Shown piece by piece: positions 1 to 51,398 of a stretch of 51,398 bases of DNA. A program made the position numbers and the translations under genes. The stretch comes from Patescibacteria group bacterium. GTDB taxonomy: Bacteria > Patescibacteriota > Minisyncoccia > Minisyncoccales > GWA2-38-27. The notes below the pieces were generated by a model. The model made no database searches, was not told the origin of the DNA, and was given only the letters and a program-made list of their open reading frames with translations. The DNA lies in assembly GCA_018830125.1 (NCBI GenBank), contig JAHJSY010000002.1, positions 1 to 51,398 of the forward strand, read 5' to 3'. How positions within the stretch are numbered: position 1 is the stretch's first letter; each line of letters begins with the position of its first letter.

Positions 1-30
1 ATATTGATTTCTTGATTTCATGTCCATCAT

Positions 31-69
31 AGATTTGTAATTAAAACTTAGTTATTTAATTACAAATCT
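31..69. repeat. Perfect 15-bp inverted repeat (hairpin or operator) upstream of the first TPR gene
   Basis: agatttgtaattaaa (31-45) and tttaattacaaatct (55-69) are exact reverse complements separated by a 9-nt loop. Confidence 0.6.
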
Positions 70-147
70 TAACTAATTTCGGTTAGAAATTAAATGATGC
101 AAGCGATGTCCTTTTGGTTTGATTTTAGATGAGTTAATACGCACTTC

Positions 148-175
148 TTGTTTTATTTTTTTGATATGGTATTAT
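148..175 (+). promoter_or_regulatory. Candidate sigma70-type promoter (TTGTTT-16-TATTAT) placing the transcription start at or near ATG 183
   Basis: TTGTTT at 148-153 and TATTAT at 170-175. The -10 ends 7 nt before ATG 183. AT-rich background, so a chance match is possible. Confidence 0.35.
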
Positions 176-779
176 GGAGATAATGAATAAGGATTATAGA
201 AAAGTTATTATTGCAATTGTCGTAATTGTTGTTATCGCAATTGCTACCTTTTTGTTCTATAAACAAGAAGCTAATTCCCCAAACGCAGAAGAAGAATCTA
301 GCGATGTTTTGGTATGGATCAATACCGCTAGAGACAAGTATGGTGCAGGGGATGTCGATGGGTCAATAGAGTTTTATTTAAAAGCATTAGAAGTTCAACC
401 AACGAATGTGGTTGCTCTAAATAATCTAGCCGATATATATAGTCAGAAGAAAGAATATGAAAAATCGGAAGAAATATATTTAAAATTAATAGAAAACACG
501 CCCAAGTGGATTAATTCATATAGGTTATTGATGTCTATTTATAAATATCATATTCCAGAAAAGTATCCAGACATGGAGCAAATCTTATTAACAGGAATTG
601 AAAAAACCAGCGATATGAGTGATTATGCCCCAGTTGATTTTTATTCAATGTTGGGTGAATTTTATAGAGAAACGGGAAATATAGAAAAAGCAATTGAATA
701 TTTTGAAATAGTTATGAAATTGTTACCAGATAACGGAGCTGTTGCAGCGGAGATAGAGAGACTTAAAGAATTGAAATAA
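174..779 (+). CDS. Membrane-anchored TPR-like repeat protein (tandem paralog 1)
   Basis: N-terminal hydrophobic helix IIAIVVIVVIAIATFLF. TPR-like helices (GSIEFYLKALEVQPTNVVALNNLADIY). Alignment with the paralog (MNKDYRKV vs MDREYRKV) suggests the true start is ATG 183. Confidence 0.75.
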   Translation: MEIMNKDYRKVIIAIVVIVVIAIATFLFYKQEANSPNAEEESSDVLVWINTARDKYGAGDVDGSIEFYLKALEVQPTNVVALNNLADIYSQKKEYEKSEEIYLKLIENTPKWINSYRLLMSIYKYHIPEKYPDMEQILLTGIEKTSDMSDYAPVDFYSMLGEFYRETGNIEKAIEYFEIVMKLLPDNGAVAAEIERLKELK

Positions 780-1468
780 TGGATAGGGAATATAGAAAGG
801 TTGTTATATCTATTATAGTTATAGTTATTATTATCGTTGGTATTGGTATATTTTGGAAGTATAAACAAGAAAGCAAATTTAGTCCACTAGAGAGGGATCT
901 TATTTCTTTTTTAGAAAAGCATCCTTTATCGGAAGGGGATCAAGCTAAGCTTAATAATGCTATAAATATCTTAAGAGAAAAACCAAAAGATGTTTCAGCG
1001 TTAATTACTATCGCAGAAATTAGGCAGAAAGTCAAAGATGTAGATGGATCAATAGAGTTTTACTTAAAAGCATTAGAAGTCCAACCAACAAATGTGGTTG
1101 CTCTAAATAATTTAGCAGACCTATATGACCATCAAAAGAAGGAATACGAGAAGTCGGCAGAAATGTATTTAAGATCAATAGAAAATACTCCAGAACAGAT
1201 TAGCGCATATCAATCATTGATGTATATTTATCAACATCGTCTTCCAGAAAAGTATCCAGACATGGAACAAATTTTATTAACGGCTATTGAGAAAAATACT
1301 GATATATCCGAATATGCTCCAGTTGATTTTTATTCAATGCTTGGTGATTTTTATGCCAATGTGGATGAAATAAATAAGGCAATAAAATATTACGAAATAG
1401 CTCTGGGGTTGATGCCAGGTGACGAATCTGTTAAAATAAAGATAGAAAGACTTAAAGAATTAAAATGA
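779..1468 (+). CDS. Membrane-anchored TPR-like repeat protein (tandem paralog 2)
   Basis: Same architecture as 174..779, with long near-identical DNA stretches. Its start overlaps the upstream stop (TAATG). Confidence 0.8.
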   Translation: MDREYRKVVISIIVIVIIIVGIGIFWKYKQESKFSPLERDLISFLEKHPLSEGDQAKLNNAINILREKPKDVSALITIAEIRQKVKDVDGSIEFYLKALEVQPTNVVALNNLADLYDHQKKEYEKSAEMYLRSIENTPEQISAYQSLMYIYQHRLPEKYPDMEQILLTAIEKNTDISEYAPVDFYSMLGDFYANVDEINKAIKYYEIALGLMPGDESVKIKIERLKELK

Positions 1469-1472
1469 TACT

Positions 1473-2513
1473 ATGACAAAAAAATACTTTATAATAACAT
1501 TAGCTTTACTATTAAGTCCTATTTTAGTTGAAGCTATGAATGTTAGCGATATTACAATCAATGAAGCACCTAGTGCTTATTTTTATAAACAAGAATTTGA
1601 TAAATTAGTACTTGATATAACTATTCCTGGTTCTGATAGTTTATCGGCAATAACAATAAAAAACGAAGGGAACGCTGTAGATAGATATGATATTGATAAA
1701 TTTGTTCTTTGGAAAGATGCTGGCCAAAACGGATTTCAAGGAATGGGGAAAGATGAAGAAATAGGGGACTTTGAATATGATGCTAATAATAGAATATGGT
1801 ATGTAAAAGATTTAGATGTTGTTATCCCCGAACAAGGATTAAGGATTTTTGTTAGTGTTGAAGTTGCTAGGGGCATGACAAATGGAAGATATGTACAGAT
1901 TAAAATACCTGAATTAGATGATGTGGATAATGATGGAAATTTTGACATAGGAGATTTTGGCATTTTTTTAGAGTCACGAAATAATGGCCCAGTTGACGGA
2001 AGTATTATTAATTCTGCTAGTCAAACTTTAAAATCTTCTAGCACTAGAGATAATTCTTCTCCGGTATCAATTATAGATAGCACAGGAGATGTTACCACAG
2101 AAAGTTATACAATCACTGGTCAGTCGCGAGATCAGGGTGGTTCTTCTCCTGCCTGGGTGAAGGTAGAGATTAATAATGTCTTATATGATGTTGAAGACAC
2201 AGGAACTAATTATTCTACCTGGAAGTATGAATGGGAGAATATTACCGAAGGAACATATACAATAAAAACCCAATCAGCCGATTGGTTGAATAACATAGAA
2301 ACAGAAGGGGATAGTATTACAGTAATTGTTGATTTCCCCGACGAAGAGGAGACACCAATAGATAAACCTCCCGTTGAAGAACCTCCCGTTGAAGAACCGG
2401 AATTAACCCCGGAAGAACAGATAAGAGCTCAAATAAAAGAGATTCAAGAACAAATTATAGATTTACTTAATCAACTTATCCAGATTTATCTACAAGAGCT
2501 GGATTCTATTTAA
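1473..2513 (+). CDS. Secreted/cell-surface protein with a Pro/Glu repeat linker and a C-terminal coiled-coil-like tail
   Basis: Signal-peptide-like N-terminus MTKKYFIITLALLLSPILVEA. Acidic DNDGNFDIGDFG loop. PPVEEPPVEEPELTPEE repeat followed by heptad-like IKEIQEQIIDLLNQLIQIYL. Confidence 0.75.
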   Translation: MTKKYFIITLALLLSPILVEAMNVSDITINEAPSAYFYKQEFDKLVLDITIPGSDSLSAITIKNEGNAVDRYDIDKFVLWKDAGQNGFQGMGKDEEIGDFEYDANNRIWYVKDLDVVIPEQGLRIFVSVEVARGMTNGRYVQIKIPELDDVDNDGNFDIGDFGIFLESRNNGPVDGSIINSASQTLKSSSTRDNSSPVSIIDSTGDVTTESYTITGQSRDQGGSSPAWVKVEINNVLYDVEDTGTNYSTWKYEWENITEGTYTIKTQSADWLNNIETEGDSITVIVDFPDEEETPIDKPPVEEPPVEEPELTPEEQIRAQIKEIQEQIIDLLNQLIQIYLQELDSI

Positions 2514-4710
2514 GTTGTTTCATTGCGTTATTTACAATTTCACTATATTTAGGATAATGTTCTAATAAATAATCAGCTAATTTTTTAGCTTCTTCTACTC
2601 GCTCTTGTTTTATGTAACAAGCGAGTGCTTTAATGTTATAATCAATATTCTCAATTCTTGATGTGTATAATTTATAAATTATTTCACATATCTCTTCGTA
2701 ATATCTTATACTATCTTCGATGCTTGCGTATGTAGTAAGAAGCTCTGAAAGAGATCCTTCGGAATTAATCGGATAATTTTTCTCTCCAGCTGTCTGTATA
2801 TTCTTTTTGGCTTCATCAATTTCTTCCGAAAGAATGTTTATTTCAGCCATAGTCCACCAACATCTTCCCATTTCGGGATTTAAACCAATACACTTTTGTA
2901 TTTTTTCTTTTGCCGTTTGATAGTCGCCAGTTATAATATAGGTTCGTGCCCAATAGATGAGTATATCTTGATGTTTAGGACTTAACTCATTAGCTTTCTC
3001 GAATGCCTTATGAGCTCCTTCTGTCCATTCTTGCGTGTATTCTGGATAAGCATGCTGATAATTTTCAAGCAATACATTGTAGTAATTTCCAAGTAGGATC
3101 CAATATCTAGTGTAATCAGGTCTTATTTCTAGGGCCTGTTTTGCTATCTTAATTCCTTGTGGTGCTAAAGTTATGGTTTTGTTTGGTTCTTTGAAAATAT
3201 AGGTATTTATAATTTCAAGATAAGTCGCTCTCAAATATTCATTTAAAAAGGTGTTAGAGGGCAGAACATCGTCTATCGTTCTCAAGGCCGTCTCCATCTG
3301 TGATCTGTTTAATGAATGATCGGCCTTATTAATTTCTGTGTTTATCTGAAAGGGTCTGATGTTATAAAACCAGGTAAAACTTACTAGCCCTACAAAAAGA
3401 ATAAAGATTATGGGATATTTAAACTTATTTTTTAGTTTTATAGCAATAATTCTTTCGGGAATATCTTTGGTTATTAAGCTCAAAGAAAAAGCAACTAATA
3501 AAAAGAACATTATATAAGTTGAGAAGACATCAAATCCAAAAAGATTAGCAGTAAGATAGGCAATAAATAATGCTTGAAGAGAATGGCAGATTAAGGCATC
3601 TTCCGGTCGCTTCTTCTTTATTTTTTGCAGTTCGTAAATCAAAAAAACAAATAGAGAGATATATATAGCTAAGGCTGGTATGCCAGCAGTAACTCCTATA
3701 TCAAACAAGATGCTATGTGCTCGGTCGTAATATGTTAGACCTGGCCCTTCTACGGCAATCATTCTTGGAAGCGAAGGATCATAGTATTTATCAAAAGCAA
3801 TAGAAAAGTTTTCTGGCCCATATCCTAAGAGTGGTTTATTGATTATGCCTTGAGAAGATATTCTCCAGACGGAAAAGCGGGGATCATTTAAGGCTTTTTC
3901 AACATCTAGTCTCCTAATAAGTGGAGGTGCAGTTTCGGAAGGGAAAATATTTACCCAAGCAACAAGAAGAACAATTATAATAAGTAAAATTGCTAAGGCC
4001 CTCTTTGATTTTAGAAAAAAGTAGGCTAGGCCCATGGCTAATCCCAAAAGAGTGGCTCGACTGATAGTGAGAAAAATAACAAAAAGAAAAAGTGTTAATA
4101 TCGGAAAATAAAAGAACCATTTTCTGTCCAAGTTTTTGATTGATTTTATTGTGAACATTAAGGTTATAAAGAATAATAACAAAAGATACACTCCCAAAAA
4201 TGTTGAGCCACCGATGGTTGACCACGGCTCCTCTGTTTTAATAAATATTTTTGGAAAGAATCCAAATTTTTGGAAAATAGCAATAAATGAAATTAGAATG
4301 CCAATTATTAAAGAAAAATTAAGTATTTTTGACCAATCAGTCTTTCTTATAACAAGAAAAGCTAATATAGCAAAGAGAATATAAGAGGCAAAGTTTAAAA
4401 ATCCTCCTGATCTATAAGGATTGCCCCAAAAGCTAAAGGATGGATCTATTGAAAAAATAGTAGCTAAGCCAAAAACACCTAATAATCCAATTGAAGACCA
4501 AAGAGCTTTTGACGTCTTAATGGCGAATTTTTCTTTAACTAGCGTTTGAGCTATAAATAGAAATAATAATATAGCCAAGATACTTCTAAAGACAATAGTC
4601 TTTCCCCAATCAGGAGGAGAAAACCAAGGAGGCAAATTCAAAAGAGGAAGAGCTAAGATTATAAAAAATCCTATTAAATATATCCATAATAATTTATTTG
4701 TTTTTTCCAT
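2506..4710 (-). CDS. Polytopic Wzy_C (O-antigen ligase / O-oligosaccharyltransferase-like) membrane protein fused to a C-terminal TPR-like domain
   Basis: Many predicted TM helices. Wzy_C-like core (TISRATLLGLAMGLAYFF, GYGPENFSIAFDKYY). The last ~270 aa are helical repeats (RPDYTRYWILLGNYY, GRCWW). Confidence 0.85.
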   Translation of the reverse strand: MEKTNKLLWIYLIGFFIILALPLLNLPPWFSPPDWGKTIVFRSILAILLFLFIAQTLVKEKFAIKTSKALWSSIGLLGVFGLATIFSIDPSFSFWGNPYRSGGFLNFASYILFAILAFLVIRKTDWSKILNFSLIIGILISFIAIFQKFGFFPKIFIKTEEPWSTIGGSTFLGVYLLLLFFITLMFTIKSIKNLDRKWFFYFPILTLFLFVIFLTISRATLLGLAMGLAYFFLKSKRALAILLIIIVLLVAWVNIFPSETAPPLIRRLDVEKALNDPRFSVWRISSQGIINKPLLGYGPENFSIAFDKYYDPSLPRMIAVEGPGLTYYDRAHSILFDIGVTAGIPALAIYISLFVFLIYELQKIKKKRPEDALICHSLQALFIAYLTANLFGFDVFSTYIMFFLLVAFSLSLITKDIPERIIAIKLKNKFKYPIIFILFVGLVSFTWFYNIRPFQINTEINKADHSLNRSQMETALRTIDDVLPSNTFLNEYLRATYLEIINTYIFKEPNKTITLAPQGIKIAKQALEIRPDYTRYWILLGNYYNVLLENYQHAYPEYTQEWTEGAHKAFEKANELSPKHQDILIYWARTYIITGDYQTAKEKIQKCIGLNPEMGRCWWTMAEINILSEEIDEAKKNIQTAGEKNYPINSEGSLSELLTTYASIEDSIRYYEEICEIIYKLYTSRIENIDYNIKALACYIKQERVEEAKKLADYLLEHYPKYSEIVNNAMKQLK

Positions 4711-4722
4711 GTTTTCGTAAGA

Positions 4723-5532
4723 TTATTCTTTATTAAATCTAGGATGGCTTAAAAATTCTTCAGCTTTATCTGTTTTATTAATTTTTTTTGCTATATCAAT
4801 ATAACTACTTTCGAGATATGGGAAATTTTCCCCGAGGCGTTCTGCTATAAGCCTATCTTCAATAATATAGAAAAGCACCTCATAGCATTCCAAATTATTG
4901 TTTGTTTCGCAAGCATTGTATATTTGAGAAAGATATTTTTCTGTGGAAAAGTCGCGGTCTCTTTCACCGGCTATTCGAATATCAATCTTAGCTTGCTTAA
5001 TATCATTCAAATAGAAGTTAGAAATAATCTTTGACCACCAACAACTTCTGGAAGCCGGACTTATATTAATGCACTCTTCAACATTGCTTAAGACCAGCGG
5101 ATAATTTTTTAAAGCCATGTTTATTTTAATTCTTCCAACAAAAATTTCTTCTCTCTTCGGACTTAATTCAGAGGCCTTATCAAAATAACTTTTATCCCCA
5201 GTATAATTTCCGAGAAAAATCCAGGTTCTAGTATAATATGGTCTTATTTCGGTTACTTTCTTTAATAATTCAATTGCTTCTGGCGTTCTAGCGTTGCAAC
5301 GCTCAATAATGCTAATATACTTTAATTTTGCGTAACTGTCTATGGTGCTTGGATTATAAATAACTTTAGATCTCATTAAATCAAGGGCTTCCTTGCATTT
5401 ACCTGTTCTAACATAATGGTCAGCCATATTAATGTCCTTGTTTATATATAGTGGCTTTAACCCAGCATACCAAATAAAACCCAATAAGAAAATAAACAAA
5501 ATAGAGAATATTATAGATTTAGTTGGATTCAT
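4723..5532 (-). CDS. TM-anchored TPR-like protein, homologous to the C-terminal domain of 2506..4710
   Basis: RPYYTRTWIFLGNY, ASELSPKREE and SRSCWW align with RPDYTRYWILLGNYY, ANELSPKHQD and GRCWW of the fused paralog. Overlaps 5519..6808 by 14 nt. Confidence 0.8.
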   Translation of the reverse strand: MNPTKSIIFSILFIFLLGFIWYAGLKPLYINKDINMADHYVRTGKCKEALDLMRSKVIYNPSTIDSYAKLKYISIIERCNARTPEAIELLKKVTEIRPYYTRTWIFLGNYTGDKSYFDKASELSPKREEIFVGRIKINMALKNYPLVLSNVEECINISPASRSCWWSKIISNFYLNDIKQAKIDIRIAGERDRDFSTEKYLSQIYNACETNNNLECYEVLFYIIEDRLIAERLGENFPYLESSYIDIAKKINKTDKAEEFLSHPRFNKE

Positions 5533-6808
5533 TTGATTGTATCAGGCTTAGAGAATAGCCGATTATTAAAAAGAATATTAAATAAGTAGAAAATACATCA
5601 AAGCTAAATATATTAGCACTTAAATAGGCAAAGAATGTTGCTTGGATTCCATGGATAATAAAAGTATTCGGGCCATATTTTATTTTTTGTAATTTCCAAA
5701 AAAGAACTCCAATAAGAGCTAGATATATTAATAAAGCAGGAATACCATAAGTAATGCCCATTTCAAAAATAAAATTGTGAGCTCTGTCATACCAACTTCC
5801 CCATTCTTTACTAATAAACGGTAACGAAGGATTATAGTATCTGTCAAAAGCAATAGAGAAGTTTTCTGGCCCATATCCTAAAATAGGGTAATCCTTAATA
5901 GCTTCAGCGGAAACAACCCAAGCGGAAAAGCGAGGATCATCTACGGCTAATTTGATTGAAAGACGACTGAAAACAGAATCAATTACCCGGGGGTTAGTAT
6001 TGAGGTAATAAATACCGCAAGCTCCCAATATAGTCAAAACAAGAAAAGATATTTTAATAGCGAGGATTAATTTATTTTTTTTAGGAAATGTTAAAATAAA
6101 ATAAACAAGGCCGATGAATAAACCAAACCAGATAGCTCGGCTACTGGTAAGTAGGATGATATAGACAAATAGAGAAGAAGTTAATAAATAAAACATCTTT
6201 CTCTTTAGCTCCTTCTCTTTTAGAAAAAAAGAAAAAGTTATGAAAATAAGCAGTAGAAGATAAAGAGCTAAAAATATTGGACCACCCAAAGTTCCCGGAG
6301 GTCTCCCGTCATAAGTTTTTACGGTTTTTTCAAAAAAGCCGAATTTTTGGGAAAGAGCTATAATTGAAACCAAAACTCCAATAATTATATTAAATTTCCA
6401 AATCTTTTCCCAATCAGTTTTTTTAATAATTAAAAAAGTTAAAATAGCAAAGAGAATATAAAAGATGTAATTTAAAGATCCGTCGGCTCTAAGAGGGGAG
6501 CCCCAAAAACTAAAATTAGGATCTAAAGAAAAAATAGTACTTAAAATAACTAATCCCAAAAAACCAATTAGCAACCAAATTGGCCAAAAAACATCGCTTC
6601 CTTTAGACAGCGCTTTCTTAATGATCGTTTGGAAAGTCTTATATTCATAAATTGAGATAAAGATTAAAGTAGCTAGAATTATTCTAAAGATAATAGCCTT
6701 ACCCCAAGCAGTTGGATTAAGTACGGCAGGCGTAGTTATCACCGGCAAAGCCAAAATCGCCAAAAACCCATAAAAATAATATTTATACCATTTATTATTG
6801 CTATCCAT
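5519..6808 (-). CDS. Polytopic Wzy_C (O-antigen ligase-like) membrane protein, stand-alone version
   Basis: Collinear with the N-terminal 430 aa of 2506..4710 (FILFAILTFLIIKKTDWEKIW vs FAILAFLVIRKTDWSKIL; GYGPENFSIAFDRYY). Confidence 0.85.
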   Translation of the reverse strand: MDSNNKWYKYYFYGFLAILALPVITTPAVLNPTAWGKAIIFRIILATLIFISIYEYKTFQTIIKKALSKGSDVFWPIWLLIGFLGLVILSTIFSLDPNFSFWGSPLRADGSLNYIFYILFAILTFLIIKKTDWEKIWKFNIIIGVLVSIIALSQKFGFFEKTVKTYDGRPPGTLGGPIFLALYLLLLIFITFSFFLKEKELKRKMFYLLTSSLFVYIILLTSSRAIWFGLFIGLVYFILTFPKKNKLILAIKISFLVLTILGACGIYYLNTNPRVIDSVFSRLSIKLAVDDPRFSAWVVSAEAIKDYPILGYGPENFSIAFDRYYNPSLPFISKEWGSWYDRAHNFIFEMGITYGIPALLIYLALIGVLFWKLQKIKYGPNTFIIHGIQATFFAYLSANIFSFDVFSTYLIFFLIIGYSLSLIQSNESN

Positions 6809-6832
6809 ATTGTTTTATGATACAAGAGAAAC

Positions 6833-7561
6833 ATGAAGAATACAAACCTGAAAAACTATAAAGCGGTTATTTTGGCTGGGGGGAAGGGGACACGACTTTA
6901 TCCGATTACTAGGGAAATTCCGAAGCCATTGCTTCCTATAAATAAAAAGCCAATTATTAATTACTTGGTGGATTTATTTAAGAGTTACGGAATTAAAGAA
7001 ATAGCTGTTTTGGTTGGAGGGAAAGATAGGCAGGATTTTGAATGGTGGAAAAAAAGATATTACCCTTCGGCAAAATCAGGGCAAGCTCCTATTATTAGAT
7101 TGGTATTAGAAGATAAACCGCTAGGAACCTTTGGTGGTCTTTACTTGTTAAAAGAATGGATAGGGAAGAGTAAATTCTTTTTGACTAATGGCGATGAATT
7201 AAAAATGATAGATTTAGATAAAATGGCTGATTCCCATAATAATTTAGCAACGATAGCTTTGGTTGAAGTAGAGAATCCTCAAGATTATGGGGTGGTTGTT
7301 TGTGATGACGGAAAAGTGAGTGAATTTTTAGAGAAGCCGGAAAATCCTGTTTCTAATTATATTAATTCGGGACTTTACTTGTTAAGCCCAGAAATATTAG
7401 AATATTGCAGACCAGAATTTTTGATGATAGAAAAAGATATATTCCCTAAGCTTGCCGAACGGGGAGATTTATCGGGGTTTAAGTTTAATGGCTATTGGAC
7501 CGATTGTGGAACTTGGGAAAGGTACGAAAGAGCCCTTAATGACCCTATTGACACTTGTTGA
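6833..7561 (+). CDS. Sugar-1-phosphate nucleotidylyltransferase (NDP-sugar pyrophosphorylase)
   Basis: Signature AVILAGGKGTRLYPITREIPKPLLPI. About 240 aa, the single-domain NTP_transferase layout. Confidence 0.85.
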   Translation: MKNTNLKNYKAVILAGGKGTRLYPITREIPKPLLPINKKPIINYLVDLFKSYGIKEIAVLVGGKDRQDFEWWKKRYYPSAKSGQAPIIRLVLEDKPLGTFGGLYLLKEWIGKSKFFLTNGDELKMIDLDKMADSHNNLATIALVEVENPQDYGVVVCDDGKVSEFLEKPENPVSNYINSGLYLLSPEILEYCRPEFLMIEKDIFPKLAERGDLSGFKFNGYWTDCGTWERYERALNDPIDTC

Positions 7562-7583
7562 TACTTTCTTTAAAATAAATATA

Positions 7584-7832
7584 ATGGATAAAGACATAAA
7601 ACCAAATCAAATATATACCACCGAAGAAGCTCAAAAATACTTAAAAGTAAGCAACAGCACCATTAAGAGATTGTTAAAAAATGGTATTCTTAGAGCCAAT
7701 AAAGTTGGTGGTCGTTATAAAATATTGGGTAGCGAGATGATTATATTGGTTTCACCAAAAGCAGAAAAGAAAGCTAGAAAATTATATTTTAATTTAAAAA
7801 CTAAAACTCAAAACGTTATTAAAAAATGGTAA
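7584..7832 (+). CDS. Small helix-turn-helix DNA-binding protein (excisionase/MerR-like HTH_17 type)
   Basis: IYTTEEAQKYLKVSNSTIKRLLKNGILRANKVGGRYKI resembles the excisionase-family HTH. I chose ATG 7584 instead of the track start at 7452, which overlaps the previous gene. Confidence 0.6.
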   Translation: MDKDIKPNQIYTTEEAQKYLKVSNSTIKRLLKNGILRANKVGGRYKILGSEMIILVSPKAEKKARKLYFNLKTKTQNVIKKW

Positions 7833-7846
7833 CCTAGCAAAAATAT

Positions 7847-8761
7847 ATGGCAAAAATTATTGTTACTGGTGGCGCTGGTTTTATCGGGGGTCACTTAGTA
7901 GATAGATTAATAAAAGATGGTCATCAGGTAGTTGTGCTTGATGATTTATCTGGTGGCAAGAAAGAAAACGTTAATTCTCAAGCCGAATTTCACGAAGTAG
8001 ATATTTGTGATTTCGATAAAATTAATCCCTTGTTTGAAGGGGTTGATTGTGTTTTTCATGAAGCGGCCATCCCAAGAGTTCCAGTATCTATCGAAGATCC
8101 CATAGGAACTTCAAAAGCTAATATTATGGGAACTATTAGCGTTTTTAAAGCAGCTAAAGATAATAATGTTAAAAGGGTGATTATTGCCTCATCGTCTTCT
8201 GTTTATGGAAATCAAAAAGAGCTTCCCTTAAGAGAAGGCATGGTGCCAGGACCTATTAGCCCCTATGCATTGCAAAAGTACGTTGATGAACAATTTGCTA
8301 AAATGTTTACCGACTTGTATAAATTGCCAGTTGTTTGTTTAAGGTATTTTAATGTTTACGGCACAAGAATTGATCCGACCAGTGAATATAGTTTAGTTTT
8401 AGGAAAGTTTTTAACCCTTAATAGCCAAAATAAATCATTAACAATATTTGGCGATGGTGAACAAACAAGAGGTTTTTGTTATGTTGACGATGTTGTAGAA
8501 GCGAACATAAAGGCGATGACGAGTGAAAAATTAAAAGGCGGAGAAATAATCAATATCGGAAGTAATAAATCCCACTCAATTAATTATTTAGCTAGTTTAA
8601 TTAGTGATAGAATCGAATATTTACCAGCACGAATGGGTGATATTTTACATACCAACGCTGATATTAGTTTAGCCAAAGAACTTCTTGGCTGGGAACCTAA
8701 AATAGAATTTAATCAAGGCATTCAAATCGTCAAAGATTGGTTTAATAATTTTAATAACTAA
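7847..8761 (+). CDS. NAD-dependent nucleotide-sugar epimerase/dehydratase (extended SDR)
   Basis: VTGGAGFIGGHL Rossmann motif. Catalytic Y-x3-K (SPYALQKY). About 300 aa. Confidence 0.9.
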   Translation: MAKIIVTGGAGFIGGHLVDRLIKDGHQVVVLDDLSGGKKENVNSQAEFHEVDICDFDKINPLFEGVDCVFHEAAIPRVPVSIEDPIGTSKANIMGTISVFKAAKDNNVKRVIIASSSSVYGNQKELPLREGMVPGPISPYALQKYVDEQFAKMFTDLYKLPVVCLRYFNVYGTRIDPTSEYSLVLGKFLTLNSQNKSLTIFGDGEQTRGFCYVDDVVEANIKAMTSEKLKGGEIINIGSNKSHSINYLASLISDRIEYLPARMGDILHTNADISLAKELLGWEPKIEFNQGIQIVKDWFNNFNN

Positions 8762-8766
8762 GCAAC

Positions 8767-9588
8767 ATGGAAATAAAACAAAAAATAGGAATTGTTGGTG
8801 TTGGAATGGTTGGTGGGGCATTAAAAAACTACTTTGAAAAACAAGGAGCAAAGCTTCTTGTATATGACAAGGGGAAAAACCTTGGATCTATGAATGAAGT
8901 TAATCAAGCAGACATTATCTTTATTTGTGTTCCGACGCCCTTTGATAAAGAAAAACAAAGTTTTGATTTATCTTATGTCGAAGAATCTTGCGATAATATT
9001 TCTGGGAATAAAATAATAGTCATTAAATCAACAGTAGTGCCAAGGACAACTCAAAAACTTCAAGAAAAATATCCTCAACATAAGTTTTTGTTTAACCCCG
9101 AATTTCTAACAGAAATAACTGCGGAGCAAGATATGAATTATCCTGATCGCCAAATTATTGGTTATACAGATAAAAGTTTTACTATAGCCGGAGATCTAAT
9201 GCAAATTTTACCATTAGCTTCTTTTGAAAGAATAATTCCAAGCACCGAGGCCGAAATGGTAAAATATTTTGGCAATAATTGGTTTGCCGTAAAAGTGGCT
9301 TTTGCTAACCAAATGTATGATTTATGTAAAAAAATAAATATTGATTATGATAGGGTAATGGAATCATCGGCTGCTGATAAAAGAATTGGCCGAAGTCATC
9401 TAGAAGCGATGCATAAGAGTTATCGGGGATATGGTGGCAAATGTTTACCAAAAGACATTAAGGCGCTAATTAGGTTTGCTGATGATCGAGGTGTTGATTT
9501 AAAATTACATAAAACAGCCGAGAAAATTAATAATGATTTAATGCAACAACAAGGAATAGAGGATCCAGAAAAGTTTTCTGTTAGATAA
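8767..9588 (+). CDS. UDP-glucose/GDP-mannose dehydrogenase-family protein, short form lacking the C-terminal domain
   Basis: N-terminal GIVGVGMVGGAL. Central FNPEFL motif. Catalytic-Cys motif GGKCLPKD at about residue 226. The protein ends 47 aa later. Confidence 0.7.
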   Translation: MEIKQKIGIVGVGMVGGALKNYFEKQGAKLLVYDKGKNLGSMNEVNQADIIFICVPTPFDKEKQSFDLSYVEESCDNISGNKIIVIKSTVVPRTTQKLQEKYPQHKFLFNPEFLTEITAEQDMNYPDRQIIGYTDKSFTIAGDLMQILPLASFERIIPSTEAEMVKYFGNNWFAVKVAFANQMYDLCKKINIDYDRVMESSAADKRIGRSHLEAMHKSYRGYGGKCLPKDIKALIRFADDRGVDLKLHKTAEKINNDLMQQQGIEDPEKFSVR

Positions 9589-9589
9589 T

Positions 9590-10597
9590 ATGAAATTAGC
9601 TTTATTTTTTACAAGGGGAGCTTCTTTAAAGCTATGGAAAGAAACCGGTAATTTAGATAGAGAGATTAAGCCTTATAAAAGATTATTGGATCGTTTTGAA
9701 AAAATATACTTTCTAACTTACGGGAAGAATGAATCGAGCTTGGGGAATATAAAAGTTTTACCTGTTTCTCCTTTTAGAAAAGAATTAAAAGACGTAGATA
9801 TCTTCAAGACCAATCAAATGAGTGGTTCTTGGAATGCCGTAATAGCTAAGAAGATATTTAAAAAGAAATTAGTTATTCGTCAAGGACGTCAGTGGTCAAT
9901 ATTTGCCAAAGAAGAAGAAAAGACCTGGAAGAGACCAATCATTTATTTAATAGAAAAGTTTGCTTATAAAAATGCTGACGCAGTTATGATCTCCTCTAAA
10001 GCGGACATTGATTACATAATTAAAAAATATAAAACTAATCCGGCGCTATTGCACTATGTTCCGAATTATATTGATACAGACTTGTTTAAACCAATGAAGA
10101 TAGAAAAAGAGAATAGGATTATAACAGTAGCTAAATTAGAAAACCAAAAAAACCTTCAAAATTTAATAGAAGCAGTTAGGGGGTTAGATATTAAATTGAT
10201 CATATTTGGCAGTGGTTCTTTGCACAAAGAATTGAAGATTTTAGCCCCTGTGAACGTTGAAATTAGAAATAATATTTCCAATAATGATCTGCCAGAAGAA
10301 ATAAATAAAAGTAAACTTTTTATTCTTCCTTCATTTTATGAGGGATGCCCTAAGGCCTTATTGGAAGCAATGGCTTGTGGGGTGCCAGTTATTGCGACTA
10401 ATGTTACCGGAATTAAAGAAATAATCAAAGATAATCAAAACGGGTATTTGTGTGGAACATCTATAGAATCAATTAAAGAAAAAATTAAAGAAGTTTTAGC
10501 CAACGAAAGTCCAGTTAATGGCAGAAAAACGATTATAGAGAATTTTGGTTTAGAAAAGTCATTAGAAAGAGAAATAGAAATTTATAACCAGATATGA
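9590..10597 (+). CDS. Glycosyltransferase, GT4 (GT-B fold)
   Basis: C-terminal signature PSFYEGCPKALLEAMACGVPVIATNVTGIKEII. Confidence 0.85.
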   Translation: MKLALFFTRGASLKLWKETGNLDREIKPYKRLLDRFEKIYFLTYGKNESSLGNIKVLPVSPFRKELKDVDIFKTNQMSGSWNAVIAKKIFKKKLVIRQGRQWSIFAKEEEKTWKRPIIYLIEKFAYKNADAVMISSKADIDYIIKKYKTNPALLHYVPNYIDTDLFKPMKIEKENRIITVAKLENQKNLQNLIEAVRGLDIKLIIFGSGSLHKELKILAPVNVEIRNNISNNDLPEEINKSKLFILPSFYEGCPKALLEAMACGVPVIATNVTGIKEIIKDNQNGYLCGTSIESIKEKIKEVLANESPVNGRKTIIENFGLEKSLEREIEIYNQI

Positions 10598-12399
10598 AAA
10601 TTCAAAATAGATTAGATTTTTTAATAAAAATGAAAAATCTTTTAAACCGCAAGGAAAAGATAGAGTTTTTGGGTGTGATGGTTATGGGGCTGGTTTCAGC
10701 TTTCTTTCAAACGCTAAGCGTGATTTCACTTATTCCTTTTATTAATTTAGTAATGAATCCAGATGCACTTGAGCAGAGTAGGTTTCTAATGATTCCATAT
10801 AATCTATTAGGATTTAATAATGTTTATTCATTTACAATATTTTTAGGATTTTCGGTACTTGGAATTATTGTTATAAGTAATTTTATTCTCGCTTTTTCGC
10901 TTTGGCTAAAAATTCGTTTTGTTTGTAGAAAAAATCATAATCTTTCCCTAGTTTTATTAAAGAAATATCTTTCTTTGCCATATGTTTATTTTCTTGATAA
11001 GCATAGTGCGGACTTAAGTAAAAATATTCTTACCGAGGTAGAACAAATTACTGTTAGTATGTTTATGCCGTTATTGTCGCTAATAACAAGCGGGATGATG
11101 ACAATTGTTATTTTTGTCACGCTTATTATCGTCAATCCAGTAGTAGCGCTTACGGCAATTATTCTATTTACTCTTTTTTATGGAATAACCTTTTTTTATT
11201 TAAGGAATAGCTTAAAAGAAAAAAGTGAAAAGCGTTTAAAAGAAAATAGAGGACGTTTTACTTCAGTTGGAGAAGCAGTTGGGGGAATTAAAGATATTAA
11301 AGCACTAGGGAGGGAAAAATATTTTCTTGAACGATTTTCTGAACACTCTATATCTTTTTCTCGATTGCAGGCCTGGAGTAGTGTTGTCAGCAATGTTCCT
11401 CGGTATGTTATAGAAATAATAGCTTTTGGTGGCATCATCATCCTTATTTTAGCTCTTATGGCACGAGGAGAGAGTGGAAGGCAAATTATTCCCATGGTTA
11501 GTTTTTTTGTGTTTGCTGGGTATCGTTTAATGCCAGCCCTTCAGGATATATTTCGTTCGTTTACCTGTTTCCAGTTTAATAAAGTGGTTTTAGACAAAAT
11601 ATATAAAGATGTTAACGAAAAAGGAAGTCAGTACTTTCCTAGAGAAATTGAACTTCCTGAACGATTTTCATTCCAAAATAATATTGCTTTCAACAATGTA
11701 TCTTTTCTTTATCCGAACAAAAAAGAGTATGTTCTTAAAGACATTAATTTTCAAGTGAAAAAAGGAACCTCTATTGGAATTATTGGATCAACTGGAGGAG
11801 GAAAAACGACATTGGTAGATATTGCTTTGTGTCTTTTAACTCCGAATAAGGGTTCAATAGAAGTAGATGGAGTTGAAATAAAAGAAGAGAATATCAGAAA
11901 TTGGCAAAGGAATATAGGATATGTTCCCCAGCAAATATATATGTCTGATGATACTATTACTCGTAATATTGCCTTTGGGATTCCGGAAGAAAATATTGAC
12001 ATAGAACAAGTAAAACAAGTTGCTAAAATTGCCAACATAGATACTTTTATTGAAAAAGAATTACCTCAAGGTTATGATGCTTTTGTTGGAGAGCGAGGAG
12101 TGCGATTGAGTGGAGGGCAGAAACAACGCATTGGTATTGCTCGGGCACTTTATCATGATCCAGAAGTATTAATTTTAGACGAAGCGACTAGTTCTCTTGA
12201 CGGAATAACTGAAAAAGCGGTGCTTAAGGCAATGGATAATGTTGCCAAATTGAAGACCGTTATTATTGTGGCTCATCGACTCAAGACCGTAGAGCATTGC
12301 GACATGTTATATCTTTTAGATAAGGGAGAAATCATTGCTCAAGGAAATTATCAAGAATTATTAAAAAATAGTAACCAATTTCAGAAAATGATAATATGA
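10594..12399 (+). CDS. ABC exporter, fused permease + ATPase (MsbA/PglK-type half transporter)
   Basis: Six-TM N-terminal half. Walker A GSTGGGKTT, signature LSGGQKQR, Walker B LILDEATS. ATGA start/stop overlap with the upstream gene. Confidence 0.9.
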   Translation: MKIQNRLDFLIKMKNLLNRKEKIEFLGVMVMGLVSAFFQTLSVISLIPFINLVMNPDALEQSRFLMIPYNLLGFNNVYSFTIFLGFSVLGIIVISNFILAFSLWLKIRFVCRKNHNLSLVLLKKYLSLPYVYFLDKHSADLSKNILTEVEQITVSMFMPLLSLITSGMMTIVIFVTLIIVNPVVALTAIILFTLFYGITFFYLRNSLKEKSEKRLKENRGRFTSVGEAVGGIKDIKALGREKYFLERFSEHSISFSRLQAWSSVVSNVPRYVIEIIAFGGIIILILALMARGESGRQIIPMVSFFVFAGYRLMPALQDIFRSFTCFQFNKVVLDKIYKDVNEKGSQYFPREIELPERFSFQNNIAFNNVSFLYPNKKEYVLKDINFQVKKGTSIGIIGSTGGGKTTLVDIALCLLTPNKGSIEVDGVEIKEENIRNWQRNIGYVPQQIYMSDDTITRNIAFGIPEENIDIEQVKQVAKIANIDTFIEKELPQGYDAFVGERGVRLSGGQKQRIGIARALYHDPEVLILDEATSSLDGITEKAVLKAMDNVAKLKTVIIVAHRLKTVEHCDMLYLLDKGEIIAQGNYQELLKNSNQFQKMII

Positions 12400-12815
12400 T
12401 TATTAAAGTTATTAAACACAAAGAATTAACAGAAGACAACAAAAAAGAGATAGTGGGTCTTATGAATGTTTTGAGTAGCAATTGTTCTGTTGATATTGAA
12501 CGGGCGATGGAGAGGGATAATAATACATGTATTATTGCTTGCGAGAATAACAAGATAGTAGGAGTGGTAATGCTTATTGAAGTGAATGCCTTTACAGCGA
12601 AAATTGGACTCATTGATGAAGTTGTTGTTAATCAAAATTACAGAAAGCAAGGAATTGCTTTTAAAATGATAGAGGAAGCTATTAGGATTGCCAAAGAAAG
12701 GAAAATAGATTTATTAAAAGTTGATACGAGAATTGATAACCCATCCAATAGTCTTTATAAAAAAGTCGGATTTATTAAAAGAGAAGACAATCTTTACAAA
12801 TTATTCTTAAAATAA
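12396..12815 (+). CDS. GNAT-family N-acetyltransferase
   Basis: 139 aa. Acetyl-CoA motif [23 protein letters not shown] overlap. Confidence 0.8.
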
Positions 12816-12817
12816 AT

Positions 12818-14977
12818 ATGGAAATTAAAAAAGCACTTATTACTGGAATCACAGGACAAGATGGATCTTATTTAACAGAACTTTTGTTAGAAAAGGGTTA
12901 CGAAGTTCACGGTATGGTTAGAAGAGGAAGTACTATTAACACGGTGAGAATAGATAAGCCCCTAGCGGAAGGGAAAATTCTTCTTCATTATGGGGACTTA
13001 ACTGACGTTAATTCTATTGTTTCAATATTAACAAAAGTAAAACCAGATGAAATATATAACTTAGGAGCAATGTCTCATGTTAAAGTTTCTTTTGATGTGC
13101 CTGAATATACTGGTCAAACCACTGGTTTGGGTTCAGTTAGGATATTAGAGGCCCTGAGAAGCCTAGGAATGACTCACGTTAAATATTATCAGGCCTCTAG
13201 TAGTGAGATGTTTGGTATAAGTCCACCACCTCAAAATGAAGAGACAATATTTAGACCTCAGTCGCCTTATGGTTGCGCCAAGCTTTATTCTTATTGGATA
13301 ACTAAAACCTATAGAAAGGCCTACGGAATGTTTGCCTGTAATGGAATACTTTTTAATCACGAAACGATAGCTTCGTTTATGCCGATGTTTTGTAAGAATA
13401 ATGACGAAGAGGAATTTGATATAAAGCCGATAAGAGAAATTGTAAGTTTTGATGAGACCAAAAAATGTTATCAATCAAAAAAGGTAGAAGGATTACAAGT
13501 GTGGGGTAAAGAAGGTTGGGTTGATGTAAGATTCGCCTCTGCTTATCCTCATAACATAAAAAAAGATAATAAGCACCCAAGATTTATAAACTCCAGATCT
13601 GGGGCTTTTATGGCTACTGGAAGTCATGTCGGCTTCTTAAAAGATAATTCTGAAAAAGAAGTTCGAGATATGGAAGTAGGAGACCAGTTGGAAGTTGTGA
13701 GACTTCCAGAACCATCAAATAAGGCAAATTATTTAGTATCAAAAGAGGAAGCGGAACTAATTGGAGTGATAGTTGGAGATGGTTCTATAACTTACGCTAA
13801 AAAGGGCAGTGGTCTTCACGGAAAATTTACTAATTCTTCAGAAACTGTCAGAGAATATTTTAGTCATTTATGGTCAGACGTAACAGGAGGTTCAACATCT
13901 TACTATCCATCAAAGTCTGGATTTAATCCTAAAAAAATAGTGGGGCAATTAAGATTAATAGGTGGAAATGATTGGCTTAGAAAAATAGATATATATAATA
14001 ATGACAAGACAAAAAGAATTCCTAAAATTATTCTTAATTCTTCCCCTGAAATTATGACTTCTTTCCTTGAAGGATATAATGTAGCTGATGGGTTAAAGAA
14101 AAATCCTTGTATTTACGAGTTTAAAAACTTTAAAACCAATTCAGCTACTCTGGCTATGGGATTGTGGTATCTTATAGATAAAACCACTGGACAAGATGTC
14201 AATCTTACATTGGAAGAAAAAGATGACGGAAGGATTTTTTATTCGTTAAATATGCTTACAACAACAGATAGCTTATTAAAAGAAACGAAGGTAAAAGATT
14301 TAATGAAAACCAATCTTTCTCAAAGAGGAATTTGTAGAAAAACTAAAATTTCAAGAACCTTTATAAGAAAAATACAGCTCGGTGGTTCTTGTTGTTTGGT
14401 TCATCACTTAAGAAAAGACCCTTTGGAGGTTAAAAAAATAATAGATATGCCAGAACATAAGGGTTGGTTTTACGATTTAGAAACATCATCAGGAGAATTT
14501 CATTGTGGAATAGGGAAGTGTCATGTTCATAATAGTCCTCGTCGGGGAGAGACATTTGTAACTAAAAAAATAGTAAGATCAGCCGTTAGAATTAAATTAG
14601 GACTTCAGAATAAAATTTGCCTTGGGAACTTAAAGGCCAAAAGAGACTGGGGGTTTGCCGGTGATTATATGGAAGCGATTTATAAGATAATGCATCATGA
14701 TAAGCCCGATGATTTTATTGTAGCTACCAAAGAACATCACACCATAGAAGAATTTGCCCAAAAAGTGTTTAAAAAATTAGGATTAAAATTTGAGGATTAT
14801 TTAGAAGTTAGTGATCAATATTTTAGACCCAACGAAGTACCTGATCTTATGGGAGATGCTACTAAAATTAAAACAGTTTTGGGCTGGGAACCCAAAGTTA
14901 AATTTGACGAATTAATAGACATGATGATTCAAGAAACTTTAAAGGAAGAAAATGCTAAACTTAAAGGAAATTCATAA
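12818..14977 (+). CDS. gmd: GDP-mannose 4,6-dehydratase interrupted by an intein
   Basis: The exteins read [14 protein letters not shown]...[10 protein letters not shown]...SPYGCAKLY...NGILFNHE | [13 protein letters not shown]...RDWGFAGDY, which is canonical Gmd. A 390-aa insert splits the conserved NHESPRRGE motif. Confidence 0.9.
13364..14533 (+). mobile_element. Intein with a LAGLIDADG homing-endonuclease domain, inserted in gmd
   Basis: Block B TGSH (T267-H270). Two LAGLIDADG motifs ([22 protein letters not shown]). Block [25 protein letters not shown] followed by +1 Ser. Removing it restores NHE-SPRRGE. Confidence 0.85.
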
Positions 14978-15320
14978 AGACAATAGGGGAGAAATCCATC
15001 TCTTAAAAGGAGATCTTCAAGATCACGAAGAAATAACTCTTTTTTTAACAAAGAAGGGTTTTGCTCGGGGTGGTTGTATTCATAGAACCAATGGTGAATT
15101 TAATATGGTAATAGAAGGGAAAATTCATTATTTTATTGACGAGAAAGAAGTTTTAATGAAAAAAGGTGATTCGGTTGAAATACCTTCTAACAGTCCTCAT
15201 TATTTCATCTCCCTAACAGATTCTTTAGTAATGGAGTGGGGATGTGTTTCTGAAGAAAAGATTGAAAAGTATAAGCCGTTTAGAGATATAGTAGATGAGA
15301 TAAATAAAAATCATGATTAA
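14952..15320 (+). CDS. Small cupin-fold protein (WxcM/FdtA-like sugar ketoisomerase candidate)
   Basis: 122 aa. [23 protein letters not shown]...PHYF resembles the RGxHAH...G cupin core of 27430..27846. Sits between gmd and a DegT aminotransferase. Confidence 0.55.
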
Positions 15321-16404
15321 TCAAATGGAGCCTTGGTTGGGCGAAGAAGAACAATTAGCAATGAACGAATATCTTAAATCAGGTGGCTGGCTTACTGAAT
15401 TTAAAAAAACCAAAGAGTTTGAAAAAACAATTGCTGATTATGTTGGTTGCAAGTATGTTTCTATCGTACCCAATGGAACTGTCGCCTTAGCCCTTTCTTT
15501 AATGGCTAAAGGAATAGGTAGGGGAGACGAAGTTATTGTTCCTGATTATACTATGATTGCGTCAGCTAACGCGGTTATTCTAGCGGGGGCTAAACCTATT
15601 CTAGTTGATATTGATTCCAAAAACCTATGTCTTGATTATGAATTAACTAAGGAGGCAATTAACAACAAAACTAAAGCGATAATGTTAGTTACCATTAATG
15701 GACGATATCCTGAAATAAAAAAGTTTGTTAATTTATCAAAAAACAATAATTTATTTCTTTTGGAAGATACAGCTCAATCACTTGGTTCTCGCTACAACGG
15801 AAAACACTTAGGAACATTTGGAGATGCAGGAATACTTTCGTTTAGCGTTCCCAAAATTATAACTACAGGTCAAGGCGGAGCAATAATAACTGATAACGAA
15901 GATCTTTATAAAAAAATATTGAAGATAAAAGATTTTGGCAGACAACAATCAGGGGTTGATCGTCACGAAACTGTTGGTTACAACTTTAAATTTACCGATC
16001 TTCAAGCAGTCATTGGAATAGAGCAAATGAAAAAATTGGAATGGAGGGTTAATAGAAAAAAAGAAATGCATCAACTTTATAAAAAGCTATTAAGTAATGT
16101 AAATGGGATTGAATTTATTGATACTAATATAGAAAATACTTCGCCTTGGTTTATCGATATTCTTGTAAATGAAAATAAAAGAAGCTCTCTCATTGATTTC
16201 TTAAAAGAAAAAGAAATAGGCACTCGTCCGTTTTATCCGGCAATTCATACTCAAGAACCATATAGTTATATAGCAAAAAGCTTCAAAATATCCGAAGAGA
16301 TATCAAAAAGGGGATTGTGGTTACCTTCTTCATCTTTTCTGAAAGATGAAGATATTATTAAGATATGCGATAATATTAAAGATTTCTATGAACATAGTAA
16401 TTAA
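15313..16404 (+). CDS. DegT/DnrJ/EryC1/StrS-family PLP-dependent sugar aminotransferase
   Basis: Typical length and motifs (VSIVPNGTVAL, EDTAQSLGS, active-site Lys context SFSVPKIITTGQGGAI). Confidence 0.9.
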   Translation: MINQMEPWLGEEEQLAMNEYLKSGGWLTEFKKTKEFEKTIADYVGCKYVSIVPNGTVALALSLMAKGIGRGDEVIVPDYTMIASANAVILAGAKPILVDIDSKNLCLDYELTKEAINNKTKAIMLVTINGRYPEIKKFVNLSKNNNLFLLEDTAQSLGSRYNGKHLGTFGDAGILSFSVPKIITTGQGGAIITDNEDLYKKILKIKDFGRQQSGVDRHETVGYNFKFTDLQAVIGIEQMKKLEWRVNRKKEMHQLYKKLLSNVNGIEFIDTNIENTSPWFIDILVNENKRSSLIDFLKEKEIGTRPFYPAIHTQEPYSYIAKSFKISEEISKRGLWLPSSSFLKDEDIIKICDNIKDFYEHSN

Positions 16405-17389
16405 TACAAACTATAAAGAAAGTACTACTAAGACATGCCTTTATCAATTGGGTAAAAAGTTCAGTCAAGCTGGACACAGTGTTGTTTATGGTGATTGGGA
16501 AAACTATCAAAATTATGATGTAATTCTTTTCATGTCTTATGACCCAGAAATTGAAAAAGCGAAAAAAGATAATCCCAAAGCCATGGTCGGAGTTCTAAGT
16601 AGCAAACTAGTATCCGAAAGACATATAAAACAGGCTAGAACGGCTGATTTCTTGATTGTTGATTCTATAGAAGTTCGTGATCTTGCCTGGCGTTATAATA
16701 AAAATGTTTTTATTTATTTTATGTTTCCTGAAATTGATTTTTTACCCAAGCAACATTTTAAAAAAGAAAAAATTATTATTGGTTATCATGGGAATAAGGT
16801 TCATTTAAGTAATGCTAATAGTTTTAAAAAAGCGTTAGATAAATTGTCCGAAAAATACAATATTGAATTTTGGGCAATTTATAATATTGATAAACTGGGC
16901 AAGTGGAAATTTAATTTGCCGGAAAAATGTCCCGTTAAACATATCCAGTGGTCAGAGAGTTGTTATCATGAATATTTAAGCAAAGTTGATATCGGAGTTT
17001 GTCCTGGCAAAACCTATATAAATGAATTTACGTCAAAATTATTAGCTAGATCACTGATCAATTTTTTAACAAATTCTATTCGTTATAGTAAAACAGATTA
17101 TATAATTCGGTTCAAGTATGCTATTAATCCAGGGAGAATATATCCCTTTAGTCAATTAAATATTCCAGTTGTTGCGGATTTTATGCCCTCATATGGCCAG
17201 ATTATTCAAGACGGGAAATCAGGATTTTTAGCTTATTCAAAAGAGGGTTGGTATTATGCCCTAGAGCAACTTATTCTCAGTTCAGAATTAAGGCAAAAAA
17301 TGAGCGATAACCTAAGAGAATATATAGACAATAATTGTTCACCCGATATAAATTTTAAAAAATTTGTGAAGTTTGTTAATTCTTTATGA
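16388..17389 (+). CDS. Putative glycosyltransferase (GT-B-like C-terminal half)
   Basis: Only weak motif support (IPVVADFMPSYGQIIQDGKSGFL...LRQKMSDNLREYI). Start moved to ATG 16388. Confidence 0.45.
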   Translation: MNIVINTNYKESTTKTCLYQLGKKFSQAGHSVVYGDWENYQNYDVILFMSYDPEIEKAKKDNPKAMVGVLSSKLVSERHIKQARTADFLIVDSIEVRDLAWRYNKNVFIYFMFPEIDFLPKQHFKKEKIIIGYHGNKVHLSNANSFKKALDKLSEKYNIEFWAIYNIDKLGKWKFNLPEKCPVKHIQWSESCYHEYLSKVDIGVCPGKTYINEFTSKLLARSLINFLTNSIRYSKTDYIIRFKYAINPGRIYPFSQLNIPVVADFMPSYGQIIQDGKSGFLAYSKEGWYYALEQLILSSELRQKMSDNLREYIDNNCSPDINFKKFVKFVNSL

Positions 17390-18003
17390 AAAAAGATGAT
17401 ATTTATAAAAATCGTGAAGAGAGAGCAGAATACATTATTTCAAAATATAAGGACTTTTTAAAAGGCAGTGTTTTAGATGTTGGATGTGATCAAAGGTTTT
17501 TAAAAAGATATTTAAATGATGGTGTGAAATATGTTGGAATAGATGTCGCTGGAGATCCTGATATATTTGTTAATCTAGATAAAGAAAAAATTCCTTTTCC
17601 AGATAACTTTTTTGACTGCGTTGTCTGCGCTGATGTTTTAGAACACTTAGATAACATTCATTCTGTTTTTGATGAGCTTATGAGGGTAAGTAAGAAGTAT
17701 ATTATTATTTCTTTGCCTAATTGTTATAATTTGAACTTTAAGGAAATAATTAGCTGTAAGGGTGGATTAAAGTTTTATGGGTTGCCAGTGAATCCTCCGA
17801 AAGATAGACATAGATGGTTTTTTAATTATACGGAAGGCAAGAGATTCATTGAAGAAAGGGCTAAAATCAAGGGAGCCAATTTTATTCAGACAGATCCCTT
17901 AATTAGAAAAAAGGTTTTAAGAAATTTTATTTTAAAAATATTATACAAAAAAAGATATAATGATATAATCGCTTCTTACTCTTGGACATTAATTAAAAAA
18001 TAA
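17386..18003 (+). CDS. Class I SAM-dependent methyltransferase
   Basis: Motif I VLDVGCDQ and post-I/II region FDCVVCADVLEHL. ATGA overlap. Confidence 0.8.
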   Translation: MKKDDIYKNREERAEYIISKYKDFLKGSVLDVGCDQRFLKRYLNDGVKYVGIDVAGDPDIFVNLDKEKIPFPDNFFDCVVCADVLEHLDNIHSVFDELMRVSKKYIIISLPNCYNLNFKEIISCKGGLKFYGLPVNPPKDRHRWFFNYTEGKRFIEERAKIKGANFIQTDPLIRKKVLRNFILKILYKKRYNDIIASYSWTLIKK

Positions 18004-18005
18004 AA

Positions 18006-18632
18006 GTGATACATAAAATTATAGTTAAAATTATATTAAGGCTACACACTTTTCTTTACGGATGGGCTGGATTTTTTTCGGTAAAAGCGGAAGGCGGAAT
18101 ACATCCTAAACATAGATTAACAAATTATCATAAGTTTTTTGTGGATAACATTAAATCTAATGACAGTGTTCTAGACATTGGTTGCGGAAAAGGGGAATTA
18201 ACCTTTGATTTAGCCCAAAAAGCCAAAAATGTAGTGGGAATCGACTTTAACGAAAAAAGCATCGATTTGGCTAAGAATAAGTTTTCGGCTTTTAATATAA
18301 AATATATTCTTGGAAATGTTACAGAAGACCTACCATGTGAGAAATTTGATGTCTTAATTCTTTCAAACGTCTTAGAACATATTGAAAACAGAGTAGAATT
18401 TTTAAATAAAATTAAAAGATTAGGAGATAAGATTCTAATTAGGGTGCCGATGATTAATCGGGACTGGATAACTTTATATAAAAAAGAATTGGGTCTTGAG
18501 TGGCGTTTGGATGGTGGTCATTTTACAGAATATACCCTAGAATCATTCAAGAAAGAAATAGAGGAAGCGGGGTTGATTATCCAAGATTATAGTATCCAAT
18601 TTAGTGAAATTTGGGCAGTTATAAATTCATGA
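18006..18632 (+). CDS. Class I SAM-dependent methyltransferase
   Basis: VLDIGCGKGELT and FDVLILSNVLEHI. GTG start. Confidence 0.85.
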   Translation: MIHKIIVKIILRLHTFLYGWAGFFSVKAEGGIHPKHRLTNYHKFFVDNIKSNDSVLDIGCGKGELTFDLAQKAKNVVGIDFNEKSIDLAKNKFSAFNIKYILGNVTEDLPCEKFDVLILSNVLEHIENRVEFLNKIKRLGDKILIRVPMINRDWITLYKKELGLEWRLDGGHFTEYTLESFKKEIEEAGLIIQDYSIQFSEIWAVINS

Positions 18633-20299
18633 CTTTTAAAAATAAAATTAAATATAGAATTGGACTATTAAGAAATATAATAAAAGGATCTATTAATAAT
18701 AATTTTAGGATTTTCTTTTTAATTCAATTTTTTCCAGCAAGATTTTCTCTAACAAGGAGAATTAATCAAAAATACCTCAAGAAATGTGCTAAGTCGCTTA
18801 TTTGTTCAGAAAACGGAGAAGAAAAAATATTTGATTTGAAACTTTTTAAAGTCGTTGCCAAAGAAGATAATTATGGAACACTTGTGTGCGAGTTTTTAGA
18901 TTTAATTTATCCTTATTTAATAAAGAATTTTTCTATAATAAGAGAGGGGCCTTATGAGAAAGAGGAAGTAAAACTAAAACAAGGGGATGTGGTCATAGAC
19001 GCTGGGGCAAATTTAGGTATTTTTTCCCTTTTTGCCTCAAAAAAAGTAGGACCTGGGGGAAAAGTTTATGCTTTTGAGCCAATCTTAGAAAATCGTGAAT
19101 TATTAAGAAAAACAATTGAGTTAAATAAGATTAATAATATAGAAATAATTCCCTATGCTTTAGGCAAGAAAGAAGAAGATTTATTAATGAGCATAGAAAT
19201 GGATAAGCTTGGTAGTAGTAGTGGTTTTTTTCAAAAAGGTAGTGAGAGAAGTGTGAAACAAATATCTTTAGATAAATTTGTTGAGCAAAGACAAATTTCC
19301 AAAATAGATTTTATAAAAGCGGACATAGAAGGAATGGAACACGAACTTCTCATTGGTGCCGAGCAGACAATAAAAAAGTTTAAACCAAAACTATCAATCT
19401 GCACTTATCATAAGTTGGGTGATCTTGAGAATCTTTCAAAAGATATTAAAAGCATTGAACCGAGATATGTTATCAATCATACGGAGATGAAATTATATGC
19501 TCAGCTGGATGAGATGAAAATTATTGGCATTTCTTTAATTAAAAACGAAGATCTATATATAGAAAGAGTTTTAAAAAATGTTATTAATTTTTGTGATGAA
19601 ATTATCGTCTTAGATAATATGTCGGAAGACAATACGTTTAAGATAGTTAGTAATTTAAGTTTAGAATATCCTAAAATTAAATTATCTAAAATAAAAGATG
19701 CTCTTGCGTCGCATAAGTTTATTGAGAAATACGCTAACACTAATACTTGGATATTTGGGGTTGATGGTGATGAAGTTTATGACCCAGTTGGTTTAGAGCG
19801 GTTAAGAAAAGAAATTTTAGCTGGAAAATATCAAAATTATTGGTTTATTCGGGGCAATTCTTTGAACGCCGAAAATATAAATTGTGAATCAAAAATCGCC
19901 GAAGGTTATTTATCACCTCCTTCTCGATCAATGACCAAGTTGTTTAATTTTTCTATCTTGGATTCATGGAGAGAAAATTGTCAACGTCTTCATGGAACAA
20001 ATTTGATTTTTAAGAAAGGATTTGACGGAACAATAACTTATAAAATCTTTGATATGTATGATTGGGATAATTCTTATTTTAGAATGTTACATTTATGTTT
20101 TATCAATAGGACTGGTCTAGATAAGAAGTATAAAAATACAGCTCGTCTAAGCCCAGAAGAGAATTCACGCCTATTTCCTTCGTTTCGAAATTTTATTTCC
20201 AATTTATCGAAGGGCAGGTTGACCTTAGATAGTGAATATAAATTAAGAAAATATAAAAAAGGCAAATTAATAACTAAAAACATCCAGTCATTCTTATGA
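18629..20299 (+). CDS. Bifunctional FkbM-type methyltransferase + GT2-like glycosyltransferase fusion
   Basis: N-terminal half VIDAGANLGIFSLFASKKVGPGGKVYAFEP (FkbM-like). C-terminal half IGISLIKNEDLYIERVLKNVINFCDEIIVLDNMSEDNT...GVDGDE (GT-A/GT2-like). ATG 18629 forms an ATGA overlap. Confidence 0.7.
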   Translation: MTFKNKIKYRIGLLRNIIKGSINNNFRIFFLIQFFPARFSLTRRINQKYLKKCAKSLICSENGEEKIFDLKLFKVVAKEDNYGTLVCEFLDLIYPYLIKNFSIIREGPYEKEEVKLKQGDVVIDAGANLGIFSLFASKKVGPGGKVYAFEPILENRELLRKTIELNKINNIEIIPYALGKKEEDLLMSIEMDKLGSSSGFFQKGSERSVKQISLDKFVEQRQISKIDFIKADIEGMEHELLIGAEQTIKKFKPKLSICTYHKLGDLENLSKDIKSIEPRYVINHTEMKLYAQLDEMKIIGISLIKNEDLYIERVLKNVINFCDEIIVLDNMSEDNTFKIVSNLSLEYPKIKLSKIKDALASHKFIEKYANTNTWIFGVDGDEVYDPVGLERLRKEILAGKYQNYWFIRGNSLNAENINCESKIAEGYLSPPSRSMTKLFNFSILDSWRENCQRLHGTNLIFKKGFDGTITYKIFDMYDWDNSYFRMLHLCFINRTGLDKKYKNTARLSPEENSRLFPSFRNFISNLSKGRLTLDSEYKLRKYKKGKLITKNIQSFL

Positions 20300-20300
20300 A

Positions 20301-20332
20301 TTATTGACGACAGTCGTCAATAAAGATACAAT
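20301..20332 (+). promoter_or_regulatory. 23-nt perfect palindrome overlapping a TTGACG-17-TACAAT promoter-like element
   Basis: ttattgacgac-a-gtcgtcaataa (20301-20323). TTGACG at 20304-09, TACAAT at 20327-32. This is the only sizeable intergenic gap inside the 6.8-30.7 kb operon. Confidence 0.45.
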
Positions 20333-20382
20333 AAAAAACAAGTCTTATTCAAATTATGTTATAAATTAATCTAAAATTAACT

Positions 20383-21345
20383 ATGAATTTAAAGCAATTA
20401 GTACAAGAGATAGCTCCTAAAAAAATGATGTCACTCATGTCTTCAACCTTAAAGCAAAAAATAGATTTTGGATTTGCTTTTAAAGAGCTTCCATCATATT
20501 CTTATTTTTCAGATTTAATGAAATTGTATCAGACAAAAGATTTAGTCAATGTTGATTCGGATTCTTTTCAAAAGAAAATAGAAAATTTTCCTATTGAGAA
20601 AGAAGTTAATAAAGATGATCCTGAAAAAACAGACGCTTTATATCCCGCTCCATTTAAATGGGGGCACAACCATGATTTTGGAACCTTTGCCGTAAAGGGA
20701 AGAATGAAAGATAGGCATCTCTGGCTTTTTTCTATGTTTGTAGATAAATTTGGCGCTCTGCCAAAATCATTGGAAGGAAAAAGGGTTTTAGACATAGGTC
20801 CATGGACTGGAGGGACGACCTTACTTCTTTGTGCAATGGGTGCCGAGGTAGTTGCGATAGAGCCCATAAAAAAATCCGTTGATTATCTAAACTATCTTAA
20901 GAATTCATTTGATATAAAAAATCTTGAAGTTAAAAATATGTCTCTATTTGAATGTGACACACCTGAATTTCAAGATTCTTTTGATTACGTATTATGCACT
21001 GGCACATTATATTATGTCACAGACATACCCTTGGGATTACGTATACTTTATAATTCTTTAAAAGATGGTGGAACTTTGCTTTTTGAATCTCTCGCAAGCA
21101 ATTCTAAGAATCCTATTTTTGCCTACCGAGTTCCTGAGCCACCAATTTTTAAGAAAACAACTTTTCCAGAAGGGGGATGGGAATGGCTTATGCCTTCTCC
21201 TTCTGCCCTGGATCAGGTATTAAAAGATGTTGGTTATGAAAATGTTCAAGTAAGCAAGGTTCTTACTCATAGAGTGCTTGCGGTAGCAAAAAGAAATCAG
21301 CATAAAAAAATGATCAGAGGCGGAATGTCAAAACCTATCCGCTAA
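20383..21345 (+). CDS. SAM-dependent methyltransferase (Rossmann-fold, CmoB/DUF1698-like layout)
   Basis: VLDIGPWTGGTTLLLCAMGAEVVAIEP motif I with downstream FDYVLCTGTLYYV. Confidence 0.7.
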   Translation: MNLKQLVQEIAPKKMMSLMSSTLKQKIDFGFAFKELPSYSYFSDLMKLYQTKDLVNVDSDSFQKKIENFPIEKEVNKDDPEKTDALYPAPFKWGHNHDFGTFAVKGRMKDRHLWLFSMFVDKFGALPKSLEGKRVLDIGPWTGGTTLLLCAMGAEVVAIEPIKKSVDYLNYLKNSFDIKNLEVKNMSLFECDTPEFQDSFDYVLCTGTLYYVTDIPLGLRILYNSLKDGGTLLFESLASNSKNPIFAYRVPEPPIFKKTTFPEGGWEWLMPSPSALDQVLKDVGYENVQVSKVLTHRVLAVAKRNQHKKMIRGGMSKPIR

Positions 21346-21353
21346 TTTAATTT

Positions 21354-22184
21354 ATGAAAAAAAAGAATCCGAAAATATCGGTGATAATGTCTGTTTTTAA
21401 TAATGAGGAATATGTTCAAGAATCAATTGAAAGTGTTTTAAATCAAACCTTCAATGATTTTGAATTTGTTATTGTTAATGATGGTTCTACTGATAAAACG
21501 GGTGAGATTTTAACTAAATATGTTAATAATCCGAGAGTTAAGATAATAGAAAATGCAGAGAATATTGGTTTAACAAAGTCGCTTAATAGAGCGTTGAAGG
21601 TGGCTCAAGGAGAATATGTTGCCCGTCAGGATGCGGATGATGTTTCTTTACCAGAACGCTTTAAAAAACAAGTTGAATTTTTAAACGATAATCCAGAAAT
21701 TAAGGTTTTAGGAACCTTTGCTTATGGAATAAATAATAGGGGAGAAGTTTTGAAAGAATTAATAGCTCCCGTTTCTTCAGAAGCAATAAAAAAGAACCTT
21801 ATAAAGAATAATTCTTTTATCCATCCTTCGGTGATGATAAAAAAAGATATTTTAGATAAAGTGGGATTATATAATGAAGAATTTGAAACAACCCAAGATT
21901 ATGAATTATGGTTTAGAATTTTAAAAGTGGCTAAAGGAGCTAATTTACCGCTATTTTTAATTAAAAAAAGATATACTCCCGAGATGGCCTCTTTACAAAA
22001 AGAAAAAACCCAGCTAAGAAATACTCTTTTTCTTCAGAATCAAGCCATAAAAAAAGGAGATTATTCAATATTCTGTTATATTTATCTCTTAAGGCCTTAT
22101 TTCTCTTTAATATGCCCCATGCCAGTCAAAAATTTTTTAAGATATAATTTTCTAAAAAGCAAAAATGTTTTCAAAAAGATATAA
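21354..22184 (+). CDS. Glycosyltransferase family 2
   Basis: ISVIMSVFNNEEYVQESIESVLNQTFNDFEFVIVNDGSTD and RQDADD motifs. Confidence 0.9.
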   Translation: MKKKNPKISVIMSVFNNEEYVQESIESVLNQTFNDFEFVIVNDGSTDKTGEILTKYVNNPRVKIIENAENIGLTKSLNRALKVAQGEYVARQDADDVSLPERFKKQVEFLNDNPEIKVLGTFAYGINNRGEVLKELIAPVSSEAIKKNLIKNNSFIHPSVMIKKDILDKVGLYNEEFETTQDYELWFRILKVAKGANLPLFLIKKRYTPEMASLQKEKTQLRNTLFLQNQAIKKGDYSIFCYIYLLRPYFSLICPMPVKNFLRYNFLKSKNVFKKI

Positions 22185-23079
22185 AATTTTAATCATAATT
22201 ATCTTATTTACGGTCTTAATCAACGGGCTTACTTTACTTTATTTAAAAAATACAGAATTTCCTTTTATAACTCTTTATTATAGGGGAACAGTAAAAGATT
22301 TTAATTATAATGAATTAAATCTTGAAATACCTCTTAGTCAAGAATTTAAAGAAAAGGTCTCTAGTGATCTAGATCCAATTCTGCAAGATAGTGAAGATGT
22401 GTTCTTTATTTCCTTTACATTGACTGATTATGTTCGTTCTCATCTTCATAGCGAAGGTAGTGAAACCAATGTTGTTCATAACGTAGACGAAATTTTAGAA
22501 AGTAGCGAAAAATATCCAGCCATTTGTTCTGGTTATTCTAAATTTTTTGCCTCGGTGGCTCAAGCCTTAGGATATCAATCTAGGGTTGTTTGGATAAATG
22601 GTCATACGATAAGTGAGATTTATTTTCCTAATTATGGATGGGTTCTAGTAGATACAATAGGAAACTTGATGTTTCAGGATAAGGATGGGGAATATGTTAG
22701 CTTGCTTTATATGGTCGAGTATTTTAATAGTGCTATTCCTAAGAAAATTATCCCCGAAGCCAATAACAACTCCACCTCTTTAGAAGAATATAGCGTTTAT
22801 AATAAAAATAATCTAATTATAGTCATTGAAGGACCTCATCTTCTTGATTTTGATATTAGAACCAAATCTCCAAAAGTTTTAGTCAATTATGTTTTTGGAA
22901 GAGAGGATGTTGCCAAGGGTATTCAATATGTGGGCATGGGCAGAGAAACAGTTGGTAATTACAGAGCTACTCTTATAGCCTTAGCCGCAATTGATTTCTT
23001 TGCTTTTATCGTCTTTATTTATTGTTTATTAAAAAGGAAGAAAAAATATGTGCGGGATAGTCGGAATTTGGAATTATAA
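22165..23079 (+). CDS. Membrane-anchored transglutaminase-like (Cys-His-Asp core) protein
   Basis: N- and C-terminal TM helices. ICSGYSKFFASVAQALGY...INGHTISEIYF...WVLVDT matches the transglutaminase-core C/H/D spacing. Confidence 0.6.
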   Translation: MFSKRYKILIIIILFTVLINGLTLLYLKNTEFPFITLYYRGTVKDFNYNELNLEIPLSQEFKEKVSSDLDPILQDSEDVFFISFTLTDYVRSHLHSEGSETNVVHNVDEILESSEKYPAICSGYSKFFASVAQALGYQSRVVWINGHTISEIYFPNYGWVLVDTIGNLMFQDKDGEYVSLLYMVEYFNSAIPKKIIPEANNNSTSLEEYSVYNKNNLIIVIEGPHLLDFDIRTKSPKVLVNYVFGREDVAKGIQYVGMGRETVGNYRATLIALAAIDFFAFIVFIYCLLKRKKKYVRDSRNLEL

Positions 23080-24895
23080 TAATAAAGTATCAAGAGATAC
23101 CTTGGAGAGAATGAGAAGCAAGCTTGTTCACAGGGGTTCGGATGATTCGGGTATTTTTATTGATCAAGACATTGGTTTGGCTCATCAGCGTCTTTCAATT
23201 ATTGATTTGTCCGAATCGGGTCATCAGCCAATGTTGGATAATGAATTAGCAATTGTCTTCAACGGAGAGATATATAATTTTCGAGAAATTAGAAAAGAGC
23301 TAGAAAGCAAGGGGCATAAATTCAAAAGTAATTCTGACACAGAAGTTATTTTAAAATCTTATAAAGAATGGGGGAAGAAGGGAGTTGATAAATTCAGAGG
23401 GATGTTTGCTTTTGCTATTTTTGATAAGCGAGAACAAAAAATAATTCTTTGCCGAGATAGGGCGGGAGTAAAACCACTTTATTATTATTTTGATGGCTCT
23501 TTGTTTATCTTCGCTTCAGAAATAAAGGCCATAGTTGAGCATCCAATGGTTAAAAGAGAGCTAAACTCCGACTCCTTATCTTTATTTTTACAATTTGGAT
23601 ATATTCCAGAGCCCCATTCAATTTTTAAGAATATCTATAAATTAGAACCTGGATATTTTTTAGAAATAGATAAAAATAAAAATATTAAGAAAGAAAAATA
23701 TTGGGACATTATTGATCTTTATTTAGAAGAAACTAGAAATATAGAAGAGTCAGAAGCTGTTGAAGAATTAGATAGAGTATTAACAGAGTCCTTCAAGTTG
23801 CGTCTTGTTTCTGACGTTCCGGTTGGAGTCTTTTTAAGTGGTGGAGTTGATTCATCGCTCGTGGCTTCTATTTTAGCCAAAAATACGGACCATCCTCTAA
23901 AAACATTTACAATAGGATTCGATGAAAAACAATATGACGAATCAAAGGACGCTAAAAAAATCGCTGATTATTTGGGAACAGAGCATAAGGAGCTAATTTG
24001 CACTCAAAAAGAAGCCATTGATATTATTCCCAAATTGCCTGAGATTTATGATGAACCGTTCGGAGATAGTTCGGCAATACCAACTTATTTACTTTCTCAA
24101 TTTGTTCGCAATGAAGTAAAGGTTTCTTTATCAGCTGATGGGGGAGATGAAATTTTTTGTGGATATAATCATTCTAAATTAATAAGCGAAGTTTATCATA
24201 TGGTAAATAGAACGCCGTCCTTTCTTTTAAATTCAAAGCTCGCTTCTTTGGGAGTAAAAGCATTTTCAAGGAGGTCAAATTTAGATAATAAAATTAGAAA
24301 AATAAACGAGATAACTAAAAATAAAAAAGACTTTAGGCATGTTTATACAACCATAAATAGTCATTGGTTCAAAGAAGAAGGTCTATTAAAAAGAGATGCT
24401 TCGGAAACGCATTTTAATGATTTTGATAGAGTAAAAGATTTAGACTTAATAACCCAAATGCAGGCAATTGATTTTAAAACATATTTACCGGGTGATATTT
24501 TGACAAAAGTTGATAGAGCAACCATGGCTGTCGGGTTAGAGGGAAGGGATCCTTTTTTAGATCAAAACATAATTGAGTATGCTATTTCTTTACCCTTAAA
24601 ATATAAATATCCCAATAAGCAAATATTAAAAAGTGTCTTAAATAAATATTTACCAAAAGAATTATTTAATAGGCCTAAAAAGGGGTTTGGTATTCCAATA
24701 GATGCTTGGTTTGGAGATAAGTTAATATTTCTATCAAAAGAATATTTAAATCCCGAAAAAATAAAACGCGATGGTATATTTAATAATCAAATTATTTCAA
24801 AAGAGATTAGCTCTTTTGAAAAAGGAAGGGTTAATTTTAATCGTTTGTGGTTAATTTTAATGTTTCAAATGTGGAAAGAAAAATGGTTAAAGTAG
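23048..24895 (+). CDS. asnB: Asparagine synthase (glutamine-hydrolysing) family amidotransferase
   Basis: Ntn start MCGIVGIW. PP-loop VGVFLSGGVDSS. About 615 aa. Its role in a glycan locus may be sugar amidation rather than Asn synthesis. Confidence 0.9.
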   Translation: MCGIVGIWNYNNKVSRDTLERMRSKLVHRGSDDSGIFIDQDIGLAHQRLSIIDLSESGHQPMLDNELAIVFNGEIYNFREIRKELESKGHKFKSNSDTEVILKSYKEWGKKGVDKFRGMFAFAIFDKREQKIILCRDRAGVKPLYYYFDGSLFIFASEIKAIVEHPMVKRELNSDSLSLFLQFGYIPEPHSIFKNIYKLEPGYFLEIDKNKNIKKEKYWDIIDLYLEETRNIEESEAVEELDRVLTESFKLRLVSDVPVGVFLSGGVDSSLVASILAKNTDHPLKTFTIGFDEKQYDESKDAKKIADYLGTEHKELICTQKEAIDIIPKLPEIYDEPFGDSSAIPTYLLSQFVRNEVKVSLSADGGDEIFCGYNHSKLISEVYHMVNRTPSFLLNSKLASLGVKAFSRRSNLDNKIRKINEITKNKKDFRHVYTTINSHWFKEEGLLKRDASETHFNDFDRVKDLDLITQMQAIDFKTYLPGDILTKVDRATMAVGLEGRDPFLDQNIIEYAISLPLKYKYPNKQILKSVLNKYLPKELFNRPKKGFGIPIDAWFGDKLIFLSKEYLNPEKIKRDGIFNNQIISKEISSFEKGRVNFNRLWLILMFQMWKEKWLK

Positions 24896-26715
24896 CTTTC
24901 TTAATTAATTCAATGGCCGGCGGGGGGTCAGAAAGAGTGGTCAGCATATTATTAAAAAACTTATCAAGAGAAAATAAGCAGTTTTTTCTTATTCTTTTAG
25001 AAGATAAGATTTGTTATGATATTCCTAAAGATGTAAAAATAATTAAACTTAATTCTAAGTTTTTAGGGTTCTTAAAATTAAAAAAGATTATTAAAGAAAA
25101 TAATATAGATACGGTTATTAGTTTTTTAGAAAGAAGCAATTATACAAATATTTTAGCCAAAAAGTTTGGGGCTAATCATAAGGTATATATTGGCGAGAGA
25201 TGTAACACGTTAGAATATTACTCAGATAAAAGCTTTAAGTCGCTTTCCAGCTTGTTTTTAATTAGAAAATTATACAAGAAAGCAGACTTGATAATCGTTA
25301 ATTCTTATGGTATTAAAGATATGTTGGTTAAAGGTTTTAAGCTTAATGAAAAAAAGATTAAAACAATTTATAATCCAATAGATATTGAAGAGATTTCTAA
25401 ATTATCTAAAAATCCATTAGATAATAAAGAAATATTTACGCATCCAGTGATTATAAGTGTTGGGCGACTTATAAAAGAAAAAGGACATAAGCATTTGATT
25501 AATGCTTTTAAGCAAGTTCAAGAAGTGATTCAGGAAACTAGGTTGGTCATTCTTGGAGAAGGTGAGCTAGATAAAGATTTGAAAGAGTTAGTCAAAGAAT
25601 TGAAGTTAGAAGACAAGGTGCATTTTTTTGGTTTTCAAAGAAACCCCTTTAATTTTTTGGCCAGATCAAAAATCTTTGTTTTATCTTCTCTAACAGAAGG
25701 CTTCCCCAATTCTTTAATTGAAGCAATGGCTTGTAATGTACCAGTAATTTCTACAAATTGTCCATCGGGCCCGAGTGAAATTATTCAAGATCAAGAAAGC
25801 GGAATTTTAATTCCAGTAAATGACGAAAAGATCTTAGCTAAATCAATTTTAAAGATTCTTAAAAATCAATCCCTAGCCGATAAATTATCAGTGAATGGTA
25901 GAAGAAAAGTTGAAGATTTTTCTGTAAAAAATATAATAGATCAATACGAAATAATTATTTCAAATAAGAGATTTGCAGAACATGAAGAGTGGTGGGAACA
26001 TAACATCTCAAATAGAATAGAAGAAATGAAAAGAAATTTCGGAGACGGTTATGAGAAACACAAAGAATATCCAAGGAAGCTCATTAAAGAAATGAAATAT
26101 AAATCAGTATTAGATGGTGGAGCGGGCTTGTGTGCAGAATATTATGGATTTCAAAAAGATTGCCCCAATATTATTTATACTGGCCTAGACATTACGCCAA
26201 GCTTTGTAAGGATAGGGAAAGAGAGGGGGATTAATATTTTCCAGGGTTCTATCGAAAAAATTCCCTTTCCCGACAACTCTTTTGATTGTGTTTATGTTAG
26301 AGACACAATGAGGCACTTAATGCCTTCTTGCGAGAAGGCATTAGAAGAATGTTTAAGAGTTGCCAAAAAAGAATTGATGGTTTTATTCTGTATAAAATTA
26401 AATAATACAAGTAACCATATTTTACACTACGAACATTATAATCCAGATTTAAGTTTTGGTTTATATAATAATTCTTACTCGAAAAAGAGAATCAAAGAAT
26501 TATTAAAGAAAAATCAAAATATTAAATTTTTTTACTTTGAAACAATAGACGGAAAAACATGCGGAAATACTCTTCTTAGGATTTTCAAAGAAGATGTAAA
26601 CATCTTATTGAGATGTAAATTATATATATCTTCAAGATATAGAATGCATATATGCAGGAATCCAAAAGTTTTTTATAGATTCCTTGTCAGATTAATTAAA
26701 AAATCAAAAAAATGA
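24883..26715 (+). CDS. GT4 glycosyltransferase fused to a C-terminal class I methyltransferase domain
   Basis: GT4 motif SSLTEGFPNSLIEAMACNVPVISTNCPSGPSEII. C-terminal VLDGGAGLC...FDCVYVRDTMRHL. Start moved to ATG 24883. Confidence 0.8.
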   Translation: MVKVAFLINSMAGGGSERVVSILLKNLSRENKQFFLILLEDKICYDIPKDVKIIKLNSKFLGFLKLKKIIKENNIDTVISFLERSNYTNILAKKFGANHKVYIGERCNTLEYYSDKSFKSLSSLFLIRKLYKKADLIIVNSYGIKDMLVKGFKLNEKKIKTIYNPIDIEEISKLSKNPLDNKEIFTHPVIISVGRLIKEKGHKHLINAFKQVQEVIQETRLVILGEGELDKDLKELVKELKLEDKVHFFGFQRNPFNFLARSKIFVLSSLTEGFPNSLIEAMACNVPVISTNCPSGPSEIIQDQESGILIPVNDEKILAKSILKILKNQSLADKLSVNGRRKVEDFSVKNIIDQYEIIISNKRFAEHEEWWEHNISNRIEEMKRNFGDGYEKHKEYPRKLIKEMKYKSVLDGGAGLCAEYYGFQKDCPNIIYTGLDITPSFVRIGKERGINIFQGSIEKIPFPDNSFDCVYVRDTMRHLMPSCEKALEECLRVAKKELMVLFCIKLNNTSNHILHYEHYNPDLSFGLYNNSYSKKRIKELLKKNQNIKFFYFETIDGKTCGNTLLRIFKEDVNILLRCKLYISSRYRMHICRNPKVFYRFLVRLIKKSKK

Positions 26716-27458
26716 AAGCAGTAATTTTAGCCGGTGGTTTTGGAACTAGACTTTGGCCGATTACCAAGGTTACCAATAAACACTTATTACCGATTTACAA
26801 AAAACCTTTAATATATTATGCAATAGAAAAGTTAGTTGAGGTGGGAATTGATAAAATTATGATTATTATTTCCCCCCAGCATGCTAATGATTTTGTTAAT
26901 CTTTTAGGGTCAGGGCAGGATTTTATTTCTCAGAAAACTGGAAAGCAGATTCAAATTGTTTATGGTATTCAGAACGAGCCATCTGGCATTGCTCAAGGGC
27001 TATGGATCGCCAAGGATTATATTGGTGATGATAATTGTGTCTTATATCTAGGCGATAATATCTTTGAAGATAATATTATTAGCGATCAAATTAAAAATTT
27101 CAAAGAGGGGGCCTTAGTTTTTCTAAAAGAGGTTAATGATCCAAAAAGGTTTGGCGTGGCTACCATAGATGGAAATAAAGATGTTTTAGAAATAGAAGAA
27201 AAACCCATCAGTCCAAAATCCAATTTAGCTGTTACTGGTCTCTATGTTTATGACAAGACGGTTTTTTCAAAAATGGCCAATCAGCCAAAATCAGGAAGAG
27301 GAGAATACGAAATAACTTATATCAACAATCTTTATATTAAAGAGAAAAAATTAAAAGCAGTTTTGCTCCAAAAAGAATGGTTTGATGCCGGGACCTTTAG
27401 TAGTTTATTAGAAGCATCTAATTTTTATAATGAAAAAGAAAACAGAAACCAAAAATAG
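26712..27458 (+). CDS. rmlA: Glucose-1-phosphate thymidylyltransferase-like nucleotidyltransferase (short form)
   Basis: MKAVILAGGFGTRLWPITKVTNKHLLPI. Linked to rmlB and the FdtA/FdtB-like genes. Confidence 0.8.
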   Translation: MKAVILAGGFGTRLWPITKVTNKHLLPIYKKPLIYYAIEKLVEVGIDKIMIIISPQHANDFVNLLGSGQDFISQKTGKQIQIVYGIQNEPSGIAQGLWIAKDYIGDDNCVLYLGDNIFEDNIISDQIKNFKEGALVFLKEVNDPKRFGVATIDGNKDVLEIEEKPISPKSNLAVTGLYVYDKTVFSKMANQPKSGRGEYEITYINNLYIKEKKLKAVLLQKEWFDAGTFSSLLEASNFYNEKENRNQK

Positions 27459-27846
27459 TTATTTTATAGAGCTTCCTTTGATTTCAGGAGAAAATAAAGG
27501 TAATCTTTGTTTCGGAGAAGTAAAAAAACAAATACCTTTTGAAATTAAAAGATTTTTTTACATTTTTGATCTTCGTTCAGCGGAAATAAGAGGCGAGCAC
27601 GCTCACAAAAATACCGAACAGGTCCTATTTTGTCTTAAAGGGTCAGCGAAAGTTGAACTAGACGACGGAATTAATAAAGAAACAATTGTTTTAACAGAAC
27701 CAAATATCGGACTCTTTTTAGGTAAAATGCTTTGGGTAAAAATGACTGATTTTAAAAAAGATACAGTTTTACTGTCATTATGCTCAGATTTTTACAAAGA
27801 AGAAGATTATATTAGAAACTACAATGATTTTATTCAACGATTTTAA
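27430..27846 (+). CDS. WxcM/FdtA-like cupin (dTDP-4-keto-6-deoxyhexose 3,4-ketoisomerase candidate)
   Basis: 138 aa. IRGEHAHKNTEQVLFCLKGS core typical of FdtA/QdtA-type isomerases. Confidence 0.7.
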   Translation: MKKKTETKNSYFIELPLISGENKGNLCFGEVKKQIPFEIKRFFYIFDLRSAEIRGEHAHKNTEQVLFCLKGSAKVELDDGINKETIVLTEPNIGLFLGKMLWVKMTDFKKDTVLLSLCSDFYKEEDYIRNYNDFIQRF

Positions 27847-28885
27847 AAAAGAATACCTTAATTTAAAAATAGTCATTGATTCCGCAATTAAGGAAGTTTT
27901 AGAGTCGGGTCAATATATTTTAGGGGAAAAGGTTGAAAGGTTTGAAAAAGAATTCGCTGATTATTTGGGTGCTAAATATTGTTTTGGGGTTGGTAGCGGA
28001 CTAGAAGCTCTTGAAATTGCCTTAATGGCTTTGGGAGTAAAAAGGGGGGACGAGGTAATTACTACGGCTCATTCGGCGGTAGCTACCGCTTTAGCCATCA
28101 AAGCAGTTGGAGCGAAACCAGTTTTTGTTGATATTGATGAATATTATCATCTTGATTCAGATAAAATAGAAGAAAAAATTACTCCTCAGACCAAGGCGAT
28201 TTTGCCAGTTCATTTATATGGTCAGCCATCGGCTATTAAAAAGATAAAAGAAATTGCTCAGAAACATCATCTTTATTTAGTTGAGGATTCAGCTCAGGGA
28301 CACGGAGCAAAATATGATGGTCAGAAAGTTGGCACTTTTGGAGAATTTGGTTGCTTCAGCTTTTATCCAACTAAAAATTTAGGAGCTCTTGGTGACGGAG
28401 GAGCGATTGTTACCAATAGAGAAGATCTTTACGAAAAATGTAAAATGATTAGAAATTACGGTTTTAATAGTAGATTAGATGAAATTCAGGCCTCCATACT
28501 TTCTTCAAAGTTAAAATACTTAGATCAATTTAATCAGAAAAGAAATAAGCATGCGGAACTTTATTTTAAACTTCTAAAAAACTTAAAAGAAATTAAACTG
28601 CCAAAGACGAGAGAGAATGTTGATCATATTTATCATCTGTTTGTAATAGAAGCTGAAAAGAGAGATGAGCTAATGGAATTTCTAAAGGAAAGTGAAATAG
28701 CCACTCTTGTTCATTATCCAACTCCAATTCATCGACAAGATTATTTTCCAGAGTTTAATAATTTAAAATTCCCTGTATTAGATAGTAAGATTGATAATAT
28801 ATTATCACTACCCATTCATCCCTTTTTAAGTAACGAAGATATTATTTATATATCACAAAAAATAATTGAATTTTATGGAAACTAA
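27824..28885 (+). CDS. DegT-family PLP-dependent sugar aminotransferase (FdtB/QdtB-like)
   Basis: EDSAQGHGA, FSFYPTKNLGALGDGGAIVT (active-site Lys), NSRLDEIQASIL. Confidence 0.9.
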   Translation: MILFNDFKKEYLNLKIVIDSAIKEVLESGQYILGEKVERFEKEFADYLGAKYCFGVGSGLEALEIALMALGVKRGDEVITTAHSAVATALAIKAVGAKPVFVDIDEYYHLDSDKIEEKITPQTKAILPVHLYGQPSAIKKIKEIAQKHHLYLVEDSAQGHGAKYDGQKVGTFGEFGCFSFYPTKNLGALGDGGAIVTNREDLYEKCKMIRNYGFNSRLDEIQASILSSKLKYLDQFNQKRNKHAELYFKLLKNLKEIKLPKTRENVDHIYHLFVIEAEKRDELMEFLKESEIATLVHYPTPIHRQDYFPEFNNLKFPVLDSKIDNILSLPIHPFLSNEDIIYISQKIIEFYGN

Positions 28886-29828
28886 AAAAACAATTTTAAT
28901 CACCGGGGGCGCCGGATTTATAGGTAGTAATTTTGTTAAGTATATGTTAGAAAGATATTCAGAGTTTCGGATTATTGTTTTAGACAAACTTGCTTATGCT
29001 GGCCGGTTAGAAAATTTGGAAGATGTGATCAGTCAAATCACTTTTATCAAAGGTGATGTTTGCAATAAAGAAGATATTGAAAAAATAGGAAGTTGCGATA
29101 TTATTTTTAACTTTGCTGCTGAAACGCATGTAGATAAAAGCATTTCAGATCCGGGGTTATTTTTAAAAACAGATATTTTTGGAACCTATAGCCTTTTAGA
29201 ATACGCAAAAAAGCAGAAAGTAGAGAAGTTCATTCAGATTAGCACTGACGAGGTGTACGGTAGCATTAAAGAGGGTTCTTTTAGGGAGGGCGATGGTTTA
29301 GAGCCATCTTCTCCTTATTCGGCGAGTAAGGCCAGCGCCGATTTATTGGTCGGAGCTTACCATAAAACTTACAATTTGCCAGTTCTAATAACTAGAAGCT
29401 CAAACAATTTTGGTCCCTACCAATACCCAGAAAAACTCATTCCCTTATTTATTACGAATGCTCTAGAAGATAAGCCCTTGCCGGTATATGGAGATGGATT
29501 AAATGTTAGGGATTGGCTTTATGTTTTAGATAACTGTTCTGCCATTGATTTAGTTTTTCAAAAAGGGAAGTTCGGAGAAATTTATAATATTGGAACTGGG
29601 CTAGAGAAGACAAATTTAGAAATAACAGAATTAATTTTAAAGAAATTAGAAAAACCTCAAACTTTAATTCAATTTGTTGATGATAGATTGGGGCATGACA
29701 GGAGGTATTCTTTAGAGTTTTCAAAAATAAAAGAACTTGGTTGGAAGCCAACTTATGATTTTGAAAAGGCAATAGGGGATACAATAAATTGGTATAAAAA
29801 TAATAAACAATGGTGGAAATCATTATGA
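28875..29828 (+). CDS. rmlB: dTDP-glucose 4,6-dehydratase
   Basis: ILITGGAGFIGSNF, FAAETHVDKS, STDEVYG, SPYSASKASAD, NNFGPYQYPEKLIP. The track start at 28866 is also possible. Confidence 0.9.
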   Translation: METKKTILITGGAGFIGSNFVKYMLERYSEFRIIVLDKLAYAGRLENLEDVISQITFIKGDVCNKEDIEKIGSCDIIFNFAAETHVDKSISDPGLFLKTDIFGTYSLLEYAKKQKVEKFIQISTDEVYGSIKEGSFREGDGLEPSSPYSASKASADLLVGAYHKTYNLPVLITRSSNNFGPYQYPEKLIPLFITNALEDKPLPVYGDGLNVRDWLYVLDNCSAIDLVFQKGKFGEIYNIGTGLEKTNLEITELILKKLEKPQTLIQFVDDRLGHDRRYSLEFSKIKELGWKPTYDFEKAIGDTINWYKNNKQWWKSL

Positions 29829-30709
29829 ACAACATAGATGAAAAGAAAACAAATGCTCTAATATGGTACATGGGCGTAAGACCTTGCCTAAGATTAAGTT
29901 TAGAGCTTTTGTATAAGAATTTTAATAATAAATATAAATATCCAGTTTTGGTCACGACTTTTGGTAAACAATACAGTAAGAGATTCATTAAAAAAATACA
30001 TCAAGAGATAGACCCAAATATTAAATTTATAGAATTACCCAAACCAAAAGTGCCGGCTCACATTAAAGAGAAAGAATTATTTTATAATAGAAAAGAGATA
30101 GAATATGTCAGAAAGTCATTTCCGAAATCAAGGATAGGGTTTCTTTATGTCGATCAATTTGTTGCTGGACTAGCTATGCAATATCCAGAAATAAGAAAAT
30201 ATGATTATGTTTTGAAAATGGATGACGATCATTTCTTTATTAAAGAATTTGGTTTTGATATCTTTAAATTTATGGAAGATAATGGAAAGCTGTTTGGTGC
30301 TTTCGCTATGGAGAAAGCTGACTCTAAAAGACAAAGAGATTGTCAGATTGGATTGAGAGATTTGGCTAAAGAATATATTAAAGAAAATAATATCCAATTT
30401 CAAGGTGAATGGGATAGTCTGGTTAGTCAGGATCCAACAATTTGGGGAATGGACATTTTTAAAAACAAAAATTGGGAGAATTGGTGGAATTATGTTGATC
30501 AATCAGGAGGTATTTATAAATATAGATGGGGGGACTTAGAAATACATGCTCTGTATATGAGAATGTATTATCCAGATTCAGTTTGGCATGATTTTGATTA
30601 TTACAATAAAGAAGTAGTAAAACATAGTGGCTACGGAATGGTTCATTACAGTTGGACGTTAAAAAAATTACAATCTTTAAAAAGATTTCTAAACGAAGAA
30701 ATTATTTAA
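29825..30709 (+). CDS. Hypothetical protein, possible GT-A-like glycosyltransferase (faint GT15/Kre2-like pattern)
   Basis: The coding region is convincing (ATGA overlap with rmlB; an alternative ATG lies at 29810). The function call rests only on a YDYVLKMDDDHFF acidic motif and the genomic context. Confidence 0.4.
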   Translation: MNNIDEKKTNALIWYMGVRPCLRLSLELLYKNFNNKYKYPVLVTTFGKQYSKRFIKKIHQEIDPNIKFIELPKPKVPAHIKEKELFYNRKEIEYVRKSFPKSRIGFLYVDQFVAGLAMQYPEIRKYDYVLKMDDDHFFIKEFGFDIFKFMEDNGKLFGAFAMEKADSKRQRDCQIGLRDLAKEYIKENNIQFQGEWDSLVSQDPTIWGMDIFKNKNWENWWNYVDQSGGIYKYRWGDLEIHALYMRMYYPDSVWHDFDYYNKEVVKHSGYGMVHYSWTLKKLQSLKRFLNEEII

Positions 30710-30746
30710 AATAATTAAAAAGAGAGTCAATCTAATATCGTAGCTA

Positions 30747-30774
30747 TTGACAAATTCTGTGGGTTTGCTATGCT
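30747..30774 (+). promoter_or_regulatory. Promoter-like element TTGACA-16-(TGc)TATGCT
   Basis: TTGACA at 30747-52. Extended -10 TGCTATGCT at 30766-74. Confidence 0.45.
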
Positions 30775-30780
30775 GTAGGT

Positions 30781-30939
30781 GTAGCACATTTAAGAGAGAT
30801 CAGAGGTCCGAGGGAAAAATATGACTTTGACCCACCAGGAAAAAGCCTAGAGCCGGGCTCTCATGAAACGGCCCAACACCTGACCTTCTGATCACTTATC
30901 GAAAGCCGCAATTGTTTACACAACATTTGCGGCTTTTTT
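30781..30939 (+). ncRNA. Candidate ~160-nt structured RNA or leader of unknown class
   Basis: Lies between the promoter above and an intrinsic terminator. Long-range pairing gatcagaggtc (30799-30809) with gaccttctgatc (30882-30893). No ORF longer than 9 codons. Shares short motifs (gaggtccga, ccaacacctg) with the GC-rich island repeat. Confidence 0.35.
30904..30939 (+). terminator. Intrinsic terminator
   Basis: Stem agccgcaa / ttgcggct followed by tttttt. Confidence 0.7.
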
Positions 30940-30961
30940 CTTGATTTTAATTTTATTGTAC

Positions 30962-30990
30962 TTGACAATGCTAGATGGAGAGAATATAAA
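30962..30990 (+). promoter_or_regulatory. Cassette promoter P1 (TTGACA-17-TATAAA)
   Basis: Consensus -35, a 17-nt spacer, and a near-consensus -10, 65 nt upstream of ATG 31056. Confidence 0.55.
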
Positions 30991-31055
30991 GAAGTATTGT
31001 TTTGAATCAGTTCTTTTAAAGGTAAAGATAATTAGAGAAGAAAGGAAGGTGTCTT

Positions 31056-31811
31056 ATGTGTCGGAAAGCGTTAATGGTTATTTTGTTAGGAGTTTCTATC
31101 GCTCATACCTCAGAAGGAGAAGAAAGAATCAGGCTACTTTTAGACATACCTCTCGATCTGCAGTTCAGCACACCTTCTGTAAAAGAAGTTAGCAACGTGT
31201 TTGAATCTATCAGAAATGTGCCGATTCACGAAGATGACCCATGGGGGACACCCGGTGTAATTGCTAAAAATAGAGGGGATGCTCCCTGGATAGTCGAACT
31301 TAGATTTTTAAATCTTGGAGTAGAGGTAGATTTGGACCCAACCGTCTGGAAGAACTATTTTGACCTTAGTTGGAATATTGGCCATTGGCTTATGATTGGA
31401 TCCGATGCTCAAGAGCGTAATTACACAAATGCTCCCGGAACAGAACAGCGAGGATATGGAGCAGCTCTTACTTTTTGGACTCCTGGATATAGTCGTATTA
31501 TACCCGGCTTCAGAACAGAATTTCATTTTGAAAACAATTGGTTTGTTGGCGCTGGTTTTCGGAAGTACGACCTAGAGATTATTACAGGATATGATCGTTA
31601 CGACAAACTAAAACACAGAAGTCACACGGACATTGGCGAAATCTTTGAAACAAGCGTTTTTGTAGGGTGGAATAGAGTAGAAGATGATAGTACGGCGGGT
31701 TTCCGTGTGGGCGCTAATTTCAATAGCTATAATGGAAAAGATGGATACCGCGCCATTGATGTTGAGACGAATAAAGTTTCCTTTTTTCTATCACTCTGCC
31801 TTAGTTATTAA
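31056..31811 (+). CDS. Secreted beta-strand-rich protein of unknown function (OMP-beta-barrel-like pattern)
   Basis: SD aaggaaggtg. Signal-like MCRKALMVILLGVSIAHTSEG. Alternating hydrophobic/aromatic strands (RTEFHFENNWFVGAGFRKYDLEIITGY, AGFRVGANFNSY). C-terminal ...FFLSLCLSY ends in an aromatic residue. Confidence 0.6.
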   Translation: MCRKALMVILLGVSIAHTSEGEERIRLLLDIPLDLQFSTPSVKEVSNVFESIRNVPIHEDDPWGTPGVIAKNRGDAPWIVELRFLNLGVEVDLDPTVWKNYFDLSWNIGHWLMIGSDAQERNYTNAPGTEQRGYGAALTFWTPGYSRIIPGFRTEFHFENNWFVGAGFRKYDLEIITGYDRYDKLKHRSHTDIGEIFETSVFVGWNRVEDDSTAGFRVGANFNSYNGKDGYRAIDVETNKVSFFLSLCLSY

Positions 31812-31850
31812 ACGGCCCGAGACCCGATCTTTCGGATCTCTTGCCTCAAA

Positions 31851-31886
31851 GTCGTGACTGCTTTTCACAGCATCCACGACTTTTTT
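31851..31886 (+). terminator. Intrinsic terminator
   Basis: gtcgtg...cacgac stem followed by tttttt. Confidence 0.6.
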
Positions 31887-31887
31887 A

Positions 31888-31915
31888 TTGATTTTAAATT
31901 TAGAAAGAGTAAGGT
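31888..31915 (+). promoter_or_regulatory. Cassette promoter P2 (TTGATT-16-TAAGGT)
   Basis: The 41-nt block 31888-31928 is identical to 32915-32955 (P4). Confidence 0.5.
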
Positions 31916-31976
31916 GACAATAAAGTAAACATTGTTATTTAAAAATAGAAGATAGAATTTTTTAAGGAAATAGAAA

Positions 31977-32450
31977 ATGAAAGCTACAGTTCTTTCCACG
32001 GATTTTGTTTTAGAGATTAGCGGTGTAAGATACCGTCATCATCCAAATGGCGGAGGTCTTGTAGCGGAGACGGCCAAAGTAGCTAAAACTGCCTATGTGG
32101 GACCGTTTGCTTGGGTCCATGGCCATGTTAGGGTTCTTGATAACGTCAAGATTCTTGATTGTGCTCAAATCTTTGGCCATGTTCAACTCTCTGGCAACGT
32201 TAGGGTCTTCGATCACGCTCAGGTTTCTGGATATGCTGAGGTCTCTGGTAGTGCTTGGATCTATGGTTACGCTCAGGTCTCTAACCATGCCAAAATCTCT
32301 AGTTATGTCCGAATTTCTGGTCATGCTCGGATCCTTGACTTTGTTCAGGTCGCTGGCGATGTCCAGGTATTTGGTCATCCTCGGCTTTATGGCGGCAATC
32401 TCAAGGTCTCAGGCCAGACTCAAATCTTCGGTAAGGTTTTTCTTTCTTAA
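31977..32450 (+). CDS. Hexapeptide-repeat (left-handed beta-helix-like, YdcK-like) protein
   Basis: 17 uninterrupted hexads (GHVRVL DNVKIL DCAQIF GHVQLS GNVRVF DHAQVS GYAEVS ...) from residue 49 to 150. The DNA shows 18-nt periodicity. Confidence 0.8.
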   Translation: MKATVLSTDFVLEISGVRYRHHPNGGGLVAETAKVAKTAYVGPFAWVHGHVRVLDNVKILDCAQIFGHVQLSGNVRVFDHAQVSGYAEVSGSAWIYGYAQVSNHAKISSYVRISGHARILDFVQVAGDVQVFGHPRLYGGNLKVSGQTQIFGKVFLS

Positions 32451-32465
32451 CACAAAGTTTCCTAT

Positions 32466-32495
32466 AAGCTCTGCCATCATGGCAGAGCTTTTTTT
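32466..32495 (+). terminator. Intrinsic terminator
   Basis: Perfect 10-bp stem aagctctgcc / ggcagagctt, 5-nt loop, then a T-run. Confidence 0.8.
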
Positions 32496-32512
32496 GTGCA
32501 TCCATCGTCGGG

Positions 32513-32532
32513 CCTCTACGCAACTCTTCTTC
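32513..32532 (+). repeat. Partial copy (3-prime end only) of the GC-rich island repeat
   Basis: cctctacgcaactcttcttc is identical to the last 20 nt of the copies at 33396-33555 and 34161-34320, and sits in the same position just upstream of a TTGATT -35. Confidence 0.7.
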
Positions 32533-32543
32533 GTTATTTCAAC

Positions 32544-32572
32544 TTGATTTTCAAGTAAAATAAGGGTATTCT
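32544..32572 (+). promoter_or_regulatory. Cassette promoter P3 (TTGATT-17-TATTCT)
   Basis: Same cTTGATTTT context as the other cassette promoters. Confidence 0.45.
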
Positions 32573-32615
32573 GAAATAACGTTCATTTTTGTTCATTAAT
32601 GTAAAAGGAGACAAG

Positions 32616-32810
32616 ATGGCTCAAGAAAAAGAAGGAAAAGATATCACAGCTAGAACTGTAGGTGACTCGTTAGGCAGTTCTTATTGGGATAGAACAGACC
32701 GCATACAGAGTATGGGTCAAACGCCACTATGTTGTGGAAAGCCGATGGTTGCCGAAGATGATCATGGCAGATTCAGCTGTTCCACGTGTGGTGGTCGTAG
32801 CTCTTTTTAA
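32616..32810 (+). CDS. Small (64 aa) zinc-ribbon-like protein
   Basis: SD aaggag 5 nt before ATG 32616; the track start at 32589 is a TTG extension. Cys pairs PLCCGKPM ... FSCSTCGG. Confidence 0.6.
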   Translation: MAQEKEGKDITARTVGDSLGSSYWDRTDRIQSMGQTPLCCGKPMVAEDDHGRFSCSTCGGRSSF

Positions 32811-32833
32811 ATAATCCAAGTAGAAATTATATC

Positions 32834-32875
32834 CCCGCCAATAGGAAGCTTTCCTATTAGGCGGGTTTTTATTTT
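32834..32875 (+). terminator. Intrinsic terminator
   Basis: 14-bp interrupted stem cccgcc-aataggaa / ttcctatt-a-ggcggg followed by tttttattttt. Confidence 0.8.
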
Positions 32876-32914
32876 TATGGCACTCATGGACTATTTTTAC
32901 TTGTGCTTTTTTCC

Positions 32915-32942
32915 TTGATTTTAAATTTAGAAAGAGTAAGGT
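32915..32942 (+). promoter_or_regulatory. Cassette promoter P4 (TTGATT-16-TAAGGT)
   Basis: Identical 41-nt block to P2. Its 5-prime UTR carries a 12-nt tandem duplication (acaataaagtaa / acaataaagtga). Confidence 0.5.
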
Positions 32943-32963
32943 GACAATAAAGTAACAATAAAG

Positions 32964-32976
32964 TGAACATTGTTCA
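32964..32976. promoter_or_regulatory. 13-nt perfect palindrome TGAACA-T-TGTTCA in the P4 leader (candidate operator)
   Basis: Located between the -10 and the SD (aaggagg at 32981-87). A degenerate version (taaacattgttat) occupies the same position in the P2 leader. Confidence 0.3.
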
Positions 32977-32992
32977 TTGAAAGGAGGTTATT

Positions 32993-33343
32993 ATGCCCGG
33001 AACCAACATCTCAACACTTTGTGTGGCTTGTTGTTCAGAAGAAAATCCAGTAGACATGGCAAATAATTTCGAATGTCGAAGATGTAACGGATCAATGCAT
33101 CATGACTGTTGGAAAGCTAACGGTAAGGATCTCTGCCCCAACTGTCTTAGAAGAATAACGATAATCGAAATTTTAAGCGAAGTTCATGTGCGTAGCTCTA
33201 ACGACCCGGAAGTATTGTGCGCAGGCACTTTCCATGATTTTAATTACGACCAGAAAAACCTGTCAGAACTCAGAAAGATCCAAGCGCTTCAGAATGAGCT
33301 TTTCATGGCTTGCAGAAAAACAAAGGAAGGATGGGCGTTATAA
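32993..33343 (+). CDS. Small (116 aa) protein with a C4HC3 cross-brace-like zinc finger (PHD/RING-CH-like spacing)
   Basis: SD aaggaggt. C10-x2-C13-x14-C28-x2-C31-x4-H36-x2-C39-x8-C48-x2-C51. Confidence 0.65.
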   Translation: MPGTNISTLCVACCSEENPVDMANNFECRRCNGSMHHDCWKANGKDLCPNCLRRITIIEILSEVHVRSSNDPEVLCAGTFHDFNYDQKNLSELRKIQALQNELFMACRKTKEGWAL

Positions 33344-33371
33344 TTTAATGCCCTAAAGTAGAAAAAACTAT

Positions 33372-33400
33372 AGGTCGCGACAAATGTCAGCGACCTTTTT
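33372..33400 (+). terminator. Intrinsic terminator
   Basis: ggtcgc(gac aaat gtc a)gcgacc followed by tttttt. Confidence 0.8.
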
Positions 33401-33555
33401 TATTTCCCAAAAATCACCGCAATCATACATGTCCAACACCTGGTGTTGGACAAGGTGTTGGACAACGAAAGGTCGTTCGTAGAGAGGCCCGCCCACCGTC
33501 GGAGGTCCGCACCTCGGATAGCGATCCGAGGTCGGACCTCTACGCAACTCTTCTT
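33396..33555 (+). repeat. GC-rich structured intergenic repeat, copy A (160 nt)
   Basis: Identical to 34161-34320 except at 2 nt in a hairpin loop. Contains three GGTGTTGGACA sites and the nested hairpin gaggtccg-ca-cctcggat-agcg-atccgagg-t-cggacctc. Confidence 0.9.
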
Positions 33556-33568
33556 CTTTATTTTTAAC

Positions 33569-33597
33569 TTGCTTTTGAGCTCAAACAGGAGTAAATT
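33569..33597 (+). promoter_or_regulatory. Cassette promoter P5 (TTGCTT-17-TAAATT), apparently without its own ORF
   Basis: Same module as P6. Followed only by a 3-codon ORF and then a second promoter. Confidence 0.4.
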
Positions 33598-33680
33598 AGA
33601 CATAAAGACAATGAAAATTTAATTTGTAAAATATGGATTAAGAAAAATCGCTCCTGACCCCATTTCCACTTGATTCAGTC

Positions 33681-33709
33681 TTGACAGTGCTTTTTGATTA
33701 TTATATGAT
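33681..33709 (+). promoter_or_regulatory. Promoter TTGACA-17-TATGAT
   Basis: Consensus -35 and a good -10, 56 nt upstream of ATG 33765. Confidence 0.55.
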
Positions 33710-33764
33710 GACATTGTGGTTTTCTATTTCAGTAAATCAATTAGATCTTTTTATGAGGTGTACT

Positions 33765-34100
33765 ATGTTTACACAACCGAGCACAGAACCGATCCTTGGA
33801 GGAACAGCGATAGTGAACAGTGGCTTCGGTAATCGTTGCGTTATTTGCGGACACCACTTCGATGAATGTGGTATTTGCAACTTCGGACATTATCAGGGTA
33901 AAACTTATTACTATCCACCGGCCGAAAAGCCATCCTCAAGGAATCCTGTCGTTGCACAGGAGAAAAGCGAAGACAAAGTTGTTTGTCAGGTGTTTAGCAG
34001 TTGTCGTTGTACTATCTGCGGAAGCTATTTCGGAGATGGTGATGATATCTGCGCTAACGGCCACGAAATTGGCCAAGCATACACCAAAATAGCGAGTTAA
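33765..34100 (+). CDS. Small (111 aa) protein with two copies of a CxxCG-x2-F...C-x2-GH zinc-knuckle motif
   Basis: SD gaggtg 4 nt before ATG 33765; the track start at 33681 is the promoter's own TTG. Motifs CVICGHHFDECGICNFGH and CTICGSYFGDGDDICANGH. Confidence 0.65.
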   Translation: MFTQPSTEPILGGTAIVNSGFGNRCVICGHHFDECGICNFGHYQGKTYYYPPAEKPSSRNPVVAQEKSEDKVVCQVFSSCRCTICGSYFGDGDDICANGHEIGQAYTKIAS

Positions 34101-34136
34101 CATACTCGCCATACAAGCTTTTCAACCAAACCCAAC

Positions 34137-34165
34137 GGGCGTCAAATTAAACTGACGCCCTTTTT
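34137..34165 (+). terminator. Intrinsic terminator
   Basis: gggcgtca / tgacgccc 8-bp stem followed by ttttt. Confidence 0.8.
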
Positions 34166-34320
34166 ATTTCCCAAAAATCACCGCAATCATACATGTCCAA
34201 CACCTGGTGTTGGACAAGGTGTTGGACAACGAAAGGTCGTTCGTAGAGAGGCCCGCCCACCGTCGGAGGTCCGCACCTCGGATCGCTATCCGAGGTCGGA
34301 CCTCTACGCAACTCTTCTTC
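34161..34320 (+). repeat. GC-rich structured intergenic repeat, copy B (160 nt)
   Basis: See copy A. The loop is cgct (34284-87) instead of agcg (33519-22). Confidence 0.9.
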
Positions 34321-34329
34321 GTCATCATC

Positions 34330-34352
34330 GTCTGGACGTCCGACGTCCAGAC
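34330..34352. repeat. Perfect 9-bp hairpin gtctggacg-tccga-cgtccagac
   Basis: Part of a ~110-nt GC-rich extension present only after copy B. Confidence 0.6.
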
Positions 34353-34372
34353 TTCGACCTTGAGGAGGAGTA

Positions 34373-34399
34373 AATGAAGGAGGCTCGACCTCATTCATT
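34373..34399 (+). repeat. 27-nt copy (1 mismatch) of the terminator hairpin found at 48742-48768
   Basis: aatgaaggaggctcgacctcAttcatt vs aatgaaggaggctcgacctcCttcatt. Confidence 0.8.
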
Positions 34400-34435
34400 A
34401 CGACGGGAAAGGCCGTTCCTTGAGGAGTGATTTTC

Positions 34436-34464
34436 TTGATTTTTAAGCAAAAAGAGAGTAAATT
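34436..34464 (+). promoter_or_regulatory. Cassette promoter P6 (TTGATT-17-TAAATT)
   Basis: Same module as P5 (gagTAAATTaga). Confidence 0.5.
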
Positions 34465-34512
34465 AGAAGTATGAAGAAATGTTTTGAAAAATTTAATAAT
34501 AAAGATTAGTTC

Positions 34513-34908
34513 ATGGAAGATTATTTAATAAAGTTTATTGAATGGACAAAATTAAAAATTAGAATCCATATCAAACCCGAAGATAAGATTTATTTTCACG
34601 AACGTGAAGTTTGGTGGGCAAGTTTAGGGGCAAATATTGGTTTTGAACAAGACGGAAAAAATATTAAATTTGAAAGACCCATATTAATTTTGAGAAAATT
34701 TGGAGGAGAAATGCTTTGGGCGTTACCTATGACGACTAAAGAAAAAACTGGTAGATTTTATTACCAGTTTGAGCATAAGGGTCAAAAGTATTCAGTTATT
34801 TTATCTCAATTAAGATTGATAAGTAGCAAGAGGCTGTTGCGTAAAATTAGAACTTTTCCAGAAGACGATTTCAAAAAAGTAAGGAATAGAATAAGAAGAT
34901 TGTTATAA
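34513..34908 (+). CDS. PemK/MazF-family toxin-like protein (mRNA interferase fold)
   Basis: REVWWASLGANIGFEQDGKNIKFERPILIL matches the MazF/PemK core (G-x-hW.v.lg...G.EQ.G..RPvLvl). AT-rich and without an SD, unlike the other island genes. No antitoxin ORF is visible. Confidence 0.7.
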   Translation: MEDYLIKFIEWTKLKIRIHIKPEDKIYFHEREVWWASLGANIGFEQDGKNIKFERPILILRKFGGEMLWALPMTTKEKTGRFYYQFEHKGQKYSVILSQLRLISSKRLLRKIRTFPEDDFKKVRNRIRRLL

Positions 34909-34966
34909 AAAACGATCCCCGTATTTTCAAAGAAAATGCGGGGTCTCGGAGCCCGAAGGCCAATAT
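34908..34966 (-). ncRNA. Candidate ~60-nt small RNA convergent with the toxin gene
   Basis: Minus-strand promoter at 34973-35001. On the minus strand the transcript would contain gcc-UUCG-ggc, and it ends in the hairpin ccccgcattttc-ttt-gaaaatacgggg followed by atcgtttttt. Confidence 0.35.
34917..34943 (-). terminator. Hairpin with a T-run only on the minus strand (terminator for the candidate sRNA; may also stop the toxin transcript)
   Basis: 12-bp stem with one G-T pair. A-run on the plus-strand 5-prime side. Confidence 0.55.
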
Positions 34967-34972
34967 GTTTGT

Positions 34973-35001
34973 ATATTAGTATAATAGCAGACGCTTGTCA
35001 A
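34973..35001 (-). promoter_or_regulatory. Minus-strand promoter TTGACA-17-TAATAT
   Basis: Reverse complement of 34996-35001 is TTGACA. Reverse complement of 34973-34978 is TAATAT. The spacer is exactly 17 nt. Confidence 0.55.
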
Positions 35002-35011
35002 GTGGAAAAAA

Positions 35012-35131
35012 TCAACGCAATCCTTCACAAGCAATTCCATCGGCGTCACGATCTAAATCGTAGACGTCGTTTTTTATTCCCCCATAACTCTCAGTAAATA
35101 GGGGACGCATCACTTTTAAACGGGATTTTAG
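35012..35131 (-). pseudogene. Remnant of an Excalibur (extracellular Ca-binding, DxDxDGxxCE) domain gene
   Basis: The open frame reads ...MRPLFTESYGGIKNDVYDLDRDADGIACEGLR*. DLDRDADGIACE matches the Excalibur signature. Only ~39 codons are open, and the N-terminal part of the domain is missing. Confidence 0.4.
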
Positions 35132-35165
35132 TCATTTTATGAAAATCACTGCTTAAGGAATGACG

Positions 35166-35250
35166 GAAGAGTTGCGTAGAGGTCCGACCTCGCCCGCTCT
35201 GGGCGGGCACCTTTAGAGGTGCGGACCTCCGACGGTGACGGTGATTTTCG
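35166..35250 (-). repeat. Divergent, inverted copy (C) of the GC-rich island repeat
   Basis: The reverse complement reads aaaatcaccg-tcaccgtcggaggtccgcacct...aggtcggacctctacgcaactcttc. The flanks match copies A/B. The central hairpin is replaced, and the GGTGTTGGACA module is absent. Confidence 0.7.
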
Positions 35251-35259
35251 ACGATGACT

Positions 35260-35295
35260 AAATACGAAGGTTGAACCTTCGTATTTTGTTTTTTG
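35260..35295 (+). terminator. Intrinsic terminator-like hairpin at the right edge of the island
   Basis: aaatacgaaggt / accttcgtattt 12-bp stem followed by tgttttttg. Confidence 0.6.
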
Positions 35296-35310
35296 GGTTC
35301 ATCTGGCATA

Positions 35311-35574
35311 ATGAAATATATGAAAAGAATATTTTATATTATAAGTTTTAGTTTTCTAGGATTGTTGTTACAGATTTTAGTTCATGCTTTGATTGAGATT
35401 TTGTATATAGGGTTACTTGTGGGGGATTATAATAAATATGCCCTAGGTTTTTCTTGGGGTCAGTTGGTATTGATTCATCACATAGGAACCGTTATCCTCG
35501 TTATACTTGGTCTTTTGTTTGGTTTTTGGCAAGGAAAATATTGGTGGAAAAGATTGTACGAAGATAAAAAGTAA
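35311..35574 (+). CDS. Small hydrophobic membrane protein (2-3 TM helices)
   Basis: IFYIISFSFLGLLLQILVHALIEILYIGLLV ... VLIHHIGTVILVILGLLFGFW. ATG 35320 is an alternative, possibly leaderless, start. Confidence 0.55.
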   Translation: MKYMKRIFYIISFSFLGLLLQILVHALIEILYIGLLVGDYNKYALGFSWGQLVLIHHIGTVILVILGLLFGFWQGKYWWKRLYEDKK

Positions 35575-35607
35575 ATAGGGTCAGACACTGACAGCGAAGC
35601 GGGAATT

Positions 35608-35629
35608 AAGGAGCCAGGCTCCTTTTTTT
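35608..35629 (+). terminator. Intrinsic terminator
   Basis: aaggag-ccagg-ctcctt followed by ttttttt. Confidence 0.65.
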
Positions 35630-35662
35630 GCTTTGAATTTTTGGTTTAATGTGATAGAATCA

Positions 35663-35671
35663 TGCTATAAT
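35663..35671 (+). promoter_or_regulatory. Extended -10 (TGcTATAAT), 8 nt upstream of ATG 35680
   Basis: tgctataat at 35663-71. This would give a leaderless or near-leaderless mRNA. Confidence 0.45.
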
Positions 35672-35679
35672 AAATATAA

Positions 35680-37797
35680 ATGAAAATATTATTACAAACA
35701 ATTGAAAAAAGATTTAAATTAATTGCTGTTTTTCTTTTAGCGTTGATTTTGATCGCTTTTTTTGATAAGGCGCTGGCGATAGGACTTATGCTTCTTATTG
35801 TCTTAACAGGTCTTACCTTCTGGATTATTAAAAAATTGGGATTAAGTCGTAAATATCTTGTGATGCTTTTGTTGATTGCTTTGGCGATTCAATTATCAGC
35901 TACTTTGTTTATACATTATGCTAATTTTCAGCCTCTTGGCATTACCGGAGATGGAGACTTTAATAGTTATCATGAAGAAGCGGTTGAAATGTCTCTTCAT
36001 TTTAAAGAAGGAAATTTTTCTATGGAAGGGTTTAAACTGTCCCATTATTATACAATTGTCATAGGAGTTGTATATACACTTACCTTGCCCGAAATGATTG
36101 TCGGTCAATTATTTGGAGTTTGGTTGTCAGTTTTAGCAATTATTTTTGTTTATTTAATAGTTATTGAATTAGGTGGTTCGGAGAAATGGGCCTTTTTCAC
36201 TGGATTAATTACTATTGCTTATCCAAGCTTTCTTTTTTATAGCAGTTTGCTTTTAAAGGATACTTTGGTTATTCCTTTTGCATTATTAACAATGCTACTA
36301 ACACTGAAGTTAATCAAAAGTTTTTCTTGGAGGAACTTTTTATTTTTTGTTGTCTCTTTAAGCATCGCGTTTCATTTTCGTTATTATATCGGCTATGCTT
36401 TGCTTTTTGCTTTTCTTTTCTCATGGTTGTTATTGGCAAGATTGTCCTCGATTAAAAGAAAAATTGTTTATTCAATTATTATAATTATTATTTTAGGGTT
36501 TTTACCAATGGTTTTAAGGGGTCATGGATTCTACGGAATAAATATCTTTAGAGATAGTTTTACTTCTAAAAACGTTAATTTTCTTCAAGAAAGAGCGTAT
36601 AATCCTTCATTTCCTGTAATACTCACAGGGCTTGCAGGGTCCGCAGAGTTGGCAGAGTTCGCAGAGCCAATAGAAATAAATGCCTCCATGCCCTTAATTA
36701 ATAATCGTTTCAGGGGGTTTGCATCTACATGGGATAAAGAAGAAGTAAATCCTCAGAGGGAACCTTTAAGGTTTTTAACAAATCAATTAAAATATTTTGG
36801 TTATGTTCTGCTAGGACCTTTTCCTTGGCAAATGAGGTATTCGCGTCATCTCTTTGCTTTGTTTGAACTAATACCCTGGTATATCTTATTATTTTTTATT
36901 TGCAGGGGAGTATGGGAATCTATCAAATCTCGTAATAAATTAATTCTTCCCTTGATTATTTTCTCTATCCTCGCCTTAGGCGTCATGGCCTTATTTTTAA
37001 ATAATTTCGGGATTATTACCAGGATTAGAATACCAATTTTTATGACCCTTTTGTGTTTAATTCCCCTGGGCTTCAAAAGCAAGGTGCCGACTCTTACGGC
37101 CGTGGCTATTGAGATTAATTCGGCTTGTAATAGGAGATGTGCTTGGTGTCCTAACCACACCAATCATAGAGAAGTTAAATTTTTAGACGAGAAAGTTTTT
37201 TTTAAAGCAATAGATGAGCTTAGAGCAATGAATTTTAGGGGAAAAATAACCTTTAATTTATATAACGAACCATTACTTGATGAGCGACTTTTAGGGTTTA
37301 TAAGCTATGTAAAGAAAAATATTCCTTTAGCAAGTCAATATTTAAATACCAATGGAGATTTATTAAATTTGGATATTTGGGAAAAGCTTAGAAAGGCCGG
37401 CTTGGATTATGCAAACATTTCCCAATACGACGGTAAAATAAATGAGAACATAGAAAAGATTTTAAAAGGTATCGATTTAAAAGAAAAAAAACATTTCCGA
37501 GCTTTTGTTTTTGATCAAGATTCAATTTGCAATAGAGGTGGTTTGCTAAAATCAAAAAGAGAAATTAAGGTGCCTCTTAAAAAATATTGCAGTCAGCCCT
37601 TTTATCAATTATGCATAGACTATAAGGGAAAAGTCGTTCTATGTTGTAACGACTACCATGGCGCCGTTGTAATGGGAGACGTGCGTAATAACTCAATAGA
37701 AGAATTATGGGGAAATGGAAAATTTAGACATTATAGAAAAGAGCTTCTAAAAAGAAACAGATCTAATTTAAAATTATGCGATGTGTGCGATTCTTGA
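35680..37797 (+). CDS. Fusion protein: polytopic GT-C-like (ArnT/PMT-like) membrane domain + C-terminal radical SAM domain with a SPASM/twitch-like Cys cluster
   Basis: About 465 aa with 10 or more TM helices and an early acidic loop (GDGDFNSYHEEA). Then IEINSACNRRCAWCPNH (Cx3Cx2C, Cys483/487/490), LYNEPLLD, LNTNGDLL, and C-terminal CSQPFYQLCIDYKGKVVLCCNDY...LCDVCDS. Confidence 0.8.
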   Translation: MKILLQTIEKRFKLIAVFLLALILIAFFDKALAIGLMLLIVLTGLTFWIIKKLGLSRKYLVMLLLIALAIQLSATLFIHYANFQPLGITGDGDFNSYHEEAVEMSLHFKEGNFSMEGFKLSHYYTIVIGVVYTLTLPEMIVGQLFGVWLSVLAIIFVYLIVIELGGSEKWAFFTGLITIAYPSFLFYSSLLLKDTLVIPFALLTMLLTLKLIKSFSWRNFLFFVVSLSIAFHFRYYIGYALLFAFLFSWLLLARLSSIKRKIVYSIIIIIILGFLPMVLRGHGFYGINIFRDSFTSKNVNFLQERAYNPSFPVILTGLAGSAELAEFAEPIEINASMPLINNRFRGFASTWDKEEVNPQREPLRFLTNQLKYFGYVLLGPFPWQMRYSRHLFALFELIPWYILLFFICRGVWESIKSRNKLILPLIIFSILALGVMALFLNNFGIITRIRIPIFMTLLCLIPLGFKSKVPTLTAVAIEINSACNRRCAWCPNHTNHREVKFLDEKVFFKAIDELRAMNFRGKITFNLYNEPLLDERLLGFISYVKKNIPLASQYLNTNGDLLNLDIWEKLRKAGLDYANISQYDGKINENIEKILKGIDLKEKKHFRAFVFDQDSICNRGGLLKSKREIKVPLKKYCSQPFYQLCIDYKGKVVLCCNDYHGAVVMGDVRNNSIEELWGNGKFRHYRKELLKRNRSNLKLCDVCDS

Positions 37798-38437
37798 AAA
37801 AATAAAAATATATATTAAGAAAAAGACCTATCTTTGGCGCCTTTTATTGTTTAAGAAACCTAAATATTTTAAATATTTATTTGTCTGGATGAAATCGTCC
37901 AAATCAAATTCGCTTAAAGATAATGTTCCATGGTTGACATTTGAATGCCAAGAATGGCTCGATTCGGTTCTTAATAAAAATATGACTGTTTTAGAATGGG
38001 GAAGTGGGGGTTCTACTGTTTACATATCTAAAAAAGTAAAAAAGATGATATCTATTGAGCACATTCCTGAATGGCATGCTTCTGTTGTTAAAGAGTTACA
38101 AAAAAATAATATTGAAAATTGTGAATATATATTGAAAAAATATGACGAGAATAAGGGGTATAAGAATTATTATGAAGCAATTGACTCTTTCCCAGACGAA
38201 ACTTTTGATTTAGTTATTATTGATGGACGTTCTCGAAATTCTTGTATTTCTTATGCAATGAGAAAAATAAAAAAAGAGGGCTTTTTACTTTTAGATAATT
38301 CGGAAAGGAAAAGGTATTCTCCCGGAATGGACTTACTTAAAAATTGGGAGAGGAAAGATATCTTGGGCGTTGGAGCATATAATGCTGAAGAATGGCAAGC
38401 AACTATTTGGAAAAAAAGGGAAAAAGAGATAGAATAA
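37781..38437 (+). CDS. Putative Rossmann-fold SAM-dependent methyltransferase-like protein
   Basis: VLEWGSGGSTVY ... FDLVIIDGRSRNSC pattern. The family is uncertain. An alternative start lies at ATG 37889. Confidence 0.45.
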   Translation: MCAILEKIKIYIKKKTYLWRLLLFKKPKYFKYLFVWMKSSKSNSLKDNVPWLTFECQEWLDSVLNKNMTVLEWGSGGSTVYISKKVKKMISIEHIPEWHASVVKELQKNNIENCEYILKKYDENKGYKNYYEAIDSFPDETFDLVIIDGRSRNSCISYAMRKIKKEGFLLLDNSERKRYSPGMDLLKNWERKDILGVGAYNAEEWQATIWKKREKEIE

Positions 38438-38445
38438 AAAATACT

Positions 38446-39264
38446 ATGAAAGCTATTATTAAACCTAAAAAGGGATTGGCCAGTTTGGATTTTAAAGAAC
38501 TGTGGTCATACAGGGAGCTTTTTTATTTTTTTGCCTGGAGAGATATTAAATTACGTTATAAACAAACTATGTTTGGCGTTACCTGGGCGATAATGAGACC
38601 CTTTATAACCATGATAGTCTTTACGGTTGTATTTGGAAAATTGGCTGCTGTTCCATCAGATAATATTCCGTATCCTATTTTCGTTTATGCCGGTCTTTTG
38701 CTATGGAATATTTTTTCAAACTCTTTAAGTCATGCCAGTCAAAGTTTAGTTGAAAATGCTAACGTTATTAGAAAGGTTTATTTGCCCAAAGTCATAATAC
38801 CAGCTGCTTCCGTAATAGTTACTCTAGTTGATTTTTTCTTTGCCGCTCTGGTTTTTATAGGAATCATTGTTTATTATGGATTTATACCTAATTTGCAAGG
38901 CTTATTGTTTTTGCCCTTATGTTTGGTTATTACTATTTTTTCTAGCTTAGGTTTGGGTTGGTTTTTTGCCGCTCTCAATGTTAGATTTCGTGATGTTCGT
39001 TATGCCCTACCTTTCTTTATTCAATTGTTAATATTTGTAACGCCAGTAATTTATCCAGCAAGTATTGTCCCAAAAGCATATCAATGGATGCTATCTTTAA
39101 ATCCTATGACGGGAGCAATAGAAACATTTAAGGCATCTTTTTTGGGAACCTCGGCTATAAATTGGGAAAGCTTAGGAATCTCAGTTGTTGTCAGCATTGT
39201 CTTTTTAATTTTCGGCTTATGGTATTTTCTTAAAACAGAAAAAAACTTTTCTGATATTATATGA
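38446..39264 (+). CDS. wzm: ABC-2 type polysaccharide exporter permease (Wzm/TagG-like)
   Basis: N-terminal ELWSYRELFYFFAWRDIKLRYKQT signature. Six TM helices. Followed by the ATPase. Confidence 0.85.
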   Translation: MKAIIKPKKGLASLDFKELWSYRELFYFFAWRDIKLRYKQTMFGVTWAIMRPFITMIVFTVVFGKLAAVPSDNIPYPIFVYAGLLLWNIFSNSLSHASQSLVENANVIRKVYLPKVIIPAASVIVTLVDFFFAALVFIGIIVYYGFIPNLQGLLFLPLCLVITIFSSLGLGWFFAALNVRFRDVRYALPFFIQLLIFVTPVIYPASIVPKAYQWMLSLNPMTGAIETFKASFLGTSAINWESLGISVVVSIVFLIFGLWYFLKTEKNFSDII

Positions 39265-40505
39265 GTATTATAAAAGTAGAAAATTTATCAAAGAAATATA
39301 CAATCCTGCATCGTAGAGACGGAGGGAGACATTATCTTACTCTTCGGGACGAATTAACCAACTTAATATTTGGCAGAAGATCGACAAAAGAAGACGTCTG
39401 GGTTTTAAAAAATATGAGTTTCCAAATTGAACCTGGGGAAATTGTAGGAATTATCGGACCAAACGGGGCTGGGAAAACAACTCTTTTAAAAGTTCTAACC
39501 AAAATTACTTCGCCAACTGAAGGAAGAGCAATTATTAATGGTCGGGTGGGTAGTTTATTAGAGGTGGGGACTGGCTTTCATCCAGAACTGACTGGCCGGG
39601 AGAATATTTATTTAAATGGGGCGATTTTGGGAATGAAAAAAAAGGAGATTGAGAAAAAATTTAATCAGATTGTGGATTTTGCTGGAATAGAAAAATTCTT
39701 AGATACTCCAGCTAAACGTTATTCCAGTGGCATGTTTGTTAGATTGGCCTTTTCAGTAGCCGCCCATTTAGAACCAGATGTTTTGTTAGTAGACGAGGTT
39801 TTAGCAGTGGGAGATGCTGAGTTTCAAAAAAAATCTTTAGGCAGAATGAAAGAAATTACTGAAAATGCTCAAAGAACTATTTTATTTGTTAGTCATAATA
39901 TGGATGCAGTTAGAAGTTTGTGTGATAGAGTTATTTTAATAGATAAAGGAAGAATAAAATATATCGGTGATGTTAAAGAGGGTATTGATAAATATCTTTC
40001 AAACCAAAAACACTCTTCAATGACTCGCAAAGAATATTCAATTAAACCGGAATCAGTTGGTCAAGTTCGTTCTATTGAACTCAAAGACCAATCAAATCAT
40101 TCTTGTAATAACTTTCAGGCCGACGAGAGGGCAATAGTAGAAGTTTGTTTTGAAGTAAGGCAAGATATAAACGGATATGAGTTTGAAATCTGCCTTTTTA
40201 AAAATAATAGTCCAATTTGGCTATCTTCGGACAGCGATTTTAATTATTTCACGTCAATAAAGAAAGAAAAAGGAATTTACAAAAAACAAATAGAATTGCC
40301 AATAAATTTATTGAAACCAGGAAATTATGCAATAGGGGCACGTATCGGTGTTCGTGATCAAGTACCGATTGACAGCCAATTTAACGATGTTTTAAATTTT
40401 AATTTAATATTATCAGATAAAAAATTACTTAATACAACCTTGCATCCTGATAGACTAGGACTCCTGGCTGTTTTAAAAGAATGGAAAGATATAAAGAACG
40501 GATAA
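39261..40505 (+). CDS. wzt: Polysaccharide ABC exporter ATPase (Wzt/TagH-like) with a ~160-aa C-terminal extension
   Basis: Walker A GPNGAGKTT, signature YSSGMFVRLAF, Walker B LLVDEVLAVGD. Residues ~250-414 are an extra beta-rich domain, as in CBM-bearing Wzt proteins. Confidence 0.9.
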   Translation: MSIIKVENLSKKYTILHRRDGGRHYLTLRDELTNLIFGRRSTKEDVWVLKNMSFQIEPGEIVGIIGPNGAGKTTLLKVLTKITSPTEGRAIINGRVGSLLEVGTGFHPELTGRENIYLNGAILGMKKKEIEKKFNQIVDFAGIEKFLDTPAKRYSSGMFVRLAFSVAAHLEPDVLLVDEVLAVGDAEFQKKSLGRMKEITENAQRTILFVSHNMDAVRSLCDRVILIDKGRIKYIGDVKEGIDKYLSNQKHSSMTRKEYSIKPESVGQVRSIELKDQSNHSCNNFQADERAIVEVCFEVRQDINGYEFEICLFKNNSPIWLSSDSDFNYFTSIKKEKGIYKKQIELPINLLKPGNYAIGARIGVRDQVPIDSQFNDVLNFNLILSDKKLLNTTLHPDRLGLLAVLKEWKDIKNG

Positions 40506-41071
40506 AAGCTACAACTAATTTATTGAAAAAAATAAATTTAGCAGAAAATGCTCGGTATCTTGATATTGGATGTCATTCAGGGAAAATGACAGTTACAAAC
40601 GCTAAAGAGATGAATATTGATCTGGTTAATACATATGGAGTAGATTGGAACAAAGAAGCTCTTGAGCAGGCAAGTGGGTCATTCAAGGTAGCTAATATAG
40701 ACATTGAAAAAGAGCGTCTTCCATACCCTGATAATTATTTTGATGTGGTTACCGTTAGCGAAGTTTTTGAACATCTTAGAGATATTAATTTTGTATTAGA
40801 TGAAATACACCGCGTATTAAAAACAAACGGCTTTCTTTTTATATCTATGCCCAATCTGGCAGCTTTGCATAATCGTATTTTGCTTCTTTTTGGTCGTCAG
40901 CCAAGGTGTATAAGTTTATCTGTCGGATCTCATTTTAGGGGCTTTACTTTTCCGGCGTGGAAGAAATTACTATCTACTAAAGAATTTCAAGTTATTAAAA
41001 AAGGGGGAGCGGGTCTTTACCCAATTTCTTCTTTTGCGATTTGGACGCTTATCCTCGCAATAAAAAAATGA
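40481..41071 (+). CDS. Class I SAM-dependent methyltransferase (type 11)
   Basis: YLDIGCHSG and FDVVTVSEVFEHL. Confidence 0.8.
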   Translation: MERYKERIKATTNLLKKINLAENARYLDIGCHSGKMTVTNAKEMNIDLVNTYGVDWNKEALEQASGSFKVANIDIEKERLPYPDNYFDVVTVSEVFEHLRDINFVLDEIHRVLKTNGFLFISMPNLAALHNRILLLFGRQPRCISLSVGSHFRGFTFPAWKKLLSTKEFQVIKKGGAGLYPISSFAIWTLILAIKK

Positions 41072-41790
41072 TTATAGAAATAGGCAAAAAACTTCTTAAT
41101 AAAAAATGTTTTAGTAAGCTAAGATATATGTTGACTTTTAGTGCAGAAATTAGTAACGACTTTATAACTAAAACAGCAAGAAGCGAAATAGGGGCTGGCA
41201 GTAAGATTTTAGACGCTGGAGCTGGTCATAATAGATTTAAAAAATATTTTCCAGATTGCCTGTATAAGACACAAGATTTTAAGCAATATGGTGAGATTGA
41301 CTATGTTTGTGATATTATAAATATACCAGTTGAGGCAAGTAGTTTTGACGTAATAATTTGCACTGAGGTATTTGAACATATTCCAAGACCAGATTTAGCT
41401 CTTAAGGAGTTTTTTAGAATACTTAAACCTAACGGGAAGCTGTATATTACCGCTCCCTTAAATTCGGTAATTCATCAGGCGCCTTATCATTATTATGGTG
41501 GTTTTTCTAAATTTTGGTATTCAAGATATTTAAATAAATATGGTTTTAAAGAAATTGATATTAAGAAGAAGAAGGGATTTTTTGCTTTTTACAGTTATGA
41601 AACTTTTAGAGCATTACTTTTCTTGATAAAATCTAAAAAATGGAGACATAAGATATTAATCCCACTCACGGTTCCTTTGATTTTTATTTTGCCTCCTTTG
41701 CTATTTGGTTTAGACAAACATAATTTAGATACCTATAAATTGGATACTGAATGTACGGCGGGTTATATAGTAAAAGCAATAAAAAAATAA
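41068..41790 (+). CDS. Class I SAM-dependent methyltransferase with a C-terminal hydrophobic tail
   Basis: ILDAGAGHN and FDVIICTEVFEHI. ATGA overlap at 41068. Confidence 0.8.
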   Translation: MIIEIGKKLLNKKCFSKLRYMLTFSAEISNDFITKTARSEIGAGSKILDAGAGHNRFKKYFPDCLYKTQDFKQYGEIDYVCDIINIPVEASSFDVIICTEVFEHIPRPDLALKEFFRILKPNGKLYITAPLNSVIHQAPYHYYGGFSKFWYSRYLNKYGFKEIDIKKKKGFFAFYSYETFRALLFLIKSKKWRHKILIPLTVPLIFILPPLLFGLDKHNLDTYKLDTECTAGYIVKAIKK

Positions 41791-41793
41791 AAG

Positions 41794-43230
41794 ATGCTTG
41801 ATAGAATTATTAAAAAGCAAATTTTCAAAAATACTTTTTGGTTAGGATTAAGCGAAGGCATTTCTCGCTTAGCCATGTTTTTGTTAATAATTTATGTAGC
41901 TAGAATATTAGGACCAAATCAGTTTGGAGTTTTTAGCTTTGCTTTAGCTTTTTGTTCTCTCTTTTTAATTTTTTCTCACCTTGGACTCTCTGAAATTATT
42001 ATCAGAGAATTAGCGGAAGACAAAGAAAATGAAAAAAAATACCCAGCAATTTTAACTTTAAAAATCTCTTTATCTATTTTTGCTTATCTCCTTTTATTTT
42101 TGAGCTCTTTTTTTATTAGTAATGAAATGAGAAAGATTGTTTGGATTTTAGGAATATATGTTCTATCTAATAATTTTTTGATTATTATTTACGCTTTCTT
42201 CCGAGCTCGTCAAAAAATGAAATATGAGGCAGGAATAAAAATTATCCAATCATTTTTAATCCTTGGAATGGGTTTTATTTTGCTTAAATATATTCCTTCA
42301 GTGGAAACACTGGGTTATGTTTTGTTTGGGTCAACATTATTGACTATACTTTTCGTTTTAACACTCTTCTCTATATTCATAATGCCGATTTCTCTTTCTT
42401 TTGACTTCGCTGTCTGGAAAAATTTTTTAAAACTTTCTTGGCCATTGGGTCTTGCTGTTGCGATCGGAGTAATTTTATTAAGGATTAATTCGGTCATGAT
42501 GGGTTATCTAGGTCAATTAACCGAAGTTGGATGGTATAATGCTGCTTACCGCATTGTAGGAATAGCTATAATTTTTTCAGCGTTAATGCTTTCAAGTTTT
42601 TTCCCTGCTTTAAGTAAGATATTCAAAGAATCAAAAGAGCGAGCTGAACAGATATATAATCTATATCGAGAAATAACTATTGCTATCGCTGTTCCGCTTG
42701 TTGTGTCGGGGATAGTTCTATCATCTAAGATTATCTTATTTTTATATGGGGCAAGTTATTTGCCAGCCGTCTTGGCATTTCAAATTCTAATTGGCGTTGC
42801 TGGAATAAATTTTCTTTATAATCCTTATAGTATGATGTTTGTAGTTTCTAATAAACAAAAAGCAATATTAATTATTAGTTCTATTACAGTCGGGATCAAC
42901 ATAGTATTAAATATTATTTTAATTCCTCGCTATAGTCTTTATGGAGCGGCTATAGCAACCCTGATAAGTTATTTAATCCTTTTATTTATTACATTTGAAA
43001 TTTCGCGAAGACTTAATCTCTTTAATCTTGTTTATCGGAATCTATTTAAAACATTGATTATTTCTATTTTTTCTACTATGATGATGATAGGAATCATTAC
43101 AATACCATACATATTTTCTCTTCATATTTTGCTTTTAATTGCTTTGGGAATAGTAATTTACTTAACAATTTTATTTTTCTTTATCCAAGTAGGTCTTCTT
43201 GGATTAAATCTTAAACATTGGCTAACCTAA
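41794..43230 (+). CDS. wzx: Wzx-like MOP-superfamily polysaccharide flippase
   Basis: 478 aa, about 12-14 TM helices. N-terminal NTFWLGLSEGISRLAMFLLIIYVARILGP is typical of polysaccharide biosynthesis (Wzx) proteins. Confidence 0.8.
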   Translation: MLDRIIKKQIFKNTFWLGLSEGISRLAMFLLIIYVARILGPNQFGVFSFALAFCSLFLIFSHLGLSEIIIRELAEDKENEKKYPAILTLKISLSIFAYLLLFLSSFFISNEMRKIVWILGIYVLSNNFLIIIYAFFRARQKMKYEAGIKIIQSFLILGMGFILLKYIPSVETLGYVLFGSTLLTILFVLTLFSIFIMPISLSFDFAVWKNFLKLSWPLGLAVAIGVILLRINSVMMGYLGQLTEVGWYNAAYRIVGIAIIFSALMLSSFFPALSKIFKESKERAEQIYNLYREITIAIAVPLVVSGIVLSSKIILFLYGASYLPAVLAFQILIGVAGINFLYNPYSMMFVVSNKQKAILIISSITVGINIVLNIILIPRYSLYGAAIATLISYLILLFITFEISRRLNLFNLVYRNLFKTLIISIFSTMMMIGIITIPYIFSLHILLLIALGIVIYLTILFFFIQVGLLGLNLKHWLT

Positions 43231-43235
43231 AAAAT

Positions 43236-43952
43236 ATGTTTAACATAATTGAACCAATATATAAATTAATAAGAAAACCTCGTTTTCGCTACTCGTTATT
43301 TATTGAAGGTATGCGGAGGTTGTTTTACACTTACGATGAAAGAGAAGCAGTAATGAAAAGAATAATGGAGTGGGCCTTTTTTAGAGATTTAAAAGGTGAT
43401 TATATGGAATTTGGGGTATATGAAGGAAATAGCTTTATTAGGGCATTTTATTTCGCAAAATTCAGAAAACTTTCCGCTATGAAATTTTATGCCTTTGATT
43501 CATTTTCTGGCTATCCGCCCCTAGAAGGAATTGATAAAGATTGCGGTTATTTTGAAGAAAATGGATATGAGGCTGATTTAAAAACATTCAAAAAAAATCT
43601 TACAAGAGCTGGGGTGGACATGAAAAGAGTTAGAATTATACCTAGTTTGTTTAGCGAACTTAATCAGAAAGCAAAAGAGAAGATTGAAAGCAAGGTAGCT
43701 TCAGTGGTTTGGATAGACTGCGATCTTTATAAGGCCACCCTGGAGTCTCTTAATTTTTTAAATAATTATATTACCGATGGAACTATTATAGTTTTTGCTG
43801 ATTGGTTTGCCTGTAACGGAGCTCTTCATATGGGTCAGCCAAGAGCTGTTCGGGAATGGTTAGAAAATAATCCGAATATAAAACTAATAGAATTTTCTAA
43901 TCTTTGCGGAAAGGTATTTATTGTTTCTTCGGTTCAAAAAATTGAATTATGA
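43236..43952 (+). CDS. TylF/MycF-like O-methyltransferase
   Basis: GDYMEFGVYEGNS ... VVWIDCDLYKATLESLNFL resembles the macrocin-O-methyltransferase family. The track start is a TTG at 43218. Confidence 0.65.
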   Translation: MFNIIEPIYKLIRKPRFRYSLFIEGMRRLFYTYDEREAVMKRIMEWAFFRDLKGDYMEFGVYEGNSFIRAFYFAKFRKLSAMKFYAFDSFSGYPPLEGIDKDCGYFEENGYEADLKTFKKNLTRAGVDMKRVRIIPSLFSELNQKAKEKIESKVASVVWIDCDLYKATLESLNFLNNYITDGTIIVFADWFACNGALHMGQPRAVREWLENNPNIKLIEFSNLCGKVFIVSSVQKIEL

Positions 43953-45037
43953 AAATAGAAAAAATAAAAAGAATACTTCCAGACAACTTAAAAAGAATTA
44001 TTAAAAATAAATATAGAAGCTTAGTCGGTTCTAAGTCCCTAGAGGTCATATTAGAAGAAGAAATTGAGAAAAATATTATTCCAGGTAAGCCCCTTCTTCT
44101 TTATGTTGCTAACAGATATAATTACGGAGACCATACTCGAGGATTAGGCTATGTTCATTATAATTTTTATAATAGTTTTTTACGCTTAGGATATTCATTC
44201 ATTTATTTTGATTATGATCGTATTGCTCAACGTTTCGGAGCCAAAAAAACCTCTCAAATGTTACGCGAGGCAATTTATCATTATCAGCCAGAATTTCTTT
44301 TTTATTTTCATTGTCGAGATATTATTGATCATTTGGTTTGGAAAGAAGTATCAAATGAACTTCCGACAAAGACCATAATTTATCTTGCTGATGATTTTTG
44401 GCGTTATAAGTTTACTCAATCCGTATCAAGTTTGTTTAATCTAATTGTTACTCTTGATAAAGATGCCCACAAAAGACGTCTTAGCCAGGGATTTTCAAAT
44501 GTGTTTTTCTCCCAATGGGGGATAAATCAGTTTATGTATCGCGATCTTGGACTCAAACGCATATACGATGTTAGTTTTATTGGTCAAGCATACGGAGACA
44601 GAGCTAAAATTATAAATAGGCTTCGTGAGGCAGGAATTAAAGTAAATACATTCGGGCAGGGTTGGCCAGGACAAAAAAGGATCGGGCAAGGAGATCTCTT
44701 AAAAATATATAATCAGAGTAAAATCGTATTTAATATTTCTTCTACCTCGCATGGAAATTTTGCTATCAATGCTCGTGATTTCGAAGCTCCAGCTTGCGGA
44801 GCACTTCTTTTTACTCATGATATAGTTGATATTTATGATTATTTTGTACCAAATAAGGAAATTATCACTTATCGTGATTTTAATGATGCAATAAAAAAGA
44901 TTAAATATTATTTAAAGAATCAAGAGGAAGCCAAGTTGATTGCAAGGGCTGGACAGAAGCGTGTTTTAGTAGACCATACTTATGAAAAAAGATTTCAAGA
45001 AATTTTTAAAAGGATTGGCAAGAGCTCCTTATCATAA
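43949..45037 (+). CDS. CgeB-like (Glyco_trans_1_2 / DUF3880-type) glycosyltransferase
   Basis: C-terminal NARDFEAPACGALLFTH ... EAKLIARAGQKRVLVDHTYEKRFQEIF. Confidence 0.6.
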   Translation: MKIEKIKRILPDNLKRIIKNKYRSLVGSKSLEVILEEEIEKNIIPGKPLLLYVANRYNYGDHTRGLGYVHYNFYNSFLRLGYSFIYFDYDRIAQRFGAKKTSQMLREAIYHYQPEFLFYFHCRDIIDHLVWKEVSNELPTKTIIYLADDFWRYKFTQSVSSLFNLIVTLDKDAHKRRLSQGFSNVFFSQWGINQFMYRDLGLKRIYDVSFIGQAYGDRAKIINRLREAGIKVNTFGQGWPGQKRIGQGDLLKIYNQSKIVFNISSTSHGNFAINARDFEAPACGALLFTHDIVDIYDYFVPNKEIITYRDFNDAIKKIKYYLKNQEEAKLIARAGQKRVLVDHTYEKRFQEIFKRIGKSSLS

Positions 45038-45725
45038 ATTAGGATTAGGAATAAAGTTAAACGAGCCATTAATAAGTGATCTGGCTCAATATTTTTCCTT
45101 GAATAGAAAAGAGGTTATTTTTTATTTAAAAAATAGTAAAAAATTAAATGCCGATCTTTGGAATATATCTAGCCCTAAAACCGAACAAGAAATAGAACAA
45201 TTCTATGCCTTCACTCCTTATTATGTTTTCGCTTTAGCTTATTGGCACATGAAAAAGTATCAAAGAAATCTTCGCCAAAATATATTAAATTATGCTTATG
45301 GAGATATTTTAGATTATGGAGCAGGAATGGGTGATTTATGCTTAGATCTTTCTAAAGAACCTCTATTTTCCTCTATCACCTATGCCGATGTGGGCGGCAA
45401 AACATTTAATTTTGCCAAATGGCTTCTTGGAAAAAATGATGCATCTATTAAGGTAATTAATTTAGATAAAGAAAAAATTCAAGGACCATACGATACGATT
45501 ATTTGCATTGATGTTATTGAGCATATTTTAAATCCCGAAAACCTAATCAAAAATCTTAATAATAATTTAAAAAGTGGAGGCAGGTTAATTATAACAAATC
45601 TAGAAATTAAAGAGGTTTCAAAACAAGATCCCATGCATTTCGGACTTAAATTTGACGCCAAAGAATATTTACAGTCATTAGGATTAATTAATAAAGATTT
45701 TTCTTGGTTATGGATAAAAAATTAG
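44982..45725 (+). CDS. Class I SAM-dependent methyltransferase
   Basis: ILDYGAGMGDL and YDTIICIDVIEHI. Confidence 0.75.
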   Translation: MKKDFKKFLKGLARAPYHKLGLGIKLNEPLISDLAQYFSLNRKEVIFYLKNSKKLNADLWNISSPKTEQEIEQFYAFTPYYVFALAYWHMKKYQRNLRQNILNYAYGDILDYGAGMGDLCLDLSKEPLFSSITYADVGGKTFNFAKWLLGKNDASIKVINLDKEKIQGPYDTIICIDVIEHILNPENLIKNLNNNLKSGGRLIITNLEIKEVSKQDPMHFGLKFDAKEYLQSLGLINKDFSWLWIKN

Positions 45726-46513
45726 TCTCTATAATTCTCGCAACCCATAATAGGAGATATTGTATTGAAAAAGCTATCAAATCTGTTTTAAGTCAGACCT
45801 ATTTTGATTGGGAGCTTTTAATTATTAATGATGGTTCTACTGATGAGACACTTAATATTTTAAATAACTATAAAGATTCAAGAATTAAAATTATTAGTAA
45901 CAAAGAAAATATTGGTTTTGTTAAATCATTAAATAAGGGATTGAGCATGGCTAAAGGAAAATATATTGCTCGTCTAGATGATGATGATTATTGGTCTGAC
46001 AAAGATAAGCTTAAAAAACAGGTTAATTTTTTAGAAGATAATCCTAAATATGTTTTGGTCGGTGGGTGGGCAATTAGAGTAAACGAGAGTGGCAAGGAGA
46101 TAGGAAAAATTATAGTTCCCGAAAAAGACAAGGATATTAGAAAAACGATGCTTATTACTTGCCCCTTTGTTCATAGTAGCGTTTTATTCAAAAATGGGTT
46201 AGTATCAGGATATGATGATTCTTTGTATTTTTCCCAGGACTCTGATATGTGGGCAAAATTAGGGAAAACTGGTAAAATATATAATTTCCAACAGCCACTT
46301 ATCCATTTTTTAGATGGAGATTATAATAGAACAGATAAAAGAAAACATTATCATTTATGGTTGAAACAAAAAGTAAGGGTTAGGCATAGAAAAGATTATC
46401 CTAATTTTTATAAAGCTTATTTTATCGGTTGGGGAGCTTATTTGTTTTCTTTCTTGCCTTTCCAAAAAAAACTAAAACCATTATATCTTAAAATAAGAAG
46501 AATTTTTATATGA
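45710..46513 (+). CDS. Glycosyltransferase family 2
   Basis: VSIILATHNRRYCIEKAIKSVLSQTYFDWELLIINDGSTD and RLDDDD. Confidence 0.9.
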   Translation: MDKKLVSIILATHNRRYCIEKAIKSVLSQTYFDWELLIINDGSTDETLNILNNYKDSRIKIISNKENIGFVKSLNKGLSMAKGKYIARLDDDDYWSDKDKLKKQVNFLEDNPKYVLVGGWAIRVNESGKEIGKIIVPEKDKDIRKTMLITCPFVHSSVLFKNGLVSGYDDSLYFSQDSDMWAKLGKTGKIYNFQQPLIHFLDGDYNRTDKRKHYHLWLKQKVRVRHRKDYPNFYKAYFIGWGAYLFSFLPFQKKLKPLYLKIRRIFI

Positions 46514-47589
46514 AAAAAAGATTATTAGATTTTATAGTTTGTCCATCTTGCGGAAAAGACCTTTCTATAAGGGCTTTTAAGGAGAGTGAAGAAGAAATAG
46601 AAGATGGGTTGCTTCTTTGTTCTTGTGGTCAGTTTTTCCCTATAATTAATCGTATTCCCCGTATTTTGATAGGAGAATTAAGAAAAAGTGTTTACAAGCA
46701 GTTTCCAAACTTTTTTGTAAAGTATAAAGAACTTTTGCCCGTAGAAGGATTTAAGGATATAAATTATGATAAGTTGCAAAAAAAGAAAACATTAAAAAGT
46801 TTTAGTTATTTATGGAGCAAATATCCAAAAGATTTAAATGAATGGGAGAAAAACTTTAAATTTTATTTTGAACCCATAGGAGGTCTTGAGAAGCTTAAAG
46901 ACAAAGTAATTTTAGACGCTGGGTGTGGTAATGGAAGACATACTTATTGTGCTTCTAAATATGCTAAAGAAATAGTTGCCTTTGATTTAAGCCAATCGGT
47001 AGATATGGCTTATCATTATAATAAAGATAATCATAATGTTCATTTTTTCCAAGCAGATATTTATAATTTGCCACTTAAAAGGAATCTTTTTGAATTTATT
47101 TTTAGCATTGGGGTTCTTCATTATTTACCCTTTCCAGAAAAAGGGTTTAAAAAATTAATAGGGTTATTAAAAGATGGATCTGGTATTTTGGTTTACGTTT
47201 ATCATAGTTTTCCTAAAACTAGCCTAAACTTTTATTTAGTAATGCTTACCAATTTTATGCGTCGTTTTACAACGAAAATGCCGTATAAATTACTTTATTT
47301 CTTATCTTATCCAGTTGCTATTCTATCTTATTTGATTTTTGTTGTTCCATATATAATTTTGACCAAAGTTTTTAGAATTAAAAAATTAACTCAAACTAAT
47401 TGGCCATTAAAACTATATTCAAGGTATCCATTTAACGTCTTAATAAATGATACCTTTGATAGATTCTCTCCGCCGCTAGAACATAGATATTCTAAACAAG
47501 AAATTCTTGCTTGGTATGAAAGAAAGAATTTACGAGATATAGAGATTTTAGGCGAAGGTGGTTGGAGAATCTTTGGTTTGAAAAAATGA
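46510..47589 (+). CDS. Trm112-like zinc-ribbon + class I methyltransferase + C-terminal TM segments
   Basis: LLDFIVCPSCGKDL...LLCSCGQFFPIINRIPRIL (Trm112 type). ILDAGCGNGRH. Hydrophobic YFLSYPVAILSYLIFVVPYIIL. Confidence 0.75.
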   Translation: MKKRLLDFIVCPSCGKDLSIRAFKESEEEIEDGLLLCSCGQFFPIINRIPRILIGELRKSVYKQFPNFFVKYKELLPVEGFKDINYDKLQKKKTLKSFSYLWSKYPKDLNEWEKNFKFYFEPIGGLEKLKDKVILDAGCGNGRHTYCASKYAKEIVAFDLSQSVDMAYHYNKDNHNVHFFQADIYNLPLKRNLFEFIFSIGVLHYLPFPEKGFKKLIGLLKDGSGILVYVYHSFPKTSLNFYLVMLTNFMRRFTTKMPYKLLYFLSYPVAILSYLIFVVPYIILTKVFRIKKLTQTNWPLKLYSRYPFNVLINDTFDRFSPPLEHRYSKQEILAWYERKNLRDIEILGEGGWRIFGLKK

Positions 47590-48746
47590 GAAACTCTAAA
47601 ATAAAAGTTTGTCGTGTTGCTAATACAGACATAGCTGTAAAGTTTTTATTACTCAATCAATTAAAGTTTTTAAAAAACAGGGGCTATGATGTTTCTGTGG
47701 TTTGTTCTGATGGAGGATTAATAGATGATATAAAAAAGAATGGGATAAAGATAAAGATTGTCAATTTCAATAGAGGCCTTAATATCTTTAGCCATATAGT
47801 TTCTTTGTTTAAGTTATATTTTTATTTTAAAAAAGAGAAGTTTGATATTGTTCATACTCATACTCCAGTTCCAGGTCTTTTAGGGCAATTGGCAGCCAAG
47901 ATGGCTGGTGTCCCTATTATTATAAATACTATTCACGGATTTTATTTTGCCGATAGCTCCAATTTCCTAAAGAGAAATTTCTATGCTTTCATAGAAAAAC
48001 TTTCGGCTAAATTTTCTGATTCAATTCTTTCTGTTAGTCAGGGAATTATTGATACAGCTATTGAAGAAAAAATTTGCCGAGAAGACCTATTGCATTATTT
48101 AGGAAGAGATATTGATATTGATAGATTTAACCCAGATAAGTTTTCTACAGATTTTATTCTTCAAAAAAAGAAAGAGCTTGGAATTAATCCAGACAAGAGA
48201 GTTATTGGCATTGTTGGTCGCTTGGTTAAAGAGAAAGGATACCTAGAATTGTTTCAAGCTTTTAAAGATGTTCTTAAAAGGTTCCCTAATACATCGCTTT
48301 TAATCATTGGACCAGAAGAATCTAAAAAGAAAGACAAGATAAACTCAAATCTTATTAAAATACTTGCTACCAAGAAGAACATTTTCTTTTTAGGTCAAAG
48401 GACAGATGTTGATGAACTTTATGCTCTTATGGATATTTTTGTTTTACCATCATATAGAGAAGGTATCGGAGCATCTATTTTAGAAGCATCAGCAATGGGT
48501 AAACCAGTAATATCTACTAATATTCCTGGTTGTCGCGAAGCTGTTGACGAGAAGAAGACGGGGATTTTAGTTCCAGCTAAAGATTCGGAAAAGCTTGCCG
48601 AAGCAATAATTTATTTATTTGAAAATCCAGAAAAAGCCAAACAGTTTGGGCAAGCAGGAAGAGAAAAGATAAAAAGAGAATTTTCTGGGAACATCGTTCT
48701 TGATAGAATAGAAAAAGAATACACTCGCCTAATAGAAGAAAAATGA
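47586..48746 (+). CDS. Glycosyltransferase GT4
   Basis: PSYREGIGASILEASAMGKPVISTNIPGCREAV. ATGA overlap at 47586. Confidence 0.9.
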   Translation: MRNSKIKVCRVANTDIAVKFLLLNQLKFLKNRGYDVSVVCSDGGLIDDIKKNGIKIKIVNFNRGLNIFSHIVSLFKLYFYFKKEKFDIVHTHTPVPGLLGQLAAKMAGVPIIINTIHGFYFADSSNFLKRNFYAFIEKLSAKFSDSILSVSQGIIDTAIEEKICREDLLHYLGRDIDIDRFNPDKFSTDFILQKKKELGINPDKRVIGIVGRLVKEKGYLELFQAFKDVLKRFPNTSLLIIGPEESKKKDKINSNLIKILATKKNIFFLGQRTDVDELYALMDIFVLPSYREGIGASILEASAMGKPVISTNIPGCREAVDEKKTGILVPAKDSEKLAEAIIYLFENPEKAKQFGQAGREKIKREFSGNIVLDRIEKEYTRLIEEK

Positions 48747-48772
48747 AGGAGGCTCGACCTCCTTCATTTTTT
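48743..48772 (+). terminator. Intrinsic terminator ending the glycan operon
   Basis: tgaaggagg-ctcga-cctccttca followed by tttttt. The stop codon is inside the stem. Confidence 0.85.
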
Positions 48773-48783
48773 GTTTGAAGAGG

Positions 48784-48812
48784 TTGCTTTTTTGAGAGAT
48801 TTAAGGTATTAT
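48784..48812 (+). promoter_or_regulatory. Promoter TTGCTT-17-TATTAT, 5 nt upstream of ATG 48818
   Basis: Exact 17-nt spacer. Resembles the island P5 -35 context (TTGCTTTTGAG). Confidence 0.5.
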
Positions 48813-48817
48813 GAAGT

Positions 48818-49024
48818 ATGAGCAATGTTACTAAAAAAGAAAACTTTTTGATAGAACATAATAAATTATCTCCTATTAATTTACAAGCTACAATTCCGAT
48901 GCTTTCTCAGTTCAAGATAGACAAAGCATCAATTTTTAAAGATAATGAGTGGTCTTTAGATAAGCTTCGTCGTCCTTTCATTTTATGGCTTACTTCCGCA
49001 GATCATTCGGAATTAGATAAATAA
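48818..49024 (+). CDS. Hypothetical 68-aa protein
   Basis: ORF with an adjacent promoter. No recognisable motif. Confidence 0.4.
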   Translation: MSNVTKKENFLIEHNKLSPINLQATIPMLSQFKIDKASIFKDNEWSLDKLRRPFILWLTSADHSELDK

Positions 49025-49043
49025 TAATTAAAAGAATAAAAAC

Positions 49044-49139
49044 ATGGGTATTGGATGGGCAAATAAAAAAAGATTGGACAGAAAAGCGAAGAAAAAACAA
49101 GCTGGCAGACCTCTGCCAAAAAAGAAAAAGAAAAGATGA
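49044..49139 (+). CDS. Possible 31-aa highly basic peptide (not in the ORF track)
   Basis: MGIGWANKKRLDRKAKKKQAGRPLPKKKKKR. Its stop overlaps the next gene's start as ATGA (49136-49139). Confidence 0.25.
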   Translation: MGIGWANKKRLDRKAKKKQAGRPLPKKKKKR

Positions 49140-49351
49140 AAATACTTGTTAGTGTTAAAAGTGGAGCGAGGGAAGATGAAATTGAGAAGATTGATAACAC
49201 GCATTATATTATTTCTGTCAAAGAAAGACCAGTAAAGGGGCAAGCCAATAAGGGGGTTGTCCGAGTTTTAGCTGATTATTTGGGAGTATCTAAATCAAGA
49301 ATAAAAATGAAATCAGGTTTTACCTCTTCCGAAAAAACCCTAGAAATCTAA
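49136..49351 (+). CDS. DUF167 (YggU-like) family protein
   Basis: VSVKSGAREDEI...ISVKERPVKGQANKGVVRVLADYLGVSKSRIKMKSGFTSSEKTLEI matches the DUF167 pattern (P..GkAN ... G.tsr.K). Confidence 0.75.
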   Translation: MKILVSVKSGAREDEIEKIDNTHYIISVKERPVKGQANKGVVRVLADYLGVSKSRIKMKSGFTSSEKTLEI

Positions 49352-49352
49352 A

Positions 49353-49384
49353 ACAAAATGTTAGAGACCGAGCCTCTAACAATT
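49353..49384 (+). repeat. Hairpin motif acaaaatgttagagaccgagcctctaacaatt (copy 1)
   Basis: Near-identical 31-nt copy at 50165-50195. Stem tgttagag / ctctaaca. Confidence 0.65.
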
Positions 49385-49396
49385 ATAATTAAATAT

Positions 49397-50140
49397 ATGA
49401 AAATAGTATTTTTAGGAACGGGAGAGGCGTTTGATGAGAATAATCCCAACAATTCTCACTTAGTAATTAGCAAAGAAGCTAAGCTTCTTTTGGATTGTGG
49501 CTTTACAACGCCATATCAATTATGGAGATATAATGATAATCAGAATTTATTAGACGCTGCATATATTAGTCACCTACATGGCGATCATTATTTTGGATTA
49601 CCTGCCTTGTTGGTTAGAATGTGGGAAGAGGGGAGGACAAAACCACTTACTATTATTTGCAAAAAGGGATTTGCCAAAAAGATTAAGGAGATGATGGAAT
49701 ATGCATATAGGGCATTTAGTTCTAATAAATTTGAGTATAAGATAAATTTTATAGAAGTTAATCCCGAAGATCATATTAAATTTAAAGATTTAAATTTATC
49801 TTTTGCTCTTGGGGAACATTCTTCGGAGGTTTTGGCTGTAAGAATAGACAATAATAATAAAAGTATTTGTTATAGCGGAGACGGAATGTTTACCGAACAG
49901 ACAGAAAGATTATATAAAGGTTCTGATTTAGTAATTCAAGAAACTTATTTATACGATAAAAAAACAATTGGGCATGCTTCTATTGTTGACGCAATTAAAA
50001 TGGCCGAAAGAAATGATATTAAATGTTTGGCTCTAACTCATATCAATAGAAACCTCAGGCCGAAAATAATTAAGAAGAAACCCTCAAGCAAAAAAGTTAA
50101 AATAATCGTTCCAAACCCCCTAGACAAGTACAAAGCATAA
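49397..50140 (+). CDS. MBL-fold metallo-hydrolase (RNase Z-like)
   Basis: MKIVFLGTGEAF and HLHGDHYFGLP (HxHxDH). Start moved to ATG 49397, with TATAAT at 49384-89 ending 7 nt upstream. Confidence 0.8.
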   Translation: MKIVFLGTGEAFDENNPNNSHLVISKEAKLLLDCGFTTPYQLWRYNDNQNLLDAAYISHLHGDHYFGLPALLVRMWEEGRTKPLTIICKKGFAKKIKEMMEYAYRAFSSNKFEYKINFIEVNPEDHIKFKDLNLSFALGEHSSEVLAVRIDNNNKSICYSGDGMFTEQTERLYKGSDLVIQETYLYDKKTIGHASIVDAIKMAERNDIKCLALTHINRNLRPKIIKKKPSSKKVKIIVPNPLDKYKA

Positions 50141-50141
50141 A

Positions 50142-50164
50142 ATGATAGACTCAGCGTCTATCAT
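50142..50164 (+). terminator. Hairpin atgatagac-tcagc-gtctatcat directly after the stop codon
   Basis: Perfect 9-bp stem with no T-run. Followed by copy 2 of the hairpin motif. Confidence 0.4.
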
Positions 50165-50195
50165 ACAAAATGCTAGAGACCAAGCTCTAACAATT
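50165..50195 (+). repeat. Hairpin motif acaaaatgctagagaccaagctctaacaatt (copy 2)
   Basis: Differs from the copy at 49353-49384 by 2 substitutions and a 1-nt indel. Confidence 0.65.
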
Positions 50196-50239
50196 CTAAG
50201 CTTCTTGTTTTTGAGACAGAAAAGAGTTAAGGTGGGGAT

Positions 50240-51364
50240 ATGGAACCGTTGGCTTCAAAAATTAGGCCGGAAAGTTTAGAGGAGTTCGTCGGACAAGAAC
50301 ATTTAGTTGGTGAAGGGAAACCACTGAATGTCGCTATGAAACAGAAACATCTGTTTTCTTTTATTTTTTGGGGACCGCCCGGAACTGGCAAGACGACCTT
50401 GGGTAGAATATATGCTAAAAGTTTAGATGCTCAGCTTTATGAGCTTTCGGCAGTTTCGGCTGGAAAGGGAGATATTAGAAAAATAGTAGCTGAAGAGATT
50501 AATGTTCTTCCCAAGGTTTTATTCTTAGATGAAATTCATCGTTTTAACAAATCTCAACAAGACTTTTTGCTTCCTTATGTTGAAAGGGGAGAAATAACCC
50601 TTATTGGAGCAACAACAGAAAATCCAAGCTTTGAAGTAATTCCAGCTCTTCTTTCTAGGTGTCGGGTTTTTGTTTTAAATGAGCTTTCTGACGAAGATAT
50701 GAAAGCTATAATCAAAAGAACTAATTTAGAGATGAACGAGGAAGAAGAGGCCTGGCTTATTAAAATGGCTAATGGAGATGCTCGACAGGCAATTACAATG
50801 CTGGAAAATACTAACGAACTTTATAAGAAAATTACGTTAGAAAATTTAAAGAACACTTTGCAATCTAAGTTTTTAAGATACGACAAAGTGGGGGAGGAGC
50901 ATTATAATACTATTTCTGCTTTTATCAAAAGTATGAGGGCAAGTCAGCCCGATGCTGCTTTATACTATATGGCCAGAATGATTGATGCTGGAGAGGATCC
51001 TAAATTTATTGCCCGTAGAATGGTTATTTTTGCTTCGGAAGACATAGGGTTGGCTCAACCAACAGCCCTGGTTGTTGCTAATGATGTTTTTCGGGCTGTT
51101 GAAACAATTGGTCTTCCAGAGTGTGCCATTAATCTTGCACACGGCGTTGCTTATCTTTGCCAAGCCAAGAAAGACAGAAGTTCATATAATGCCTATTTAA
51201 AAGCCATGCAAGATGTAAAAACTCACGGCAATCTTCCTATTCCTTTAAATTTAAGAAATGCTGAAACAAAGTTAATGAAAGATTTAGATTATGGAAAAGG
51301 TTATCAAAAATATTCCCAAAAATCATATCTCCCCGATAGACTAAAATCCCAAAAATATTTATAA
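50240..51364 (+). CDS. rarA: Replication-associated recombination protein A (AAA+ ATPase, short form)
   Basis: [24 protein letters not shown], Walker [10 protein letters not shown], Walker [22 protein letters not shown], and C-terminal MgsA-type helical domain ([22 protein letters not shown]). Confidence 0.9.
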
Positions 51365-51398
51365 AGATATGGGTTGTTATTGGGGGCTTTTTTTGTTA

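Follow-up and report, generated by a model that had tools for sequence, protein, structure and literature searches.

A patch of small, self-contained genes between two glycan operons of an uncultured Patescibacteria bacterium, with spacers made of lineage-specific repeats

In the genome of an ultra-small member of the CPR/Patescibacteria that has not been cultured, a 5-kb accessory patch is bordered on each side by a sugar-coat (glycan-biosynthesis) gene cluster. The genes of the patch are small and self-contained, and most of them look foreign. What is this patch, and how do its genes come and go? A sequence-only reading of the window (the whole stretch of 51,398 nucleotides analyzed here) had described a G+C-richer array of single-gene units that splits a glycan super-operon, and had suggested a hypervariable accessory module with phage ‘moron’ or integron-like logic; its observation is confirmed and its interpretation is partly supported. 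In our view, this is probably a moron-like, recombination-prone accessory-gene patch at the boundary of two separately transcribed glycan operons, reshuffled via dispersed repeats.

Composition and layout of the patch

The patch differs in composition from its surroundings, as the sequence-only reading had claimed. In 1-kb windows, GC content is 0.36–0.43 at 30.5–35.5 kb, compared to 0.27–0.35 in the flanking operons (6.8–30.5 and 35.5–48.7 kb). Gene by gene, ORF1–5, which form a contiguous GC-rich block, have GC contents of 0.414–0.464, which is 4.7–7.1 z above the 44 flank genes (mean 0.318 ± 0.021, maximum 0.370); GC3 of these five genes is shifted as well (0.32–0.41, versus a mean of 0.250 ± 0.025 and a maximum of 0.321 in the flanks). 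Contigs of the related lineage have GC contents of 0.30–0.37, and thus the patch is GC-rich with respect to the lineage and not to the glycan genes alone. The PemK gene (0.301) and the last small ORF, ORF8 (0.312), are native-like.

The six plus-strand single genes previously reported are found at 31056–31811 (ORF1), 31977–32450 (ORF2), 32616–32810 (ORF3), 32993–33343 (ORF4), 33765–34100 (ORF5) and 34513–34908 (PemK), followed by a minus-strand mini-ORF (35113–35012) and a plus-strand membrane ORF (ORF8, 35293/35311–35574). By prediction, some eight insulated transcription units of one gene each make up the patch, and every gene is served by a promoter-like site, a leader and a hairpin terminator of its own. 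Terminator-like hairpins number 13, compared to 5.0 ± 2.2 in shuffled sequences, and promoter-like sites are modestly enriched (27 versus 17.8 ± 4.1), with hexamers read 37–57 nt 5′ of the starts. The earlier description of a promoter, usually a strong Shine–Dalgarno (SD) motif, and a terminator for each unit holds, as a prediction, for the units in general. The SD motif is strong for ORF1 and ORF3–5, whereas ORF2 has a weaker one and PemK none, and the PemK hairpin is not followed by a T-run on the plus strand. The predicted terminators include those of ORF3 (a terminator-type hairpin at 32833–32870), ORF4 (33371–33400), ORF5 (34137–34165) and ORF8 (35608–35630), all on the plus strand, and the best sigma70-like site of the region (11/12) is that of ORF5 (TTGACA-17-TATGAT, plus strand, 33681–33709).

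At the left end, a plus-strand unit 0 (30747–30938) is composed of a promoter-like site (TTGACA-16-TATGCT with TG, 30747–30774), ∼125 nt of structured non-coding sequence and a strong terminator hairpin (30902–30938); its fold z is −4.3, and it matched no Rfam family. The putative ORF1 promoter, TTGACA-17-TATAAA, follows together with copy 1 of a promoter module (CTTGATTTTAATTTTA..., 30937–30991, plus strand), and the same type of promoter and leader precedes an ORF1 homologue in Parcubacteria DG_72 (L039). At the right end, 20 nt 5′ of the PMT-radical SAM gene, the right-hand glycan operon has a promoter-like site of its own (TTGAAT-16-TAGAAT with TG, plus strand, 35633–35660). The right cluster also has its own exporters, Wzm/Wzt and Wzx, and the left cluster its own ABC exporter; thus the patch lies at an operon boundary, and to say that it splits a super-operon was an over-reading.

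Repeats in the spacers

The patch spacers turn out to be lineage-specific repeats in several copies, paralogous to one another. The 3′ part of unit 0 (30863–30955) and the spacer that follows ORF1 (31807–31902) are paralogues (repeat families D7 and D12). The promoter(-leader) module occurs in six copies in the patch, in the form TTGATT or TTGCTT, 16–17 nt, TAnnnT. Copy A (31881–31944) follows the ORF1 terminator hairpin (together 31848–31944; D4, D8), and copy B, before ORF4 (32908–32982; D4 96%, D8 83%), is the same module as that 5′ of the unrelated ORF2, with 41 nt (31888–31928 and 32915–32955) that are 100% identical. Between ORF2 and ORF3 (32466–32572; D3, D10) there are a terminator (32466–32496), a solo or truncated REP-like core (32500–32539) and a promoter module (TTGATT-17-TATTCT, 32543–32572). 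At 33568–33635, a promoter module (TTGCTT-17-TAAATT) and leader mark what we consider a relic unit because the leader is cut to ATG GAT TAA; in contig L018, this leader precedes an hsdM-type gene. Mosaic hairpin modules at 34321–34467 (D9, D10, D16, I9) comprise a hairpin at 34331–34351, a CCTTGAGGAG-hairpin-CCTTGAGGAGTGATTTTC arrangement and a TTGATT-17-TAAATT promoter module at 34435–34467. All of these lie on the plus strand.

The ORF5 unit is bracketed by two direct copies of a mosaic repeat, R160, at 33397–33556 (D1; fold z = −6.0) and 34161–34320 (fold z = −7.8), both on the plus strand. Copy 1 holds a hairpin (33430–33464) and a GTAG/CGTC-tagged REP-like hairpin (33501–33540), then TAC-GCAACTCTTC. 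The copies are 98.75% identical over 160 nt; the only two differing bases amount to an inverted hairpin loop, GGATAGCGATCC in copy 1 and GGATCGCTATCC in copy 2. A fourth, inverted REP-like copy lies on the minus strand with flanking mosaic modules (35145–35295; I1–I6; fold z = −6.9), with its core at 35238–35166 and a structured 24-nt loop; a hairpin at 35260–35286 with a T-run is a plus-strand terminator-like element.

The GC-rich hairpin (fold z-scores −6 to −7.8) has a stem of 13–17 bp with one bulged base, loop types of 12, 21, 24 or 33–34 nt, and tags of CGTC(GTC) on one side and CTAC on the other (GTAG on the other strand). Four copies, one partial and one inverted, are found in the patch, which had been thought to contain GC-rich runs that occur nowhere else in the window; the patch itself has three to four repeats of the run. 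The sequence-only reading overlooked this repeat nature of the spacers, the key mechanistic feature. At least 29 further copies occur in related Patescibacteria contigs, and in all 33 copies of the core in 145 kb (window plus related contigs) the arms are the same and the loops fall into discrete classes, although these loci were fetched for containing the repeat and copy density and genomic preference are therefore biased. The core is absent from more distant CPR loci. Elsewhere, the repeat adjoins accessory and conflict genes (Panacea antitoxin, NYN, T5orf172, DUF6036, type I restriction-modification) and also housekeeping genes (S41 peptidase, L9, pyrG).

Gain or loss of units between strain variants

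The ORF5 unit is missing from L067 and L068, short contigs (0.7–1.1 kb) of other samples that are 98–100% identical elsewhere. In L068, ORF4 is followed by R160 with the S4-type loop (as in copy 1) and then by the S5 right flank (found after copy 2); the 764-nt ORF5 unit is absent, and the junction falls inside R160, downstream of the loop. In L067, the S4 promoter module runs straight into the PemK leader; the two share a 12-mer at the join, and the difference amounts to 867 nt. We argue against graph artefacts here: the loop and flank that tell the structures apart fall within 33 nt of sequence, and only 12 nt are shared at the L067 junction. Thus, judging from these contigs, whole gene units appear to be gained or lost at repeats between strain-level variants, in agreement with the proposed hypervariable module. 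Similarly, the PemK unit (34359–35011) is 96% identical to L017, L024 and L025, in which its neighbours differ, and in the sister MAG the PemK and Excalibur units are re-ordered, with the Excalibur mini-ORF on the other side of PemK.

If repeat-bounded units from different places or strains had been threaded into one contig, the patch would be an assembly artefact. Breaks of other assemblies do fall exactly at repeats: Logan contig SRR6514730_670 (gt-ORF1) stops inside promoter-leader module copy A, at ∼31917, and the independent contig L069, which carries ORF2 and ORF3 at 100% identity, is bounded by the promoter module. The placement of ORF5 rests on our contig, while two others lack ORF5. 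We nevertheless regard an artefact as extremely improbable, since independent assemblies at 98–100% identity reproduce gt-unit0-ORF1 (L022), ORF2-ORF3 (L069) and ORF4-R160 (L067, L068), the stretch that joins the flipped-loop copy to the S5 flank fits into 33 nt, far below typical k-mer sizes, and GC skew and strand bias run on through the patch.

The same variants bear on whether the patch is an integron-like platform for site-specific gene capture, in which the bulged hairpin, folded in single-stranded DNA, would play the part of attC, and a so far unrecognised recombinase (HUH/RAYT-like or tyrosine), with its gene elsewhere, would insert and excise promoter-bearing cassettes. The hairpin combines a conserved stem with an extrahelical base and a terminal structure that varies, and it lies between unrelated small ORFs, including a toxin; solo sites CGTCGTCGGA|CCTCTACGCAAC resemble precise hairpin loss between GTCGGA direct repeats, and two repeat copies bracket the ORF5 unit, as after a Campbell-type insertion. 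However, attC-type RYYYAAC...GTTRRRY pairs are at chance (1 found, 0.5 expected) and their arms are not complementary, the hairpin is present in only three or four of seven spacers, the cassettes carry their own promoters, and the repeat also lies beside housekeeping genes. The 51-kb window contains no integrase or transposase, as had been noted for the patch, and 145 kb of lineage DNA no HUH-Y1 motif. The two deletion junctions lie at different sequences (R160 versus promoter module), which speaks for general homologous recombination and against a single site-specific crossover point. Such a platform is very unlikely, and the patch does not appear to be an integron.

Alternatively, the patch might be an ordinary inter-operon spacer with resident small genes, one of few insertion-tolerant places in a compact genome, where REP/MITE-like repeats merely accumulated without a role in turnover and the GC excess stems from the proteins and the repeats themselves. 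Indeed, the one long stretch of the window that is rich in non-coding sequence holds all four of its REP-like copies, ORF5 homologues are GC-rich in every host, and PemK and ORF8 have native composition. We consider this decidedly unlikely, given that near-identical strains differ in the ORF5 unit, with the junctions falling exactly in repeats, that the PemK and Excalibur units are re-ordered, that GC3 is shifted alongside GC in five genes, and that synteny is lacking among homologues.

According to the reading we favor, that of a repeat-mediated, recombination-prone patch, spacers would be assembled from a small set of lineage-specific modules, namely terminator/promoter(-leader) and REP-like hairpin modules. 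These modules recur between genes that are unrelated to one another and at scattered sites in the genome, so that whole promoter-ORF-terminator units could be inserted, deleted and re-sorted by homologous recombination between module copies, of the RecA type or by template switching and perhaps aided by hairpin extrusion. We infer this mechanism, the activity of promoters and terminators, and any benefit of the genes from sequence comparisons.

The genes and their likeness to known systems

ORF1 (251 aa, GC 0.414) begins with a hydrophobic signal-like helix and is predicted to be an outer-membrane-type β-barrel (pLDDT 88, pTM 0.82); PDB matches to the model at E ≤ 0.001 are OmpT, NspA, OmpA and a Legionella porin, and proteins of this family end in WKF/WRF. 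ORF2 (157 aa, GC 0.464) is a left-handed β-helix/YdcK-type solenoid, consistent with the hexapeptide-repeat protein proposed earlier and with Pfam (hexapeptide/YdcK); it matches phrog_5070 (9.7e-30) and has relatives in 71 phage genomes. ORF3 (64 aa, GC 0.451) is a CC...CxxC mini-protein, and the Cys/His-rich ORF4 (116 aa, GC 0.419) is nearly an orphan, with one representative at 61% identity. ORF5 (GC 0.455; 111 aa from MFTQPS, or 114 aa when translated from 33756) is a duplicated CxxCG-FD-C-GH zinc-ribbon protein (predicted structure, pLDDT 68). Its homologues are GC-rich in every host, which could be due to a constraint on this gene and not to recent transfer.

The PemK/MazF-like orphan toxin gene had also been recognized correctly (Pfam PemK, 5.8e-10). 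At its 3′ end (34900–35001), a convergent minus-strand promoter (TTGACA-17-TAATAT, 35001–34973) and a hairpin with a T-run (fold z = −3.0) predict a ∼60-nt transcript that overlaps the PemK stop codon and travels with the PemK unit, a candidate antisense RNA. The minus-strand mini-ORF with the Pfam Excalibur Ca-binding motif (..YDLDRDADGIACEGLR*, 35012–35113), previously called decayed, is a conserved mini-ORF rather than debris, with a 25-aa counterpart in L017 that uses different codons. ORF8 encodes a small membrane protein of 87–93 aa. A defence role finds no support in PADLOC, which gave zero matches.

The distribution of ORF1, ORF2 and ORF5 homologues is patchy over CPR, DPANN archaea and phages, their contexts are unrelated, and relatives do not keep them in synteny (the contexts of ORF1 and ORF5 all differ); a search for a close relative with the same glycan locus found none. 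Might a decayed integrated phage or mobile element of ∼42–46% GC have lost its structural and integration genes and left only morons and small accessory genes? The phage matches of ORF2, the PHROG MazF-like ‘moron’ match of PemK, the contiguity of the GC-rich ORF1–5 and an ORF1 homologue with methyltransferases and tiny ORFs around it, two of these with PHROG matches, are consistent with this. However, phage genes for structure, replication or integration are lacking, the window has no tRNA, no att-type direct repeats flank the patch borders, and searches of IMG/VR and GenBank phages gave no match to ORF1. Furthermore, units vary individually and have separate homologues in unrelated chromosomal contexts, and the spacers are host-lineage repeats that also lie beside housekeeping genes. 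We regard this origin as unlikely.

In its anatomy, the GC-rich hairpin matches a GTAG/CGTC-tagged REP inside BIME-like mosaics, like the tagged REPs described (PMC3733652), with the GTAG adjoining the stem, a 1-nt bulge and variable, sometimes self-complementary loops. The comparison with phage morons made earlier fits two units by phage matches, ORF2 and PemK. The ORF1–5 units may all be moron-like, that is, horizontally circulating, self-expressed add-ons, while PemK and ORF8 are native by composition; ORF1–5 are GC-richer than the host, and their families are patchy in CPR, DPANN archaea or phages, where they stand in unrelated contexts.

Composition, layout and cargo of the patch

The patch at ~30.7–35.5 kb, which lies between two glycan operons, differs in composition from both of them. 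Its GC content in 1-kb windows is 0.36–0.43 across 30.5–35.5 kb, but is 0.27–0.35 in the flanking operons (6.8–30.5 and 35.5–48.7 kb). Similarly, ORF1 to ORF5 have GC contents of 0.414–0.464 and GC3 values of 0.32–0.41 (z = 4.7–7.1); none falls within the range spanned by the 44 flank genes, in which GC is 0.318 ± 0.021 (maximum 0.370) and GC3 is 0.250 ± 0.025 (maximum 0.321). The abrupt change of composition proposed in the sequence-only reading is borne out by both the windowed and the per-gene values. The PemK/MazF-like gene (34513–34908; GC 0.301) and the last small ORF, ORF8 (0.312), have a native-like GC content. Because contigs from the same lineage have GC contents of 0.30–0.37, like the flanks, the patch is GC-rich with respect to the organism and not only with respect to glycan genes; the reading in which the patch is normal and the glycan loci are odd was rejected on this ground.

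Each plus-strand ORF of the patch has a predicted −35/−10-like pair 37–57 nt upstream, usually a Shine-Dalgarno sequence, and a GC-rich hairpin with a T-run downstream (the hairpin of the PemK gene lacks a plus-strand T-run). Terminator-like sites are enriched (13 versus 5.0 ± 2.2 in shuffles) and promoter-like sites are modestly enriched (27 versus 17.8 ± 4.1). The ORF listing and signal scan agree with the ORFs and the promoter, leader and terminator signals claimed earlier, all such signals being predictions, and the claimed absence of integrase, transposase and phage structural genes holds across the window: Pfam on all larger ORFs and a tRNA search recovered no integrase, transposase or tRNA in the 51 kb. 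The defence role that had been suggested finds no match, since PADLOC reports no defence family in the patch.

The flanks consist of glycan genes (NDP-sugar enzymes, glycosyltransferases, Wzy-type ligases, ABC exporters and a Wzx flippase), and the right-hand operon has its own predicted promoter (35633–35660) and its own Wzm/Wzt and Wzx. Within the left-hand flank, a 719-aa ORF (12818–14977) contains two stretches of the GDP-mannose 4,6-dehydratase/epimerase type and is apparently a tandem fusion. The first gene of the right-hand operon (PMT-rSAM, 35680–37797, 705 aa) joins a PMT_2/GT-C membrane glycosyltransferase (residues ~20–480) to a radical SAM/SPASM domain (~470–705); the halves are separate in relatives, the PMT half in four CPR loci (L001–L004) and the radical SAM half in an Iainarchaeum contig (58% identity). 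At the left edge of the patch, unit 0 (30747–30938) comprises a promoter-like site, ~125 nt of structured non-coding sequence with a long closing helix (GATCAGAGGTC.../...GACCTTCTGATC) and a strong terminator, the first one downstream of the left glycan operon. Three identities are conceivable for unit 0: small RNA, leader, or what remains of a cassette since lost.

The Pfam matches in the patch are PemK, a hexapeptide/YdcK solenoid for ORF2 and the Excalibur motif. The cargo of note includes a predicted outer-membrane-type beta-barrel family common to CPR and DPANN episymbionts, an orphan MazF-like toxin with a possible RNA partner, and a zinc-ribbon family that is GC-rich in every AT-rich host. 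The first of these, ORF1 (31056–31811), has no Pfam domain; its family of 38 returned proteins, the window's own included, has a hydrophobic signal-like N-terminal helix and a C-terminal WKF/WRF. ORF1 is confidently predicted to form an outer-membrane-type beta-barrel: the AlphaFold model is confident (pLDDT 88, pTM 0.82), and its PDB matches are almost only outer-membrane beta-barrels (OmpT, NspA, OmpA, Pla and OpcA; E from 2e-4, TM 0.24–0.38). Its homologues are spread over Parcubacteria, Falkowbacteria, Woesearchaeota and Micrarchaeota, in a different context each time (loci L039–L062), and searches of IMG/VR and of GenBank phages gave no match. An outer membrane is not known from CPR bacteria or DPANN archaea, and ORF1 may be a pore or a host-membrane-inserting protein of episymbionts. 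A conserved RNA upstream of ORF1 homologues was considered and rejected; only the promoter and Shine-Dalgarno region is common with one homologous locus (L039), with no common structured leader.

ORF2, a beta-solenoid, has relatives in 71 phage genomes, and ORF4 is nearly an orphan in the homologue search. ORF5 is a duplicated CxxCG...C..GH zinc-ribbon protein for which only eight homologues were found, in unrelated contexts; those with an assigned source are from Patescibacteria. One of them adjoins an S41 peptidase-L9-pyrG block, at which close relatives of the window organism have REP-like copies instead. In three hosts (33765–34100 here; L063, 6001–6333; L066, 977–1306) the family has a GC of 0.465–0.479 and a GC3 of 0.41–0.46 in surroundings of 0.31–0.36, and this could result from a constraint on the sequence itself or from frequent transfers out of a GC-richer pool. 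The structure predicted for ORF5 is a low-confidence model (pLDDT 68, pTM 0.40) that matches no fold in the PDB.

The PemK gene matches PF02452 at 5.8e-10 (39.8 bits, against a cut-off of 23.1) and phrog_9567 at 3.5e-14, with no PDB match by sequence. No adjoining same-strand ORF of at least 30 aa that might encode a protein antitoxin was found in the window or in the sister-MAG contig L017. A strong minus-strand promoter (35001–34973, TTGACA-17-TAATAT) is predicted to converge on PemK (element 34900–35001; L017, 226–362), and the predicted ~60-nt minus-strand transcript (34966–34905), with a hairpin and T-run, overlaps the PemK stop codon inside a mobile unit conserved at 96%. This RNA is a candidate RNA antitoxin or antisense regulator of PemK. 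The minus-strand Excalibur mini-ORF (35012–35113) has 33 codons and holds little beyond the Ca-binding loop YDLDRDxDxIACE; the peptide (25–33 codons) is conserved in L017 (929–1006) although the codons differ. A further Excalibur gene, of 80 aa, is found close to the ORF5 homologue in L066.

Repeats within the patch and across the lineage

The spacers between the units are related to one another. A 160-nt repeat occurs in two copies that bracket the ORF5 unit (33397–33556 and 34161–34320; 98.75% identical), a REP-like core, which is a GC-rich tagged hairpin, occurs as a truncated copy (32500–32539) and as an inverted copy (35166–35254), and a promoter(-leader) module occurs in six copies, at 30937, 31881, 32543, 32908, 33568 and 34435. 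Two module copies, one before ORF2 and one before the unrelated ORF4, match at 100% over 41 nt, and the segment after unit 0 (30863–30955) is paralogous to that after ORF1 (31807–31902). Therefore, the GC-rich runs that had been thought to occur nowhere else in the window are instead the most repeated sequences of the patch. The copies of the 160-nt repeat differ by two bases only, and these change the loop GGATAGCGATCC to its reverse complement GGATCGCTATCC (inverted hairpin loop ATAGCGAT at 33515–33526 versus ATCGCTAT at 34279–34290). Such a flip is to be expected where a stem pairs in vivo, and it suggests that the palindrome does so.

One promoter and leader (33568–33635) is 84% identical to a stretch of the sister-MAG contig L018 (6763–6837) that serves an hsdM-like methylase gene of a type I restriction-modification system. 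In the window, this unit's frame ends after ATG GAT TAA, and it is therefore a relic of a deleted unit. The motif ..TAAT(G/C)GCTCCTGACCCCATTAT.., which recurs in three related contigs (L027, L032 and L033), often just downstream of the REP-like core, lies at the breakpoint of the relic (33636–33662).

The REP-like core is found in 33 copies, nearly all of them between ORFs, in 145 kb made up of the window and 18 related contigs, which were fetched by the REP-like motif itself and include no complete genome. Three of these contigs (five copies, one a variant from a 12-mer scan) belong to a MAG labelled Candidatus Saccharibacteria (CAZKZC01), and 15 come from three JGI metagenomes; a 16th motif-matching contig (L030, GC 0.61) was excluded as unrelated. 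The consensus reads CGTCGTC-GGAGGTCCG(C/T)ACCTC, a loop, and GAGGTCGGACCTC-TAC-GCAACTCTTC; the hairpin ends in CGTC... and ...CTACGCAAC. The stem of 13–17 bp has one bulged C/T, and the loops fall into classes of 12, 21, 24 and 33–34 nt, some of them self-complementary. The segment ...GGACCTC-TAC-GCAAC, which reads GTAG on the opposite strand, is invariant in 30 of the 33 copies, and the other end has a conserved CGTCGTC. These hairpins are much more stable than shuffles (fold z = −6.0 to −7.8), and in solo forms (CGTCGTCGGA|CCTCTAC) the hairpin is missing between GTCGGA direct repeats.

Around the core are BIME-like mosaics of other recurring modules (CCTTGAGGAG...GTGATTTTC, a TGTCCAACACC hairpin, ATAAAATGACTAAAATCCCG... 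and ..GGCTCCTGACCCC...). An 18-codon mini-ORF ('MNEVEPHSLRR..') in the CCTTGAGGAG hairpin module was judged a by-product of the palindrome. Another mosaic hairpin module, ATGAAGGAGGCTCGACCTCCTTCAT, is reused at 48741–48768 as the terminator of the right-hand glycan operon, where it overlaps the stop codon. Frequently the core is joined directly to the promoter module (tcttcttcgttattt-CA-CTTGATTTT...), a form that in relatives precedes a type I restriction-modification methylase gene, among others. The neighbours of the repeats in relatives are largely of conflict type (Panacea antitoxin, NYN, T5orf172, DUF6036 and type I restriction-modification), and the element is absent at the more distant CPR loci examined.

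Rfam gave no match at gathering thresholds over the window, and a permissive scan of the patch returned sub-threshold terminator-like hits only; therefore, neither the repeats nor unit 0 is a described RNA family. Our literature search found no report of such repeats in CPR. The six-frame ORFs of the 145 kb of genome fragments contain no HUH...Y motif of a RAYT, and the 10 repeat-neighbour genes scanned on these fragments contain no Y1_Tnp and no recombinase by Pfam. For a MITE reading with AAAATCAC/GTGATTTT termini, the pairing is inconsistent across copies: AAAATCAC...GTGATTTT pair in the copies at 34174/34427 and 35247/35145, the pairing is absent in most related copies, and no target-site duplication was recognised.

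Single units present or absent in other assemblies

Two short contigs from other samples, L067 and L068, encode an ORF4 protein identical to that of the window and differ from it by single units. The ENA contig, L068, is 100% identical to 32945–33556, including the loop of the type found in the spacer after ORF4, and continues at 34318–34404; it lacks the 764-nt ORF5 unit, with a crossover confined to ~33 nt of the repeat. The JGI contig, L067, matches 32943–33623 at 98.4% and then 34441–34901 at 98.9%, a difference of 867 nt, and at its junction the promoter module of the ORF4 spacer is fused to the PemK leader at a shared GAGTAAATTAGA. Only 33 nt separate the discriminating loop from the discriminating flank, and just 12 nt are shared at the L067 junction, so that these contigs are unlikely to be de Bruijn-graph chimeras. 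Two further independent assemblies contain other parts of the patch: L022 carries gt (29825, on the left side of the patch), unit 0 and ORF1 and ends inside a promoter module, and L069 carries ORF2 and ORF3 at 100% identity with a promoter module at both ends. An assembly chimera as the origin of the patch is contradicted by these independent contigs and is extremely improbable. The PemK unit (34359–35011) is 96% identical in three related contigs (L017, L024 and L025), in which it is preceded by a 253-aa ORF and a mini-Excalibur ORF and followed by another REP copy.

Since the junctions lie at two different positions, homology-driven exchange is favoured, and these sequences argue that the units would be exchanged through homology rather than by a site-specific system. 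The best-supported explanation is that the patch is a moron-like accessory patch at the glycan-operon boundary, built and remodelled by repeat-mediated homologous recombination, in which recombination between the repeats would both assemble and reshape it. If repeats had instead accumulated passively in an ordinary spacer, which we consider quite unlikely, the units themselves would not be expected to be polymorphic, as they are. A decayed prophage, which the phage relatives of some units might bring to mind, is unlikely; there is no phage backbone, the units vary one by one, and the spacers are host repeats.

We also looked for the empty or alternative locus in relatives. At the gt/radical-SAM junction, only the PMT half was matched, at 39–41% identity and with different neighbours; no relatives of the gt gene and no close relative with the same glycan locus were found, and exact-protein look-ups of PMT-rSAM, PemK and ORF8 gave no match.

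CPR/Patescibacteria genomes are small and compact, and their gain and shuffling of accessory genes is poorly understood; this locus is a concrete and testable case. A REP/BIME-like family, apparently undescribed in CPR, brackets single-gene units together with a promoter module, and the case suggests recombination between repeats as a cheap means of modular gene turnover without dedicated mobility genes. Short-read assemblies break exactly at such repeats, and the accessory content of CPR bins is therefore likely to be under-recovered. A more far-reaching proposal, to which we give little credence, is that the hairpin and promoter module form a CPR gene-capture and expression platform, which would give captured genes a ready-made promoter, be run by an ssDNA recombinase encoded elsewhere and be fed by a GC-richer pool of CPR, DPANN and virus genes. 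If true, such a platform would be a functional analogue of the integron.

Comparison with known systems

The sequence-only reading had likened the patch to phage morons or to integron cassettes, and of these the moron-like part stands while the integron-like part does not. Like an integron array, the patch has unrelated small ORFs, a toxin gene among them, in tandem on the same strand, spacers that are imperfect palindromes with an extrahelical base and a variable tip, and single cassettes that are present or absent. However, no IntI (Pfam, 51-kb contig), attI or R''/R' core sites are found; each unit has its own predicted promoter, whereas integron cassettes are mostly promoterless and expressed from Pc; and the hairpin is missing from some spacers. 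A regex scan for attC-type sites (R'' RYYYAAC ... R' GTTRRRY) yielded a single pair within the patch versus 0.52 ± 0.73 in shuffles, thus at chance level, with 8 of 25 arm positions complementary. With no recombinase found in the window or the fragments, and with junctions at two positions and not at a single one, an integron-like site-specific system is very unlikely.

The morons of lambdoid phages are self-contained promoter-gene-terminator units of deviant composition that lie between phage genes. The patch resembles them in its single genes with their own predicted promoters and terminators, in its composition unlike that of its neighbours and in its mutually unrelated contents; for two of the units there are relatives in phages, one unit being classed 'moron' in PHROGs. 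Unlike morons, the patch is chromosomal, lies between glycan operons without phage structural or integration genes, and has its units in tandem, separated by paralogous repeats of the host lineage.

Correia/NEMIS in Neisseria and BOX/RUP in pneumococci are intergenic repeats that bear promoters or terminators. The patch repeats are likewise modular and intergenic, place hairpins and promoter-like hexamers beside genes and may mediate rearrangements, but they have neither consistent terminal inverted repeats or target-site duplications nor sequence similarity to those families.

The hairpin itself resembles REP/BIME elements in that it is a short, GC-rich, imperfect palindrome, extragenic and multi-copy in the window and related contigs, set among other short motifs in mosaic arrays. 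In a survey of 8 phyla that did not include Patescibacteria (Di Nocera et al. 2013, PMC3733652), GTAG-tagged REPs are defined as palindromes that adjoin a GTAG tag and have bulges of 1 nt and loops that are variable and complex, and a second super-family is defined by a CGTC tag. Beside the stem of the patch element lies such a conserved tetranucleotide tag, which reads GTAG on one strand; the stem has a bulge of 1 nt, like that of the GTAG-24 family, and some loops are long and self-complementary. The element differs in its longer stem (13–17 bp), in the conserved CGTCGTC at the opposite end, which places both tags on one element, in copies that are mostly single and not head-to-head dimers, in the common form joined to an outward sigma70-like promoter module, and in that no RAYT gene is seen in the available genome fragments. 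The locus thus combines known kinds, REP/BIME repeats and moron-like self-expressed genes, as a repeat-bounded cassette patch in a CPR genome.

Follow-up and report, generated by a model that had tools for sequence, protein, structure and literature searches.

The window analysed here, a 51,398-nt stretch of DNA from a Patescibacteria group bacterium, contains several copies of a GC-rich, highly structured intergenic repeat, and the question is what unit is being repeated and to which class of elements it belongs. The genomes of CPR bacteria (Patescibacteria) are very small, and the usual view is that they contain little repeated or mobile DNA. A preliminary description of the locus proposed a 160-nt unit in at least four copies and offered four identities for it: a REP/MITE-like element, a recombination or cassette-junction site, a structured RNA and an upstream regulatory module.

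Direct comparison of positions 33397–33556 (copy A) and 34161–34320 (copy B) revealed identity at 158 of 160 positions, as originally reported, with differences only at 33520 (A/C) and 33523 (G/T). The copies belong to longer composites on the + strand (33394–33561 and 34158–34325), each 168 nt long and 97% identical to the other; that of A comprises a window-specific 5′ part, a core shared with the rest of the family and the start of a promoter spacer. The core of A (33496–33553, + strand; covariance model score 94.1 bits; DNA folding energy −20.5 kcal/mol, z = −6.1) consists, in order, of a CCGTCG tag, GAGGTCCG, a bulged C, ACCTC, a GGAT-AGCG-ATCC insert, GAGGT, CGGACCTC and the tail TACGCAACTCTTC. 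The core of B (34260–34317, + strand) is the same except for its loop, CGCT, the reverse complement of AGCG. An inverted copy with an exchanged centre had also been claimed. It was located at 35157–35254 on the − strand (copy C, 64.4 bits), where a terminator (35286–35260) precedes it; it has the arms and tail of A and B and a different insert of 24 nt, TAAAGGTGCCCGCCCAGAGCGGGC, referred to as type 2. What had been taken for a 20-nt 3′ fragment at 32513–32532 proved to be a solo 3′ half, CGTCGGGCCTCTACGCAACTCTTC (32497–32538, + strand; 26.8 bits), fused to a promoter module. A search with the 21-mer CGGACCTCTACGCAACTCTTC, allowing up to three mismatches, found four sites in the window, at 32509, 33533 and 34297 on the + strand and at 35166–35186 on the − strand, with 0.00 matches expected from 100 shuffles. 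The core covariance model, run over the 51 kb, returned the same four sites and no others. Thus, the count of at least four copies stands.

The 160-nt unit did not hold up as the repeat: it is a window-specific composite, and the heritable unit is the shorter core of ~60–75 nt. The 5′ ~95 nt of the 160-mer, including a triple GGTGTTGGACA, have no counterpart at any other locus compared. This part contains a module outside the family (33430–33464 and also 34194–34228, + strand; z = −4.7), which combines a TGTCCAACACC/GGTGTTGGACA palindrome with a third, direct GGTGTTGGACA; the palindrome had 0 matches in viral contigs. Reading of the sequence also revealed, at 33475–33491 in A and 34239–34255 in B (+ strand), a degenerate inverted partner of the tail and arm, GTTCGTAGAGAGGCCCG (compare the reverse complement of CGGACCTCTACGCAAC), which gives these copies a head-to-head, dimer-like arrangement. 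The lack of terminal inverted repeats, asserted earlier, is thus not entirely accurate for A and B, the only copies to carry the partner, in which GTTCGTAGAGAGGCCCG faces ...CTCTACGCAAC.

The anatomy of the core was tabulated for 24 distinct full copies. The unit is about 45–75 nt long, depending on the insert, and has the order (CGTCG)n – GAGGTCCG – bulged C/T – ACCTC – insert – GAGGT – CGGACCTC – TACGCAACTCTTC. It contains two nearly identical 13–14-bp dyads, GAGGTCCG(Y)ACCTC and GAGGTCGGACCTC, and its stem of 13–17 bp (8+5 to 8+9), with one bulged pyrimidine, surrounds a replaceable centre. The bulge is a C in 15 of the 24 copies and a T in eight, and is absent from one. Inserts of 12, 14, 21, 24, 34 and 35 nt were found, and these are self-complementary themselves. 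Tags are present at both sides, CGTC(G) repeats at one and CTAC-GCAACTCTTC at the other. The CGTCG(A) flank occurs in 21/24 copies, with CGTCG reiterated one to eight times, and CTAC follows the 3′ arm in 22/24; on the other strand the latter reads as a GTAG that abuts the stem with a 1-nt overlap.

The repeat folds stably as RNA (z = −5.3 and −5.2 for the two strands), and its core does so as DNA (z = −6.1 and −6.4). The nested helices described earlier, gaggtccg/cggacctc and cctcggat/atccgagg, are present in the minimum-energy fold of both strands; the proposed outer cgtagag/ctctacg helix had to be dropped, since CTC would have to pair in both it and the inner helix, and the RNA minimum-energy structure does not contain it. 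Arm sequence is invariant across all 24 copies: the outer eight stem pairs never vary, 13 of 17 pairs are fixed and compensatory change is seen at only two. As a consequence of this invariance, the covariation check suggested for collected copies revealed almost none. Such conservation of sequence is far above the needs of a hairpin, and the conserved feature of the core is its sequence rather than its structure. The differences between A and B amount to an exact inversion of the 4-nt loop, which makes a hairpin event at the DNA level look likely; both loop orientations recur in the related loci L012 and L014. The overall likeness of A and B probably reflects recent local copying or conversion of the 168-nt composite, followed by a single loop inversion.

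The repeat is a family that extends beyond local duplication. With the covariance model, 29 sites were identified over non-redundant loci, the window included. The 25 sites outside the window, found in about 14 low-GC contigs from one MAG labelled Candidatus Saccharibacteria and three metagenome projects, provide the copies in related genomes that the preliminary description had proposed to look for. A 20/21-mer query representing the tail had four exact sites on three contigs of one CPR MAG and matched 15 genuine low-GC metagenome contigs; one further match, on a contig of 65% GC, was taken as chance. The tail query gave 0 matches in viral contigs, and 14 viral-contig matches to the 16-nt 5′ arm were dismissed as chance, since they lie in 58–72% GC sequence with the rest of the element missing. 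For about 16 of the 25 sites outside the window, the end of the locus or contig is no more than ~900 nt away, so the copy numbers (four in the 51-kb window, all in one island; four exact-tail matches in one MAG) are lower bounds. Locus L012 carries five copies within 3.9 kb, all in the same orientation. The solo-half form is also present in L007, L018, L001 and L002, the first two sharing upstream sequence and diverging exactly after CTCTTC.

All sites are intergenic and lie mainly downstream of ORFs. Roughly two-thirds of the 29 have a terminator-like hairpin with a T-run within ~100 nt upstream. The element was originally said to start at this T-run; copies A and B do so, after two unrelated terminator hairpins, but the solo half starts ~10 nt past it. 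The reported end of the element 12–13 nt before the next −35 box is correct, the distances being 13 nt to TTGCTT (33569) for A and 12 nt to TTGATT (32544) for the solo half. The promoter module fused to the tail of A (33569–33635, + strand) comprises TTGCTT-17-TAAATT, a 5′UTR and an ATG, and is 84% identical to the leaders of hsdM in L002 and of a Type III mod gene in L007; here it continues as ATG GAT TAA, which means that the gene has been lost. The module after the solo half (TTGATT-17-TATTCT; 32544–32572, + strand) drives ORF 32616–32810, and L001, L007 and L008 show the same fusion of tail and promoter. An upstream regulatory module is thus a suitable name for a minority of copies, five of about 29 sites having a fused promoter module, but not for the rest.

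The flanks that follow CTCTTC are of a few recurrent types, marked by the promoter module, by an SD-rich module or by TATAAT-GGGGTCAGGAGC. Around the cores of L002, L010, L012 and the window a set of modules recurs, consisting of GTG...CAC terminator hairpins, the SD-rich hairpin, GTGATTTTCAyAAAATGACTAAAAyCCCG, CGCTCCTGACCCCATT and the promoter/5′UTR module. Palindromes and a limited set of motifs, variable in order and number, form mosaics of the BIME/NIME type. The terminator at 48742–48769, which resembles part of the hairpin at 34372–34399, looks like an ordinary one.

All four copies of the window lie inside an island of about 4.6 kb (30710–35680) with 39–42% GC, compared to ~31% for the genome. 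The island splits a glycan-synthesis operon and is made up of small genes, each transcribed on its own. Orthologous glycan loci (L020–L023), found via the GT15 protein at 75% identity and used as "no island" controls, lack both island and element; they are too distant to provide a clean empty site. Analysis of island proteins with PADLOC and NCBIfam revealed only a beta-solenoid resemblance, an exact-protein look-up returned no record for the window's PemK and 705-aa proteins (the closest PemK homologue is 77% identical), and no tRNA or tmRNA was found in a scan for these genes.

The PemK/MazF cassette of the island (34359–35011, + strand) is 96% identical to that of L001. It contains an SD-rich hairpin module (34359–34430), a promoter (34436–34464) and the ORF (34513–34908), with a bidirectional terminator and a convergent − strand promoter (35001–34973) at its 3′ side. 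In L001 the cassette has flanks unlike those in the window, yet family cores are present there too. The boundaries of the shared block are 10–40 nt off the cores on the left and 75–155 nt off on the right, so this cassette lends no support to precise site-specific recombination at the core. The idea of a cassette junction holds as a description, with cores lying between independently transcribed small cassettes. Copies adjoin toxin-antitoxin and restriction-modification genes, and the neighbours include PemK, HsdM, Type III Mod, D12 methylase, MvaI/BcnI with an HTH protein, DUF6036, SocA/Panacea, NYN and T5orf172.

We conclude that the repeat probably represents a family of REP-like intergenic palindromes that has not been described before, is restricted to a lineage of low-GC CPR bacteria (Patescibacteria) and resides within BIME/NIME-like mosaics. 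A tagged, bulged palindrome that is intergenic, clustered in mosaics and lineage-specific makes the REP-like option the best supported of the four. The core would act as DNA, as a selfish and/or recombinogenic palindrome. Across the copies, its arms are kept as sequence, deletion between the two dyads yields solo halves, the flanking context switches immediately outside the core, and copies build up in accessory islands between self-contained cassettes with their own promoters and terminators; the centre looks to have been swapped or inverted via hairpin-mediated events. Such cassettes encode toxin-antitoxin systems, restriction-modification systems and orphan small proteins. Spread might be due to a trans-acting single-strand (HUH/RAYT-type) enzyme, or to gene conversion and homologous recombination after DNA uptake, and where the hairpin is transcribed, by read-through or in 5′UTRs, secondary effects on transcripts may follow. 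In scans of the window's island and ~140 kb of related loci, 50 ORFs examined one by one yielded no RAYT/Y1 or other transposase, recombinase or integrase, and for a batch of 95 ORFs there was no transposase or recombinase among the 25 most frequent of 117 families. The loci compared include no clean pair of filled and empty sites, and mobility of the core is therefore putative. The MITE half of the first option is not supported: target-site duplications are lacking and the unit has neither a fixed length nor clear bounds, the left edge being a variable CGTCG tract and the right edge ...CTCTTC, with inverted partners, degenerate at that, in A and B only.

If the core were instead a cis-acting RNA hairpin of untranslated regions, selected for function in transcripts, it could serve as a 3′-end protector, a back-up terminator behind leaky terminators, a 5′UTR stabiliser or an RNase III site. 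Its highly stable fold on both strands and the location of most canonical copies directly behind an intrinsic terminator are consistent with these roles, and REPs stabilise upstream mRNA (PMC3733652). Moreover, in L012, L014 and L017 the reverse complement lies between the TATAAT box and the RBS of downstream genes, and three C·A mismatches in the stem of the canonical strand would be G·U pairs on the other strand; some copies may thus have an RNA role. As an account of the family we consider this reading unlikely: fixed pairs with only two compensatory changes argue against it, the core has no constant orientation with respect to transcription, A and B are placed after a terminator and before the next promoter with no good − strand promoter reading in, and solo halves unable to fold are retained. 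Rfam 15 gave 0 matches at gathering score over the window and, at E ≤ 10 over 30600–35400, only terminator-like chance matches, and the structured-RNA option is not supported on these grounds. Binding of the core by a dimeric protein, such as an HTH regulator of defence or toxin-antitoxin genes, or by nucleoid proteins in an array, would turn it into a regulatory module upstream of the fused promoter and would fit two dyads of strictly conserved sequence separated by a variable spacer. HTH genes are common nearby, and at the five sites where the tail lies 12–13 nt from the −35 box, the conserved promoter module drives hsdM, the Type III mod gene, the T5orf172 gene and small ORFs. However, at about 24 of the 29 sites no promoter follows the tail, the dyads are spaced by 12–35 nt regardless of helical phase, and no single candidate regulator co-occurs with the element, which renders an operator or nucleoid-protein array very unlikely. 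The coding reading, an arginine-rich or acidic small protein encoded across the element, is effectively refuted, in agreement with the earlier statement that the repeat has no convincing coding capacity. Open frames do run across every copy (e.g. 33443–33622 on the + strand, 34147–34398 and 35091–35309 on the − strand), inserts of 12, 21 and 24 nt are multiples of three, and in one frame the A/B loop change is synonymous (ATA GCG vs. ATC GCT). GC-rich sequence, however, has few stop codons through composition alone. Every frame is broken by ±1-nt variants between the conserved halves of intact copies (L002 and L009 lack the bulge, and L012:1429 has an extra C), inserts of 14, 34 and 35 nt preserve no frame, each copy has starts and stops at positions of its own, Pfam gave no match, and the 72-aa ORF across copy C matched only itself among 5.8 billion proteins.

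Integrons are characterised by attC sites with R''/R' boxes (RYYYAAC...GTTRRRY) at the ends, a central spacer left unpaired and extrahelical bases, together with an IntI integrase or a CALIN array of promoterless cassettes. The core would play the part of an attC-like folded site if a dedicated recombinase moved promoter-equipped mini-cassettes. Like attC, it folds as a single strand into a hairpin whose arms are conserved and pair imperfectly, has one extrahelical base and a terminal structure that varies, and separates small cassettes in arrays of uniform orientation (5/5 in L012, 3/4 in the window); flanks diverge right after CTCTTC, and the PemK cassette occurs in two contexts with cores flanking both. 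Unlike attC, it has no RYYYAAC/GTTRRRY boxes at its two ends (in most copies no box at the far end complements ACGCAAC) and no central spacer left unpaired, and the ORF scans described above, over the window's island and about 140 kb of related loci, revealed no integrase. The cassettes, in contrast to those of integrons, have their own promoters and terminators, core orientation relative to genes varies between arrays, and the PemK boundaries coincide with no fixed point in the site. Integron-like site-specific recombination is therefore quite doubtful. A looser version, in which the doubly tagged palindrome is a cassette-exchange recombination site of a CPR clade, working free of RAYT or via an unrecognised single-strand recombinase, is speculative and also unlikely. 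If true, the system would assemble mini-cassettes that express themselves (toxins, restriction-modification, orphan zinc-ribbon proteins) into arrays, and the site would carry portable terminator and promoter modules along with it; organisms with ~1-Mb genomes would then have a functional analogue of the integron that uses a REP-like site. Several other identities were rejected: a DGR template/variable repeat (the differing positions are not adenines, and a reverse transcriptase is lacking), a retron, CRISPR, bridge RNA or omega-RNA (no RT, Cas, IS110 or TnpB gene nearby) and a DNA-uptake sequence (copies are confined to one island).

A REP/BIME-like family is unsurprising in kind. Located at the joints of accessory islands, it would provide a handle on the reshuffling of defence and toxin genes in CPR bacteria, and it would account for some contig breaks in their metagenome assemblies. 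It would also extend tagged REPs to a new phylum, with both published tag types; the host phylum is absent from the REP surveys in the limited literature set consulted.

In comparison with known systems, the core resembles IS200/IS605-derived PATEs and other hairpin-ended elements without TIRs in having no terminal inverted repeats or target duplications, in its subterminal bulged hairpin followed by about 13–16 conserved nt and then divergence of the flank, and in an orientation that is uniform across a replichore-sized stretch. It differs from PATEs in lacking a second distinct end hairpin, in its ragged left boundary, a CGTCG tract of variable length, and in the absence of tnpA/tnpB from the sequence examined. 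With CGTC-tagged REPs (Neisseria dRS3 in NIMEs, Rickettsia RPE-4/6; PMC3733652) it shares a CGTC that abuts the stem, the absence of a known dedicated transposase, and clustering in large mosaic intergenic regions among other repeats and variable gene content, as is the case for CGTC repeats of Neisseria, which lie in mosaic intergenic regions (PMC3733652). Published CGTC REPs have an 8–9-bp stem starting with A/T pairs, a 4–5-nt loop and a CCA-like tail (PMC3733652); the stem of the core starts with GAGG, its loops are of 4–35 nt, its tail is TACGCAACTCTTC, and unlike in those REPs its CGTCG is itself reiterated.

The GTAG super-family is defined by an unpaired GTAG, or a close variant, at the foot of a GC-rich stem-loop, in units of 20–40 bp with stems of 5–13 bp (PMC3733652). 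The gene for the cognate RAYT, an HUH Y1 transposase, is flanked by REPs in an arrangement called a REPtron. The core, at 45–75 nt, is longer than such typical REPs, bears CGTC(G) repeats at its other end, and so has both tag types on one element, which is undescribed in the published scheme (PMC3733652). Its apparent copy number looks low for classical REPs, with copies in accessory islands, compared to hundreds across the chromosome, its CPR host has a genome that is small and AT-rich, and the ORFs scanned gave no RAYT. Double tagging speaks against the REP reading, as may the length, which still falls within what 'complex loop' families span, and the copy number, a lower bound. Tagged REPs also include stems of up to 13 bp with 1-bp bulges and complex self-complementary loops, and they occur as dimers and clusters, mostly downstream of ORFs (PMC3733652). 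The core resembles GTAG-tagged REPs and BIMEs (PMC3733652; PMC2817692) in several respects: an unpaired GTAG lies at the foot of its stem (GTA-GAGGTCCG on the − strand of A and B), the long stem with a 1-nt bulge is like that of the GTAG-24 family, the complex, partly self-complementary loops of variable length are like those of GTAG-3 and GTAG-14, and the core, lineage-specific in sequence and mostly behind ORFs, is found as singletons, inverted dimers and clusters with other short motifs.

Repeat search of the window revealed direct repeats of 168 nt (33394-33561 and 34158-34325, 97% identity) that include the two composite 160-nt copies, A (33397-33556, +) and B (34161-34320, +). Compared base by base, A and B differ only at 33520 (A/C) and 33523 (G/T). 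With up to three mismatches allowed, the 21-mer CGGACCTCTACGCAACTCTTC is found at four sites, 32509 (+), 33533 (+), 34297 (+) and 35166-35186 (-), against 0.00 expected from shuffled sequence; besides A and B these are the fragment, a solo 3' half (32497-32538, +), and inverted copy C (35157-35254, -). A covariance model of the core, a ~60-75-nt GC-rich palindrome common to the window and other genomes, recovered exactly these four window sites. Thus, the repeat reported in the preliminary description is real.

Through the two A/B differences, loop AGCG becomes CGCT, which is exactly its reverse complement, and over the 22-nt ACCTCGGAT-loop-ATCCGAGGT segment A and B are 100% complementary. We estimate the chance of two independent substitutions doing so in an otherwise identical 168-nt repeat to be of the order of 1e-5; inversion of the hairpin tip in one event is much more probable. 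Either template switching across the palindrome or recombination between its arms would produce such an inversion. Both loop orientations were found again in two loci of other genomes, L012 and L014.

In a search of 185,579 species genomes, GGRCCTCTACGCAACTCTTC matched at four sites, all in one MAG (three contigs) that is labelled uncultured Candidatus Saccharibacteria. In metagenomes 16 contigs matched, fifteen of them with window-like GC content (30-37%); the match in L015 (65% GC) was rejected as a chance one, and viral contigs contained no genuine match. The core model found 29 sites across non-redundant loci, window included. Of the 25 sites outside the window, about 16 are no more than ~900 nt from the end of a locus or contig, which fits an assembly-breaking repeat, so the copy numbers are lower bounds. 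When copies were aligned on the tail (the 3' end, ...CTCTTC), the 5' ~95 nt of A and B, including palindrome TGTCCAACACC/GGTGTTGGACA and a third direct copy, had no counterpart in any other locus. The shared core reads (CGTCG)n - GAGGTCCG - Y - ACCTC - insert - GAGGT - CGGACCTC - TACGCAACTCTTC. The 160-mer is a genuine repeat but not the family unit: it is a local composite, copied once recently. Its TGTCCAACACC/GGTGTTGGACA module with third direct GGTGTTGGACA (33430-33464 and 34194-34228) contains GTCCAAC/GTTGGAC, which by eye match the integron R-box consensus; absent from all fetched loci and viral contigs, the module occurs in A and B only and may be a binding site.

In 24 distinct full copies the arms are identical throughout, while the bulge is C in 15, T in 8 and absent from one. 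The insert is 12 nt long in 13 copies (type 1; GGAT-NGCN-ATCC and variants), 24 nt in five (type 2; TAAAGGTGCCCGCYCAGAGCGGGC), 21 nt in three (GAGGAGGAGCTTGCGACGGAA), and 14, 34 and 35 nt in one copy each. CGTCG(A) precedes the stem in 21/24 copies and CTAC follows it in 22/24. The nested helices described earlier are present in minimum-energy folds of both strands (z ~-5.3 as RNA on either strand; ~-6 for the core as DNA). Rfam and covariation, then proposed as checks, did not support a structured RNA: no Rfam family matches, and among 25 distinct model-aligned copies the outer eight pairs are invariant and a compensatory double change is seen in only 2/17 pairs. In type-1 copies 94.5% of cells pair, with a single compensatory pair (A-T to C-G, three copies). 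Invariant pairs are uninformative about structure. Conservation lies in the sequence of two dyads of 13-14 bp, with the centre free. This pattern is a better match to a DNA site recognised by a protein, or to an element that spread recently, than to an RNA under selection for its fold alone. Solo 3' halves, e.g. CGTCGTGAGAGGTCGGACCTCTACGCAAC, were observed in L007, L018, L001, L002 and the window (32497-32538). Since the dyads are also direct repeats of each other, deletion between them would leave such halves as the expected remnant.

The element could alternatively be part of a protein-coding sequence: every copy is crossed by open frames, several inserts have lengths divisible by three, and in one frame the flipped loop encodes the same residues. 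However, between the conserved halves, copies that are intact in every other respect gain or lose 1 nt (bulge absent in L002 and L009, an extra C at L012:1429), and inserts of 14, 34 and 35 nt break any frame. ORFs across the copies contain no Pfam domain, and the 72-aa ORF across copy C matched only itself among 5.8 billion proteins. We conclude that the element is not coding, which bears out the initial view that it lacks convincing coding capacity. Mini-ORFs with an Excalibur-domain C-terminus adjoin cores on the opposite strand at 35022-35120 (-) and L001 ~928-1005 (+); their ends match Pfam PF05901 below threshold (...YDLDRDADGIACEGLR, E = 3.7e-4; MYESYDGDIYDLDRDNDRIACESLK, E = 0.018). 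The A/B 5' module (TTTTTATTTCCCAAAA...) resembles a frameshifted 3' end of a similar ORF (MYDCGDF...).

Every core site is intergenic. On the canonical strand, a terminator-like hairpin with a T-run precedes about two-thirds of them by no more than ~100 nt, and several of these hairpins are a repeated GTG...CAC module with varying stems. The placement relative to terminators and -35 boxes described previously holds for A and B and only roughly for the fragment. Sequences 3' of ...CTCTTC fall into few recurrent classes. The promoter module (TTCGTTATTTTnAnC, then a promoter and conserved 5'UTR) is present at A, the fragment, L001, L007 and L008; it is the promoter of hsdM in L002 and, in L007, of a Type III mod gene. 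The leaders of these two genes share 84% identity with the promoter, 5'UTR and ATG at 33569-33640; the module there (33569-33635) ends ATG GAT TAA, so its gene is lost, and the segment is an expression module stranded by the loss or replacement of a methylase gene. The SD-rich module is CGTCRTYCCTTGAG...GTGATTTTCAyAAAATGACTAAAAyCCCG. The reverse complement of the third module, GCCGTCTTTATAATTTAATSGCTCCTGACCCCATTAT, starts with TATAAT, so that in L012, L014 and L017 the reverse-complemented core falls within the 5'UTR of the genes; core orientation relative to genes is therefore not fixed. The cores of one array share an orientation (5/5 in L012, 3/4 in the window). Upstream sequence is common to L007 and L018, with divergence starting exactly after CTCTTC. 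Genes near cores are enriched for restriction-modification, toxin-antitoxin and nuclease functions, housekeeping genes are also present, and no transposase, integrase or HUH protein is among the neighbouring-gene matches listed.

A short repeat, CGCTCCTGACCCCATT(AT), whose reverse complement starts (T)ATAATGGGGTCAGGAGC, adjoins cores in the window (33648-33668), L008, L012 (four times, once within palindrome AATGGGGTCAGACCCCATT) and L013. The densest mosaic seen, L010 480-1300, contains ~700 bp without an ORF, almost wholly repeat modules: three cores, several GTG...CAC hairpins, and SD-rich and AAAATGACTAAAA modules.

The GC content of the window genome is ~31% and that of the 31-35 kb stretch 39-42%. 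The stretch lies between a GT15 glycosyltransferase gene (ending at 30709) and a PMT/radical-SAM gene (starting at 35680), and encodes a 251-aa orphan, a beta-solenoid protein, three Cys-rich proteins (64, 116 and 111 aa) and a PemK/MazF toxin (Pfam, 5.8e-10). Each small gene has its own TTGATT/TTGCTT-17-TAWWWT promoter-like site and terminator-like hairpin. In the closest orthologous loci fetched (GT15 at 74-75% identity; best named match Candidatus Nealsonbacteria) more glycan genes directly follow the GT gene, and neither an island-like stretch nor the element is present, so the stretch behaves as an accessory island. The beta-solenoid and 116-aa Cys-rich cassettes share a 48-nt promoter/5'UTR (31881-31928 and 32908-32955, 96% identical) with no core in front; expression modules are thus reused independently of the palindrome. 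The Cys-rich (zinc-ribbon or RING-like) orphans occupy consecutive cassettes (32616-32810, 32993-33343, 33765-34100) and match no Pfam, NCBIfam or PADLOC family, the sole signal being a weak Rubicon-homology-domain match of the 116-aa protein. At the island's left edge, 30747-30937 (+) contains a promoter-like TTGACA-16-TATGCT, a predicted ~120-nt multi-stem RNA (closing helix GAUCAGAGGUC/GACCUUCUGAUC, fold z = -4.3) and a strong intrinsic terminator. No Rfam family matches it, and it is missing from every fetched locus; it may be an orphan small RNA or a riboswitch-like leader.

In L001 the PemK cassette (34359-35011) has a 96% identical counterpart in another context, likewise flanked by cores; the cassette's boundaries lie 10-40 nt and 75-155 nt off the cores, outside them. 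A strong minus-strand promoter, TTGACA-17-TAATAT (35001-34973, within 34912-35001), faces the bidirectional terminator that lies 3' of the PemK gene; its predicted product is a convergent RNA of ~55 nt. The promoter is kept together with PemK in L001. Since no antitoxin ORF lies upstream of PemK, this RNA could be its partner.

We conclude that the core is a genuine lineage-restricted REP/BIME-like repeat family. Most likely it is a palindrome that acts as DNA, selfishly and/or by promoting recombination, where accessory cassettes join. Mobilisation by an HUH enzyme, site-specific cassette exchange and a transcript-level role are hypotheses, either rival or subsidiary. No account of REP-like repeats from CPR, Saccharibacteria or Patescibacteria turned up in full-text literature searches. 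The attC, MITE and IS200/IS605-PATE identities each failed on at least one tested feature. According to Di Nocera et al. (PMC3733652), most REPs belong to two super-families with unpaired GTAG or CGTC at the stem foot; stems reach 13 bp with 1-bp bulges, loops are complex, self-complementary and up to 27 bp, and the repeats form dimers and clusters, mainly behind ORFs. RAYT transposases go with GTAG repeats, and CGTC repeats, which have no dedicated transposase, cluster in Neisseria mosaic intergenic regions (PMC3733652). Membership of the core is shown in part only: tag, palindrome and intergenic placement agree, whereas its size is at the upper edge for REPs and it fails the detailed consensus of the CGTC family. 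The two strands of the core read GTA-GAGGTCCG... and CGTCG-GAGGTCCG..., so that both tags are present. Because of these and, as in REP/BIME, a long bulged stem, replaceable loops and mosaic placement, REP/BIME (and NIME) are its closest known kind.
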